Positions 1 through 64,000 of a stretch of DNA of 64,000 nt are shown here, one piece after another (the first letter of the stretch is position 1; every line of letters starts with the position of its first letter). Origin of the DNA: Antechinus flavipes. Its lineage: Eukaryota. The stretch is taken from positions 245,334,001 through 245,398,000 of the forward strand of contig NC_067403.1 in assembly GCF_016432865.1 (NCBI RefSeq), in the 5' to 3' direction. The notes under the pieces were generated by a model. It searched no databases and had not been told where the DNA came from. It worked only from the letters and a program-made list of their open reading frames with translations. The translations under genes and the position numbers were made by a program.

Positions 1-241
1 CTATAATATGGTCATTCAGGAATAGGGAATTCAAAAAATTCAAGAAAGGGGAATATAAAGACTGATAATGGAGGGAAATCTCTGAAGAGAAGATTAGAGG
101 AAATAGCCTGGTCTTTAAAAAGGATAGGATGTTAGCTGAAAAGATTGGGGAAAGCTTTCTAATGAGGAAAATACTATGAGCAAAGGTAGGCAAACTGGAA
201 GATTCAAAGCAATAGAGAAGTAATTGTTGCATGCTTCATGT

Positions 242-273
<32 letters not shown>

Positions 274-778
274 TACTATCTTATACCTGACACAAAGGTT
301 AAAATTCCTGCTACAAGGAAATTGTCATTTTATAAAAACAGAAATTGTGGGTATGGTGTTAAATGTTTTTCTTCTTGATATTAAGATTAAGTATGATTTT
401 ATAGTTTTATTAGATATCTTTATTTTACTGCACATTTTCATTAAAATCTCTAAGAAAAATAGTCATAGCATTGATTAGGGTTCTTAGTAGATAAGTAGCA
501 TTTTGTAATCACTAAGTGATTGTGACTTTTATCGCCCAAATTTAAAAAAAAATTGAAATGAAACATGTATGTGTGTGTGTGTATGTGTGTGTGTGTAAGA
601 TATTCATCTTATATAAAAGTGCATTAAAACTTGTTATGTTAACTATGTTAATATGTTAAATATGGGAGGAATATTTCTAGTCTTGAGATTGAGCCACCTC
701 TTCTTTGTTGAACACATACAAGTAAAGTGATTGGTTGGTCCTCAATTCATCTTTTTCTATAGGCAGAAGACTCACTCA
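1..778 (+). repeat. Older duplicate of the OR 5' flank at 12802-13562
   Basis: ctataatatggtcattca(g/a)gaatagggaattcaaaaaattcaagaaagggg and following sequence is collinear up to the ATG. Confidence 0.9.
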
Positions 779-1702
779 ATGGCAAAGGACAATCTCACAG
801 TTGTGGAGGGATTCATTCTTCTGGGATTTTCTGATCTTCCCAACCTCCAAGGGTTTCTCTTTGGCATTTTCTCTGTCATCTACCTATGTATATTGATAGG
901 AAATGGCCTCCTCATTGTCATAACCAAGATTGATCCAAGTCTCCAAACACCAATGTATTTTTTCTTGGGGAATTTTTCCTTCTTGGAAATCTGTTACACA
1001 TCAGTCACTATACCCAGAATGCTGGTAGATCTTTGGACACAAAAGAGCACTATTTCTTTCCTACGCTGTGCTGTACAAACCTGTTTCCTCTATATTCTGG
1101 GAGTGGCAGAATGCTTGCTCCTTGCAGTGATGGCATATGATCGTTATGTGGCCATTTGTAAGCCTCTCTACTATCCTCTCATCATGAATCGTAGAGTATG
1201 TATCCAATTGGTTGTGTTGTCCTGGATGATTGCGGTTCCGGTACTGATAGGGGAGACATACCTGATTTTCTGTCTCAATTTTTGTGGTTCTAAAAAACTT
1301 AATCATGTTTTTTGTGAGGCTCCACCATTACTGGAGTTGGCCTGTGGGGACACATATAAGGCCCAGCTCTCTGTCCAACTTGTTGCATTGTTGTTTATCA
1401 TAACTCCCTTTCTGTTGATACTCACATCCTATGTCAAAATCATAATTACTATCCTGAGACTGCCTTCAACCTCAGGGAGATCCAAAGCCTTTTCCACCTG
1501 CTCATCACATCTTATAATTGTGTGTTTATTCTATGGTTCTGGTAGTATTGTGTATTTGAGGCCAAAATCCCATCATTCTACAGGATCAGTCAAGGTGTTT
1601 GCTCTTTTCTATACCACTGTGACCCCAGTATTTAACCCCTTGATATATAGCCTCAGAAATAAGGATGTCATTGCTGCTCTGAGAAAACTGCTTCCTAAGT
1701 GA
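779..1702 (+). CDS. Olfactory receptor, family 10 (OR10AG1-like), copy 1, 307 aa
   Basis: ATG at 779 follows a splice acceptor (ttctatAG at 761-762); the TTG extension in the ORF track is intronic. Has the N-glycosylation site NLT and the OR motifs LQTPMYFFL, MAYDRYVAIC, KAFSTCSSH and PLIYSLRNKDV. Subfamily assigned by resemblance to OR10AG1 from memory. Confidence 0.95.
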   Translation: MAKDNLTVVEGFILLGFSDLPNLQGFLFGIFSVIYLCILIGNGLLIVITKIDPSLQTPMYFFLGNFSFLEICYTSVTIPRMLVDLWTQKSTISFLRCAVQTCFLYILGVAECLLLAVMAYDRYVAICKPLYYPLIMNRRVCIQLVVLSWMIAVPVLIGETYLIFCLNFCGSKKLNHVFCEAPPLLELACGDTYKAQLSVQLVALLFIITPFLLILTSYVKIIITILRLPSTSGRSKAFSTCSSHLIIVCLFYGSGSIVYLRPKSHHSTGSVKVFALFYTTVTPVFNPLIYSLRNKDVIAALRKLLPK

Positions 1703-3545
1703 ATCAGGTCATAGTGTCATAAACAAAATATATGAACTTTGTTTTTATTTTATTTTCTCCACAGTTCATACAAAAATACATATCTGCTGGCGTTTCTTGT
1801 TTTTACATATCAATGAATATGTACATAAATTAGAGAAAAGCAAAACACTGTATTTCAAATATAGAAAAATATTAGCCTAAAGTTTGTTAGATTATGAAAG
1901 GGCTTAAATTGTTGTGACTTAAATGGTTTCAAATAATTAGAGATACTTTGAGTGCAATCACTTTTGCAATCTTTTCTAGTACTATCCTAATATTATGTCA
2001 ACTTATACTTTTTTAAAGGAAAAAGAAGAGAGAAAGAAAGAGAAAGAGAGAGAGACAGAGAGACACAGAGAGAAACAAAGACAGAGACAGAGACAGATAG
2101 AGATAGAGAAGGAGAGAGAGAGGAGATTGTAATTTTCATGAATTTGAAGGTCTTTTATATGAGTGAGAGAGGGTAATAGAATCAATACAAATCTATCTAT
2201 AAGCTTCTCTCCCTCATTTGAAAGACTTTCAAATTCCTGGAAACTATGATCATTCATGCTTTAGTTCTCTATTTTAAACAACTCTAGCTTCTAAAATCTC
2301 TAATTCTGAATTCTGTGGCGAATTTTATGCAATTAAATCTTTCAATAGTCTCTTGACACAACATTTCCCTATTAACATTGAATTTGCAGAAAACAAAATT
2401 AGTAAGATATTTTTCTCATTTTATTTAACTAACCTATTTAATTACATATTAATAATATCACCAAGATTGTACTTTTTCTTTTAATCAACACACAAGAAAT
2501 GTATACCTAACATTTTGTTATTGGCTCAAATTTTAGTTTGGATATCATATATAATTTTGTCTACTGATTTCATTCATTCCTTTTTAGAATTGAATTGAAT
2601 ATCCTCTCATTTTGAATCAAAAGGTAAGGTGATCTGACTTCTCCAGCATGTGAATTCGTCTTTCTAGCTTTGTGTTAATGAAGGATGTAATCAGAATAAA
2701 TACAATTTGTGCTTTCATTTCTGCCCCAGAAGGTTGTTTCGGATTAAAGAGAAGATAGTAATATAAATTCATTTTATTTATAATTCATATCTATTTAGCT
2801 AGCTAGCTATCATCTGCCTGCCAGTCTATCTCCAAATATATGTATAAATGTGTATGTATGGAGAAGTGGAGAAAAATATAAATTTGATATAGTAAAATAA
2901 GAAATCTGGTGGAGTTTCAAATTTTTATGTCTCATCATTCTCATGTCAGGAGGGTACGTGGAGTTGAGATTATTTTTTGGTTTTTTTAGATCAAAAATAT
3001 GCAACATATAAAACAATAATACGGAATGTAATTATATATGTAAATTTTATGACTACAATTCACTTACACGTATATAAACATCCCATATGTATGTATATAG
3101 CACAGATATGCATACATTACAAATATTCATGGAGAGTATAAAGTTAGCCATAGTGAGCCAGTGGACAGAAAGCCAAGCCTGGGATCAGAAAACTCCTCTT
3201 TTATAGTTTAAATTCAGTCTCAGACACTTATTAACTCTGTGACTCTAAGTAAATCTTTAACTCAATTTGTTCATTTTCTTTATAATGAGAACAGTGTCTT
3301 TACCAAGAAAATTCAAGGGTGGAGAATTAGTTTGAACTCAACAAAATAAATATATAATACTTTGAATATATACTTATATGTGTTATGTATGTGTGTATGT
3401 ATATATACATATACATAAATGTGTAGATAGATATTTTCTCTAAAATATTTAGCCATATGCATACACACATATATGAATTCATATATGTGTTTATGTTTAT
3501 ATAATACAAAATACATGTATAGATATACCTAAATATAGTATACAT

Positions 3546-3825
3546 GGGGGCGAGCCCCAAGGGGCTCTCGCTTCTGGCGCCAAGCGCCCAGCCCACAGCT
3601 GGGCGCCACCCACTCCCAGGACAGTGTCAGGTGGGGAGTTTGACTGGGGCGGTACACTTGTCAAACCGTAACACAGGTGTCCTAAGGAGAGCTCAGGAAG
3701 GACAGAAACCTCCTGTGGAGCAGAAGGGCAAAAGCTCGCTTGATCTTGATTTTCAGTATGAATACAGACCATGAAAGCAGGGCCTCACGATCCTTCTGAC
3801 CTTTGGGGTTTTAAGCAGGAGGTGT
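3546..3825 (+). pseudogene. 28S rRNA fragment (about 280 bp, 3' half of LSU rRNA), non-functional
   Basis: Contains GGGGAGTTTGACTGGGGCGGTACAC, GAGCAGAAGGGCAAAAGCTCGCTTGATCTTGATTTTCAG and CCTCACGATCCTTCTGAC, conserved LSU sequence. Many CpG-to-TpG/CpA changes indicate genomic decay. Confidence 0.95.
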
Positions 3826-4025
3826 GAATTCACAAAGTTACAAAGTTTACTTTGTGAAACTCCCATACTTGTGAACTCCAATGAGTAAAGGTGTGAACAC
3901 AAGCCTTGTATTAATTAATTCTACTTAGTACCTTGTTTCAGGTTCTGGCCCAAAACATCTTCTTGTAAGATCAGATCAATAATCTATCAACTCTAATGAG
4001 TTAGCAGTTTGTAAAGATTCCAACA
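3826..4025 (-). mobile_element. Partial LTR (U3 5' end), related to the LTRs of the NMRK2 provirus
   Basis: Reverse complement of about 3870-4025 aligns with 21970-22120, starting at the terminal TGTTGGAATC. Confidence 0.88.
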
Positions 4026-4077
4026 CATATACATACATTCAGATAGATAGGTTGATTGGTAGGTAGATGGTAGGTAC

Positions 4078-4330
4078 TGTTGTTCCATTATTCAGTTGTT
4101 GTTGACTCATTATAACCCCATGGATTTGTCCATGAGGATTTCTTGGCAAAGATACTAGACTGATTTAATATTTCTTTCTCCTGTGTGTCAACATTTTACA
4201 TATTTGGACCTAAGTCAAATAATGTGTAAGTGATTTGCCCAGGGAAATAGAATAAGTAAGTATCTGAGATCAAATATGAATTCAGATCTTCCATTTATGA
4301 ACTTGGCACACAATTTACCATACCACATAG
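4078..4330 (-). mobile_element. MAR1/MIR-type SINE
   Basis: ttcttggcaaagatactag...tttgcccaggg...gtaagtatctgagatcaaatatgaattcag. Similar remnants lie near 3140-3320, 4800-4920, 7410-7640, 16015-16240, 25985-26190, 31935-32160, 55360-55620 and 56060-56240. Confidence 0.7.
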
Positions 4331-4654
4331 CAGACAAAACTAGGTATATGCAGGGCACATGTGTGTATATTCACACATGCAATTGTATGCATATGCATGT
4401 GTGTCAACATAAATGCATATATACTGCACATATATAATTACATTGATATTTATGGTTATACATGAGTAAATATAAATAATATGCATTGTGCATATGTTCA
4501 TATATACAGTATATACCATGTGTTACCTGTATAGCATATATATATATATATGTATGTACGTATGTATATAGTGAATTTTACTATTTACTATTTACTTGTG
4601 AATTTACTATTTAACATATGATGTGAGAATATAAAAATGGAAATGCATTTAAAC

Positions 4655-4687
<33 letters not shown>

Positions 4688-4742
4688 TACGAATAGACTC
4701 TATGGAACACTATACACAGCACCTCTATAGCTGGATAGATAA

Positions 4743-4774
<32 letters not shown>

Positions 4775-6714
4775 GTATTTAATATAATAATTAATACACT
4801 TAATCCTGTGTACCTCTGTAAAAGGGGTTGGAGAAGGAAATGGCAAAGGAATCCAGAATCTCTGCCAAGAAAACCCCAAACAGGATCATAAAGAGTTGCA
4901 TACAGCTAAAATGAATAACTGACAAATGGGTAGCTAAGTCTTATTTTCATGAGAATTTAGATTGAAATACTATATCTGACTCACAATATATATGAAAAGT
5001 GGCATGTTTATTAACATCTTTTCTTATATATAAAATGAAGATCTTATTTTATATTACTTAGAATATTACTGCTAATATGAAAATATCCTTCAATGAAAAG
5101 TTATGTCATTGCTTTATAAATCTTTAAAAAAAACAAAACAAAATTATGATAATGTTAGCTGTTACATCTGTTCTGAACTCATAGATATGAACTACATTTT
5201 TTTTCCCTCTTCCTCAATAATCCCCAAAACCTCCACCTCATAAGCAATATTTTTGCTTGAATAACTGGCAGTTTTGTGAGTGAGTATGATTGTAGGTTTC
5301 CTGTGTTTGATCTCCCTATAGTGAATATCAAGGAGTAATTGGTACATTGTTAGCTTTTGAAATACATTATTAAATATAATCAAATGGCACCTAAAACATG
5401 CCCTGCATCTACTAATTCACTAATTACCGAAAAAGATTAGTTTATTAGAACCTTTTCCTAATGTAACCATAATTTTCTTTTGAAAATGGCACTTTTGTTT
5501 TGATACATTCACTAACTGCTCCTATAGTAGAAGTATACAGAAAATGCCATCTGCATCCAGTAAAAAATCTAAAGAGACTGAATATAAATCAACACATACT
5601 ATGTACACTTTTTTTCCTGTTTTTTTAGTCCCTCCCATTGTTTTTCCCTTTTGCTCTGATTTTTATCTCCCAACATGATTCATAAAGCAATGTGCATTAA
5701 AAATAAATAAATTTACTATAATAAAAAGAATATAGTTACAAAGTAGAAGCAATAGAAATTTTAAAGTCAGATAAGAAATTAAAATCAGAAATTAATTGTG
5801 TATACTCAACCATCCAAAGTACATGAAAAAAAAAAGGAAAAGAAAGAAGAATTTGCAGTTATAAAATAAGGAGCCAAATTAGAAATCTCAATATCACAAA
5901 CATTTGATGAAACAACCCTCATGCTGAAACATGGCTCTATGAAAAAAAAAAAAATTCTCAATCTTAGGAAACAGAATTGATAAAATGTTATATATGTATT
6001 AATAAAATATAGAATCAGAATGAACAAGACAAAGATATGTACACAATGATAATTGGAGGAAAAAACACTTGAATTACTTGTCAATGGAATACAATATAGA
6101 TGAAATGGAAAGAAACAGAGAAACTGATATATTCAAAAGAGTTCATGATACTGGAAAAGAGATCTACTATATTAATACAAAATAATTTCAATTATCCAGA
6201 TATTTGCATATATTTTCCTCTTTCTCTTCCTCCTTCTTCTTTTTCCTCCTCTTCCTCCTCCTCACCCTCTTTCTTGCTCTCTCTCTTTCTCTCTCCCTCT
6301 CTCTTTTATTCTCTCACTCTCCCTGTATGTGTGTGTGTGTCTATTTCTCTGTATTTATCACCCTGTCTTTGGTCTTTCTCTCTCTTAGTTTCCTTTTCTC
6401 ACTTTGTCTCTACCTGTTTGTCTATTCTTATATATCTATCTTTGTTTTTGTGTGCATCTATGTTTTTCTCAGCCTCTGTTTCTTTCTGCTTGTTCTTCTC
6501 CTCTTGCCTACAGTGATAGAAAAGCTTAAAAGATAATAAAGTAAAATGTGATACAACCAAAACTTAAAAGAATGCTGGAAATTGATCTCGGGCCCAAAAA
6601 GAATTATAGAAGAACTTAAAATATTCTAATTGTCAAAGAAAATAGATAGAGTAAAATTTGGAAAATAAATTGATGTAAGAGAATTATGAAAAAAAAAAGT
6701 CAGTGATGAAGGAG

Positions 6715-6751
<37 letters not shown>

Positions 6752-7032
6752 GGGATTTCCTTTTCACAAATTTTTTTCTCAGAAAAACTTGAAAAACCTT
6801 ACATGAAGAGATGCAAAGTGAAATGAACAGAATGAAGATTTCATCACATGCATTTATTGAAGTACTGTATATCTATCAAGAATGAATGTTTTAGGTATTC
6901 TCAGAAAAACAATGATTCAATATGATTCTAAAGGACTAAAAATGAAAAATGTCATTCATATAAGAAAAAGCCTTAAAGGAGTCTGAAGGTAGATCACAGC
7001 ATACTTTTTTCTTTATTTCATTGTTATTATTA

Positions 7033-7175
7033 TTTTTTGCCAAGGCAATTGGGGTTAACTGATTTGCCTAGCGTCACACAGCTAGGAAGTGTTAAGTGTC
7101 TGAGGCCAAATTTGAACTCAAGTCCTCCTAACTTCAGGGCTAGTACTCTAACCACTGCACAACTTAAAGTACCCC
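7033..7175 (-). mobile_element. Short marsupial CORE-SINE (WSINE1-type)
   Basis: ggcaattggggttaa...tgcctagcgtcacacagctagga...tgtctgaggccaaatttgaactca...ctctaaccactgcac, with an A-tail on the minus strand. Confidence 0.8.
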
Positions 7176-8179
7176 TTTTTCTTTATTTTTCTATTTTTGT
7201 GAGTTTTTTTTTCTTTCAGCACATGATAAATAAGGAAATAATGTTTTCCATAATGACACATGCATAATACTTGTCAGAATGCTTCTCTTCTCAATGATGG
7301 TGCAGGAGAGGGAAGAAATTTGGAATTCAGAATTTGAAATGTCATCTTACTTGCAATGTGGTAATAAATAATTAAAACAAAAGAAAAAAATCTGCATATA
7401 CATATATAATCATCATGTTGTTGAGTTGCATATGTCTCTTGCTGACTCTATGGGGATTTATTGGCAAAGAAACTGGAGTGGTTTGCCATTTCCTTTTTCA
7501 GCTCATTTTATCAATAAGAAAGTAGAGGCAAATAGGCTAGAAAGACTTGCACAGAATCATCCATCTGGGGTCTGAGACTACCTATGAATGTAGATATTCC
7601 TGATTGACAATTTTGTAGTCTATTTCTTGTGCCACCTAATGCACACCTACAAGGTATGTAGCTTGTGCAAGCTTCGGACAATATTGGCCCAAATCAAATT
7701 CATTGCATATGTAAGAGTTCTTATATATTATACATTATAGATGTTAAGAGGTTGCATATATATATATATGAATTCAGTCTCAGAAGAGATAAAAAATCCA
7801 AACATAAGTAACAAGGTCCAAGAGACCTTAGGCAATATAGCTGGTTAGATTACAATACTTAAAGAATTCAATGACAAGGCAAATAGCAAAATCAGCAGAT
7901 TTTAGGACATGTGCTAGGTCCAGTGGGAAGACCTGGAAGCCCTCTATCTTGATAAGTAGCAATTTTTTACCTATTCAATTATTGGAGTCTCAACCTCTAT
8001 TCCTGGTGGAACATTATGTACATTTGCTCAAACTGCCTCCTTTTAAGAAAATTGGGGAACAAAGAAGAGAAATAACTCGTGAAAGTCATCCAGGAAGGAT
8101 TGATAGTGGAGCTAAGATTCAAGTCTATATTTTCTCTGATGAAGTACCATGCATTTTCTTCTACTTATTTTTTTTTATT

Positions 8180-9100
8180 CTTTAGTTTTGTTTGACAATT
8201 TCCTATCTCATTTAGTGACTCACTTCCATTTGTTCAGTTCCAATTTTCAAGGAATCATTTCCTTCAATTAGCTTTTTGTTACCTCCTTTTTCATTTCAGC
8301 AATTGAACATTTAAATGAATTGATTTGCTTCCCCCCTCCCCATTTTATTAATTCTATTTTTAGGATGTTTTTCTTATTTTCTATTTCACTAAATCTGCTT
8401 TTCAAAGAAATGGCTTATCTTTCCATATCATGAAATCCATTTTGAAAGGAGTGATTTTCTTCAGACAATTTCTGTGTTTCCTTTTCCAAGCCTCTTAATT
8501 CCTTTCCCCATTTTTACTCTCTCTTTTAAAATCTTTTTTGAATTCTTGCAATACAGCCTTTTGAATTTGAAAGCAATTCATATAGCCTTTTGAGGCTTCA
8601 GCTAGACATGGGTTTCAGGTCAATTTTTCCTTGTTTCCATAACAGTTATCAGTTATCAATGATCAGAGCTTTTTTTGTTTTGTTTTGTTTTTGTTTGTTT
8701 TATTTAGGTTTCTTTAGGTTTTTTGGGGGGGAGGGGTTTTCTCATTTTTATAGGTTGAGGTGTACTTTTAAGGTAAAGGAGGAAATTGTTCCAGGCTTCC
8801 TTCATAGAAAACAATGGCTTCACAGTGCCCTGGGGATAGTGCTGCTAACGGCTTTCTTAGGCTGAGTATGTGTGACCAAGTCCCATCTTTTTTGCTGGGG
8901 TTCAAGGGCTCATTATTTGCTTTCTGTGGTTGTATTGGAGGTCTCACAGCTAGTCTGCTGATACACTAGCTTCTGAACCAGAATAGAATAGTCAGTGCTA
9001 CTTTATTTTGGCTAAGAAACTCACTGTAGGTTTTCCTCACAAGTAGAGGCTTCTCCTCGGGGCTTCCCAATGCTGCCTTCCTGACTGCCCAATTGAGAAA
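8180..9100 (-). mobile_element. Probable old L1 5'/ORF1-region remnant
   Basis: T-rich antisense L1-like composition; weak similarity only. Confidence 0.45.
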
Positions 9101-9728
9101 AATTTCTTTATTTTTCCTGAAATTCTTCTAAAATATCTTCTGATGGAAATTGATTATACTCCATATATTTGTGGATTCTGTCACTTCAAAACCTATTTGG
9201 TATCGATTCTGAGAAAGCCAGAAATAGCTCAGACAAAGACATGTCTACCCTCTGCCCTCTTGGCTCTGCCCCAAACCCATATCTACTGATGCATAACTAT
9301 GTGGTCCTAGCACTTTCCTTCTGCTCTACCCAGTATGAATGCACTAGAATACCTTCCCATGATCTAGAATAACTATGCCAAATGTTTCATTAAGCTATGA
9401 GATGCTATAGAATAGATAGCTCCATGATATTAAGAGCTGCATTTTTCTAAATATTTCCTTTGAAAAATTGAAGAGAATAAGTAATTAAATGTTTCAATTA
9501 TGATAGTGAATGATTAAAAAATTCCCTACTATTTGATAATTGCTTTTCTCCACATAACACTGTGGAATAAGGAATGGAAAATAACCTTGTTTTCATTTTA
9601 CAGATCAGGAAGCGAAGATGAAGAGAAATGTATCCTTACAATAAAGAGATACATCTCATTCTGTCTAAGGTCCCAATATAATCCCTTGACTCAAAACTCA
9701 GAATTGTTTTCCCTTATAAAATCCTGCC

Positions 9729-9836
9729 TCATTAAAAGTGATTTAAAGATTGGACTTTGAGCCAGAACATGTCTTTTCTCATTAAAAAAAAGTAAAGAAA
9801 AGAAAATGGCCTGGGAGAGGAGCTATCCCCAGAGAG
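9729..9836 (+). promoter_or_regulatory. Putative OR promoter cassette (two TAATGA homeodomain sites and two O/E-like sites) for copy 2
   Basis: TCATTA at 9729 and 9779, CCTGGGAGA at 9810, TCCCCAGAGAG at 9826; conserved at 27347, 39114 and 53720. Confidence 0.6.
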
Positions 9837-12800
9837 CTCAAAAGGACAAGAATCATTTAATCATTTGTATTAAAGAAGAGTGCTCAATGATTTCATCCAG
9901 ATTTTACATTTACAAAATATCTTGGTCTATTTTACAAAATTTGTTAGTGGATTTGGTATGTTGTAATATTTAAGGGAGAAGAATCATAGGTTCATTAAAA
10001 GGCATTGAACTTATAGGCACAAAAAACTCAGGTTGAAATCTTCTCTTTGGCACTTCACTGCTGTGTAATTTTGCTCAAGATCATTCATATTGAATTTCAG
10101 TTTCTTCAGTTTCCTCATCTGTAAAATCAGAAAATCGGTGGTACCTATATTATACTGCTGGTACATTAATGTTCACAAAGTTTTGAAAGCAATAAAGTAG
10201 CTTATGGATACACTTTATTATGTACCTGCATTATTTTCCTTATCATTATTGAAAAAGCAAGGAGTTGAATAATATTTCATCCTATCTAAGAAAGGTAAGT
10301 TTGAGCTCTTCGGCTGTCTAATTTTTAGTTTCTTTGATTTGAACAGAATTATTATCTATCTCACCTTTGTGAAAATTTTGAATTTTATGAACCTAATGAG
10401 CAATAGAGATTGAGGAAACAGATTATCCAGGGAATAAAAGATTCTGTTTATAGAATATACCCTGACCTTTCTGACAGGCTGGATGTGTATGGGGATTGAT
10501 ATAAACTTCACCCGTAATCACTTAATTAGAAAGAAATTTATCTTGTTTAATATGGCTTCATTTTTCTTATTTTTCCTTTTTCTTTTTTAAATAAAAATTT
10601 TTATCTACTTAATTTTCCTTAAAAAAAAAAAGAAAGAAAATCATTATAACTAATGAAATATTCCATACTTTGAACTTCCTTCAACACACATTTGTCAGAA
10701 AAGAAAAAGCAGGTTTTATCTCAATTCTCAGGGACCAAAGCTTTCAGTATACTTAATCAGAAGCCAGTGTTTGTTACTTTCCCCCAACTCCCATTACAAT
10801 ATGATAGAAGTAGTGGATATACTAGTCATTGTTTCTCCTTTCGTTGCTGTATCTCACTTCATTAAAAAGTCTTTATAAAGCTTTTGAGTTTATCATACTT
10901 TGATTTCCTTACAAGAAAATATTTAGTCAAAATCCTGAACCAAAAATATTTTATTCCCTGATAATTTTCCAGTTTCTTTCAGTGTTTTCTATTTTTTCCA
11001 GCTATAGTCAATCTGAATATTTTTTGAATATATAAATCTTTTCCCTTTCCTTTAACTGTTCTCCTTTCAATATATTCCATAGTAATTAGATCAATGAGGC
11101 AAAGTGTATAAAAAGTTTAGTTTTAGCTTCCATAATTTCAAATTGTTTTCTAAAATATTTAGAATAACTAAATGCTTCACTAAGAAAGTGTCATTGTATT
11201 TGTTGTCTTAATGAAGCACTATAATTGCGTATATTTAAAGCTTTTTCAATTTTGAAAATTTACAAGTATTAGGGGAATATGAAATATTACTCATTTTCCT
11301 TTTTAATAATACTTGTTATTTCTTTCAATGATTATTGATTATGCATAATTTTACTTTTGATATTATTTACATTAACTATTAGATATGTATGTATATTTAT
11401 ATATATTAGACATTTAATTCTGCCAGCCTTATGTTTATATCTGTGTTTAAAATTGTACTTTTATCAGAAATAAAGTACAAAGTACATATTTTTACTAAAT
11501 AGCCGTTCAATTTAAAAATACAGTACTAAATTTCTTTTTGTAACTAAAATGTAAAATTAAGATTATTCATTCCATGTTTTATCATTTTCTATATCATTAT
11601 TTAGAAAGGCATATTAAACATGGCAGGGGTAGGAATGATAATTTGGGGTCAAGAGAATCCAAATTCAAATCTTGTTCATATTCTTACCAAGTATGTGAAT
11701 GTTGGCAAGTTGATCAACCTCTTTGATTTTTGTATAAAATAAATGTAAGTTAATTGTATTATTTAATATCATTTAGATTTTACCAGTCACTTAAAAATAT
11801 CCTTTTATACTTAAGTTAAAATGATAAAATCTTCATAACTAGTCAATTTCTCACAACATAAAACTTTATATTTCGTCTTAGCTCATTGGTATGGTATAGA
11901 AAATATGATGATATGCACAAATGGAGGAATGACATTGGTATATTTGTTGGTCTAGTCAAACAGATCTAAAGGTAAAAGATACCTCAGAAATCAACTGTCA
12001 CATTACAAATGAGGAAAATGAGGTGAAGAGATGATAAATTACTTTATAATCCCAACATAGATAATAAGATTGGTGTTCAGAATTAAATCTATTTTCTGAA
12101 TCTACAACACATATTTCTTTTGTTGTAATATGTTTCCACACTGAACAATCCAAGATAGTTAGATAGATAGTATATTGGATTCAGGAGCTTTTGCTTAGCT
12201 TTTCAGTGAACTATGTCAGTCCTCTTGGTACCTAATTTTTTTTATAAATGAATCTATAATCCTTCTAATACTATCTTATTATTACCGCCTCTTACATGGA
12301 ATGCTTATGCATGGGATATATTTTAATTCATGATCATGTTTAAACATGAAACATTATATTTTCCCAAGTTCTCTATGTTATTTTTCTAGGAACAAGATTT
12401 CAAGTGGATGTTACAGTGGAAATGAGCCGATCAATACTGCCTTATTAAGTATGAAAGGAAAATAGAGCTTGGCAAATTAAAAGATACTAAAATGGACCAA
12501 CTACTTGTCACTATTGAATGAATCTCTAAATCTGAAATTTTAAGCATCAGTTGATTAGGCAGGTTTTATAGGTTACACATATTGCTAAGGACATATGATA
12601 GAGAGAATTTATTCCACTTAATTATTTTATTAAGCAGTTACTATATGAAGGACATGCTCAAGAGAGAAAGAAGATTATAAGAAATGATTTTTGTACTTTG
12701 GATGCTTAGAACACAGTTGGAAGTACAAAATGTGCATGTAGATAAGAACACATAGGTTAAGCAGAGGCCATTTGCTAATTGATCAATGTCTGGCATAGAT

Positions 12801-13562
12801 CCTATAATATGGTCATTCAAGAATAGGGAATTCAAAAAAATTCAAGAAAGGGGAATATAAAGGCTGATAATGGAGGGAAATCTCTGAAGAGAAGATTAGA
12901 GGAAATAGCCTGGTCTTTAAAAGTGATAGGATGTTAGCTGAAAAGTTTGGGGAAAGCTTTCTAATGAGGAAAATACTATGAGCAAAGGTAGGCAAACTGG
13001 AAGATTCAAAGCAATACAGAAGTAATTGTTGGATGCTTTGTGTCTTTTTTTTTTTTTTTTTTTGCTACCATATATCTGATTAAAATTCCTGCTGCAAGGA
13101 AATTGTCATTTTATAAAAACAGAAATCATAAATGTTTTTCTTCTTGCTATTAAGATTAAGTATGATTTTATAGTTTTATCAGATATCTTTATCTTACTGC
13201 ATATTTTCATTAAAATCTCTATGAAAAACAGTCATAGCGTTGATTAGGGTTCTTAGTAGATAAGTAGCATTTTGTAATCACTAAGTGATTGTGACTTTTG
13301 TCCCCAAAATTAAAAAAAAAATTTAAATGTAACATATATATGTATATATACATATATATATGTATATAAACATATATATGTAAGATATTCATCTTATATA
13401 AAAGTGCACTAAAATTTCTTATGTTAACTATGTTAATATGTTTAATATGGAAGGAATATTTGTAGTCATGAGATCGAACCACCTCTTCTTTGTTGAACAC
13501 ATACAAATAAAGTGATTGGTTGGTTCTCAATTTATTTTTTTTTTCTATAGGCAGAAGACCCA

Positions 13563-14486
13563 ATGGCAAAGGACAATCTCACAGTTGTGGAGGGATTCAT
13601 TCTCCTGGGATTTTCTGATCTTCCCAACCTCCAAGGGTTTCTCTTTGGCATTTTCTCTGTCATCTACCTATGTATATTGATAGGAAATGGCCTCCTCATT
13701 GTCATAACCAAGATTGAGCCAAGTCTCCAAACACCAATGTATTTTTTCTTGGGGAATTTTTCCTTCTTGGAAATCTGTTACACATCAGTCACTATACCCA
13801 GAATGCTGGTAGATCTTTGGACTCATAAGAACACTATTTCTTTATTACACTGTGCTGTACAAACCTGTTTTCTCTATATTCTGGGAGTGGCAGAGTGCTT
13901 GCTCTTGGCAGTGATGGCATATAATCGTTATGTGGCCATCTGTAAGCCTCTCTACTATCCTCTCATCATGAATCGTAGGGTATGTATCCAACTGGTTATG
14001 ATGTCCTGGATTATTGCAGTTCCGGTACTGATAGAGGAGACATACCTGATTTTCTGTCTCAATTTTTGTGGTTCTAAAATACTTAATCATGTTTTCTGTG
14101 AGGCTCCACCATTAGTGGAGTTGGCCTGTGGGGACACATATAAGACAGAGGTCTCTGTTCAAGTTGTTGCATTGCTGTTTGTCATAATTCCCTTTCTGTT
14201 GATACTCACATCCTATGTCAAAATCATAATTACTATCCTGAGATTGCCTTCTACCTCAGGGAGAGCCAAGGCCTTTTCCACCTGCTCATCACATCTCATG
14301 ATAGTGTGTTTATTTTATGGGTCCGGTAGTATTGTGTATTTGAGGCCAAAATCCCATCATTCTACAGGATCAGTCAAAGTGCTTGCTCTCTTCTATACTA
14401 CTGTGACCCCGGTATTTAACCCCTTGATATATAGTCTCAGAAATAAGGATGTCATTGCTGCTTTGAGAAAACTGTTTCCTAAGTGA
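13563..14486 (+). CDS. OR10AG1-like olfactory receptor, copy 2, 307 aa (DRY motif changed to NRY)
   Basis: Intact ORF with all OR motifs; acceptor AG at 13549-13550; codon 121 is AAT (Asn) where the other four copies have Asp. Confidence 0.93.
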   Translation: MAKDNLTVVEGFILLGFSDLPNLQGFLFGIFSVIYLCILIGNGLLIVITKIEPSLQTPMYFFLGNFSFLEICYTSVTIPRMLVDLWTHKNTISLLHCAVQTCFLYILGVAECLLLAVMAYNRYVAICKPLYYPLIMNRRVCIQLVMMSWIIAVPVLIEETYLIFCLNFCGSKILNHVFCEAPPLVELACGDTYKTEVSVQVVALLFVIIPFLLILTSYVKIIITILRLPSTSGRAKAFSTCSSHLMIVCLFYGSGSIVYLRPKSHHSTGSVKVLALFYTTVTPVFNPLIYSLRNKDVIAALRKLFPK

Positions 14487-14830
14487 ATCAGATCTTAGAT
14501 TCATCAGGAAAATATATGAATTTTTTTAAAAATTCTATTTCTCAGTCCTTACAAAGCACATATTTGCTTGTTTTTACATTTCAATAAAAATGTACATAAA
14601 TGAGAGACAATCAAGAGATTCGAATCAAAATTATAGGACATCTGCCTAAAGTTTTTATTTTACTTTGCTAGATTATGAAAGAGCTGAAAAAAATTCCAGG
14701 ACTTATATTATTTCAAATATCCACAGACAGCTTGAGAGCAATTATACTGATTTCTATCACTATTCTAAAATCAGGTGAATTTATACATTTTTAAAAGGTC
14801 AATTTTATTTTATTTGAGAAAGGAAAGAGG

Positions 14831-14861
<31 letters not shown>

Positions 14862-15668
14862 GGGAACAGAGAGAAGAAGGGGGGGCAAAGAATGACAGAG
14901 ACAGAGAGATGAAAGACAGACAGAGAGAGGGGGGAGGGAGAAAGAAGTAAAGAGAGAAAGAGGGAAGAAGAGAGAGAAGAAGGGAAGGAGGGAGAAAGAG
15001 AGAGAGATTATAATTTTCATGAATTTGAAAGTCTTTCATATGCGTGAGAGAGGGTAATAGAATAAATACAAATCATCTATAAGCTTTATCTCTCATATGA
15101 AAGACCTACAAATTCATGGAAATTATGACCATTTTTCCTTTTGATCTCCTCTATTTTAGCTACCATAAGCTTCTAAAATATCTAATTCCAAATTCTAAGG
15201 CAGATTTAAAGTCAAAGATTTCAATAGTCTCTTGCTACAACATTTCCCTGTTAACATTGAATTTGCAGAAAACAAAATTAGTAAGATGTTTCTCTCTTTT
15301 AATTTAACTCAATGTATGTAATAACATATTTAATAAATTCACTAACTGTACATTTTTTAAATCAAAGTACAAGAAATGTACCCCTAACATTTTACTAGTG
15401 CCTCATGTTCTAGTCTGGATATCTCTTCTAGTTTTCTTTTGGGATCTGTTGATTTCATTCATTACTTTTTAGACCATTGAATATCCTCTCATTTTGAATA
15501 AGAAGGTGAAGTGATCTGACTCTTCAAGCTTGTGCATTCCTCTTTCTAGGTTTGTGTGAATGAAGGATGTAATCAGAATAAATTCATTTTCTGCTCTCAT
15601 TTATGCCCCCAGAAGGTTGTTTCAGATTAAACGGAAGATAATAGTATAAGTCCATTTTATATATAATT

Positions 15669-15709
<41 letters not shown>

Positions 15710-17826
15710 TTACCTACATACAAACATATGCATATGTATGGAGAAAAAGAGAAATATATAAATTTGCTATATTAAAATAAGGAACCTGGAAGATTTTCAA
15801 AATTTTATATCCTATTATCCTAATGTCAAGATGGCACAGTGATTGTGAAATAGTGGTGTTTTTTTAAGAGAAAATCCATGCATAATATAGTAATAATATG
15901 AGAGCTAATTGCATCTATATATGTATATGTATATAATGCATGTATATGTACGTACACATCCAGATATATGTTATGTATATAACGCAAACATATATACTTT
16001 CCCAATACACATGTTCAGATAGTGGCAGACACTGTGATCTAGAAGATAGAGTGTCAGGCCTGGAATCAGAGTTTGGATCCTACCACAGCCACTTATTATC
16101 TCTGTGATCCTCAGCAAATCATTTAACTCAATCTGCTCAGTTTCCTCATCTATAATGACATATAGAGAAGGAAATAGCAAGCACCAAAGTATATTTACAG
16201 AGAAAACTCAAATAAGGTTTTGTTTAGATTGAACTAAACTGAATAAATTTTATTTGAACTCAGGGCCTTGTGACTTCAAGGCTGGTGCTCTATCCACTGC
16301 AACACCTACCTGCCCTGGAGAACTATTATTAAATGAAAAATATGTTATGACATTATTTTATAAATCTTTAAAAATACTATGAAAATATTAGTTGTTACTG
16401 TGATCTAATCCGAACTCGTAAATATGAACCACACTTTATTTTTTTCTTTTCCTCAATTAATAATCACAACTACCTCCATCCCATAAGTAATATTTATGCT
16501 TAGGCAATTTAGTCATTTGCTTAATTCTTCTGTTTAAATCATTGATTTGAATGACAAAAAGGTATCTGAAATTTGTGGCAAGTAAGAAGTTGATCAGAGG
16601 TTTTCACAAATCTTGGAAAGTGGGAAGGATAATATTTCTCCTATTCTTTAATGACTAAAAATTAGAATTATCAGGTTACTATATCGATCTACTATTTCAG
16701 AGAATCAGGTCTAATTTCAACTCAACAACCAATATACAGTAGGCATATACAAATGCACTCATATGCACACACACAAAGGCATTTGTGTGTGTAAAATATG
16801 TACTTGGAAAGGTCATACTAGATTTATAAAAATAAATGTGCTTACATAAGTTTTCTAATAAAAAAATAAAAGATGCTTGAATGTTTCAAAAGTTCTTATG
16901 TCTTTAATCTTGGCTGCAGAGACATATTTGGAAAAGCAGGAAAAAAAACTTAATTTTAGAGCTATTGGTGATTTATTAGAGCTAAAAGTTCCAGACAGAT
17001 TATATTTCAAATTACAAAAAGGACTTGTCTTATTCTAGTAAGTGATCAAAAATTATTTCTGAAGGATCTTCTAGGCATTAGGAATAATGTAATTCATCAG
17101 AAAATGAAATGATATTTCTGTTTTGAAAGTAGAAATGTGGAGAGGGCCAGTATTATATAAGTCTATGTACAGGAAGAGTCCATTCCAGGTATTACTTGAG
17201 ACCTGCTCTCTGTAAGAGGGTGCAGTTCAAAGCATTGGCTCACTATCATCCCTGACAATTATGAGACATATGCTTGAGATAAATTTAAGTTATCTTGGTA
17301 TAATACATGCAAGTTGACAAGAAATCACAAATTATGAAATTTTATGACATAGATCAGTAGATTGTTACTATTAATTGCTTCAATTTATGGTTTGTCAGGT
17401 TAAGTAGATTATTATTATCAATTGCTCAAATTTATGATAGATAAGTAGATTATTACTACTGTCTACTATTTAATGTTAATATTAAGCTGGAATGGTAGAA
17501 ATGATATATACCTGTACTTTGTACTGTAGTGTACTTTGGATGTACACTAAACAGCATGAAAAAGTTTAGTGTTATTGAAATATTAGTTTAGAGAGTATAT
17601 AAACACTGGCTTTCAGATCAATAAATGTACTATTTGACAAAATCCATCTGGCTGGTGGAAAGTCATAACCCTACTCTTCTTATTCATTGGAGCTGGACTC
17701 CAACAGAAAAGAACATGGAAGTTATGTATTAAATGTTAATAAACTTAACTTTGATTTCTGGGGGAAATGTGTGAAATATTATAACTCTAGGAGCAGTTAT
17801 TGAACATATAAAAAGTGTCATTTTCA

Positions 17827-18851
17827 TCAAGCCATTCTCCAATTGATAAATGGTCAAAGGATATGAACAGACAATTTTCAGATGATGAAATTGAAACTAT
17901 TACCACTCATATGAAAGAGTGTTCCAAATCATTATTGATCAGAGAAATGCAAATTAAGACAACTCTGAGATATCACTACACACCTGTCAGATTGGCTAAG
18001 ATGACAGGAAAAAATAATGATGAATGTTGGAGGGGATGTGGGAAAACTGGTACACTGATGCATTGTTGGTGGAGTTGTGAACGAATCCAACCATTTTGGA
18101 GAGCAATCTGGAGTTATGCCCCAAAAATTATCAAACTGTGCTACTGTGCAGTGCTACTACTGGGCTTATACCCCAAAGAGATACTACAGAAGGGAAAGGG
18201 ACCTATATGTGCCAAAATGTTTGTGGCAGCCCTGTTTGTAGTGGCTAGAAACTGGAAAATGAATGGATGCCCATCAATTGGAGAATGGCTGGGTAAATTG
18301 TGGTATATGAATGTTATGGAATATTATTGTTCTGTAAGGAATGACCAGCAGGATGAATACAGAAAGGCTTGGAGAGACCTACGTGAACTGATGCTAAGTA
18401 AAATGAGCAGAACCAGGACATCATTATACACTTCGACAACGATAGTGTATGAGGATGTATTCTGATGCAAGTGGATTTCTTTGACAAAGAGACCTAACTG
18501 AGTTTCAATGGATAAATGATGGACAGAAGCAGTTACACCCAAAGAAAGAACACTGGGAAATTAATATAAACTATTTGCATTTTTTATTTTCTTCCCAGGT
18601 TATTTTTACCTTCTGAATCCAATTCTCCCTGTGCAACAAGAGAACTGTTCGGTTCTGCAAACATATATTGTATCTAGGATATACTGCAACATATCTAACA
18701 TATATAGGACTGCTTGCCATCTAGGGGAGGGGGTGGAGGGAGGGAGGGGAAAAATCGAAACAGAAGCGAGTACAAGGATAATGTTGTAAAAAATTACGCT
18801 GGCATGGATTCTGTCAATATAAAGTTATTATTAAATAAAATAAAATTTTAA
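17827..18851 (+). mobile_element. Young 5'-truncated L1 (ORF2 C-terminus, 3' UTR, A-rich tail)
   Basis: ORF2 Cys-rich domain CWRGCGKTGTLMHCWWSC and G-rich 3' UTR; 17-bp TSD AAAAAGTGTCATTTTCA (17810-17826 and 18852-18868); empty site at 33705-33721. Confidence 0.95.
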
Positions 18852-19379
18852 AAAAAGTGTCATTTTCAAACAAAAGGTCTGGTTTCAATAGAAAGAGGTT
18901 CTAATAAACTAATCTATTGTTTAAGTGTGATTACTAAACTAGTAGATACAGGGCATGCTTTAGATGATATTTACTTTAATAAAGTATTTTAAAAGCTATA
19001 AATGTGTCATTACTTCTTGATGCTCATTCTAGAGAGAACAAGGATAGGAAAAACTCCATTATATATAATTGCAGTTATTCACAAAACTGCCAATTATTCA
19101 AAGTCTACTGCAGAATGTTGAACGACAAATGTACATTTGTGATAAAGAGTATTTCTTGGAGAACTCTAGAATGCAGCCACTCACAATATGGCCAGAAAAA
19201 TGAAGTAAAGACACTATCAAGATCTTTCTTAATAACTTTAGAATTGATAGTATGAGATGGAAGATACAGGACTACAAGGCAATGCCAGGTATGACATCCC
19301 CTCATCAAAGAGGGTGCTGTGATTCTAACATAGTGATGTAATTTGGGTACTCTTTGAGAATTAAAGAAAACAACCATAT

Positions 19380-21300
19380 AATTACACATATATAGTATCA
19401 TTTTCCCATCATTTTATTTATTTATTTGCTTGTTTTCAATACACATAGTGATGGTATTCATGCTGGGAGAGAGAAATCAGAATAAAAGGGAAAAAACATG
19501 AGAGAGGAAAAAAAAAAAAACTCCCCCCCCAAAAAAAAAAAAAAAAAAAAAAAAAAGAAGTGAACATATCAGGTATTGATTTACATTCAATGTCCATGTG
19601 TCTTTTTCTGGATGGAGATGGAATTTTCTGTACAAAATCTGTTGGGATTTCCAATTATGTACAATTTATTGCTGTTTCTCTTTTGTTTCACTCAGCATAA
19701 GTTTATGTAAATCTTTCAAGGACTTTCTCATAATATTCCACCACCTTCCTGTAACACAATTTATTCAGCCATTCCCCAATTGATGGGCATCTACTCATTT
19801 TCCAATTATTTGTTACCACAAAAAAAGCTGCTACAAACATTTTTATACATGGGAGTCCTTTCCCGCCTTTATGATTTTCTTGAGATATATACCCAGTATT
19901 GGCATTGTTGGGTCAAAGGTCATGTACAGTTTGGAAGTAGTTCCATATTGCTTTCCAGAATGGTTGGATCATTTCACAGCACCACCAAAAATGCATTAAC
20001 ATCTCAGTTTTCCCACATTCCCACAAACATTTATCTTTATCTTGTTCTGTCATCTTGGCCAATCTGAAAGGTTTGAAGTAGTACCTCAGAGTTGTTTTAA
20101 TGGACATTTCTCAATAAACAGTGATTTGGACTATCTTTTTTTTTTCACATTTCTCTGTAGATGGCTTTAATCCTGTCATCTGAAAATTGTTCATATTCTT
20201 TGACCATTTATGAAGTGGGGAATGACTTGTAGTCTTATAAATTTGGTACAGTTCTTTATGTATTTTAGAAATGAGACCTTTATTAGAAATGCTGACTGTA
20301 AATCTCCCCCCCCCCCAGCTTTGTACTTCCCTTTTAATCGTGTTTTTCTTGGTTTTCTTTGTGTAAAACTTTTTAATTTAATGTTAATTTAATTTAGTTA
20401 AATTAATGTTTAATTTAATGTTTAAAAATTGTACACTTTGTTTTTTATAATGTTCTCTCAAACTTCTTTGGTCATAAATTCTTCCTTTCTTCAAAGATCT
20501 TATAGGTAAATTATGCTGTGCTATCATAATTTGTTTATGGAATTATCCTTTATGCCTAAATCATTTTTTTCATTTTGACCTTATTTTGGTATGGTATGTG
20601 AGATGTAGGTCTTTGCTGATTTTCTCATATATTATTTTCCAGTTTTCCCAGAAGTTTTTTTTTTTGTCAAATGAAGAGTTCTTATCCCAGAAACTTGAGT
20701 TGTGGGTTTTATCAAATACTAGATTACTATGGATATTCCATTGGTGGCTAATCTATTCTAATGACCAAGCACTCTCTTTTGTAGTCAGTACCAAATGTTT
20801 TGATGAATGATCCTTGATAATCTAGTTTTACATTTGGTACTGCTAAGCCACTGTCCTTTGTACTAATTTTTTCATTAATTCCCTTGATATTGTTGACTTT
20901 TTGTTCTTTTTGTTCTTAATTTTGTTATTATTTTTTCTAATTCTATAAGATATCTTTGCATAGAGGCCCATTTTGTTTGTAGGTGATAGCTTTATCTGCT
21001 TTTTGAGGAAAGAGCTTGATTTCCCAGAATTTGCATTCTGAGCTGGGACTGGAAGCTGCTTTCCTGAAATGCTTCTCTTCTGAGCCAGAATCAAAGGTCT
21101 CAGTCGCTAATCTGCTGTGATTAAAATCCTCTCACCAGCTTTCTCAGAGTCAATCTGAGCTTAGCTGAACACCCTTTTCACCCCAAGGAGACTGATTTTT
21201 CTTGAAGTTTTTCCAATCTATTTTAAAAGTGATTTCATTCTATCAGATTCAATTCAGAGGCTTGATTTTATGTATTTTTCCAAGAAAAACTGGGAGAGTT
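19380..21300 (-). mobile_element. Old antisense L1 (duplicated copy at 34300-38060)
   Basis: Minus-strand IKTTLRYY...RLAKMT...KCLWECGKTE.LMHFWW is the ORF2 C-terminus. Boundaries approximate. Confidence 0.75.
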
Positions 21301-21969
21301 CAAGAAGCTTCTTGCCTTTACTCTAGGAACTGGCCTCTACCTCTGGAAATAATCTATATATAGCATCTTTAGCTCTCTCTTTTTCTCTTTTTTTCTTAGT
21401 TTCTAAGACACCATTGAATATAATGACAAAACAGAAGCAATAGCAATTAAACAAGTCAGGTTTTATTCCATAAGGAATTAAAATTAGGAATAGACCAGTG
21501 TTAAAGTGCATGAAATTAATTGTCTATACTCAACCATCCAAAGCAAAAAAAAAAAAAGAAAAAAAAAAAAGAAAAGGGAAAAGAATTTGAAGTTCTATGG
21601 TAAGGAGCAAAATCAGGAATCACAATGCCTCAGCCATTTGATGAAATGACCTCAATAATTAAACATGACTTCATGAAAATAAATGTAAGTCTTAAACAAT
21701 TAAATAAACCAAATTGATAAAATGTTATGTATGTAATAGTAAATTTAGACAAAGTAAAATTAGAAAAGGGTGAACATGACAGGATATATTCATGATGGTA
21801 AATAGACAAAATCAAAAAATACTTGAATTAATTGCCAATGGAATACCATATAGATGACCTGGACACAGAGAGATAAAACAGATATGTTTAGAGAGTTCAG
21901 ATCCTGGTAGAGAGCCATCATATATTAGTGTCAAAAAATTTCAATTTTCCATTTGCATATTTTGATATT

Positions 21970-22465
21970 TGTTGGAATCCTTACTAACTGCTAACTAATT
22001 AGAGTTGATCTAATCTTACAAGAAGATTTTGGCCAGAATCTGAAACAAGGTACTAAGTAGAACTAATTAATACAAGGTTTGTGTTCACACCTTTACTCAT
22101 TGGAGTTCAATGAGTTCACACCTCCCTTGAAGCTCATTGGGCCACAGAGCACTATGGGAGAAAACCCATAATCCCATTCTCTCAGAAGAGTCAAAAAGGC
22201 CAGCGATGAGGGCTCTATGGCAGAATACATTTTTTCCTCTTGGCTGGCTGGTCGCAGAAGAGAGCTCAGCTGGACTCGAGAGGAGCGACTCTGGTGGCAG
22301 ACGAAGGGTTGGACATTCCATCTCTGTGTTGGTTGGAGGCTGAAGAACACAGAGGCAGAGGCTGAAGGACAGAACCTTTGGATTTGGAGACATCCGAAGG
22401 GCTCTAAGCCTCTAAACCGGCTGTGCTTTGAGAAGAACAAGAACTCCAGCATTTGAACTCTAACA
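21970..22465 (+). repeat. 5' LTR (496 bp)
   Basis: Runs TGTTGGAATCC...CTCTAACA; differs from the 3' LTR by 6 substitutions and one 3-bp indel (manual alignment). Confidence 0.97.
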
Positions 22466-22467
22466 TT

Positions 22468-22485
22468 TGGCGCCCAACGTGGGGC
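22468..22485 (+). promoter_or_regulatory. Primer-binding site complementary to the 3' end of tRNA-Lys(1,2)
   Basis: TGGCGCCCAACGTGGGGC lies 2 nt after the 5' LTR; this is the known Lys1,2 PBS of MPMV-type betaretroviruses. Confidence 0.93.
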
Positions 22486-22652
22486 TAACAGACCTCCCCC
22501 CCCCCCAGTGGATTTCAGTGGAAAAGCTACGATCCTGATTCCAGTGGAAAAGACCCTTCAACCCAGAAATTAGGGTCGCCTCCCACTCCCTTCTCCTGGT
22601 GCCGTCTCAGCCCGTCTCCACCACCACTCCCCACCCACAGAGGGAACAGAAG

Positions 22653-23255
22653 ATGAAGTACATCATTGGCATTGGAGGCATGACCAACGGAGGAAAAACT
22701 ATACTGACCAATAGACTCATCAAAACCTTACCAAACTGCTGTGTGATCCACCAGGATGACTTTTACAAGCCACAAGATCAAATAGAAGTCGGGGAAGATG
22801 GCTTTAAGCAATGGGACGTGCTGGAATCTTTGGACATGGAGGCCATGTTGAACACAGTCCTGGCATGGCTAAACAACCCCATGAAGTTTGCCCGCACCCA
22901 TGGGATCAACATCCAACAGAACTCCCAGGAATCCAACTCCGATGATACCCACATCCTCATCCTGGAAGGCTTCTTGCTCTATAGTTACAAGCCCTTGCTG
23001 GATTTGTACAGTCGCCGTTACTTTTTGGCTGTTCCATATGAGGAATGCAAGAGAAGAAGAAGTACCCGCAACTATAAAGTTCCTGACCCTCCGGGTCTCT
23101 TTGATGGCCATATTTGGCCCATGTACCAGAAATACAGGCAGGAGATGGACAACAATGGTGTGGATGTAGTGCATATTGATGGACTGAAATCCAGAGATGA
23201 GCTTTACCGTCAAGTCCTGGAAGACATCCAGAATACACTCTTAAATCGCTCCTAG
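22653..23255 (+). CDS. NMRK2: Intronless nicotinamide riboside kinase 2 (NRK2/MIBP) retrocopy inside the provirus, 200 aa
   Basis: [16 protein letters not shown]...[35 protein letters not shown]...[11 protein letters not shown]...[17 protein letters not shown]...LLNRS matches mammalian NMRK2 over its length. P-loop, D35 and E105 (human E100) are present. True start is ATG 22653 with A at -3; the GTG extension is 5' UTR. Confidence 0.96.
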
Positions 23256-23397
23256 CTTCTGGGAAGAGAGTGAGAAAGGGAGTGGGACCTGCCCGTCACG
23301 GATTTAGCAGATCTCCATCATGCCAAAGGAACAATACACTGAACCAAGTCCATAGACTCTACAGGGCCCAGAGACAGGCGCCCTCAGCTCCTGGGGA

Positions 23398-23844
23398 GGT
23401 CAAGCAATAGTAGAAAGAAGAAACAGGGACATTAAGACACTCCTCCAAAAACAAAAGAAAGGGGGAGCCACGGGTAACCCTAGAGAACTTCTAAATTTAG
23501 TTCTCTATACCATTAATTTTTTAATCTTTGATAAAGATGCACTGGCTCCAGCAAACAGGTTTTATAACCCACCAGAAGAGCAGTGTCCAGTGCGAGCAGC
23601 TCCACTATCTTTAGATAATTGCCAGGTAATGTGGAGAGACCCAGAAAGTGGTGAATGGAAGGGACCAGATAGGCTAACTGCTTGGGGGAGAGGATTTGCT
23701 TGCATCTCTACATGTGGAGAAGGAATCAGATGGGTGCCTATGAGCCGCATTCGCCTTGTCCATCGCAGAGAGATGGAACAGACCCTTGAAACAAAGGAGA
23801 AGACCCAAGAAATATCGATTGTGCTCACCATTGAAAGAGCATAG
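23398..23844 (+). pseudogene. pol: 3' half of retroviral integrase (pol remnant), open frame without its own start
   Basis: Translates as GQAIVERRNRDIKTLLQKQKKGG...VMWRDPESGEWKGPDRLTAWGRGFACIS. This includes the catalytic Glu helix of DD35E and the W(K)GP...WGRG.AC C-terminal domain typical of betaretroviral IN. Confidence 0.9.
23445..23467 (+). promoter_or_regulatory. Central polypurine tract within the integrase remnant
   Basis: CCAAAAACAAAAGAAAGGGGGAG is a 23-nt exact copy of the 3' PPT region at 24397-24419. Confidence 0.7.
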
Positions 23845-24398
23845 CTGACAAGGAGACTGTTAAAAAGACTTTTAAAATCTTCAGGAATCATTGGATTTCC
23901 TAACACAAGATGAAACTGTTTTAGTTCTTGAAAAACCAGCGAGAATCATTGGATTCCTTAAGATGAAAAATTGTTGATGAGACTTTTGCAGTACTTCAGG
24001 GCTTACAGGAACCATTGGAATCCTGGCACATGAACTAATGGACAATGGATTCCTTATGGACTATTTCTAGGACTTATGGACATGTGCAAATTTTCAGGTT
24101 GATTCATGTTGTTACATTACTACTAACCTGTGTTATATTGCTATGTGCTTTTGTAAATTATGTATAATGCCTCCCATATTGATGGATTTATGTATACCAT
24201 GTATATCTGTTACAAAGTTCTGGCCCATATTGATGGATTTATGTGTACCCCTTCAGAAACCCACTAATCTGATTAGATTTCCTATTTCCTTTGGTGTTTT
24301 CATCTCCCTTCCTGAGGTGTCAGGAAAGGCGTGATCACCTTTTTTGGGGGTTCGCACCTCCTTGAGAAATCAGGGAGGTCATGACCATCCTATGTTCC

Positions 24399-24420
24399 AA
24401 AAACAAAAGAAAGGGGGAGA
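24399..24420 (+). promoter_or_regulatory. 3' polypurine tract
   Basis: AAAAACAAAAGAAAGGGGGAGA directly abuts the TG of the 3' LTR. Confidence 0.93.
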
Positions 24421-24919
24421 TGTTGGAATCCTTACTAACTGCTAACTAATTAGAGTTGATCTAATCTTACAAGAAGATTTTGGCCAGAATCTGAAACAAG
24501 GTACTAAGTAGAACTAATTAATACAAGGTTTGTGTTCACACATTTACTCATTGGAGTTCAATGAGTTCACACCTCCCTTGAAGCTCATTGGGCCAGAGAA
24601 CACTATGGGAGAAAACCCATAATCCCATTCTCTCAGAAGAGTCAGATAAAAGGCCAGCGATGAGGGCTCTATGGCAGAATACATTTTTTCCTCTTGGCTG
24701 GCTGGTCGCAGAAGAGAGCTCAGCTGGACTCGAGAGGAGCGACTCTGGTGGCAGACGAAGGGTTGGACATTCCATCTCTGTGTTGGTTGGAGGCTGAAGA
24801 ACGCAGAGGCAGAGGCTGAAGGACAGAACCTTTGGATTTGGAGACATCTGAAGGGCTCTAAGCCTCTAAACCGGCTATGCTTTGAGAAGAACAAGAACTC
24901 CAGCATTTGAACTCTAACA
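24421..24919 (+). repeat. 3' LTR (499 bp)
   Basis: Near-identical direct repeat of 21970-22465, followed by the TSD GATATT. Confidence 0.97.
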
Positions 24920-27346
24920 GATATTCCCTCCCATTTCTCTTTTTTCCTTCTCTCCTTCTTTCTTTATCTCTTCATCTCCCTCTTCCTTTCTCTGCCTTTT
25001 CCTCCTTACCTCCCTTCCTCTCCCTCTCTCTTCTTTTCTTTCTTCCATCTCTCTTCCTCCTTTCTCTCTTTTTTGTATTTCCCTATGTTTTCTGTATATT
25101 TCTCTGTATTTCTCTGTACCTCTGTCTTTGTCTCTTTCAGTTTTCTTGTCTTATTCTGTTTGTCTCTCTTGTGTTTTTCTTCTCCTGTTTATCTTTCTTT
25201 GCTTTTTGTGCACTTTTTTTTCTTTGTTTTTGCCTATCCTTTTATCCCTTTCTACACTGACAGGAAAGATAAAAATATAATAAAGTCAAATGCAGTACAA
25301 CCAAAATGTCAAAGAATTCTGGAAAATGATTTTAGATCCAAAAACAATTCATAGAAGAGCTCAAAATATTTTAAAAATAAAAGAAGTAGACTAAAATTGG
25401 GAAATACATGAAAGTGATACAAGATAATCAAGAAAAAATTCAGTGATAAAGGAGACACAAAAACCTAAGTGAAATTTTCTTTTCCCAAATTATTCTCAGA
25501 AAAATCCTGAAAAAATTTACATAAACAAATGCAATGTGAAATGAACAGAATAAGAATTTCATTATATACATATACAGAAATACTATATGTCAATCAAATA
25601 TGAATGACTTGGGTATTCTCTGTAAAACCATGATTTAATATGATTCTAAAGGACTTATGATAAGTGCTATTTATATCCCCCAAAAAAGTCACAAAAAATC
25701 CTGAGGGAGTCAGAATGTAGACAAACATATACTTTTTTTTTTTTCCTTTGTTTTTCTCTCTCTCTCTTTTTTTTTTAACAGTTTTTTTTCTTTCAGCACA
25801 TGACTAATGAGGTAATGTTTTCCTTGAGTACACAAGAATAATCTATGCCAGAATGCTTCTCTTCTCAATTGTGCAGGAGAGGGAAGGAATTTGGAATTAA
25901 GAATTAAAAAAAATTATTTTACATCTAATGTGATAATAAATATTAAAAATAAAAGAAAAAAATATACATATACATGTATCACAGAGTGGTGTTGTTAATT
26001 TGTATATCCTATTTCTTGGCAAACAAATGAGTGATTTGTCATTTCCTTTTCCAGTTCATCTTATAAATAAGGAAGTGGAGGCAAATAGGCTAAAATTGCA
26101 CTTGCACAGAATCATCCATCTAGGGTCTGAGACCACCCATGAATTCAGATATTCCTGACTGGCTGTTTTATATTATTTCTATTGTGCCACTTAGCTGTAC
26201 AACTACAGGGTATGTAAAGATATTGCCTATAATCAAATTCATCACATATCTAAGAGATCTTGTCAAGGTCTGTGGCAATGATTTATCACTTCATTTCAGT
26301 AATCTAAGTCACTCTGCACAACAAATTACACTTGGCCAAAGAACCAAAAACTTTAGAGCTGAAAGAATGAATTAATGAATTAAAGGATGGATTGATGTAT
26401 AGATTAGTGAGTGGATAAATGCATACATGTATGAATGAATAAATGAAAAAAATTAAGTTCATTATTTGCCAAACACTTTGTTAAGTGTTCAGGATACTAA
26501 TAGAAATGGGAAACCGAATAAGATTTTTTGGAACTTATTGTCTAACTGATGAAAAACATACATATAAGACAATTCAACTTCAGAAGAAATGAAAAATCCC
26601 AAAGTAAGTAAGAATGTCCAAAAGACCTTAATGTACCTTAGTTGATCAGATGACAAAGCTTAGAGAATTCAATAACAGGGCAAATAGCAAAGTCAGGGGA
26701 TTTTAGGACATAATGTTGGTCCAGTGAAGCCCTGGAGGCACTCCATCTTGATTGTTCATAATGTCTTATCTAGTCAATTAATATAAAGAGTCTCATCATG
26801 TTCTACCTTCTTGGTGGAGGATTTTGAACATTTACTCTGACCTCATATGAAGCAAATTGGGGACTAAAGAAGAGAAATAACTGGAATTCAAGCCATATAT
26901 TCTGACACATAATCATGTGGTCCTAGCACTTCTCTTAGTTTCTATCCATTATGAGTTCTCTAGTGTATCGTCCCAAGATTTAGAATAACTATATCTAATG
27001 TTTCATTAAGCAATGGAATGCTACAGAAAAGACCAATTGTTCCATGATATTAAGAGTTGCATTTTTCTAAATATTTGCTTTGAAAAAGTGAAGAGAATGA
27101 ATGATCATTTCTTTCAATTATGATAGTGAATGGTTACAAAACAGGCTACTACTTGATAATTGCCTATCTTCCCATAATAGTGTAGAGCAAGAAATGGAAA
27201 ATATCATTGTTTTCATTTTACAAATGAACAGTAAGGTAAACAGTACTGTATCCTTACATTAAAGAGATAAATATCATTCTATCTAAGGCCTCAGTATAAT
27301 CCCTTGACTCAAAACTCAGGATTGTTTTCCCTTATAAAATCCTGCC

Positions 27347-27454
27347 TCATTAAAAGAGGATTTGATGATTGGACTTTAAGCCAGAAGACCTCTTCTCTCA
27401 TTAAAAAAAAAAAAAAAAAGGAAATGACCTGGGGGAGGTGTTATCCCCAGAGAG
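27347..27454 (+). promoter_or_regulatory. Putative OR promoter cassette for copy 3
   Basis: TCATTA twice, CCTGGGGGA and TCCCCAGAGAG; donor AAG/GTAAGT at 27904. Confidence 0.6.
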
Positions 27455-29476
27455 CTAAAAAGGGCAAGAATCATTTCTACTAAAGAAGAGCTCAACGATT
27501 TCAGCCAAAACTTATATTTACAAAGAATCTTGGCCTATTTTACAGAATTTGTTGGTGGATTTGGTATATTGTAATATTTAAAGGAGAAGAAGCATAGGCT
27601 CATAAAAAGGACATTGAACTTGTAGGCACGAAAACCTCAGGTTGAAATCTTCTCTTTAGCACTTTACAACTGTGTAATTTTCAGCAAGGTCATTCATATG
27701 GAATCTCAGTTTCTTCAGTTTTCTCATCTGTAAAATCAGAATATCTGTGGTACCTATATTATACTGCTGGTACATTAATGTTCACAAAGTTTTGAAAGCA
27801 TTAAAGTAGGTTATGGATGTACTTAATTATGTACCTGTATTATTTTCCTTATCATTATTGAAAAAGCAAGGAGTTGAATAATATTTCATTCTATCTGAGA
27901 AAGGTAAGTTTGAACTCTTTTGCTGCCTTACTTTCAGTTTCTTTGATCTGAAAAGGATTATTATCTTTGATCTTTGTGATAATTTTGAATTTTATGAACA
28001 TAATAAGCAATAGAGATTGAGCAAACAGATTATCCAAAGAACAAAGATTCAATTTTTAGAATATACTGTGAGATTTTTGCCTGGCAAGATGTATGTGGGA
28101 GATTATTCATTCTTCACCAGTAATAACTAAAGAAATTTATCTAGTTAAATCTACAATTCATATTTCTTCTATTGTAACATTTTTCCACAATGAACAATCC
28201 AAGGTAGCTGGAGAGGAAATATATTGGGCACAGGTGTCAGTCATCTTGGCACCTATCATTCTAAGAGAACCTACAACCCTCCATATACTATTTCATTACT
28301 ACCATGTAATGCTTATGAATGGACATATCTTAACTGATGATCATTTTTAAACATACAAAATATTATATTTTTTCCAACTTATCTGTCTTATTTTTCCAGC
28401 GAAAAGATGTCAGATGAACGTTGCAATGGAAATGAGCTAAAAAATATTACATTATTAATTATGAAAGAAGAATAGAATTTGACAAATTAAAAATACTAAA
28501 ATGGACTAAAAACTAGTCATTATTTAATGAATCTCTAAATCTTGAATTTTAGGCATCAATTAACTGGGGAGGTATTTTAGATAAAACCTATAGCTGAAGA
28601 TATGTGATAGAGGAAATTAAATCTACCTAACAAACTTTATTGAGTAGTTACTATGTGGAAGACACAGTTCAATAGATACGGAAGGGTATGATGTGACTTT
28701 TGCTCTTTAGATACTTAGAACACAGTAGGAGACACAAAATATACACGTGGATAAGAACACTGCAGTTAAACAGAGGCCACTTGCTAATTGACCAGTGCTT
28801 GGCATAGATCCTGTAATATGATCATTCAAGAAAGCAAATGATTATAAAAGCTAATGATGGAAGGAATACAGAAGAGTACAGAAAATAGCCTGGCCTTTAA
28901 GAGTAAATGGATATTACAGGCTAAAGAGATTGGGGAAAGCTTTGTAATGGGAAAATAATTCTGTGAGTAAAGATTGGCAGACTGTTATGTTCAGTACATT
29001 GTTGGGATGAGTTATGTCTTTTTTTTTCTCTTTTATTCTAATACAAAAACAAAAATCCCTCCTATTAGGAGATTGTCATTTTCTAAAAACAAACAAACAA
29101 AAATATTGTTATGATGTTGTGCTTTTCTTGGTGATATTGTAATTAAGAATGGTTTTACAATTTTGCCAGACGTCTTTATCTGATTGTATATTTCCAACAA
29201 AATATCCAAGAAACACAGTCATAGCATTGATTAGGATTTTATGAGATAAATAGTATTTCATAATCACTAAGTAATTTTGACTTTGTCCCCCAAATTTAAA
29301 AAGTTTTGAAAAATATAATATATAAAATATATCATATAAAATATACCAAACTTAATATGTTGAATGAGAGGAATATTTGTAGTCATAAGACCAAACCTTT
29401 TCTTCTCTGAAAAAGCATAAAAATAAAGTGATTTGCTGGTCCTCAATTATTTTTTTTCCTTTAGGCAGCAGACCCA

Positions 29477-30400
29477 ATGGCAAAGGAAAATCTCACAGTT
29501 GTGAAGGAATTCATTCTCCTGGGATTTTCTGATCTTCCTAACCTCCAAGGATTTCTCTTTGGCATCTTCTCTGTCATCTACCTAAGTATATTGATAGGAA
29601 ATGGCCTCCTCATTGTCATAACCAAGATTGATCCAAATCTCCAAACACCAATGTATTTTTTCTTGGGGAATTTTTCCTTCTTGGAAATCTGTTACACATC
29701 AGTCACTCTGCCCAGAATGCTGGCAGATCTCTGGACCCAGAAGAGAACTATTTCATTCCTACAATGCGCTGTACAAACATTTTTCCTTTATATTCTGGGA
29801 GGAGCGGAGTGTTTGCTCCTGGCAGTGATGGCATATGATCGTTATGTGGCCATCTGTAAGCCTCTCTACTATCCTCTCATCATGAATCGTAGGGTATGTA
29901 TCCAACTGGTTGTGATGTCCTGGATTATTGCAGTTCCGGTACTGATAGAGGAGACATATCTGATTTTCTGTCTCAATTTTTGTGGTCCTAAAACACTTAA
30001 TCATGTTTTCTGTGAGGCTCCACCATTACTGGAGTTAGCCTGTGGGGACACATATAAGGCAGAGGTCTCTGTTCAAGTTGTTGCATTGCTGTTTGTCATA
30101 ACTCCCTTTCTGTTGATACTCACATCCTATGTCAAAATCATAATTACTATCCTGAGATTGCCTTCTACCTCAGGGAGAGCCAAGGCCTTTTCCACCTGCT
30201 CATCACACCTCATGATAGTGTGTTTATTTTATGGTTCTGGTAGTATTGTGTATTTGAAGCCAAAATCTCATCACTCTACAGGATCAGTCAAAGTGCTTGC
30301 TCTTTTCTATACTACTGTGACCCCAGTATTTAACCCCTTGATATATAGTCTCAGAAATAAGGATGTCATTGCTGCTTTGAGAAAACTGTTTCCTAAGTGA
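29477..30400 (+). CDS. OR10AG1-like olfactory receptor, copy 3, 307 aa (chimera of copy 4 5' half and copy 2 3' half)
   Basis: Intact ORF with OR motifs; acceptor AG at 29463-29464; diagnostic sites switch from copy-4-like to copy-2-like at 29820-29853. Confidence 0.95.
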   Translation: MAKENLTVVKEFILLGFSDLPNLQGFLFGIFSVIYLSILIGNGLLIVITKIDPNLQTPMYFFLGNFSFLEICYTSVTLPRMLADLWTQKRTISFLQCAVQTFFLYILGGAECLLLAVMAYDRYVAICKPLYYPLIMNRRVCIQLVVMSWIIAVPVLIEETYLIFCLNFCGPKTLNHVFCEAPPLLELACGDTYKAEVSVQVVALLFVITPFLLILTSYVKIIITILRLPSTSGRAKAFSTCSSHLMIVCLFYGSGSIVYLKPKSHHSTGSVKVLALFYTTVTPVFNPLIYSLRNKDVIAALRKLFPK

Positions 30401-30726
30401 ATCAGATCTTAGATTCATCAGGAAAATATATGAACTTTTTTTTTAATTATATTTCTCAGTCCCTACAAAACATATATTTGCTTGTTTTTACATTTCAATA
30501 AAAATGTACATGAATGAGAGACAATCAAGAGATTCAAATCAAAATTACAGGATACCTGCCTAAAGTTTTTATTTTAATTTACTAGATTATGAAAGACCTG
30601 AAAAAAATTCCTATGATTTAAATTATTTCAAATATCCGCAGACACCTTGAGTGCAATTATACTGATTTCTATCACTATTCTAAAATCAGTTGAATTTATA
30701 TCTTTTTAAAAGGTCAATTTTATTAT

Positions 30727-30730
<4 letters not shown>

Positions 30731-30808
<78 letters not shown>
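30731..30808. repeat. (GA)n microsatellite, about 39 units
   Basis: Perfect dinucleotide run. Confidence 0.97.
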
Positions 30809-30811
<3 letters not shown>

Positions 30812-33800
30812 AGGGAGGGAGGTGGGCAAAGAATAACAGAGACAGACAGAGAGATGAAAGACAGACAAGGGGGGATGGAGCGAGAAGTAAAGAGAGAAAG
30901 AGGAAAGAAGAGAGAGAAGGAGAGAAGGAGGGGGAGAGAGAGAGATTATAATTTTTATGAATTTGAAAGTCTTTCATATGAGTGAGGAAGGGTAATATAA
31001 TAAATACAAATCATCTATAAGCCTCTGTATTTCATATGAAAAACCTACAAATTCATGGAAATTATATCCATTTTTCCTTTTGATCTCTATTTTAGCTACC
31101 ATAAGTTTCTAAAATATCTAATTCTGAATTCTAAGGCAGATTTAAAGTCAAAGATTTCAATAGTTTCTTGCTACAACATTTCCCTGTTAACATTGAATTT
31201 GCAGAAAACAAAAATTAGTAAGATGTTTCTCTTTTTTTAATTTAACTAACCTGTCTAATAAGATATTTAATAAATTCACTAACTGTACATTTTTTAAATC
31301 AAAGTACAAAAAATGCACTCTAATATTTTGTTAGTGCCTCATATTCCAGTCTGGATATCTCTTTTAGATTTCTTTTTGGATCTGCTGATTTCATTCATAA
31401 CTTTTTAGACCATTGAATATTCTCTCATTTTGAATAAGAAGATGAAGTGATCTGACTCTTCAAGCTTGTGCATTCCTTTTTCTAGGTTTGTGTGAATGAA
31501 GGATGTAATCAGAATAAATTAATTTTCTGCTCTCATTTATGCCCCAGAAGGTTGTTTCAGATTAAAGGGAAGATAATGGTATAAGTCCATTTTTTATATA
31601 ATTTCTATCTATCTATCTATCTATTTACCTACATACAAACATATGCATATGTATGGGGAAAAAGAGAAATATATAAATTTGCTACACTAAAATAAGGAAC
31701 CTGGAAGATTTTCAAAATTTTATATCCCATTACCCTAATGTCAAGACGGCACATTGATTGTGAGATAGTGGTATTTTTTTAAGAGAAAATACATGCATAA
31801 TATAGTAATAATGGGAGATCTAATGGTATCTATATATGTATATGTATTTAATGCATGTATATTTACATACACATCCAGATATATGTTATGTATATAATGC
31901 AAACATATAAAATTTCCCAATACACATGTTCGGATAGGAGCAGACACTGTGGTCTAGAGGATAGAGTGCCAGGCCTAGAATCAGAGTTCGGATCCTCCCA
32001 TAGCCACTTATTATCTTATGATCCTCAGCAAATCATTTAACTCAATCTGCTCAGTTTCCTCACCTAATGACATAAAGAAAAGGAAACAGCAAGCACCGAA
32101 GTATATTTACTGAGAAAACTCAAATGGGGTTGTGTTTAGATTGAACTAAACTAAATACATTTTATTTGAACTCAGGTCCTTGTGACTTCAAGGCTGGTGC
32201 TCTATCCACTGCAACACCTAGCTGCCCTGGAGAATTATTACTAAATGAAAAATATATTATGACATTATTTTATAAATCTTTAAAAATACTATGAAAATAT
32301 TAGTTGTTACTGTGATCTATTCCAAACTCATAAATATGAACCACACTTTATTTTTTTTTCTTTTCCTCAATTAATAACCACAACTACCTCCATCCCATAA
32401 GTAATATTTATGCTTAGGCAATTTATTCATTTGCTTAATTCTTCTGTTTAAATCATTGGTTTGAATGACAAAAAGGTATCTGAAATTCGTGGCAAGTAAG
32501 AAGTTGATCAGAGGTTTTCACAAATCTTGGAAAGTGGGAAGGATACTGTTTCTCCTGTTCTTTAATAACCAAAAATTAGAATTATCAGGTTACTATATCG
32601 ATCTACTATTTCAGAGAATCAGTTCTAATTTCAACTCAACAACCAAAATACAGTAGACATATACAAATGCACTCATATGCACACACACAAAGGCATTTGT
32701 GTATATAAAATATGTACTTGGAAAGGTCATACTAGATTTATAAAAATAAATATGCTTACATAAGTTTTCTAATAAAAAAATTAAAAGATGCTTGAATGTT
32801 TCAAAAGTTCTTATGTCTTTAATCTTGGCTGCAGAGACATATTTGGAAAAGCATGGAAAAGCTTAACTTTAGAGATATTGATGATTTATTAGAGCTAAAA
32901 GACCCAGATAGATTATATTTCAAATTATAAAAAGACTTGTCTTATTCTAGTAAGTGATCAAAAATTATTTCTGAAGGATCTTTTAGGCATTAGGAATAAT
33001 GTAATTCATCAGAAAATGAAATGATATTTCTGTTTTTAAAGTAAAAATGTGTAGAAGATCAGTATTAAATAAATCTATGTACAGAAAGAGTCCATTCCAG
33101 GTATTGCTTGAGACCTGCTCTCTGTAAGAGGGTGCAGTTCAAAGCATTGGCTCACTATCATCCCTGACAGTTATGAGACATATGCTTGAGATAAATTTAA
33201 GTTGTCTTGGAGCACAATGCATGCAATTTGACAAGAAATCACAAATTATGAAATTTATGACATAGATCAGTAGATTGTTACTACTAATTGCTTCAATTTA
33301 TTATTTGTCAGGTAAGTAGATTATTATTAATTGCTCAAATTTAAGATAGATAAGTAGATTATTACTACTGGCAACTATTTAATGTTAATATTAAGCTGGA
33401 ATGTTAGAAATAATATATACTTGTAACCTTTGAATGTACACTAAATAGCATGAAAAAATTTAGTATTATTGCAATATTAGTTTAGAGAGTATATAAACAC
33501 TGGCTTTCAGATCAATAAATGGACTGTTTGAAAAAAATCCATCTGGCTCATGGAAAGTCATAACCACACTCTTCTTATTCAGTGGAGCTGTACTCCAATA
33601 GAAAACAACATGAAAGTTGTATAATTAATATTAATAAACTTAACTTTGATTTCTGGGGAAAATGTGTGAAATATTATAACTATAGGAGCTGTTATTTAAC
33701 ATATAAAAAGTGTTATTTTCAAACCAAAGGTCTGGTTTCACTAGAAAGAGGTTCTAATAAACTAATCTATTGTTTAAATGTGATTACTAAACTAGTATAT

Positions 33801-34299
33801 CCAGGGCATGCTTTAGATGATATTTACTTTACTTTACTTTAACAAAGTATTTTAAAAGCTATAATGTATCAATTACTTCTTGATGCTCATTCTACAGAGA
33901 ACAAGGAAAGGAAAAACTTCATTATATATAATTGTAGTTATTCACAAAACTGCCACTTCTTCAAATTCTACTGCAGAAAGTACTATTCTATTAGGATAAT
34001 CACATTATTAGAATGGCAAATGTACATTTGTGATAAAGAATATTTCTTGGAGAACTCTAGAACACAGGCACTCACAATATGGCCAGAAAAAATGAAACAA
34101 AGACACTCTCAAGATCTTTCTTAAGAACTTTAGAATTGATAGTGTGAGATGGAAGATACAGGACTATAAGGCAATGCCATATATGACATCCCCTCATCGG
34201 AGAGGGTGTTGTGATTCTAACATAGTGATGTAATTTGGGTACTCCTTGAGAATTAAAGAAAACAACCATATGATTACACATATATAGTATCATTTTTCC

Positions 34300-37200
34300 C
34301 TCATTTTATTTATTTATTTGCTTGTTTTCAATACACATAGCGATATGAATCATGTTGGGAGAGAGAAATCAGAACAGAAGGGGAAAAAAAAAACACGAGA
34401 GAGGAAAACAATAAAAAAAAAAGTGAACATAGCATGTATTGATTGACATTCAATCTCCATGTGTCTTTTTCTGGATGGAGATGGAATTTTCTGTCCAAAA
34501 TCTGTTGGGATTGCCTTGCATCACTGAATCCCTGAGAAGAACTAAGTCTTTCATAGTTGATCATTGGACATTCTTACTGTAATTATGTATAATTTATTCC
34601 TGGTTCTCCTTTGTTTTACTCAGCATAACTTCATGTAAATCTTTCCAGGACTTTCTAACATCAGCTTGTTCATCATGTTTTAGAACAATAATATTCCATC
34701 ACTTTAATGTAACACAATTTATTCAGCCATTCCCCAATTGATGAGCAGCCACTCATTTTCCAATTATTTGTTACCACAGAAATAGCTGCTGCTACACACG
34801 TTTTTGTACATGGGAGTCTTTTTCCCTCCTTTATGATTTTCGTGAGATATAGAACCAGTATTGGCATTCTTGGGTCAAAGATCCTGTACAGTTTGATAGC
34901 CTTTTGGAAGATTTGCTTTCCAAAATGGTTGGATCATTTCATAGCACCACCAACAATAAATTAGCATCCCAGTTTTCCCACATTCCCACTAACATTTATC
35001 TTTATCTTTTCCTGTCATCTTGGCCAATCTGAAAGGTTTGAAGTAGTACCTCAGAGTTGTTTTAATGGACATTTCTCAATAAACTTTAATTTAGAACATT
35101 TTTTCACATTTGTCTGTAGATGACTTTAATTTTGTCATCTAAAAATTGTTCATATTCTTTGACCATTTATGAAGTGGGGAATGACTTGTAGTCCTATAAA
35201 TTTGATACAGTTCTTTATGTATTTTAGAAAGGAGATCTTTATTAATAACACTGGCTATAAAATTTCCCCACAGCTTTGTACTTCCCTTTTAATCTTGTTT
35301 CTCTTGGTTTTCTTTGTGTAAAATCTTTTTAATTTAATGTTGTCAAAATTGTCCACTTTGTTTTTCATAATGTTTTCTCATACTTCTTTGGTCATAAATT
35401 CTTCCTTTCTCCAAAGATCTGATAGGTAAATTATGCTGTGCTATCATAATTTGTTTATGGAGTCATCCTTTATGCCTAAATCATTTCCTCATTTTGTCCT
35501 TATTTTGATATGTGTGTGAGATGCAGGTCTTTGCTGATTTTCTCATATATTATTTTCCAGTTTTCCCAGAAGTTTTTTGTCAAATAAAGAGTTCTTATCC
35601 CAGAAACTTGAGTTTTGAGTTTTATCAAATACTAGATTACTATAGATGTTCCATGGGTAGCTAATCTATTCTAATGACCAAGCACTCTATTTTATAGCCA
35701 GTACCAAATGTTTTGATGAGTGATGCTTGATAATCTAATTTTACATTTGGTGCTGCTAAGCCACTGTCCTTTGTACTGTTTTTTTTTTTTTCATTAATTC
35801 CCTTGATATTATTAAATTTTTGTTCTTCCAGATGAATTTTGCTATTATTTTTTCTAATTCTATAAAATATCTTTGTAATTTTGTATGTTTTATTAAATTA
35901 GCTCAGATTTTCCCAACTGTTTAAACTGAACTTTTTATGAGAAATGTTTTGTAATTGTATCGATATAGTTTGTCTTGGCACATATTTATCCAAATATTTT
36001 ATTTTGTCTACATTATTTTGAATGGAATTTCTCTTTTTATCAATTGCTGATAGGCTTTGTCAGTAACATATAGAAATGCTGATAATTTGTGTGGGCTTAT
36101 TTTACATTCTACCATTTTGCTAAAGCTGTTAATAGTTTTTAGTAGATTTGGAATTAGATTATTTAATTTCCAATTTTTAAATCTATCCCTATCTCTTTAT
36201 TGAAAATATTTTTTATTGCATAATGGTCTAAAAATGAAGTATTTACAATTTCTGCCTTTCTGCTTTTGATTATGAAGTTTTTAATGCCCCAATACCTTTT
36301 TCCACCCATTAATGTCTTTTTCTTTGACATCATTACATTAGAGTCCATCAACAACCATACTCTATGTCTATATGTTGTCCCCCCTCTCTTTGCCTCAGTG
36401 ATAAATACAATTTTCAAGAGCTTCTAATGTCATTTTCTCATTTAGAGATGTATACAGGTCAAACTTTAAATAATATATATTTTCCCATGTACTTTTATAT
36501 GTTGCTCTTGACTCTTGTGTTTGTGTTCAAATTTTTCTGTTTAGTTCTGTCATTTTTTTTCAGTAGAAATAATTGAAAATCTCTTACTTCTTTGAAGATC
36601 CATCACCTCCCCTGAAAAATGATGCTTAATCTTACTGGTTTGTTATTTCTTTGTTGTAACCTGACGTCCTTTACTTGCCAGAATAAGGTATTCCAGGTCC
36701 TTCATTCCTTTATTGTAGAACCTGCTAGATCCTGGGTAATCCTGATTGTTGCCCCTTGATACATGAACAGTCTTTGTCTGGCAGCTTGCAATATTGTAGT
36801 TTTGGCGTTTTGTAGCAATGTTCCTTGGGATTTTCCTTGTGGAATCTCTTTCTGAAGGTGATCAATGAATACCTTCAATAATTATTTCTCTGTTTCTAGG
36901 GCATCAGTGCAGTTTTCCTTGATGATGTCTTTAAGAATGCTATCCCAGTCTTTTTTTTGCTCATGGCCTTCAGGTAGAGCAAAATTTTTAAATTGTTTCT
37001 TCTAAATTAATTTTCCAGGTCAGCTGTTTTCCCGACGTGATAGTTCACATTTTCTTATTGTTTTCATTATTTTAAGTTTGATTATTCTTAATATCTTATA
37101 GAGTCATACCTTCCATTTGCCCTGGTCTAGTTTTTAATATGTGCTTTTCCTCAGTTTGTATCTCTTTATCCATTTTGTCAATTCTACTATGAATATATTG

Positions 37201-37653
37201 CCTTCTTCAGTGGACTCATTTATTTATTTATTTATTTTTGCATTTAGCTAATTGTATTTTTTAAGGAATTGCCTTCCTTTTCTTATCTGTTGATTCTCTC
37301 TGGTATATCTCATTTCTTTTCTCATTTTTTTTCTTCTATCTCTCTTATTTGCCTTTTAAAATTTTTTATGAGCTCTTCTAAGAAGCCTCTTTGTACTTGA
37401 GACTAATTTGCATCACTCTTTGAGATTTGCTCTTTGGACATTTTGTCCTCATCTAAGTCAGTGTTTTGATCTCCCCTGTCACCATAGTAGCCTTCTATGG
37501 CCAACTTTTTGTCATTGTTGTTGTTTTTTTCTTGATCATTTTCTTTTGGTATTTCTTCTTTTTTACTTTTATATTTAAGCTTTGCACCTGGGGTAAAGGT
37601 GGCACATTTTCAAGCTTCCTGTGCAGCTCTGAACCTTGGCTTTGAGCATAGAG

Positions 37654-37686
<33 letters not shown>

Positions 37687-38060
37687 GGTAGGTGAAAAGC
37701 TTGATCTGCTTTTTTCAGGAAAGAACATGGTTCCCCAGAATTTGCATTCTGAGCTAGGACTGGAAGCTGCTTCTTTGAAATGCTCCTCTTCTGAGCCAGG
37801 ACCAAAAGTCTCAGTCACTGATCTATTGTGATTAAGACCCTCTCACCAGCTTTCTCAGAGTCAGTCTGAGCTCAGCTGAACATCCTTTTCACTCCAGGGA
37901 CACTGATGTTTCTTGAATTTTTTCACATCTATTTTGAAAGTGATTTCATTCTATCAGATTCCATTCAGAGGCTTGATTTTATGTATTTTTTCAAGAAAAA
38001 CTGGGAGAGCTCAAGAAGCTTCCTGTTTTTACTCCAGCAACTTGCCTCTACTTCTGGAAG
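34300..38060 (-). mobile_element. Old antisense L1, longer paralog of 19380-21300
   Basis: Collinear with 19380-21300 but keeps an extra segment of about 1.77 kb (35875-37645). Boundaries approximate. Confidence 0.75.
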
Positions 38061-39113
38061 TAATCTATATATAGCATCTTTATCTCTCTCTCTCTTAATT
38101 TCTAAGACAACATTGAATATTATGATAAAGCAGAAGCAATAGCAATTAAACAAATCAGATTTTATTTCATAAGGAATTAAAATCAGAAATAGACCAGTGT
38201 TAAAGTATATGAAATTAATTGTCTATATTCAACCATCCAAAGCAAAAAAAAAAAAAAAAAAAAAAGGAAAAGAATTTGAAGTTTTAACGTAAAGAGCAAA
38301 ATCAGGAATCCCAATGTCTCAGTCATTTGATGAAATGACCTCAATAACTGAATGTGACTTTATGAAAATAAATATGTCTTAAGCAATTAAATAACTGAAT
38401 TGATAAAATCTTATGTATGTAATAGTAAATTTAGAAAAAGTAAAATTAGAAAAGGGTGAACATGACAGGATATATTCATGATGGTAAATTGACAAAAAAA
38501 AAATGCTGGAATTAGTTGCCAATGGAATACAATATAGATGACCTGGACAGAAAGAGAAAAAAAAAAAAAACTGATATATTTAGAGAGTTCAGCTCCTGGT
38601 AGAGAGCCATCATATATTAGTGTTGAAGAATTTCAATTTTCATTTGCATATGTTGACATTCCCTCCCACTTCTCTTTTTCCTTCCCTCCCTCTCCCTTTC
38701 TCTCTTCCTTTCCCTGTCTTTTCCTTCTTCCCTCCCTAATGTTCCCTAATGTCCCTTCCCTTCCCTAATGTTTCATTAAGTAGTGGGATGCTATAGAAGA
38801 GACAAATTGGTCCATGATAAGGGTTGCATTTTTCTAAATATTTGCTTTGAAAAAGTGAAGAGAATGAATGATTAATTCTTCCAATTATGATAGTGAATAG
38901 TTACAAAACAGGCTACTACTTGATAATTTCTTATCTTCCCATAATAGTGTAGAGCAAGAAATGGAAAATATCATTGCTTTCATTTTACAAATGAACAGTA
39001 AGGAAAACAGTACTGTATCCTTACAATAAAGAGACAAGTCTCATTCTATCTAAGGCCTCAATATAATCCCTTGACTCAAAACTCAGGACTGTTTTCCCTT
39101 ATAAAATCCTGCC

Positions 39114-39223
39114 TCATTAAAAGATGATTTGATGATTGGACTTTAAGCCAAAAGACCTTTTCTCTCATTAAAAAGAAAGAATAGAAAAGAAAATGACCTG
39201 GGAGAGGTGTTATCCCCAGAGAG
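39114..39223 (+). promoter_or_regulatory. Putative OR promoter cassette for copy 4
   Basis: TCATTA twice, CCTGGGAGA and TCCCCAGAGAG; donor AAG/GTAAGT at 39662. Confidence 0.6.
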
Positions 39224-41260
39224 CTAAAAAGGGCAAGAATCATTTCTACTAACGAAGAGCTCAATGATTTCAGCCAAAATTTATATTTACAAAGAATCTT
39301 GGTCTATTTTACAGAATTTGTTGGTGGATTTGGTGCATTGTAATATTTAAGGGAGAAGAATCATAGGCTCATAAAAAGGGCATTGAACTTGTAGGCATGA
39401 AAACCTCAGGTTGAAATCTTCTCTTTAGCACTTTACAACTATGTAATTTTGAGCAAGGTCATTCATATGGAATCTCGGTTTCTTCAGTTTCTTCATCTGT
39501 AAAATCAGAATACTTGTGGTACCTATATTATACTGCTGGTACATTAATGTTCACAAAGTTTTGAAAGGATTTGAATGTACTTTATTATGTACTTATATTA
39601 TTTCCCTTATCATTATTGAAAAAGCAAGGAGTTGAATAATATTTCATTCTATCTGAGAAAGGTAAGTTTGAACTCTTTTGCTACCTTGCCTTCAGTTTCT
39701 TTGATCTGAAAAGGATTATTATCTTTGATCTTTGTGATAATTTTGAATTTTATGAACATAATAAGCAATAGAGATTGAGCAAACAGATTATCCAAAGAAC
39801 AAAGATTCAATTTTTAGAATATACGCTGAGCTTTATGCCTGGCAAGATGTATGTGGGAGATTTTTCATTCTTCACCAGTAATGAATAAAAAAAAATGTAT
39901 CTAGCTATATCTACAATTCATATTTTTTCTATTGTAACATGTTTCCACAATGAATAATCCAAGGTAGCTGGAGAGGAAGTATATTGGGCACAGGTGTCAG
40001 TCTTCTTGGCACCTATCATTCTAAGAGAACTTACAACCCTCCATATACTATTTCATTACTACCATGTAATGCTTATGAATGGGCATATCTTAATTGATGA
40101 TCATTTTTAAACATACAAAATATTATATTTTTCCAACTTATCTTATTTTTCCAGTGAAAAGATGTCAGATGAACATTGCAATGGGAATGAGCTAAAAAAT
40201 ATTACATTATTAAGTATGAAAGAAGAATAGAATTTGACAAATTAAAAGATACTAAAATGGACTAAAAACTGGTCATTATTTAATGAATCTCTAAATCTTG
40301 AATTTAAGGCATCAATTAACTGGGGAGGTATTTTAGATAAAACCTATAGCTGAAGATATGTGATAGAGGAAATGAAATCTACCTAACAAACTTTATTGAG
40401 CAGTTACTATGTGGAGACACAGTTCAAGAGATACAGAAGGGTATAAGACATGACTTGCAATTTAGATGCTTAGAACACAGTAGGAGACATAAAATATACA
40501 TGTGGATAAGAACACTGCAGTTAAGCAGATGCCATTTGCTAATTGACCAGTGCTTGGTATAGATCCTGTAATATGATCATTCAAGAAAGCAAATGATTAT
40601 AAAAGTTAATGATGGAGGGAAGACAGAAGAGTACAAGAAATAACCTGGCCTTTAAGAGTAAATGGATGTTACAGGCTAAAGAGATTGGGGAAAGCTTTGT
40701 AATGGGAAAATAATTATATGAGTAAAGATGGGCAGACTGATATGTTCAGCACAAGAAGGAATTCATTGTTGTAATGAGTTATGTTTTTCTTTCTTTTTTT
40801 TTTTTTTACTCTTTTATATCTAATACAAAAACTAAAATCCCTCCTGTTAGGAGATTGTCATTTTCTAAAAATAATATATATATATATATATACTATGATG
40901 TTGTATTTTTCTTGTTGATAATAGAATTAAGAATGGTTTTACAATTTTGCCAGATGTCTTTATCTGATTGTATATTTCCAACAAAATATGCAAGAAACAC
41001 AGTCATAGCATTGATTAGGATTTTAGTAGACAAACAGTATTTATAATCACGAAGTAATTTTGTCCCCCAAATTTAAAAAGTTTTGAAAAATATAATATAT
41101 AAAATATATCATATAAAACATACTAAACTTAATATATTGAATATCAGAGGAATATTTGTAGTCATAAGACCAAACCTTTTCTTCTCTGTTAAAAAGCATA
41201 AAAATAAAGTGATTTGCTGGTTCTCAATTCATTTTTTTTTTCCTTTAGGCAGCAAACCCA

Positions 41261-42184
41261 ATGGCAAAGGAAAATCTCACAGTTGTGGAGGAATTCATTC
41301 TCCTGGGATTTTCTGATCTTCCCAACCTCCAAGGGTTTCTTTTTGGCATTTTCTCTGTCATCTACCTAAGTATATTGATAGGAAATGGCCTCCTCATTGT
41401 CATAACCAAGATTGATCCAAATCTCCAAACACCAATGTATTTTTTCTTGGGAAACTTTTCCTTCTTGGAAATCTGTTACACATCAGTCACTCTGCCCAGA
41501 ATGCTGGCAGATCTCTGGACCCAGAAGAGAACTATTTCATTCCTACATTGTGCTGTACAAACATGTTTCCTTTATATTCTGGGAGCAGCGGAGTGTTTGC
41601 TCCTGGCAGTGATGGCATATGATCGTTATGTGGCCATTTGTAAACCTCTCTACTATCCTCTCATCATGAATCACCGAGTATGCATCCAAATGGTTGTGGT
41701 GTCCTGGGTTATTGGAGTCCCAGTATTGGTAGAGGAGACCTATCTGATTTTCTCTCTGAATTTTTGTGGCCCTAACAAACTTAATCATATATTCTGTGAA
41801 GCTCCACCATTATTAGAGTTGGCCTGTGGAGACACATATAAGATTGTAGTCTCTGTCCAAGTTATTGCATTGCTATTTGTCATAACTCCCTTTCTGTTGA
41901 TACTCACATCCTATGTCAAAATCATAACTACCATTGTGAGATTGCCCTCAACCTCAGGGAGATCCAAAGCCTTTTCAACATGTTCCTCACATCTCATGGT
42001 TGTAGGCTTATTCTATGGGTCTGGAAGTATTGTGTATTTGCAGCCAAAATCTAGGCAATCAGCAGGATCAGGCAAAGTGCTTGCTCTTTTCTACACCACT
42101 GTGACCCCTGTATTCAATCCTTTGATATACAGTCTGAGAAATAAGGATGTCATTGCTGCACTGAGAAAACTGCTTCCTAAATGA
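41261..42184 (+). CDS. OR10AG1-like olfactory receptor, copy 4, 307 aa
   Basis: Intact ORF with OR motifs; acceptor AG at 41247-41248. Confidence 0.95.
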   Translation: MAKENLTVVEEFILLGFSDLPNLQGFLFGIFSVIYLSILIGNGLLIVITKIDPNLQTPMYFFLGNFSFLEICYTSVTLPRMLADLWTQKRTISFLHCAVQTCFLYILGAAECLLLAVMAYDRYVAICKPLYYPLIMNHRVCIQMVVVSWVIGVPVLVEETYLIFSLNFCGPNKLNHIFCEAPPLLELACGDTYKIVVSVQVIALLFVITPFLLILTSYVKIITTIVRLPSTSGRSKAFSTCSSHLMVVGLFYGSGSIVYLQPKSRQSAGSGKVLALFYTTVTPVFNPLIYSLRNKDVIAALRKLLPK

Positions 42185-45100
42185 ATTAGGTCATGGGACC
42201 TTGAGTAAAATATATAAACTTTGTTTTTGTTTTATTCTATTTCACAATCTCTATTAAATAACACATTTGCTTGTTTTTACATTTCATTGAAGTGTACATA
42301 AATGGAGGCAATCAAGAAACTGTATTTGAAAATAAAGAAAATATCTGCTTAATGTTTCTACTTCCTTTTTTTTTAGATTGTGAAAGAGCTGAACCAGAAA
42401 ATTGTTACGTCTTAAATAGTTTCAAATATCAACAAACACTTAGAATGCAATCATACCATGATTTTTACTTATGTCCAATATTATGTGAACTCACCTCTTT
42501 AAAAAAAATGTCAATTTAAATATGATTGAAAAGAGGGAGAGGAAGGAAAACAAAGAGAGAGAGAGAGAGAGAGATCTAAACAGATATGTAGACAGAGACA
42601 AAGAATGACAAGTAAATAAAGAAACCAAAATCAAAAAACTTATATAGAAAAAATGGATATAGAGGAAAAAATATATATACAATTAATTTGCTTTCAAGGA
42701 TAAATTACATATCTTGAAGATTTTAAAATTTCATTTTCCTTTATGCTAGGAAAATTATATTTTGATTATTAGATGAATTTTGCATTTTAGAAAAAGCTGT
42801 GTATATTCATTTAAACCGCTGTCTTTCTGTATGTCTTTAAAAATTCTGAAATAATAGATAGGTTTTCTACTTCCAATTGCATTTAGGATCTCCTGGCAGT
42901 CTACCACATAGAGAAGACATAAATTTAATGAAGAATCTTCTTTTTATATAAATATCAAGAAATAAGTTTGTGACACTGTGGTTATGCTCAATAGTATGTC
43001 TATTTTTTTATTTTTATGATGCAAATTAATGGAATATTAAATTCATAATATACTTTGATTACAATTTTTACTGAAAAATAATTCTTTCACAAGAATTGAG
43101 GACAAGATTGTTTACAAAAGTTTTATTAAAACATATTCCCTTTGTCATTGCAGTAGAGTTCACAGTTCATTTTATTCCAAAGCAAAAGAAACCTCTTTTG
43201 GATATTCAATTTGTAATGAAACATTTTCTTTACATTGATTTTAAAATTGTCTCTTTGCAATTCTAAACTTTTCCTTATTCATTGTTCCCACATGTGTCAA
43301 GTGGAAAGTGTCTGATTCTACTCCCTCATAGCAAGACTTTCAATTCACTTTTCCTTTTAGTCTTCTCTATATTAGCCACTCCAGTTTATTGAATTGAAAC
43401 TGATATTGTTTCTTGAAATACTGAATTATCCTTTTCACCTTCTTCTGAGTGTTTATTAGATTACTAAAGATTTTTCTCAAAAGTGGAATACAGAATGCAA
43501 CATCAGTTTCCAGTAGTGGTCTCACAGAGTATATACTGAAAAATGAGTTCTCTAATTTTGTGTTCTCTGGCACATTTCATGCAGTCAAAATTTTTAGTAG
43601 TTTTTATTGCTATTATATTTCTTTACTGACACTGCTTTTGCAAACAACAATCCACTCAGCTGTGTTTATCTCTATTTCTTAAAGTAAGTTGATATCTAGT
43701 CACAGCTCGAAAAATCTTATCAATATTATACTTAAAAGAGATACTTGAATGAAAGTACAAGATTTAAATATAAACTTTAAATTGCTTTTATTATTGGCCT
43801 AAATTCTAGTTTGAATGTCATTTTTTTCTCTTTCAATCTGCTGATATAATCTTCTATATTTTGGCCTTTTGATTATTCACTCATTTTGAACTAGAAGGTG
43901 AGGTGATTGGTGTCCTTCAACATGTGAGATCTTCTGTATAGTTTTGTTTTATTTTGGCATATAATCAAAATAAAGTACACCTATGATTTTCATTTTGTCC
44001 TTAAGTGGTATGAAATAGTTTAGGAAAGATGAAAGATTATTTTATAAATTCATTTTGGTACAATACTCTCTCTTTCAATATGTCTCTAACTCTCTGCCTC
44101 ACTATCCCTCTCTATCTCTCTTTTTCTCTGTCTTGTATGAGAATTTTTTTTTTTGCAAATTTAATAACAAAATTTTATATTACATTTGGAATGGTGGAGG
44201 CAATTCACATATTTAAAAATATATTTTCTCCATTGCCTTCTTGAGACTGCTACATTATTGTGATTTTTAAATTTACTTTTTTGTAAGCTTTTTGCATATT
44301 GAAATCTTAGTGCTTTTTTTTTCTTATTTTTGAGGGTTTTTTTTTCCTATCTATTGGTTGTTGAGTATGTGAATTTTATTTTGAGAATGACTTATAAGAA
44401 TATTCATGTCTTTGTTTCCCTAATGTAAGGCAGGAGCTAATATCTAGTTTAATAATGCTTTTAAACATGTCATTTTGACTTTCATACAGTGTGTTCTTTT
44501 TGTACCAAGACTGGGGATATTTAATAGAATAATATAGTAACTCAGGAATTTCATTCTGGGACATAAATATTAGGAGAGATATCATACTATACTCTTTAAC
44601 AATTTTTTAAAAAATTATCAAATATGTATTCTAGAATCTGATATAGTTAATTTCAAGCAATATATAACCAACTCAATTTCTATCAAAGACAAACAATTAT
44701 GCATATAGTATCTCTGCAGTCCAACTTTACTCCCACCAGTCACTGCTTCCCAAGTCTATTTTCCCCAAACTTTGCCACTTATTGCTGATCTACTGTGCCT
44801 CACTGGATCTTCTTCAAATGTTCTCTCCATTAGATTTATTCATTTCCACTAACCCTCCATAGAAATCTTTTTTTTTCCCTAAACACTTTTTATCAAGTGA
44901 CTATCTGCATTTTATAATTTTAAAACTTCTTATTCATTTAAAGAACATAAATTTTGTAATATATTTTCATATAATCACTAATCCATTACTCTTATTATTT
45001 ATTATAGAATTATTCTATGTTCTATATTATTATTCTATAAGAAATGATGAGCAGATAAAAAAAATAAAAATCTTGTAAAGACTTATATTCACTGTTGTTG

Positions 45101-46207
45101 AGTGAAATGAGCAAAACCAAGGGGACATTGTGTGGAATGACAATGACATTATATGATCAATTTTGATTGACTAGCTCTTCTAAGCAAAAGACTGATCTGA
45201 GACAATTCCAAAAGACTTGTTATGAAAAATGTCATCGATATCCACAGAAAGAAATATGAAGTCTGAATGCAGATCCAAGAACACTATTTTCACATTTTTA
45301 TTTTTTTTTATTAATCATTTTTTTTCTCATGTTCTGATTCTTGCTTCAGAACATTATGATTTGGAAATATGTTTAATATGATGATTATATATGTATCGCC
45401 TAATTTGGAACTCAAAATCTTACAAAAATCACTGTGGAATATGATTAGATATGGCTCTTTTCAACAATGAAGTGATTCAGGCCAATTCCAATAGATTGGT
45501 GATGAAGAAAGCCATCTGCATCCATAGAAAGGACTGGAGACAGTATGGATCACAACATAGTATTTTCACCTTTTTTGTTGTAATTTTTTTTTCCTTTTTG
45601 AACTGGTTTCTCTTGTGCAGCATCATAAATGTGGAAATATGTATAGAAGAATTGATTAACATATATTGGATTACTTGCTGTCTAAAGGAGTTGGTGAGGG
45701 AAAGGGAGAGGGAAATTTTTGAACACAAGGTTTTGAAAGGGTGAATATTGAAAATTATCTTTGCATATATTTTTATTGTAAATTCTTGGAAGCATTTTGA
45801 AAATAAAAGAGGTATTGTTAGAAAGTAAAATAAATTCATTATCTCTGCATTAAAGAAATCAATGTTGAAAATTGTCTTTTCATGTAATTGGGAAAAATAC
45901 TATTAAATGTAAAAAAAAATCTTGAGATCTTGGCTAGACTCTGTCAATCATGTATCCTTTTACAACAGAATTAGTCCCAGTGTAAGATCAGAATAGATAT
46001 ATTCTGAGTCACTATACAAACTAAAATAAATTGTACATGGAATCCAGGTTTAGACCTGTGAGGAAATGGATAAATGAACAAATGAATGAAGAAATGAAGG
46101 GAAAATCATATAAGTACTGTGATATGTATTGGTCATATAAATAAAAAAGAGAGAGAGAGAATCCCTACTCTCTTACAGCTCACAGTATAATTGGAGAGAG
46201 AAACACA

Positions 46208-46257
<50 letters not shown>

Positions 46258-47396
46258 AAGAGAGAAAGAGACAGAGACAGAGAGACAAACACAGAGACTG
46301 AGACAGAGAGAGACACAGATAAAGAATGACAGAGAGAGACAAAGAAAGAGACAGAGACAGAGACAAACACAGAGACTGAGACAGAGAAACAGAGAGTGAC
46401 TAACAAAAGTTTATTAACAAAATGTAATTTCCTCTCTTTTGTTTCTTTTCAATGAGTATGCTCCCTCTATGAATATCAGAAAGATTTGTCCTGCTAATAT
46501 ATACTGTTGAGCAAAACTTTTGAACTCATAGAATGTCCATGAGGCAGAGTCCAATTACTGTGGATTAAAGGAGGCCAGATTGAAAAAAAGATATTAATCA
46601 GCATGCTAAGGAATCTGTTCTTATTAAATACAAATTCAGGTACCTAGGAAACAAATTCCAATATTTACGACTTTTCAGGTCCATTATATACTTATAGCTC
46701 ATCAAAAACTTTTTGTGATAAATAGAATAGTTCAAAACAATATGTGTTAATAGAAGAAAGGATAGAGAATAGGAAGAACAGTCAAAGAAGGAAAGTGTGA
46801 GTATTTGGATGCAAATGGTAGAGTTTATGAGTAAAATATTTAAAAGTTATTATAATTATAAAAGTAATCTTTTAAAATGCAACTGCAGAGCTTCTTCTAT
46901 GAGTTTAAGGAGTTACTATAATAGATAAGACTATCTGCTTTAAGAGAAGACAGCTAGAAGGTTCAGTGGATAGATCATTCTTTTTGGATTTAGGAAAATT
47001 CATCTTCAGAAGTTGAAATTCATAACTGGACACTTACTAGCTATGTAATTCAAAAGTCACATAACCTGTTGATTCAGTTTCTCATCTATCAAATGAATTG
47101 GAAAAGGAAACAGCAAACTACTCCATGATCTCTGCCACCCCCAAAAAACAAAAACTAAATTGGGTCATGAAAAAAAGATATGATTGAAAAGAGCCAACAA
47201 GAACAACATCTGCTTTAATACTTCCTTGCAAAGGTGTTGGAAACTTGCTTGGGTGAGTGAGAGGTTCCTATATTCTTACTCCATCAAAAAGTAGTGAAAT
47301 TATTTTGATCTTATTTTTCTTTCAGTAGTTTCTAATATTCTATTTCTATAAATTCATTTCTGACAACTATTTTTTTCAACAACCATTAGCATTTAT

Positions 47397-47422
47397 TGTG
47401 TGTGTGTGTGTGTGTGTGTGTG

Positions 47423-47478
<56 letters not shown>
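47397..47478. repeat. Compound (TG)n(TA)n microsatellite
   Basis: Seen directly. Other STRs: (CA)n 6718-6748, (TCTA)n 15670-15707, (CA)n(GA)n 46203-46255, (TG)n 52636-52674. Confidence 0.95.
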
Positions 47479-47481
<3 letters not shown>

Positions 47482-49842
47482 ATTTTAGTCACCATGAGTT
47501 GCTCCTTATCCTTAGATTATGTCACCTCAATGAGTGTGATCTTTTTTATCACATCCAGATTCTCTTAATCCAGCTCTTTTGATAGAACTAAGGTAAGGGA
47601 CAATCTTACTTGCATTTACTGACATATACACTCACCTATGAAGACCCTGCTATAGTCCTTTTGATTTTTTTGTGTGTGTGTGTCTATAATTATTGCTTTA
47701 TAGTGAAATGAGAAATAAAAGTCCTATGTATTTTACAGCGATTCATTAATATGAATTTATATAAATATGAAATCTATCCAAGGACATTCTCATACCCTAA
47801 TCATCAGTTTTCCTGTCACAAATATTTTGACCCATTTCACTGAATTAATGTATTCATTAATACATCAATGTATAATATGTATATGGATATGTATTTCTTC
47901 TATTTGATTAGGGAATCTGAGGCCTATCTCTTTTCCAATAAGTATCCAATAGTTGGATACTTATAAATAAACAAAATATATATTCAATTGAATCCACTGA
48001 AATAATCTCAAATACTTCTACTCTTTGATAATAGTCTTTTAGCATTTGGGGGGATTTTTTTTTTGCATTTTATCTTTTATTTTATGTTTACATAATCTCT
48101 TATTTTATCTTAAAGTGTCAGTAGCCATATTATATCTAAAGCTATTTGCAGATGTTATTGTCCACTTTTTGGGAAATGCAATATGTGTTTAAGGGTAATT
48201 TTAATTATAAATAATTTTATTCTTCCATGGTCACTTTAGAATTTCATTTTCTCATCCACTGCTCAATCAATAGTGTCTCCATTTTAATGTGTTTTCTTCC
48301 CTAATTACCTAATTAGGGAATTCCCCTTGTCATTCAGGGGAAAAAAAATGTATGTCCAATTGACAAATGTATGTCAATAGCACTCTGGTTATATTGTTTT
48401 TAAATGTAGAATATTGAAAAAGAAACATCTATTAAAATACAGTTATCTGTAGAAATATTTTTTTAAAACATAAATTCAATTTTTTAGGTTAAGAATTTAA
48501 GACTGGATATAGCAGGCAGGCAGGATATCTAGATGATTAAGTAGATAGACAGCAGGGATGAGAGTCATGAAGACTACTCTTCCTGAATTCAAATCTACTC
48601 TCAGACATTTGCTAGTTACATAATACTGGGCAAGTCACTTAAAAATGTTTGCCTCAGTTTCTCATCTGATTTCAAAGATGAGCAAGCAGTGGGGGAGGAA
48701 ATGAAAGAAGGAAGGATGGATGGAAATAAGAAAGGAAGGAAGGAAGAAAGAAAATAATTTATTAAGAATCTACTATTTACCAAATAAGGAAATGTGTATT
48801 AAGCATTCACTATGTTCCATATATCACTGTAAATTTTATTTCACTTAATCCTCACAACAACCTTGAAATGTATGGTCTATTATTGTAAGTTTTAACTGAG
48901 AAAAATGAGGTACACATAGCTTATGTGATTTGTTGAAAGTGGCAGAACTAATCAGGTCTGTAGTCACATTTGATTTCAGGGCTTTCTTGACTCTAAGCTG
49001 TGTTCTAAAATTATAGCACCAAACTTCGTGGGGAAAAAAAAAATGACTGAACTTATTTCACAATTTTTACTGATAAAGACAGAAGGACAATTTAATTTTT
49101 TAATGAGTTATTTTGTTCTATGTTTATTCTATTCTATTATTTCCTTTAAACACATACATGTTTACTACATACTCACTGGTAAAGAAATAGGAGATTTGAG
49201 CTAGAACTGAATATTAAATTTACAATGGCAAGAATGGCATTGATATATTTGGTGGTTGAGGCTCAGTTCTAAACATGGAAGGAAACTCATAATCATCTCA
49301 CTTGACATATGAGGGAAATGAGGGACAGAGAAGGTAAATGGCATTCTAATGAAAATTTTGAGGAGAAGGTTCAGTGATGGAATTAGAAGATGTCATCTGC
49401 AACCAAGATCAAGATGGCTAGAATGTCTGTAGAATTCAACACATTGTTTAAAAAATAAAAGCTAGGGGGTTGAGCCAAATGACTACCATTTTTTCTGACC
49501 TCTTCCTACAATCCTCAGAGTAATTAGCAAATCCAGCCTCTAAATTAGTTTTGGAGGTACAGAACCCATGAATATTGGAAATATAATAAATTACCAACAG
49601 AAGGTAATTTTGAAGATTACCAAGAAAGGTCTGTTTCAATGGGGCATGAATGGAGGTGGGTCAAGCACAAGCAGGCCCAGCACAGATGTCAAATGCAGGC
49701 AGCAAATAGTCCTGAGGTTGTTTTGGGCTTGGCATGCTGGAAAATCTATAGGGAGGAATCTACAATGGTGTTGGCTCCTCTGCCCTGTCTGTAAGCCAAC
49801 ACATCAGCAAAGAAGTCATAAAACATCCAAACATGAATAGGT

Positions 49843-51170
49843 GAAACAGCAAATTATAGACACAATCAATAATTTCATCCAAGAGAATGATAATAATAAG
49901 ACAACATACCAAAATTTATATGATGTAGCCAAAGCAGTAATAGGGGGAAATTTTATCTCTAGATGCTTACTTGCTTAAAACAGAGAAAGAAAAGATCAAT
50001 GAATGGGGCTTGCAACTAAAAAAGGTAGAAAGAGAACAAATTAAAAAAACCCAATCAAATACCAAATGTGAAATTCTAAAAATAAAAAGGGTGATAATAA
50101 AATTGAAAGTAAAAAGGCTATTGAACTAATAAATAAAACTAGGAGTTGGCTTTATGAAAAAAATACAAAATTGATAAAACTTTAGTTAATTTGATTAGAA
50201 AAAGGAAAGAGGATAATCAAATTGTTAGTCTAAAAATGAAAAGGAAGATCTTTCAAACAGTGAAGAAGAAACTAAATCAATAATTAGGAATTATTTTGCC
50301 TTTATGCCAATAAATTTGATAACCTAAGTGAAATGGAGGAATATATACAAAAATATAGATTGTCAGATTAACAGAAAAGGAAATAAATTATCTAAATAGT
50401 ATCATTTTGGAAGAAGAAATAAAACAAGTTATTAATCAACTCCCTAAGAAAAAATCCCCAGGACCAAATGGATTTACATGTAAACTCTACCAAATATTTA
50501 AAGAACAATTAGCTCCAATACTATACAAAATATTTGAAAAGATAGTGAAAGGACTCCTATCAAATCCTTTTATGACACAGAAATGAAACTGATACCTAAA
50601 TCAGGTAGGAGGATAACAAAGAAAATTATAGACCAATCTCCCTAATGAATATTGATGCAAAAATCTTAAATAAAATATTATCAAAGAGATTACAGAAAGT
50701 CACCCCCAGGATAATACATCTAGTAGGATTAATACCAGGAATGTAGGGCTGGTTCAATATTAGGAAAACTATTAACATAATTGACTATATCAATAACCAA
50801 ATTAACAAAAACCATATGATTATCTCAATAGATGCAGAAAAAATATTTAATAAAATGCAACACCAATTCCTATCAAAGACATTAGAGACCAAAGGAATAA
50901 ATGGATTTTTGCTTACAATAATCAGTAACATCTATTTAAAATCAAATGTTTGTGGTAGTCCTTGTTGTTGTGACAAGAAACTGGAAACTCAATGGATGCC
51001 CATCAATTGGAGAATGGCTGAAAAAGTTAGGGTATATGAATGTATGGAATATTATTGTTCTGTAAGAAATGACCAGCAGGATGATTTCAGAGAGGCCTGG
51101 AGAGAATTACATGAACTGGTGCTAAGTGAAATGAGGAGAACCAGGTGATCATTGTACATGGCAACACGAA
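49843..51170 (+). mobile_element. Decayed L1 ORF2 fragment (post-endonuclease region into RT) joined to an ORF2 3' end
   Basis: [22 protein letters not shown] and [10 protein letters not shown] motifs, then a jump near 50945-50975 to [10 protein letters not shown]-type C-terminal sequence. Boundaries approximate. Confidence 0.85.
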
Positions 51171-51684
51171 GATTACAAAATATATCATAATGTTATATGT
51201 GTGTGTGTATGTATATATATATATATATATATAAATTTTATATAGTCAACCATCATAATCTTGCTATTATTGTGTACGGTGTTTCTTGGTTCTGCTCACT
51301 TCACTCAGTATTAGTTACAGCACATCTTTCCAGGCTTTTCTAAAATTATCCTCCATTTCATTTGTATGGAATAATAATATGCCATTATGTTCATATACCA
51401 TAATAGAATTCTCCAGTTGCAGTGTGGGCTCAAAGAACATGCACAATTTTATATCCCTTTGGGCATATTTTTAAATTGCTGTCCCAAATGGCTGGATCAA
51501 TGAAATCAGATTTTTATTAGAACTACATTACATATTTTTCCACTGGGTAGTTTTTAATTAAAATGTGAATAAATCGTTTTGTGTAAATTTATTTATTTAA
51601 TATTATAAAATTTATTTTGTTTGTTTTTTTATCATTGTTTACACACAGACAGGAATGTTATTCTTGTTGAAAAACTGTGTCCAA

Positions 51685-51834
51685 CATATTTAACATGTTT
51701 GCCATCTGGGGGAGGGGGTGGAGGGAGAGAGGGGAAAAATCGGAACAGAAGTGAGTGCAAGGGATAATGTTGTAAAAAATTACCCTGGCATGGGTTCTGT
51801 CAATAAAAAAGTTATAATTATTTAAAAAAAAAAA
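51685..51834 (+). mobile_element. Severely truncated L1 3' end (150 bp)
   Basis: Same G-rich 3' UTR as 18720-18850; 16-bp TSD GAAAAACT(G/A)TGTCCAA at 51669-51684 and 51835-51850. Confidence 0.88.
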
Positions 51835-52641
51835 GAAAAACTATGTCCAATTGTTAGAAAATATGTGAATCTGTATATATCAATTAACATTTTATTCTAC
51901 TATAAATTAAATTATGATTTATATTAATTATTACTATATATACTATCATTATATTATAATTAATAAAAACTGCACCGTTGATTTATTAATAATTTACTTG
52001 TTATATTTATTCTATAATATGTTATATTTTATATCACATGTTTATATTATATCACAATTATTACTTATATTATATTACATTACTTAGAATATGTATTACA
52101 TCAGTACATTCCATGATTTATTAACAGAAGAAGAATTTTGTGAATAAAAAGCTATGATATGTAACTGTTTTACAGATCTTAAGGAACTTTGAAAATGTTA
52201 ACTATTACCAAGATCTCTTCTATGCCAATAAATATGAACTCCTCTTGTTCCTTTCTTCCTTCAATCCTCTCAATCCGTCAACTTCCCAAAACTGACCTCT
52301 TAACTTTTACTAGTGTGTTGATTTGTTCAATGTTTCTATATGAACAAAAAATTTCGATTATAAGGTATTTGAAGTTCCTGGAAAATAAGAAATTGATCAA
52401 AAGATGATAGAGCTTTAAGTGTTGCTATAAGTTTTTTGGAGACAATAAATTAAAATTTTCAGGTTACAGAAGAATGGGAGAAAATAAGGTAGTCTTTAAA
52501 AGACTTGTCAGATTTTAATAAGCAAAGAACATTGGAAGAATAATTTTTAAAAATATCATGGGCCAAAAAGGGTTGTCTGAAAAGTATAAAGCAATAAAGG
52601 ATATACAGTTGGGACAATGTAGAGTGTCTATATACGTGTGT

Positions 52642-52678
<37 letters not shown>

Positions 52679-53110
52679 AAGGTTATAGTTCCCATTATCT
52701 GGAGATTACCATCTTATAAAACAGAATTAGTGCAATGTTGAATGGTGTTCCTTTTGCCATTGATGTGAATGAAAATGATTTTCATAATTTTTGCTAGATG
52801 ACATTATCTAGTTCCATGTTTTCATATAAATCCTGAAGAAAAATAATCACAGCACACTTTAGCATCATTCTTGGCAAATTGGAAATACTTCATATTTACT
52901 ACCTGATTGATTCTATTCTTTTCCAAAGAATACAGAATGTCTTCATATAGCAAAGAATGTTGGGGAGGGAGATTATAACATAATATATTAAGCAGAGGAG
53001 GAATTAATCCTACCTTCCCTTCTTTGCTGAGGGGGAAAAAAGAGGACCCAAGAAGGAAAATGGTTATCTCACTTTGGATTGATTATTATTAGCAGCAAAA
53101 TAAAGAAGTA

Positions 53111-53586
53111 ATGACAGGGTGCAATATCAGTTCTGGTTGAATTCATTCTACTGGGATTTTCTGATTTACTAACCTCCATTTGTTTTGAGATTTTCTTAGT
53201 CAAGTACCAAAGTATACTAATAAGAAATGTCTTCTCATTTTCATAATCAAGACTGACCTACATTTCCAAACTAATAGGTAATTTTCCTTTGGACTTTTCC
53301 TTCTTGAAAATTTATTACATGTCAATCACTCTCCCCAGAATACTGACAGATTATTGGTCCCAGCAGAGAACTATTTCATTTTTGACTGTTCTGTATAAAC
53401 TAGCTTTCCTCAAATTTTCAGTAGTGAAGCATACTTGCTCTTGGCTGTGATGGATTATGACCATTATGTTGTGATCTCTAAACTTCTGATCATGAATCAC
53501 AAGATATGTATGAATTAGTTGTGGTTTCCTGGGTAATTGGAATCCTAGTACTGACAGAAGAGACATACCAGATTTTCTGTCTGAAT
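53111..53586 (+). pseudogene. Decayed, 3'-truncated OR10AG1-like pseudogene (TM1 to TM4 only)
   Basis: Recognisable paralogous DNA (gaattcattctactgggattttctg; atcactctccccagaat; gagaactatttcatt; gctgtgatggattatgaccattatg; gaagagacataccagattttctgtctgaat) with frameshifts and stops. Homology stops abruptly near 53586. Confidence 0.9.
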
Positions 53587-53719
53587 AGCACAATTCCCAT
53601 TTTGTGACAGAAAAACTCAGGGATTATGCAATAGTTAAGCACGTAAGAAGCTCAGAATGGAAGATGACATATGGTCTTATGGCTCAGAATCTCAGATTTT
53701 TCTCTTATGTAATATTTCC

Positions 53720-53820
53720 TCATTAAGACATGTCCAGGTTATTGGACTTTGAGCCAGAATACCTTCCTTCTCATTAAAATATGAAAAGTAGCATGGGAGA
53801 GGTGATGTCCCAATAGTGCT
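53720..53820 (+). promoter_or_regulatory. Diverged OR promoter cassette, probably for copy 5
   Basis: TCATTA at 53720 and 53771, CATGGGAGA, degenerate second O/E site; donor AAG/GTAAGT at 54205. Confidence 0.45.
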
Positions 53821-56800
53821 AAGAGAGGCAGGAACCATTTCTACTTATATAAAGTGACTTTGATGAAAAGATCATTTTGAGTAGAGAAGTTATCATTTTT
53901 CCAAGCTATGGCTTCAATTTGTCATAGCAATAATGACAAGAATGAATTCAAATCCTTACCCTAAAAAAATGCAGAACTTTGGATAAATCATTCAAATTGT
54001 TTGAATTTCAATCTCTTACCCTGCACAATGGAAACACTAGTAGTACTTCCATTGAATGTGGATGTGAGGTTTAGATAAAATAATTCATGTTAACATCTTT
54101 GTTATCATTTAAAAAATCAATATTGCCACTTAAATAACCATATCATTTTAATATATTCATTAGGGAAATTATCATCTAGATATGATCAATTCTATCTGAA
54201 AAAGGTAAGTGTGGTCTTTTTGCAGCCTCTCGTCAAGTTTCTTTTACTTAAAAATAATTTTTGCTTGGATTCTCAAAGATCCAAGATTTCTCTTACAGTT
54301 CTGATTTCTCTTATAGTGGGGTTTTTTATGACCCCACTAAAGGATAGAGACTAAAAGGATGTCCAAGGAGTGGAAGATTTTTTTATATAGAATATCCTCT
54401 TCTACCTTCCTATCCAAAATATAGGAAGGGAATCTTTACTACTAGACACAAAAGTAGACAAATGAATAAATCCCTGATTCTTATTTATAAATACTTTTAT
54501 ATTTCCAGGGGGTGTAAAAAATCACAGTTAATTTCCATAATATCCCATCCATTTAATTACTTTCTTTTAAGATTTAAAAAAAGACAAGTATTGGATCAAC
54601 CATATATTATCACTTATCCAGTATTCCAGAACTCTATTTCTTCCAGATTCCATTGCTAAAAGCAGGAAAGCAGGCTTTGTCATCTGTTCTCCAAGAAAAA
54701 TGTTTTTTTTTCCTAATAATTAGTCTCAGCTGAGCTTCCTCTTGTGCAGTCAATTTAAACTATTTGAGCATAATTTGACTTTTTTTCTTTTCAATTCATA
54801 AAATGTCTTCAAATATCATTTTTTTCTGAAATTATTTTTTAACAAAACCACTAAAATCCTATATCAATATGTGTCCAATAATTCATTGATGAATACCCAT
54901 TTTTATTCCAGGTTGTGAATTGTTTTGTGCTTCCAAAAACAATGCTATGAATATTTTGATATCTGTGGGGTGTTTCTTTCTTATTGATTTCCTTCCAGTA
55001 TATGTGACAGTAATCAAACTGCTGATCCAAAGGGAATAAATAGATTAGTGATTTTTCTAGTAAAATGTCAAATGGATTTTCCAAAATGTTGGATCAATTA
55101 ATACCTTCAATCCAAGGATAACATAATTCTTGTTTCTTAATGGAACCCAAAACATGATTATGCCTGTTTTGTTCTTGTTTAATTTTCTTTTTTTTTCTTT
55201 TCTTCTTCTTTTTTTTTAATTTAACCAATTTATTGGATATGGTATCAAAAGTTATGTTGATTTTCATTTTGTGGCAGAGAACAATTTAAATAAAAACTGC
55301 ATTGATATCAATTTGCCCATTAATTATTGGGACTAAATATAATGCCTAAGGGTACTTAGGGAGCATAATGGATAAAACATTGTGCTTGGAGTCAGGAAAA
55401 CTGATTTCTAATTTGACCTCAGAAACCATTATCAAAGAAAAAAAGAAAAATAAACTATAATCTGTGTGACTGAGTTGATCAAAGAATTTCTGTTTGCTTC
55501 TGTTCCTTCAGCTAGAAAAATGGACAAAGTAATAGTACCTACATTTCAGGTTTCTTGTGAGGTACAAGTGAGACAAATTTTTTTAAAGCATATAACATAG
55601 TGCCTGGCAAATAATAGATGTTATAAAATGCAAGAAGCTTTTAAATTATTACCATTATAATTACTAATATTCTATTTCTAAATCACATGTAGTTTATGTA
55701 TATAAATATGCATACAAGCATAAATATGTATATGTGTATGTGCACATATATGTATATGTTAGAAATAGAACTTTTATCAAAAACTTTTTAGACATTTTCC
55801 CCAAATGGACATTTTTTTCCATTGCATTAAAATTACTTATACCCTAACTACATAAAACTGAAATTGTTTAATGTTTATGATCATTTCTGTTTTTTACTTG
55901 AGATGTTATCTTGTCAAGAATGCTAATCTTAAAATCACTTTGAACCTGTGTTCAAAAACTGCTTCTAAAATTTATTATCATGACACTTGCTAACTCACTT
56001 AAATTTTGACTACCTCAGTTTTCTAATTAATGTTAAATCATATTCGACTCTATGTGATTTCTTTTGGGTTTTTCTTTAAAAAATATTCTTGAATGATTTG
56101 ACATTTCCTTCTGGGGCTCATTTTACAAATGAAAAACTGAGGTAAATAGACTAAAGTGACTTGTCTGGGGACACATAGCCAATAAGTGTGTGAGGCCAGA
56201 TTTGAATTCAGAAAGATAAGGATTTCAGGCATAATAGTCTTTTAAAAAAAAACTGCCTCCAGTCACTGCTGGTTCATTTTATTCTAATATAAAATAGAAA
56301 ACTATTTGGCATGCCCTCATTTATTATGTGTTATATTCTCCATGGAAGTCAAAAATTGGGGAAACTCTAATAGATTCCAAGATTTTTTGGTAATACCCCT
56401 TTCTTTGGTCAAATAGAACTTGATCGAAAAATGTTCTCATTCATTGAAAAATAGTGATACCTTTATCACTGTAACACATTACATATAATATTAGTATGTA
56501 AGTAATTGCATTCATATTTATTATATTATTTTGTGAAATATGAAAAGATGAATAGAAAATTTAAAAAATAATAATTATGAGGATTAAATGAATTCACAAT
56601 ATGATTCTGTAGTATTTCACAGGTCTTAAAATCACTATATAAAAATTCTAATAACTCTTATTAGTTATTAATTATTTGTTACTATTATTAGCTTTCCATG
56701 TTATGTGCAATTCTTCTAAACATGTTTCCACATTTATCAAGCTACACAAGAAAATTCATATGAAAATTAGAAAAAAAGCAAGCAAACAACAACAAAGAAA

Positions 56801-58149
56801 GTGAAAATACTATGTTATGTTCTATATTCAGTCCCCACATTCCTTTTTCTAAAGGCAGATGGCTCTCTCTATCACAGGTCTATTGGAATTAGCCTGAATT
56901 ACTTCATTGTTAAAAAAAGCCACATCTATCTCAGTAGATCATCACATAATGCTGTTGTTGCTGTGTACAATGTTCTCTTGCTTCTACTCACTTCACTCAG
57001 CAACAGTTTATGTAAGTCTTTCCAGTTCTTTCTGAAATCATCCTGCTTATATTTCTTTACAGAACAATAATATTCCATTATATTAATATACCATAACTTC
57101 TTCAGCTATTCCCCAACTGATGGGCATTCACGATGTTTTCAGTTGCTTGCCACTACAAAAGGGATTACTGCAAACATTTTTTGCACTCATGGGTTCTTTT
57201 CCCTTTTTAAATAATCTCTTTGGAATATAGACCTAGTAGAGACACTGCTGGATCAAAGGATATGTACAGCTTGTTAATTTTTGTTCATCTACTATAAAAT
57301 ATTGAATAATACTTTTGATCTGATAGTGTACCCTTAAGGGAAGGACCAGTTATTTCATATCAAAGGTACAAGTCCAGTTTGAAAAGAAATACATTAATTG
57401 GCATGTTCAAAAATCTGTTTTTATTAATATCAAATTCAGATGTTTTGGTTACTGATTTCATGTGTGGTATGACCTTACAGGACCCTTTAGAGTGCACAGC
57501 TGAAAAACATGTTTTTGTGTCAAATTAGAATAAATAAATAAAGCATTTCCCAGAAGATGGAGGAGTAGAGAAAAGGACAATCAATCTTTTGAAGACAAGT
57601 AACATTACTTATGAAAGTAGGAAAATATATTGTTGATACATACTAAATTGTTACATTAGTCTATTTAATACTGGTCCTAATTTCTGATTTGATCTTATAG
57701 TGGGATGAGGTCACATTGATGAGTGTGCTTCAAGGATCATTAGGCCAACAAAAAGTCAGAAGGAGACATTTTTCTGTCCTAATCCTACTTAAAAGGTCCA
57801 AAGGAGAAGTCTATAATACTTGGATTAGCACAAACTTGGAGCACCAATACTGGGTCTTGGAATCAAGCACTCAATAGCAGTAGCAGCAGCAGCAGTAGCA
57901 GCAGCTTCAGGAGCTTTCAGCCTAGAGATGGTAAGTAGACCAGATGGATAGAATGGAATCATGGGATATTTTGTTGTTGTTGTTGTTGGCATTGGGTGCA
58001 AATGGTGTTGTTATGCAAATTTATTGTCCATTAAAAGTAGGGAAGAGAGGAATGCTAGTGTCTTTCACAAATGATCAGGTTAGTTGATGGTACTTTCAAG
58101 TCCAAGAGGAACATTTAGACAAGATCATAGCATAGAAAAGGAGAATAAA

Positions 58150-59300
58150 GACAATGGCTCCTTTAGAATCATACGACCTTGGAAATACCAAAAAATTTGT
58201 TTTTTTGACAAATAGAGGCTCTGAAAACAGTTACACAAAAGATCCTGAAACATGGAACAATGCCTTGCCAAACATCAGAAGAGAAAAAAATAAACTTTAA
58301 CATAAAGAGCAATGTCCAAAAATAATTTAGAAAAAAAGTGAGGAACCAACAAAATAATAATTGAATATAAAATGCTTTCCCTCCTTGAAAGGAGGAAAAA
58401 CCAAGATACAAACTCAGAAGTCAGTAATATGAAAAAAAAAACTACAAGCAAAGCTGAAAAGAAAATTTTGAAACTATGACCAGAAAGCAATCTCAGAATC
58501 AAAGAAATAAGGAGTTAAAGTATAAAGAAAACATTCAAAATCAATTCAAGAAAATTTTATAAAAGATCATTACCAAGTTGGGAATGAGGCACAAAAAAAA
58601 AAAAAAAAAAAAAAAACTGAAGGAAATATGCATTATAAAAAAGCAAAATTGATCAAATAGGGAAAAAAGGAAAATTTCATGAAGAAAAAAAATTACAAAT
58701 GGGAATGTGGAAGGTGATAACTCTATGAGTCTTTTAAGTCCTAGTAAAATAAATCTAAAGAAAGAAAAAGAAATATGAAATATCTCCTCACAAAAAAACT
58801 TCTTGGAAAATATTTTCATGGAATATAACTTAAGAATTATTGGGCTAACTGAAAGCCTTAATAAAAAAATGAGAGCCTACATCTCATTCAACAAGAAAGT
58901 GTAAAGGAAAACTGATGTCTTAAATGTAAAGGGTATAACAGAAATGGAAAGAATCCTCCAGGCACCTCCTGAAAGTTATCCCAAAATTAAAATTCTCAAG
59001 AATAGTATAGTTAAATTTCAGAGTTCCAAGATCAAGAAGACAATATTACAAGTTGATATAAAGACACAATTTAAATATTGTGGAATAATAGTTAGCATCA
59101 TACAGGACTTAGAAGCTCCCAATATAAAGGAGTGGAAGATTTGGAATATGATATTCCTGAAAGGAAAGAAGCTTAAACTATAAGCAAACATAAAGTACTA
59201 GGCAAAACTGAGTCTTTTAAGAGTAAATTGGAATTTAGCAAAATAGTAGACATTCCTTTATGAGATGATAACTGTAACTCAAAAAAGCTTCATAATTATT
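58150..59300 (+). mobile_element. Old L1 ORF1 remnant
   Basis: ERILQAPPESYPK...NSIVKFQSSKIK.TILQ...QFKYCG..V.I.QDL resembles the marsupial L1 ORF1p RRM/CTD region. Boundaries approximate. Confidence 0.7.
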
Positions 59301-59854
59301 GCCATTTAGAAGGTATCTACATAGGCAGAAGACACATGTGTGAATCGTAATGTTTGTTTCTCTTCAAGAAGAGAATGTGAGAATGAGAAAGCAGGATGCA
59401 ATGAAATAATGGGGGAGAGAGAAAAAAGAAAGAATTTTTTTTCATAAAGACCTATGCAAGGAAGACTTATTAGAGTAAAGGCAGAAATCAGGACAAAAAA
59501 GGCAATGTTTGAACCTTACTCTCACGTTTGGGATAAAAATATACCTAAAGAGTTGAAATGAAAGGCTGAAGAAGTGTCTATGGTACTTCAGCTGAAGAAA
59601 AGAGGCCAGGGAGACAGTCATGATGTCAAACAAAGAAAAAGGAGCAATAGAATGAATTAAAAGAGATAATCAAGGAAATTACATTTCTTTAAAAGGTAAT
59701 AGAGACAATGGAATAATATCAAAAACTGCATGGCATGTTTTTTCTGTTAAGGGTATCATTTCTCAAATATTATCAAATTGAGATAAATGTGTAAAAATAA
59801 GAGCTATTCTACAACTGATATGTGTAATATTCTCTCTAAAATGTAATATTCTCT

Positions 59855-60266
59855 TGTTGGGGTTTTCTTGGAGTCTCTGGAGGCAGCCATTCTTTCAGTA
59901 CAGGAATCACCACAAGTGCAGCCTGAGATTAAAGTCCAAATCCTTTATTGTCTCCTTCAAAGTCTTGTCTCCTTCACTTGGGGCTCAGCTAGTTTTTCTG
60001 GAAGCCTTCTGGGATCTTGGTTTCAGTGGAGAAGCGAAGGAAGATAGCTTGCCACCATTTAGTTCTCTGGTCTTCCCTCTTTCTGATTCTGACTCAGTTT
60101 TTCTGAGTATATACAGTCTCTTATCAAAGGTGTAAATCTTGTAAAATTATAGTAAGTACTAAGTACTTGTACTGAACTAGACAACTGTTAAGCACCATGC
60201 TAAATAATCATCATTTCTATCAATTCCCCTGACTTAGCACCTTGTTTCAAGTTCTGGCCCATAATA
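59855..60266 (-). mobile_element. Solo LTR (about 410 bp) of a related ERV subfamily
   Basis: Shares the GGCCAGAAyyTGAAACAAGGTrCTAAGT motif with the provirus LTRs. The minus strand has TATATA then AATAAA and ends in CAACA. No clear TSD. Confidence 0.75.
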
Positions 60267-62800
60267 GATATGTGGTATAGTTAGCGAGACAGACAAATAA
60301 ATTACATACATATATAGTTTTCAGAAGAAATAAAAAACATCTATAGTCATATAAAAAATTGATAAAACCTTGTTGATTAGAGAAAGGCAATTTAAAACAA
60401 CTCTGAGGTACTTCCCCATGCTTTTCAGAAATGATGAATGCCAGGGGAGATGAAGGAAAATATTAATAAATTAATAAAATTGAAAATTAATAAACTAATA
60501 AAATATTAATAAAAACTAATTAATAGAAGAGTGACATAGTCCAAACATTCTGCATAACAATCTAAAACTATACCTTAATTATAACTAAACTTTAGCTTAA
60601 TGGGCTAAAAAAATAGGAATATTCTTCAATCTAGCAGTATGTATCACAAAGTAATCAAAGGAAAAGGAAAACATACCTATATGTACAAAAATATTTATAA
60701 CAGTTTTTTTTTTCTGGTGACAAAGTATTAGAAATCTAGACTTCATTAGTTATGAAATGGCAGAATAAGTTGTATCACATGACTGAGATAGAATAATATT
60801 GTGCTATAAGAAATACAAGAAAGATACAGAGGTAGAGACAGAGACAAAAAGGAGGTAAGGAAGGTGCTGACAAATTTGTGCTCTAGGAACAGTTCTGTTT
60901 ATGAAAAGAAACTTGTAGTCTTTCCTTTCATATTATAAATGAGGAAAATAAGGCACAGAGATAGTAATTGACTTTCTCAGGCAAACATACATATTTAGGT
61001 TCAGTTATGGAATTTGAACTCATCTACATCCAGAGTCACTAATTTTTCCATTGCACCAAGCTAACACACTGAACAATGCAAAATGGCTACAAGGGCAATG
61101 AGTTGGATTTGAGACTATTCTTTAAAAAAGATAAGAAAAAAAAATGTTTTGGTTCACTTTACTGCTCTCAATAATCCATCAGCAATATCAATTCTCCTGG
61201 CATCTACAATCCTTATCCATAACAAAAACAAATAAACCAACAAATTAACAAACAAAAACATTCTCCTACTTCCTGATATCTCCTATCTCTCAAGTACAAC
61301 AGGTCAAGTAGAGTTCTATTCCATTTCATGCTCAAATTTAACTCTCTGATTGATTATAATTTACCTATATGTTTGTCTCATTCTTCCAGTGGATGATTCT
61401 CAAATATTTTGCTTTGGGAATGATCAACTCTAAAGTTTGAAAAGGAGAAAATGGCTTGATGAATGAAAAGGAATTAAAAGTGAAATAACTTGCTACTACA
61501 ATTGCTGATTTTTTTTTAGTTTTGAATTTTTGCTTCAGTTAGCAGAAATATTTTTTGGTGTTGTACTTATTTCTGAATTCATATCATAAGAGCTATCTAC
61601 TATACATAAACTTTTAAATATTTATATCCAGTTTTCAGTTTAAATAGATAAAATTACAAAATGCATATTTATTAACTTTAAGATGTTAAGAACCTAATAC
61701 CAAGTTATCAATAATCAGTATTTTGTGAAGATTCAGAGTTCTCCTAAATGCCATATTTTAAAAGTTCAGTTTTTCTTCAGAAGGATATTACTGATATTTA
61801 AATTACATAGACTCTCCTTCATTTGGGTCAGAACTCACCCAATTATGAAATGAGTTTTATGTAAGGTAAGGAATCCTATAGTATCTGAGTCAAGCTTGTT
61901 TGGAGACAGATCTTTTTGTCTAGACAACCCAAGACAGGGAGTGGTCTTATATGGAGATATTTTCTATATCTAGAGATAAGATAATATGAGGATGGTATGA
62001 CTTCAACCACTTTTGGAAGGATATGTAAACTATGGGTCTGTCACCATGATTACCTTTGATATAAGAGAGATTGTCAAATGATCATATTTTATTAATAACC
62101 TGTTGACATAAATGATTAAATTAATTAGAAACCATGTCTCTTAAAAATATTTTAATGTCTTACAAGCATAGTATATACATATGGAAAAGATAATGAAGGT
62201 TAAATAATATGTGTTTGCTACCTGACAACTATCTGGTACAAATCTTATGATATAGTAATTAAAGAAAGAGAAATTAATTATTGCCTAAAGATTATAAAAC
62301 AAGACTACACAGTGGAATGAAGACAAATAACACTGGTATTGAAAAATGGCAGAATTATAATAATTTTATTTTCTAGGCAATATTTTATATGAAGAACATG
62401 GCTGCTGTCATTAGGCAAACAGCATGAAATAAAATAGAAAATTTAGTGTATTGCAAAATTTTATTCCTATTGAAACAGGATTTTGAGGAATTTTTTTTCC
62501 TAAGAATGATGATTATAGAACTTTCTAAGTGCATAGTGTAGATTAAAGACCAAAATCACTTATTGTTTTATTTAGCTCATTTCCCCCAATTATATAGAAT
62601 GTTGGAATTCCATCAGGAATTGAAAAAAATGTAACACTGAAGGTTGGAGTTGATGATGGAAACATGAAATTACATCTAGGAGAAATATAATAAATCTTCA
62701 AATCCAACTTTTGCTATTTGGAAGAGTGAAACTGAAGACCAGAAAACAAGAGTGATCTTTATTCTGAATTCATCATTTTGACAGGCGGAAGAAAGACCTA

Positions 62801-63724
62801 ATGGTAGGAAAAAATTTCACAACTGTGATGGAATTCATTCTCCTGGGATTTTCTGACCTTCCCAACCTACAAGGATTTCTCTTTGGAATATTCTCTGTCA
62901 TCTACCTAAGTATACTGATAGGGAATGGCCTCCTCATTGTTATAACCAAGATTGATTCAACTCTTCAAACTCCTATGTATTTTTTTCTGGGACAGTTTTC
63001 TTTTTTGGAAATCTGTTACACATCTGTCACTCTCCCCAGGATGCTGGTAGATCTCTACTCCCAGAAGAGAACTATTTCATTACTAGCTTGTGCTGTACAA
63101 ACTTGTTTCCTTTATATTCTGGGAGGGGCAGAATGCTTGCTCCTGACTGTGATGGCTTATGACCGTTATGTGGCCATTTGTAAGCCTCTCTACTATCCTA
63201 TTATCATGAATCACAAAGTGTGTGTTCAACTGGTTATGGCTTCCTGGATGACTGGGGTTCCATTATTAATAGAGGAGACATACCAAATTTTTTCTCTGAA
63301 CTTTTGTGGTCCCAACAAAATCAATCACATTTTCTGTGATGCCCCACCTTTATTTCAGTTGGCCTGTGGAGAAACATATAAGATAGAGGTTTCTGTCCAT
63401 GTTATTGCTCTATTATTTGGCATAATTCCTTTTCTATTGATACTTACTTCTTATGTCAAAATCATAACTACTATCTTGAAACTGCCTTCAACCTCAAAAA
63501 GATCAAAAGCCTTCTCTACTTGTTCATCTCACCTTATAGTTGTTGCCTTATTCTATGGGTCAGCATGTATTGTGTATTTGCAGCCAAAATCCACACAATC
63601 AGCGGGATCAGGAAAATTGCTTGCTCTTTTCTACACCACTGTAACACCAATGTTTAATCCCCTTATATACAGTCTGAGAAATAAGGATGTCATTGCTGCA
63701 CTGAGAAAACTACTTCCTAAATAA
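62801..63724 (+). CDS. OR10AG1-like olfactory receptor, copy 5, 307 aa (most divergent)
   Basis: Intact ORF with NFT glycosylation site, MAYDRY, HIFCD, KAFSTCSSH and SLRNKDV; acceptor AG at 62783-62784. Confidence 0.95.
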   Translation: MVGKNFTTVMEFILLGFSDLPNLQGFLFGIFSVIYLSILIGNGLLIVITKIDSTLQTPMYFFLGQFSFLEICYTSVTLPRMLVDLYSQKRTISLLACAVQTCFLYILGGAECLLLTVMAYDRYVAICKPLYYPIIMNHKVCVQLVMASWMTGVPLLIEETYQIFSLNFCGPNKINHIFCDAPPLFQLACGETYKIEVSVHVIALLFGIIPFLLILTSYVKIITTILKLPSTSKRSKAFSTCSSHLIVVALFYGSACIVYLQPKSTQSAGSGKLLALFYTTVTPMFNPLIYSLRNKDVIAALRKLLPK

Positions 63725-64000
63725 ATCAAGTTGTGGAGCAATTAGTCAAATTTATAACCATTAGTTTTCTTTTCTTCCACATTTCCTAATATATATGACA
63801 GAGACAGAGACAGACAGAGACACAGAGATAGACACACACAGATATAGAATAGATTTAACACATTTGATGAAACTAAATATCCACCTAACTTTTATTGTTT
63901 TTCATGGAATTTGCAGTCAACTAAACAATTCAGTTTCTCTTCCTCTCTTTCTTTCTCCCTCTTTTATCTATATATGTGTATAAATACATTCATACATGTA

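Follow-up and report, generated by a model that had tools for sequence, protein, structure and literature searches.

An endogenous retrovirus family of Antechinus flavipes that carries an intact, intron-free NMRK2 gene

Capture of host genes by tumour retroviruses is textbook knowledge, and to our knowledge such captures have rarely been seen fossilised in the germ line. Also known are non-autonomous endogenous retroviruses (ERVs) that an autonomous partner mobilises in trans, such as ETn (with MusD) and the deleted IAP elements of the mouse; target duplications of 6 bp are typical of class II ERVs. The only other germ-line captures of host genes that we found in the literature are those of crocodilian ERV lineages, which took up KIT-ligand and nectin3 mRNAs (Chong et al. 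2014, PMC4299795). LTR-mediated retroposition, in turn, yields chimeras in which an mRNA copy lies between parts of an LTR element and is itself co-transcribed from the LTR (Tan et al. 2016, PMC5131818). In dasyurid marsupials, MEBrv 3 has been described as an env-less, intracellular, betaretrovirus-like element that is reported to be still active in this group and to have intact copies in A. flavipes (PMC11334065). Finally, 11 full-length copies of NMRK2 have been described in A. stuartii, as against one in human, mouse, opossum and devil, and this expansion was discussed as a matter of ageing and NAD+ with no mechanism attached (Brandies et al. 2020, PMC9631953).

The window analysed here, a stretch of 64,000 nucleotides from A. 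flavipes (GCA_016432865.2, CM028222.1), contains a provirus of 2950 bp spanning positions 21970-24919 and composed as follows (coordinates are those of the window):

21964-21969, + strand: left target-site duplication GATATT, the same hexamer as at 24920-24925
21970-22465, + strand: 5′ LTR, 496 bp, TG..CA
22468-22485, + strand: primer-binding site complementary to tRNA-Lys1,2, beginning 2 nt past the LTR
22486-22573, + strand: leader, 88 nt, present in 9/9 copies
22574-23398, + strand: captured spliced NMRK2 cDNA, matching the parental gene exon by exon; both ends ambiguous by 1-2 nt
22574-22652, + strand: NMRK2 5′UTR, 79 nt
22653-23255, + strand: NMRK2 ORF, 603 nt, 200 aa plus stop, intact
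23256-23398, + strand: portion of the NMRK2 3′UTR, 143 nt
23398-23844, + strand: terminal part of pol, covering the final 148 codons of integrase, open to the stop (PF00552, E 2.7e-13)
23444-23467, + strand: internal copy of a 24-nt polypurine-tract string, an exact repeat of 24396-24419
23845-24395, + strand: non-coding tail with three GAATCATTGGATTC-like units at 23885, 23943 and 24009
24396-24420, + strand: polypurine tract adjoining the 3′ LTR; the same tract precedes the 3′ LTR in other copies
24421-24919, + strand: 3′ LTR, 499 bp
24920-24925, + strand: right target-site duplication GATATT
38655-38660, + strand: unoccupied site GACATT in a paralogous spacer of the olfactory-receptor tandem array

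This order of LTR, primer site, leader, NMRK2, integrase, tail, polypurine tract and LTR had been proposed in an earlier note made from the sequence alone, and every element lies where that note had placed it or a few bases away. The TG/CA ends and the GATATT duplication are present, as claimed, and so is the empty site: an array unit with about 87% identity reads through it, the left flank aligning up to 38660 and the right flank from 38655. The window insertion postdates the duplication of the olfactory-receptor array. A leader put at about 90 nt measures 88 nt, the complete intronless coding sequence of 200 aa is indeed an intact, spliced counterpart of a multi-exon parent, and the probable 3′UTR of about 140 nt is 143 nt long, with no A-run. 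The start of the host part stands at 22574, while its end moves from 23396 to 23398; and what had been called the 3′ half of integrase does comprise the C-terminal part, namely the C-terminal edge of the core and the C-terminal DNA-binding domain, but, as the last 148 codons, it falls a little short of half the gene. In agreement with the note, gag, pro, RT and env were sought in the window element and are absent, as is the remainder of pol.

The primer site had been assigned to a lysine tRNA, and the exact 18-mer at 22468-22485 is given as the Lys1,2 primer site in PMC8775094, on which its identity rests; tRNA genes sought within the window as a direct check yielded none. Between the 5′ and 3′ LTRs there are 6 substitutions and a single 3-bp indel. 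Neither a canonical TATA nor an AATAAA was found in the window LTR. The leader is presumably viral: it gave no match when compared with the parental NMRK2 locus and the 2.9 kb that precede the ATG there. Its derivation from an upstream NMRK2 exon finds no counterpart within this span, an exon still farther upstream being conceivable. An Rfam scan of the element, tail included, gave nothing near the gathering score, and the predicted RNA fold of the tail is unremarkable (z = -1.0). The internal copy of the polypurine tract sits within the integrase frame and also occurs in the MEBrv 3 integrase (PMC11334065).

The parental NMRK2 of A. flavipes (locus L004) consists of seven coding exons spread over 11.9 kb and separated by GT-AG introns, and its spliced sequence translates to the annotated NMRK2. 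By comparison, the insert is contiguous and intron-free and matches the parental exons one by one at 96-99% identity. The protein encoded in the window is 98% identical to devil NMRK2 (E 3e-132) and matches structures of human Nrk1 (E 2e-65), in which the essential carboxylates are Asp36 and Glu98 (PMC1994991). Both of these carboxylates and the P-loop are retained in the window copy, where a single replacement, private to this copy, affects another nucleotide-contact residue. The 5′ junction falls about 79-80 nt before the NMRK2 ATG, and the 3′ junction lies within the 3′UTR, about 190 nt short of the parental ATTAAA signal and without poly(A). At most 1-2 letters are shared at either capture junction, and no target duplication flanks the NMRK2 insert itself when both borders are read. 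The NMRK2 ATG had been described as the first one downstream of the 5′ LTR; there is none between the LTR and 22653, and four lie within the LTR. The LTR would drive an RNA whose first AUG after the LTR is that of NMRK2, and each intact copy could then yield full nicotinamide riboside kinase 2.

The supposition that the element belongs to a multi-copy NMRK2-carrying family was borne out. Searches based on NCBI protein models with intact ORFs recovered, as a minimum, seven complete copies (that of the window and six further ones) on five chromosomes, all with the identical two junctions, and two additional copies that are deleted or rearranged, giving nine separately assembled NMRK2-bearing loci on six chromosomes. 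All seven complete copies (7/7) are flanked by matching 6-bp sequences, which excludes chance; the seven hexamers are all different and the flanks unrelated. Besides GATATT, the private duplications are GATGCC (L001), TGGAGC (L005), TATACA (L006), GGAAAT (L009), ATTCAT (L010) and ATGTAC (L012). Common junctions combined with private duplications therefore indicate one capture followed by retrotransposition. Consistently, in the tree with parental NMRK2 that had been suggested as a check, the nine retrovirus-borne copies form one clade (467/500 bootstraps) whose sister is the A. flavipes parent; the devil gene branches outside. The family is young: interiors of the copies are 97.2-98.8% identical, and LTR pairs, which are mosaics, differ by 0.8-1.2%, compared with an intron divergence of 5.5% from devil. 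The age of the window insertion is about 0.2 times that of the split between the Antechinus and Tasmanian devil lineages.

The Lys1,2 primer site and the 6-bp target duplications are class II, betaretrovirus-like traits. A search of the representative library with the integrase piece returned bat and bird ERV-K-like Pol models at no more than 46% identity, the nearest named relatives being "Endogenous retrovirus group K ... Pol" models. A word-based search retrieved one close fragment, P0283, to which the piece is 92% identical in amino acids, starting from P0283 residue 160/161, where the Pfam core model ends. The integrase stretch is also near-identical to the published MEBrv 3 record, as judged by eye on text passages of that record, and the tail is homologous to the repeat array that follows MEBrv 3 pol in place of env, with three units here versus about ten (PMC11334065). 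The element thus has MEBrv 3 pol/integrase sequence and post-pol repeats, and no gag, pro or full pol; it is a non-autonomous derivative of the MEBrv 3 lineage, not a full member. The published representative, from a quoll, has an LTR start and a leader unlike those of the window element, so that the helper assignment draws on the 3′ part only (PMC11334065). Strings from the window leader and LTR start had no match in the MEBrv supplement, the LTR-start search covering about half of the block registers (PMC11334065); no full-length partner sharing the window LTR and leader was retrieved, and no gag or pol was found in the 160 kb of A. flavipes DNA examined. Because gag, pro and RT are absent, the element would need helper proteins, for which MEBrv 3, by sequence resemblance, is the likely source.

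Collectively, these observations very probably describe a young non-autonomous ERV family whose coding interior was replaced, in one capture, by spliced host NMRK2 mRNA, and which was then spread in trans, presumably by MEBrv 3. In this capture a leader, presumably viral, was joined to the NMRK2 5′UTR about 79-80 nt before the ATG, and the NMRK2 3′UTR, 143 nt past the stop, to the final 148 codons of integrase. What is required in cis was retained, namely the two LTRs with the Lys1,2 primer site, the leader, the internal and terminal polypurine tracts and the post-pol tail. MEBrv 3 may have supplied the packaging, reverse-transcription and integration proteins; repeated integration then produced at least seven complete copies on five chromosomes. 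Since MEBrv 3 is env-less and intracellular, such spread, presumably within germ-line cells as in the mouse ETn/MusD pair, is better termed trans-mobilised retrotransposition than infection.

An alternative, in which the processed L1-made NMRK2 retrocopy named in the earlier note landed within an integrated provirus and was multiplied by DNA duplication, shares with our reading the absence of introns, and nothing else speaks for it. The junction sequences refute it: poly(A) is missing, the parental poly(A) signal lies about 190 nt beyond the point where the host part ends, no duplication surrounds the insert, and viral genes are replaced, not interrupted; moreover, seven copies with unrelated flanks have private 6-bp duplications at their LTR ends. 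We hold this origin to be highly improbable, and the layout of a gene-capturing retrovirus, which the note had recognised, accords with a spliced insert that replaces viral genes and has neither poly(A) nor a duplication of its own. Even less credible is a chimeric assembly of ERV and NMRK2 reads, given nine loci on six chromosomes with identical junctions and private differences of 1-3%, and given the independent assembly of the sister species with its 11 NMRK2 copies (PMC9631953). For the origin step alone, two routes compete within the capture scenario. A read-through transcript could have been spliced to an acceptor-like site, a single template switch coming afterwards, or the chimera could have formed by two template switches on a co-packaged mature NMRK2 mRNA, as in LTR-mediated retroposition, with reverse transcriptase jumping from the integrase region to the mRNA 3′UTR, running to the 5′ end and returning to the leader. 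The latter path, which requires no provirus upstream of NMRK2, is a reasonable contender at slightly less than even odds. It would account for a host part that begins 80 nt before the ATG, where a cap site is plausible and an A-rich TATA-like stretch lies about 35 nt upstream in the parent, and for junctions sharing 1-2 letters at most, as in the chimeras of PMC5131818. On the other hand, a pyrimidine run ending in CAG, resembling a splice acceptor, precedes the boundary in the A. flavipes and devil parents, and the published MEBrv 3 record has a consensus donor shortly after the primer site (PMC11334065); together, these two features fit classical read-through and splicing.

Whether selection acts on the captured gene was assessed from counts of private and shared changes against a mutation spectrum drawn from the non-coding parts of the elements, pairwise dN/dS being too noisy for this purpose. 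The copies had been found through intact-ORF models, so that broken copies are unseen and the estimates derive from a small and biased sample. The ORF omega is about 0.3-0.5 (small counts). Private changes comprise 13 synonymous and 11 non-synonymous substitutions, where a synonymous share of 0.28 would be expected (P = 0.007), and the ORF has 20 private changes versus 34.6 expected at the non-coding rate of the element (P = 0.005); changes common to at least two copies run the opposite way (1 synonymous, 7 non-synonymous). On these counts the cargo seems to be under mild constraint and not in free decay. The surplus of synonymous private changes and the shortage of ORF changes relative to the rest of the elements argue against a neutral passenger with an unselected protein, whose ORFs would be intact by virtue of the youth of the family and the annotation of intact copies only; the intact-ORF filter removes stops and frameshifts and barely affects missense changes. 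Nevertheless, such a passenger is quite conceivable, if short of probable, considering that the copies are just 1-3% diverged, that the sample was drawn through intact protein models, that variants common to several copies are mostly non-synonymous, and that 4/11 retrovirus-borne proteins, including that of the window, are altered at a substrate-contact residue, three of these four at one CpG codon. We regard as rather unlikely the further-reaching proposal that the cargo matters, either because LTR-driven NMRK2 (up to about 11 extra intact genes) alters NAD+ salvage in Antechinus tissues, some copies having been co-opted by the host, or because the kinase aided the spread of the element in germ cells, the family perhaps being still active and polymorphic in wild populations. 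A kinase favouring spread would explain a metabolic gene at high copy number under purifying selection; a benefit through NAD+ is speculation.

Capture and spread of NMRK2 by a retrovirus would explain the published Antechinus expansion. The earlier note needs a correction here, as the expansion itself was already on record; its retroviral origin is not in that paper: PMC9631953 was checked for retro-, intronless and LTR alongside the expansion and makes no mention of them, and we found no paper linking the expansion to a retrovirus. A mechanism is thereby offered for an expansion whose possible bearing on ageing in a semelparous marsupial has been discussed. Should the copies be retroelement cargo, the number of NMRK2 genes may stem from selfish amplification and not from adaptation, and "adaptive or passenger" becomes a directly testable question. 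In addition, a young mammalian family displays capture at single-base resolution: the gene of origin can be compared with the two junctions and seven sites of integration, one unoccupied site is present, and the likely helper belongs to a named lineage that is reportedly still active.

Among known systems, the acutely transforming transducing retroviruses have the same succession of LTR, primer site, leader, intron-free host cDNA, viral-gene remnant, polypurine tract and LTR, and likewise no poly(A), lost viral genes and a need for a helper. Unlike them, the NMRK2 element has become fixed in the germ line in multiple copies, its cargo is a metabolic kinase and not a growth-control gene, this cargo is not fused to gag but has kept its own 5′UTR and ATG, and the presumed helper lacks env, so that spread was presumably intracellular. 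The crocodilian ERVs resemble it in a captured host mRNA maintained as an ORF, in several insertions and in signs of purifying selection, but they kept all or most viral genes, KIT-ligand having been added without loss and nectin3 standing in place of env (PMC4299795), whereas the NMRK2 element retains the integrase end only, resides in a marsupial and is class II, betaretrovirus-like. It may likewise resemble ETn/MusD and the deleted IAP elements, with a short element, only terminal cis-acting parts in common with an env-less autonomous partner and amplification in the germ line; the interior of ETn, however, is non-coding, whereas here it is an intact host gene. Finally, the LTR-mediated retroposition chimeras also show little or no similarity at their fusion points (PMC5131818), but these are described as single-locus retrocopies, whereas the NMRK2 chimera lost none of its cis elements and went on to multiply as a family.

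The provirus at window 21970-24919 carries a fully spliced copy of the host gene for nicotinamide riboside kinase 2 (NMRK2), since its host-derived part aligns to the multi-exon parental gene of Antechinus flavipes as seven pieces of 96-99% identity separated by GT-AG introns. The features of the element and of its insertion site are as follows.

21970-24919, element ends: direct repeats (LTRs) of 496 and 499 bp, starting with TG and ending with CA
Directly outside both element ends: target duplication GATATT
Two bases 3′ of the 5′ LTR: 18-mer primer site, identical to the string published as the tRNA-Lys1,2 complement
22574-23398: captured host part, with 79 nt of 5′ UTR, the whole ORF and 143 nt of 3′ UTR
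22653-23255: NMRK2 ORF, 200 residues
From 23398: integrase remnant, one open frame of 148 codons matching the integrase C-terminal domain
Adjoining the 3′ LTR: purine run
38655-38660: empty site GACATT, in an array unit about 87% identical to the element-bearing unit, where left and right flanks join with nothing between

By exact-sequence look-up, the window belongs to chromosome record CM028222.1 of A. flavipes assembly GCA_016432865.2. The parental gene spans 11.9 kb and encodes P0124, which NCBI names plainly ‘nicotinamide riboside kinase 2’; its joined exons give the exact P0124 translation, and the gene structure is identical in the Tasmanian devil. The cargo ORF is 98% identical to devil NMRK2 and matches structures of human nicotinamide riboside kinase 1 at E 2e-65. 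The parental 3′ UTR extends about 190 nt further, to an ATTAAA signal, a stretch missing from the element, and no A-run was found after the NMRK2 part; the alignment and the absent A-run agree with the complete intronless 200-aa coding sequence without poly(A) described in the earlier note. At two intronless copies (the loci of L009 and of P0005), NCBI has 176-aa ‘isoform X2’ models, P0015 and P0129, from which precisely the 24 residues encoded by parental exon 5 are missing; the annotation pipeline seems to have put an exon-skipped isoform of the parent onto retrocopies.

The window as a whole is an olfactory-receptor tandem array with a unit length of 12-16 kb and five olfactory-receptor ORFs (PF13853; 731-1702, 13563-14486, 29477-30400, 41261-42184 and 62801-63724). 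Its units are about 13% diverged in the spacer, more than the NMRK2 introns of A. flavipes and devil (5.5%). Because the flanks meet uninterrupted in the paralogous unit, the element is an insertion into one array unit, later than the array duplication. A single minus-strand fragment (window 4025-3810) resembles, at about 86% identity, the opening 200 nt of the longer type of LTR present at L001, another NMRK2-carrying locus, and diverges thereafter; it is missing from paralogous units, and thus a related LTR family has also inserted in the window. The earlier note had read the LTRs, their TG and CA ends, the GATATT duplication and the unoccupied site from the sequence, and all are present; its lysine primer site is an exact 18-mer match to the published one, and the NMRK2 ATG is, as it stated, the first downstream of the 5′ LTR, with no ATG intervening.

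The viral part is much reduced: gag, pro, RT and env are missing, as already claimed. The closest database relative of the integrase remnant is P0283, a protein fragment with integrase zinc and core domains, and the match (92%) begins at residue 160/161 of that fragment, where the Pfam core model ends, so that the element lacks the zinc domain and practically all of the catalytic core. What had been called the 3′ half of integrase is therefore present, but only as the 148 codons beyond these domains. Among the seven complete copies of the family, the remnant has a single stop in five, one extra stop in one and a frameshift in one; the window copy shows one 16-nt length difference from the other complete copies. 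Other named relatives are more distant: ERV-K-like Pol models from birds and a bat, at most 46% identical. A 24-nt polypurine string lies before the 3′ LTR (24396-24419) and recurs exactly inside the integrase frame (23444-23467), with the capture junction only 46 nt upstream of this internal occurrence. In lentiviruses and foamy viruses, a central polypurine tract occupies this position.

According to Harding et al. 2024 (PMC11334065), MEBrv 3 is an env-less, betaretrovirus-like element of 7.3 kb that has amplified in all dasyurids and of which A. flavipes has intact copies whose LTRs are identical. In the portion of its supplementary record compared by reading, MEBrv 3 holds the integrase stretch of our element, including the same 24-nt polypurine string within integrase, followed by an array of about ten GAATCATTGGATTC units in tandem. 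The tail of the element (window 23885-24022) has three GAATCATTGGATTC-like units at a spacing of about 60 nt, each a short imperfect palindrome, and yielded no Rfam match and no unusual fold. The LTR and leader of the record are unlike those of the element. From this comparison by reading we take the 3′ part of the element to derive from the MEBrv 3 lineage, and MEBrv 3 probably also supplied its proteins. In the same supplement, the end (about nt 10700-11106) of the A. flavipes record ‘Marsupial_endogenous_betaretrovirus_2’ is antisense MEBrv 3 integrase; the record seems to take in part of an MEBrv 3 copy, either nested or neighbouring.

Twelve A. flavipes proteins of 200 aa are annotated by NCBI as NMRK2 or ‘NMRK2-like’, eleven of them in addition to the parent. 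All eight further loci examined are intronless and have both junctions of the window copy, and six are complete, as proviruses of 3.0-3.2 kb that each have their own 6-bp duplication.

L001: target duplication GATGCC
L005: target duplication TGGAGC
L006: target duplication TATACA
L009: target duplication GGAAAT
L010: target duplication ATTCAT
L012: target duplication ATGTAC
L011, 3198-4804: damaged copy with an internal deletion that starts just past the host part and leaves only about the last 53 nt of an LTR
L002, 3433-5464: rearranged copy keeping leader, NMRK2 and part of integrase, with the 5′ LTR truncated and a piece of LTR inverted

Interiors are pairwise 97.2-98.8% identical. The LTRs of the window copy and the six complete proviruses (496 to 629 bp) are mosaic, with a common U3 start, one U3 block present or absent, and an R/U5-side segment in two unrelated versions, which suggests that the family recombined with different LTR subfamilies as it spread. 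A tree built from the 825 host-derived nt unites the nine copies in one clade (467/500 bootstraps), whose sister is the A. flavipes parent, the devil gene lying outside. The common junctions, separate duplications and single clade thus show one capture in the Antechinus lineage followed by repeated integration, and the multi-copy family with distinct duplications that the earlier note had considered possible comprises at least seven complete members, its proposed tree with parental NMRK2 placing the copies as one sister clade. The two LTRs of a copy are 0.8-1.2% different (in the window copy, by six substitutions and one 3-bp indel), which, against the intron divergence of 5.5%, places the insertions at about 0.15-0.22 of the time since the A. 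flavipes-devil split.

Sequence comparison is suggestive, though not proof, of mild purifying selection on the cargo, and the evidence is mixed. Among the nine copies, a small sample found via intact protein models, private changes number 13 synonymous and 11 non-synonymous, against an expected synonymous share of 0.28 under the mutation spectrum of the non-coding parts of the same elements (P = 0.007, omega about 0.33); with all changes pooled, omega is about 0.5 (P = 0.035). Private changes in the ORF amount to 20, versus 34.6 predicted from the non-coding rate (P = 0.005). Variants common to several copies run in the contrary direction (1 synonymous, 7 non-synonymous). Of nine substrate-contact residues known from human Nrk1 (PMC1994991), one is altered in each of four of the 11 proteins, among them that of the window, which has one private change; all proteins retain the P-loop and both essential carboxylates.

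As to the origin of the capture, the 3′ junction joins non-homologous sequences that share at most two letters, exactly the product expected of a template switch during reverse transcription. The 5′ junction could have arisen by the classical route of an upstream provirus, read-through and then splicing: parental DNA just upstream of the boundary has, in both A. flavipes and devil, a pyrimidine run ending in CAG that resembles a splice acceptor, and in the MEBrv 3 record a consensus donor follows a short way past the primer site. About equally probable is that the boundary represents the mRNA cap site, the mRNA having been co-packaged and copied by way of two template switches (PMC5131818), which fits a TATA-like stretch of the parental gene about 35 nt upstream. 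The parental NMRK2 locus contains nothing that matches the 88-nt leader, which we infer to be of viral origin.

A ‘significant expansion’ of NMRK2, with 11 full-length copies, was reported in A. stuartii by Brandies et al. 2020 (PMC9631953), the gene being single-copy in devil, opossum, mouse and human; that study frames the expansion in terms of NAD+ and ageing and, in this context, does not raise introns, retrocopies or LTRs. Harding et al. (PMC11334065) do not mention NMRK2. Nothing else relevant was found in the literature on NMRK2 and endogenous retroviruses or Antechinus, and the link between the expansion and retroviral capture appears to be new within the largely open-access literature searched. 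Already known, besides the expansion itself, are endogenous retroviruses with captured host mRNAs: as in the NMRK2 element, germ-line retroviruses of crocodilians carry such mRNAs, those of KIT-ligand and nectin3 (PMC4299795).
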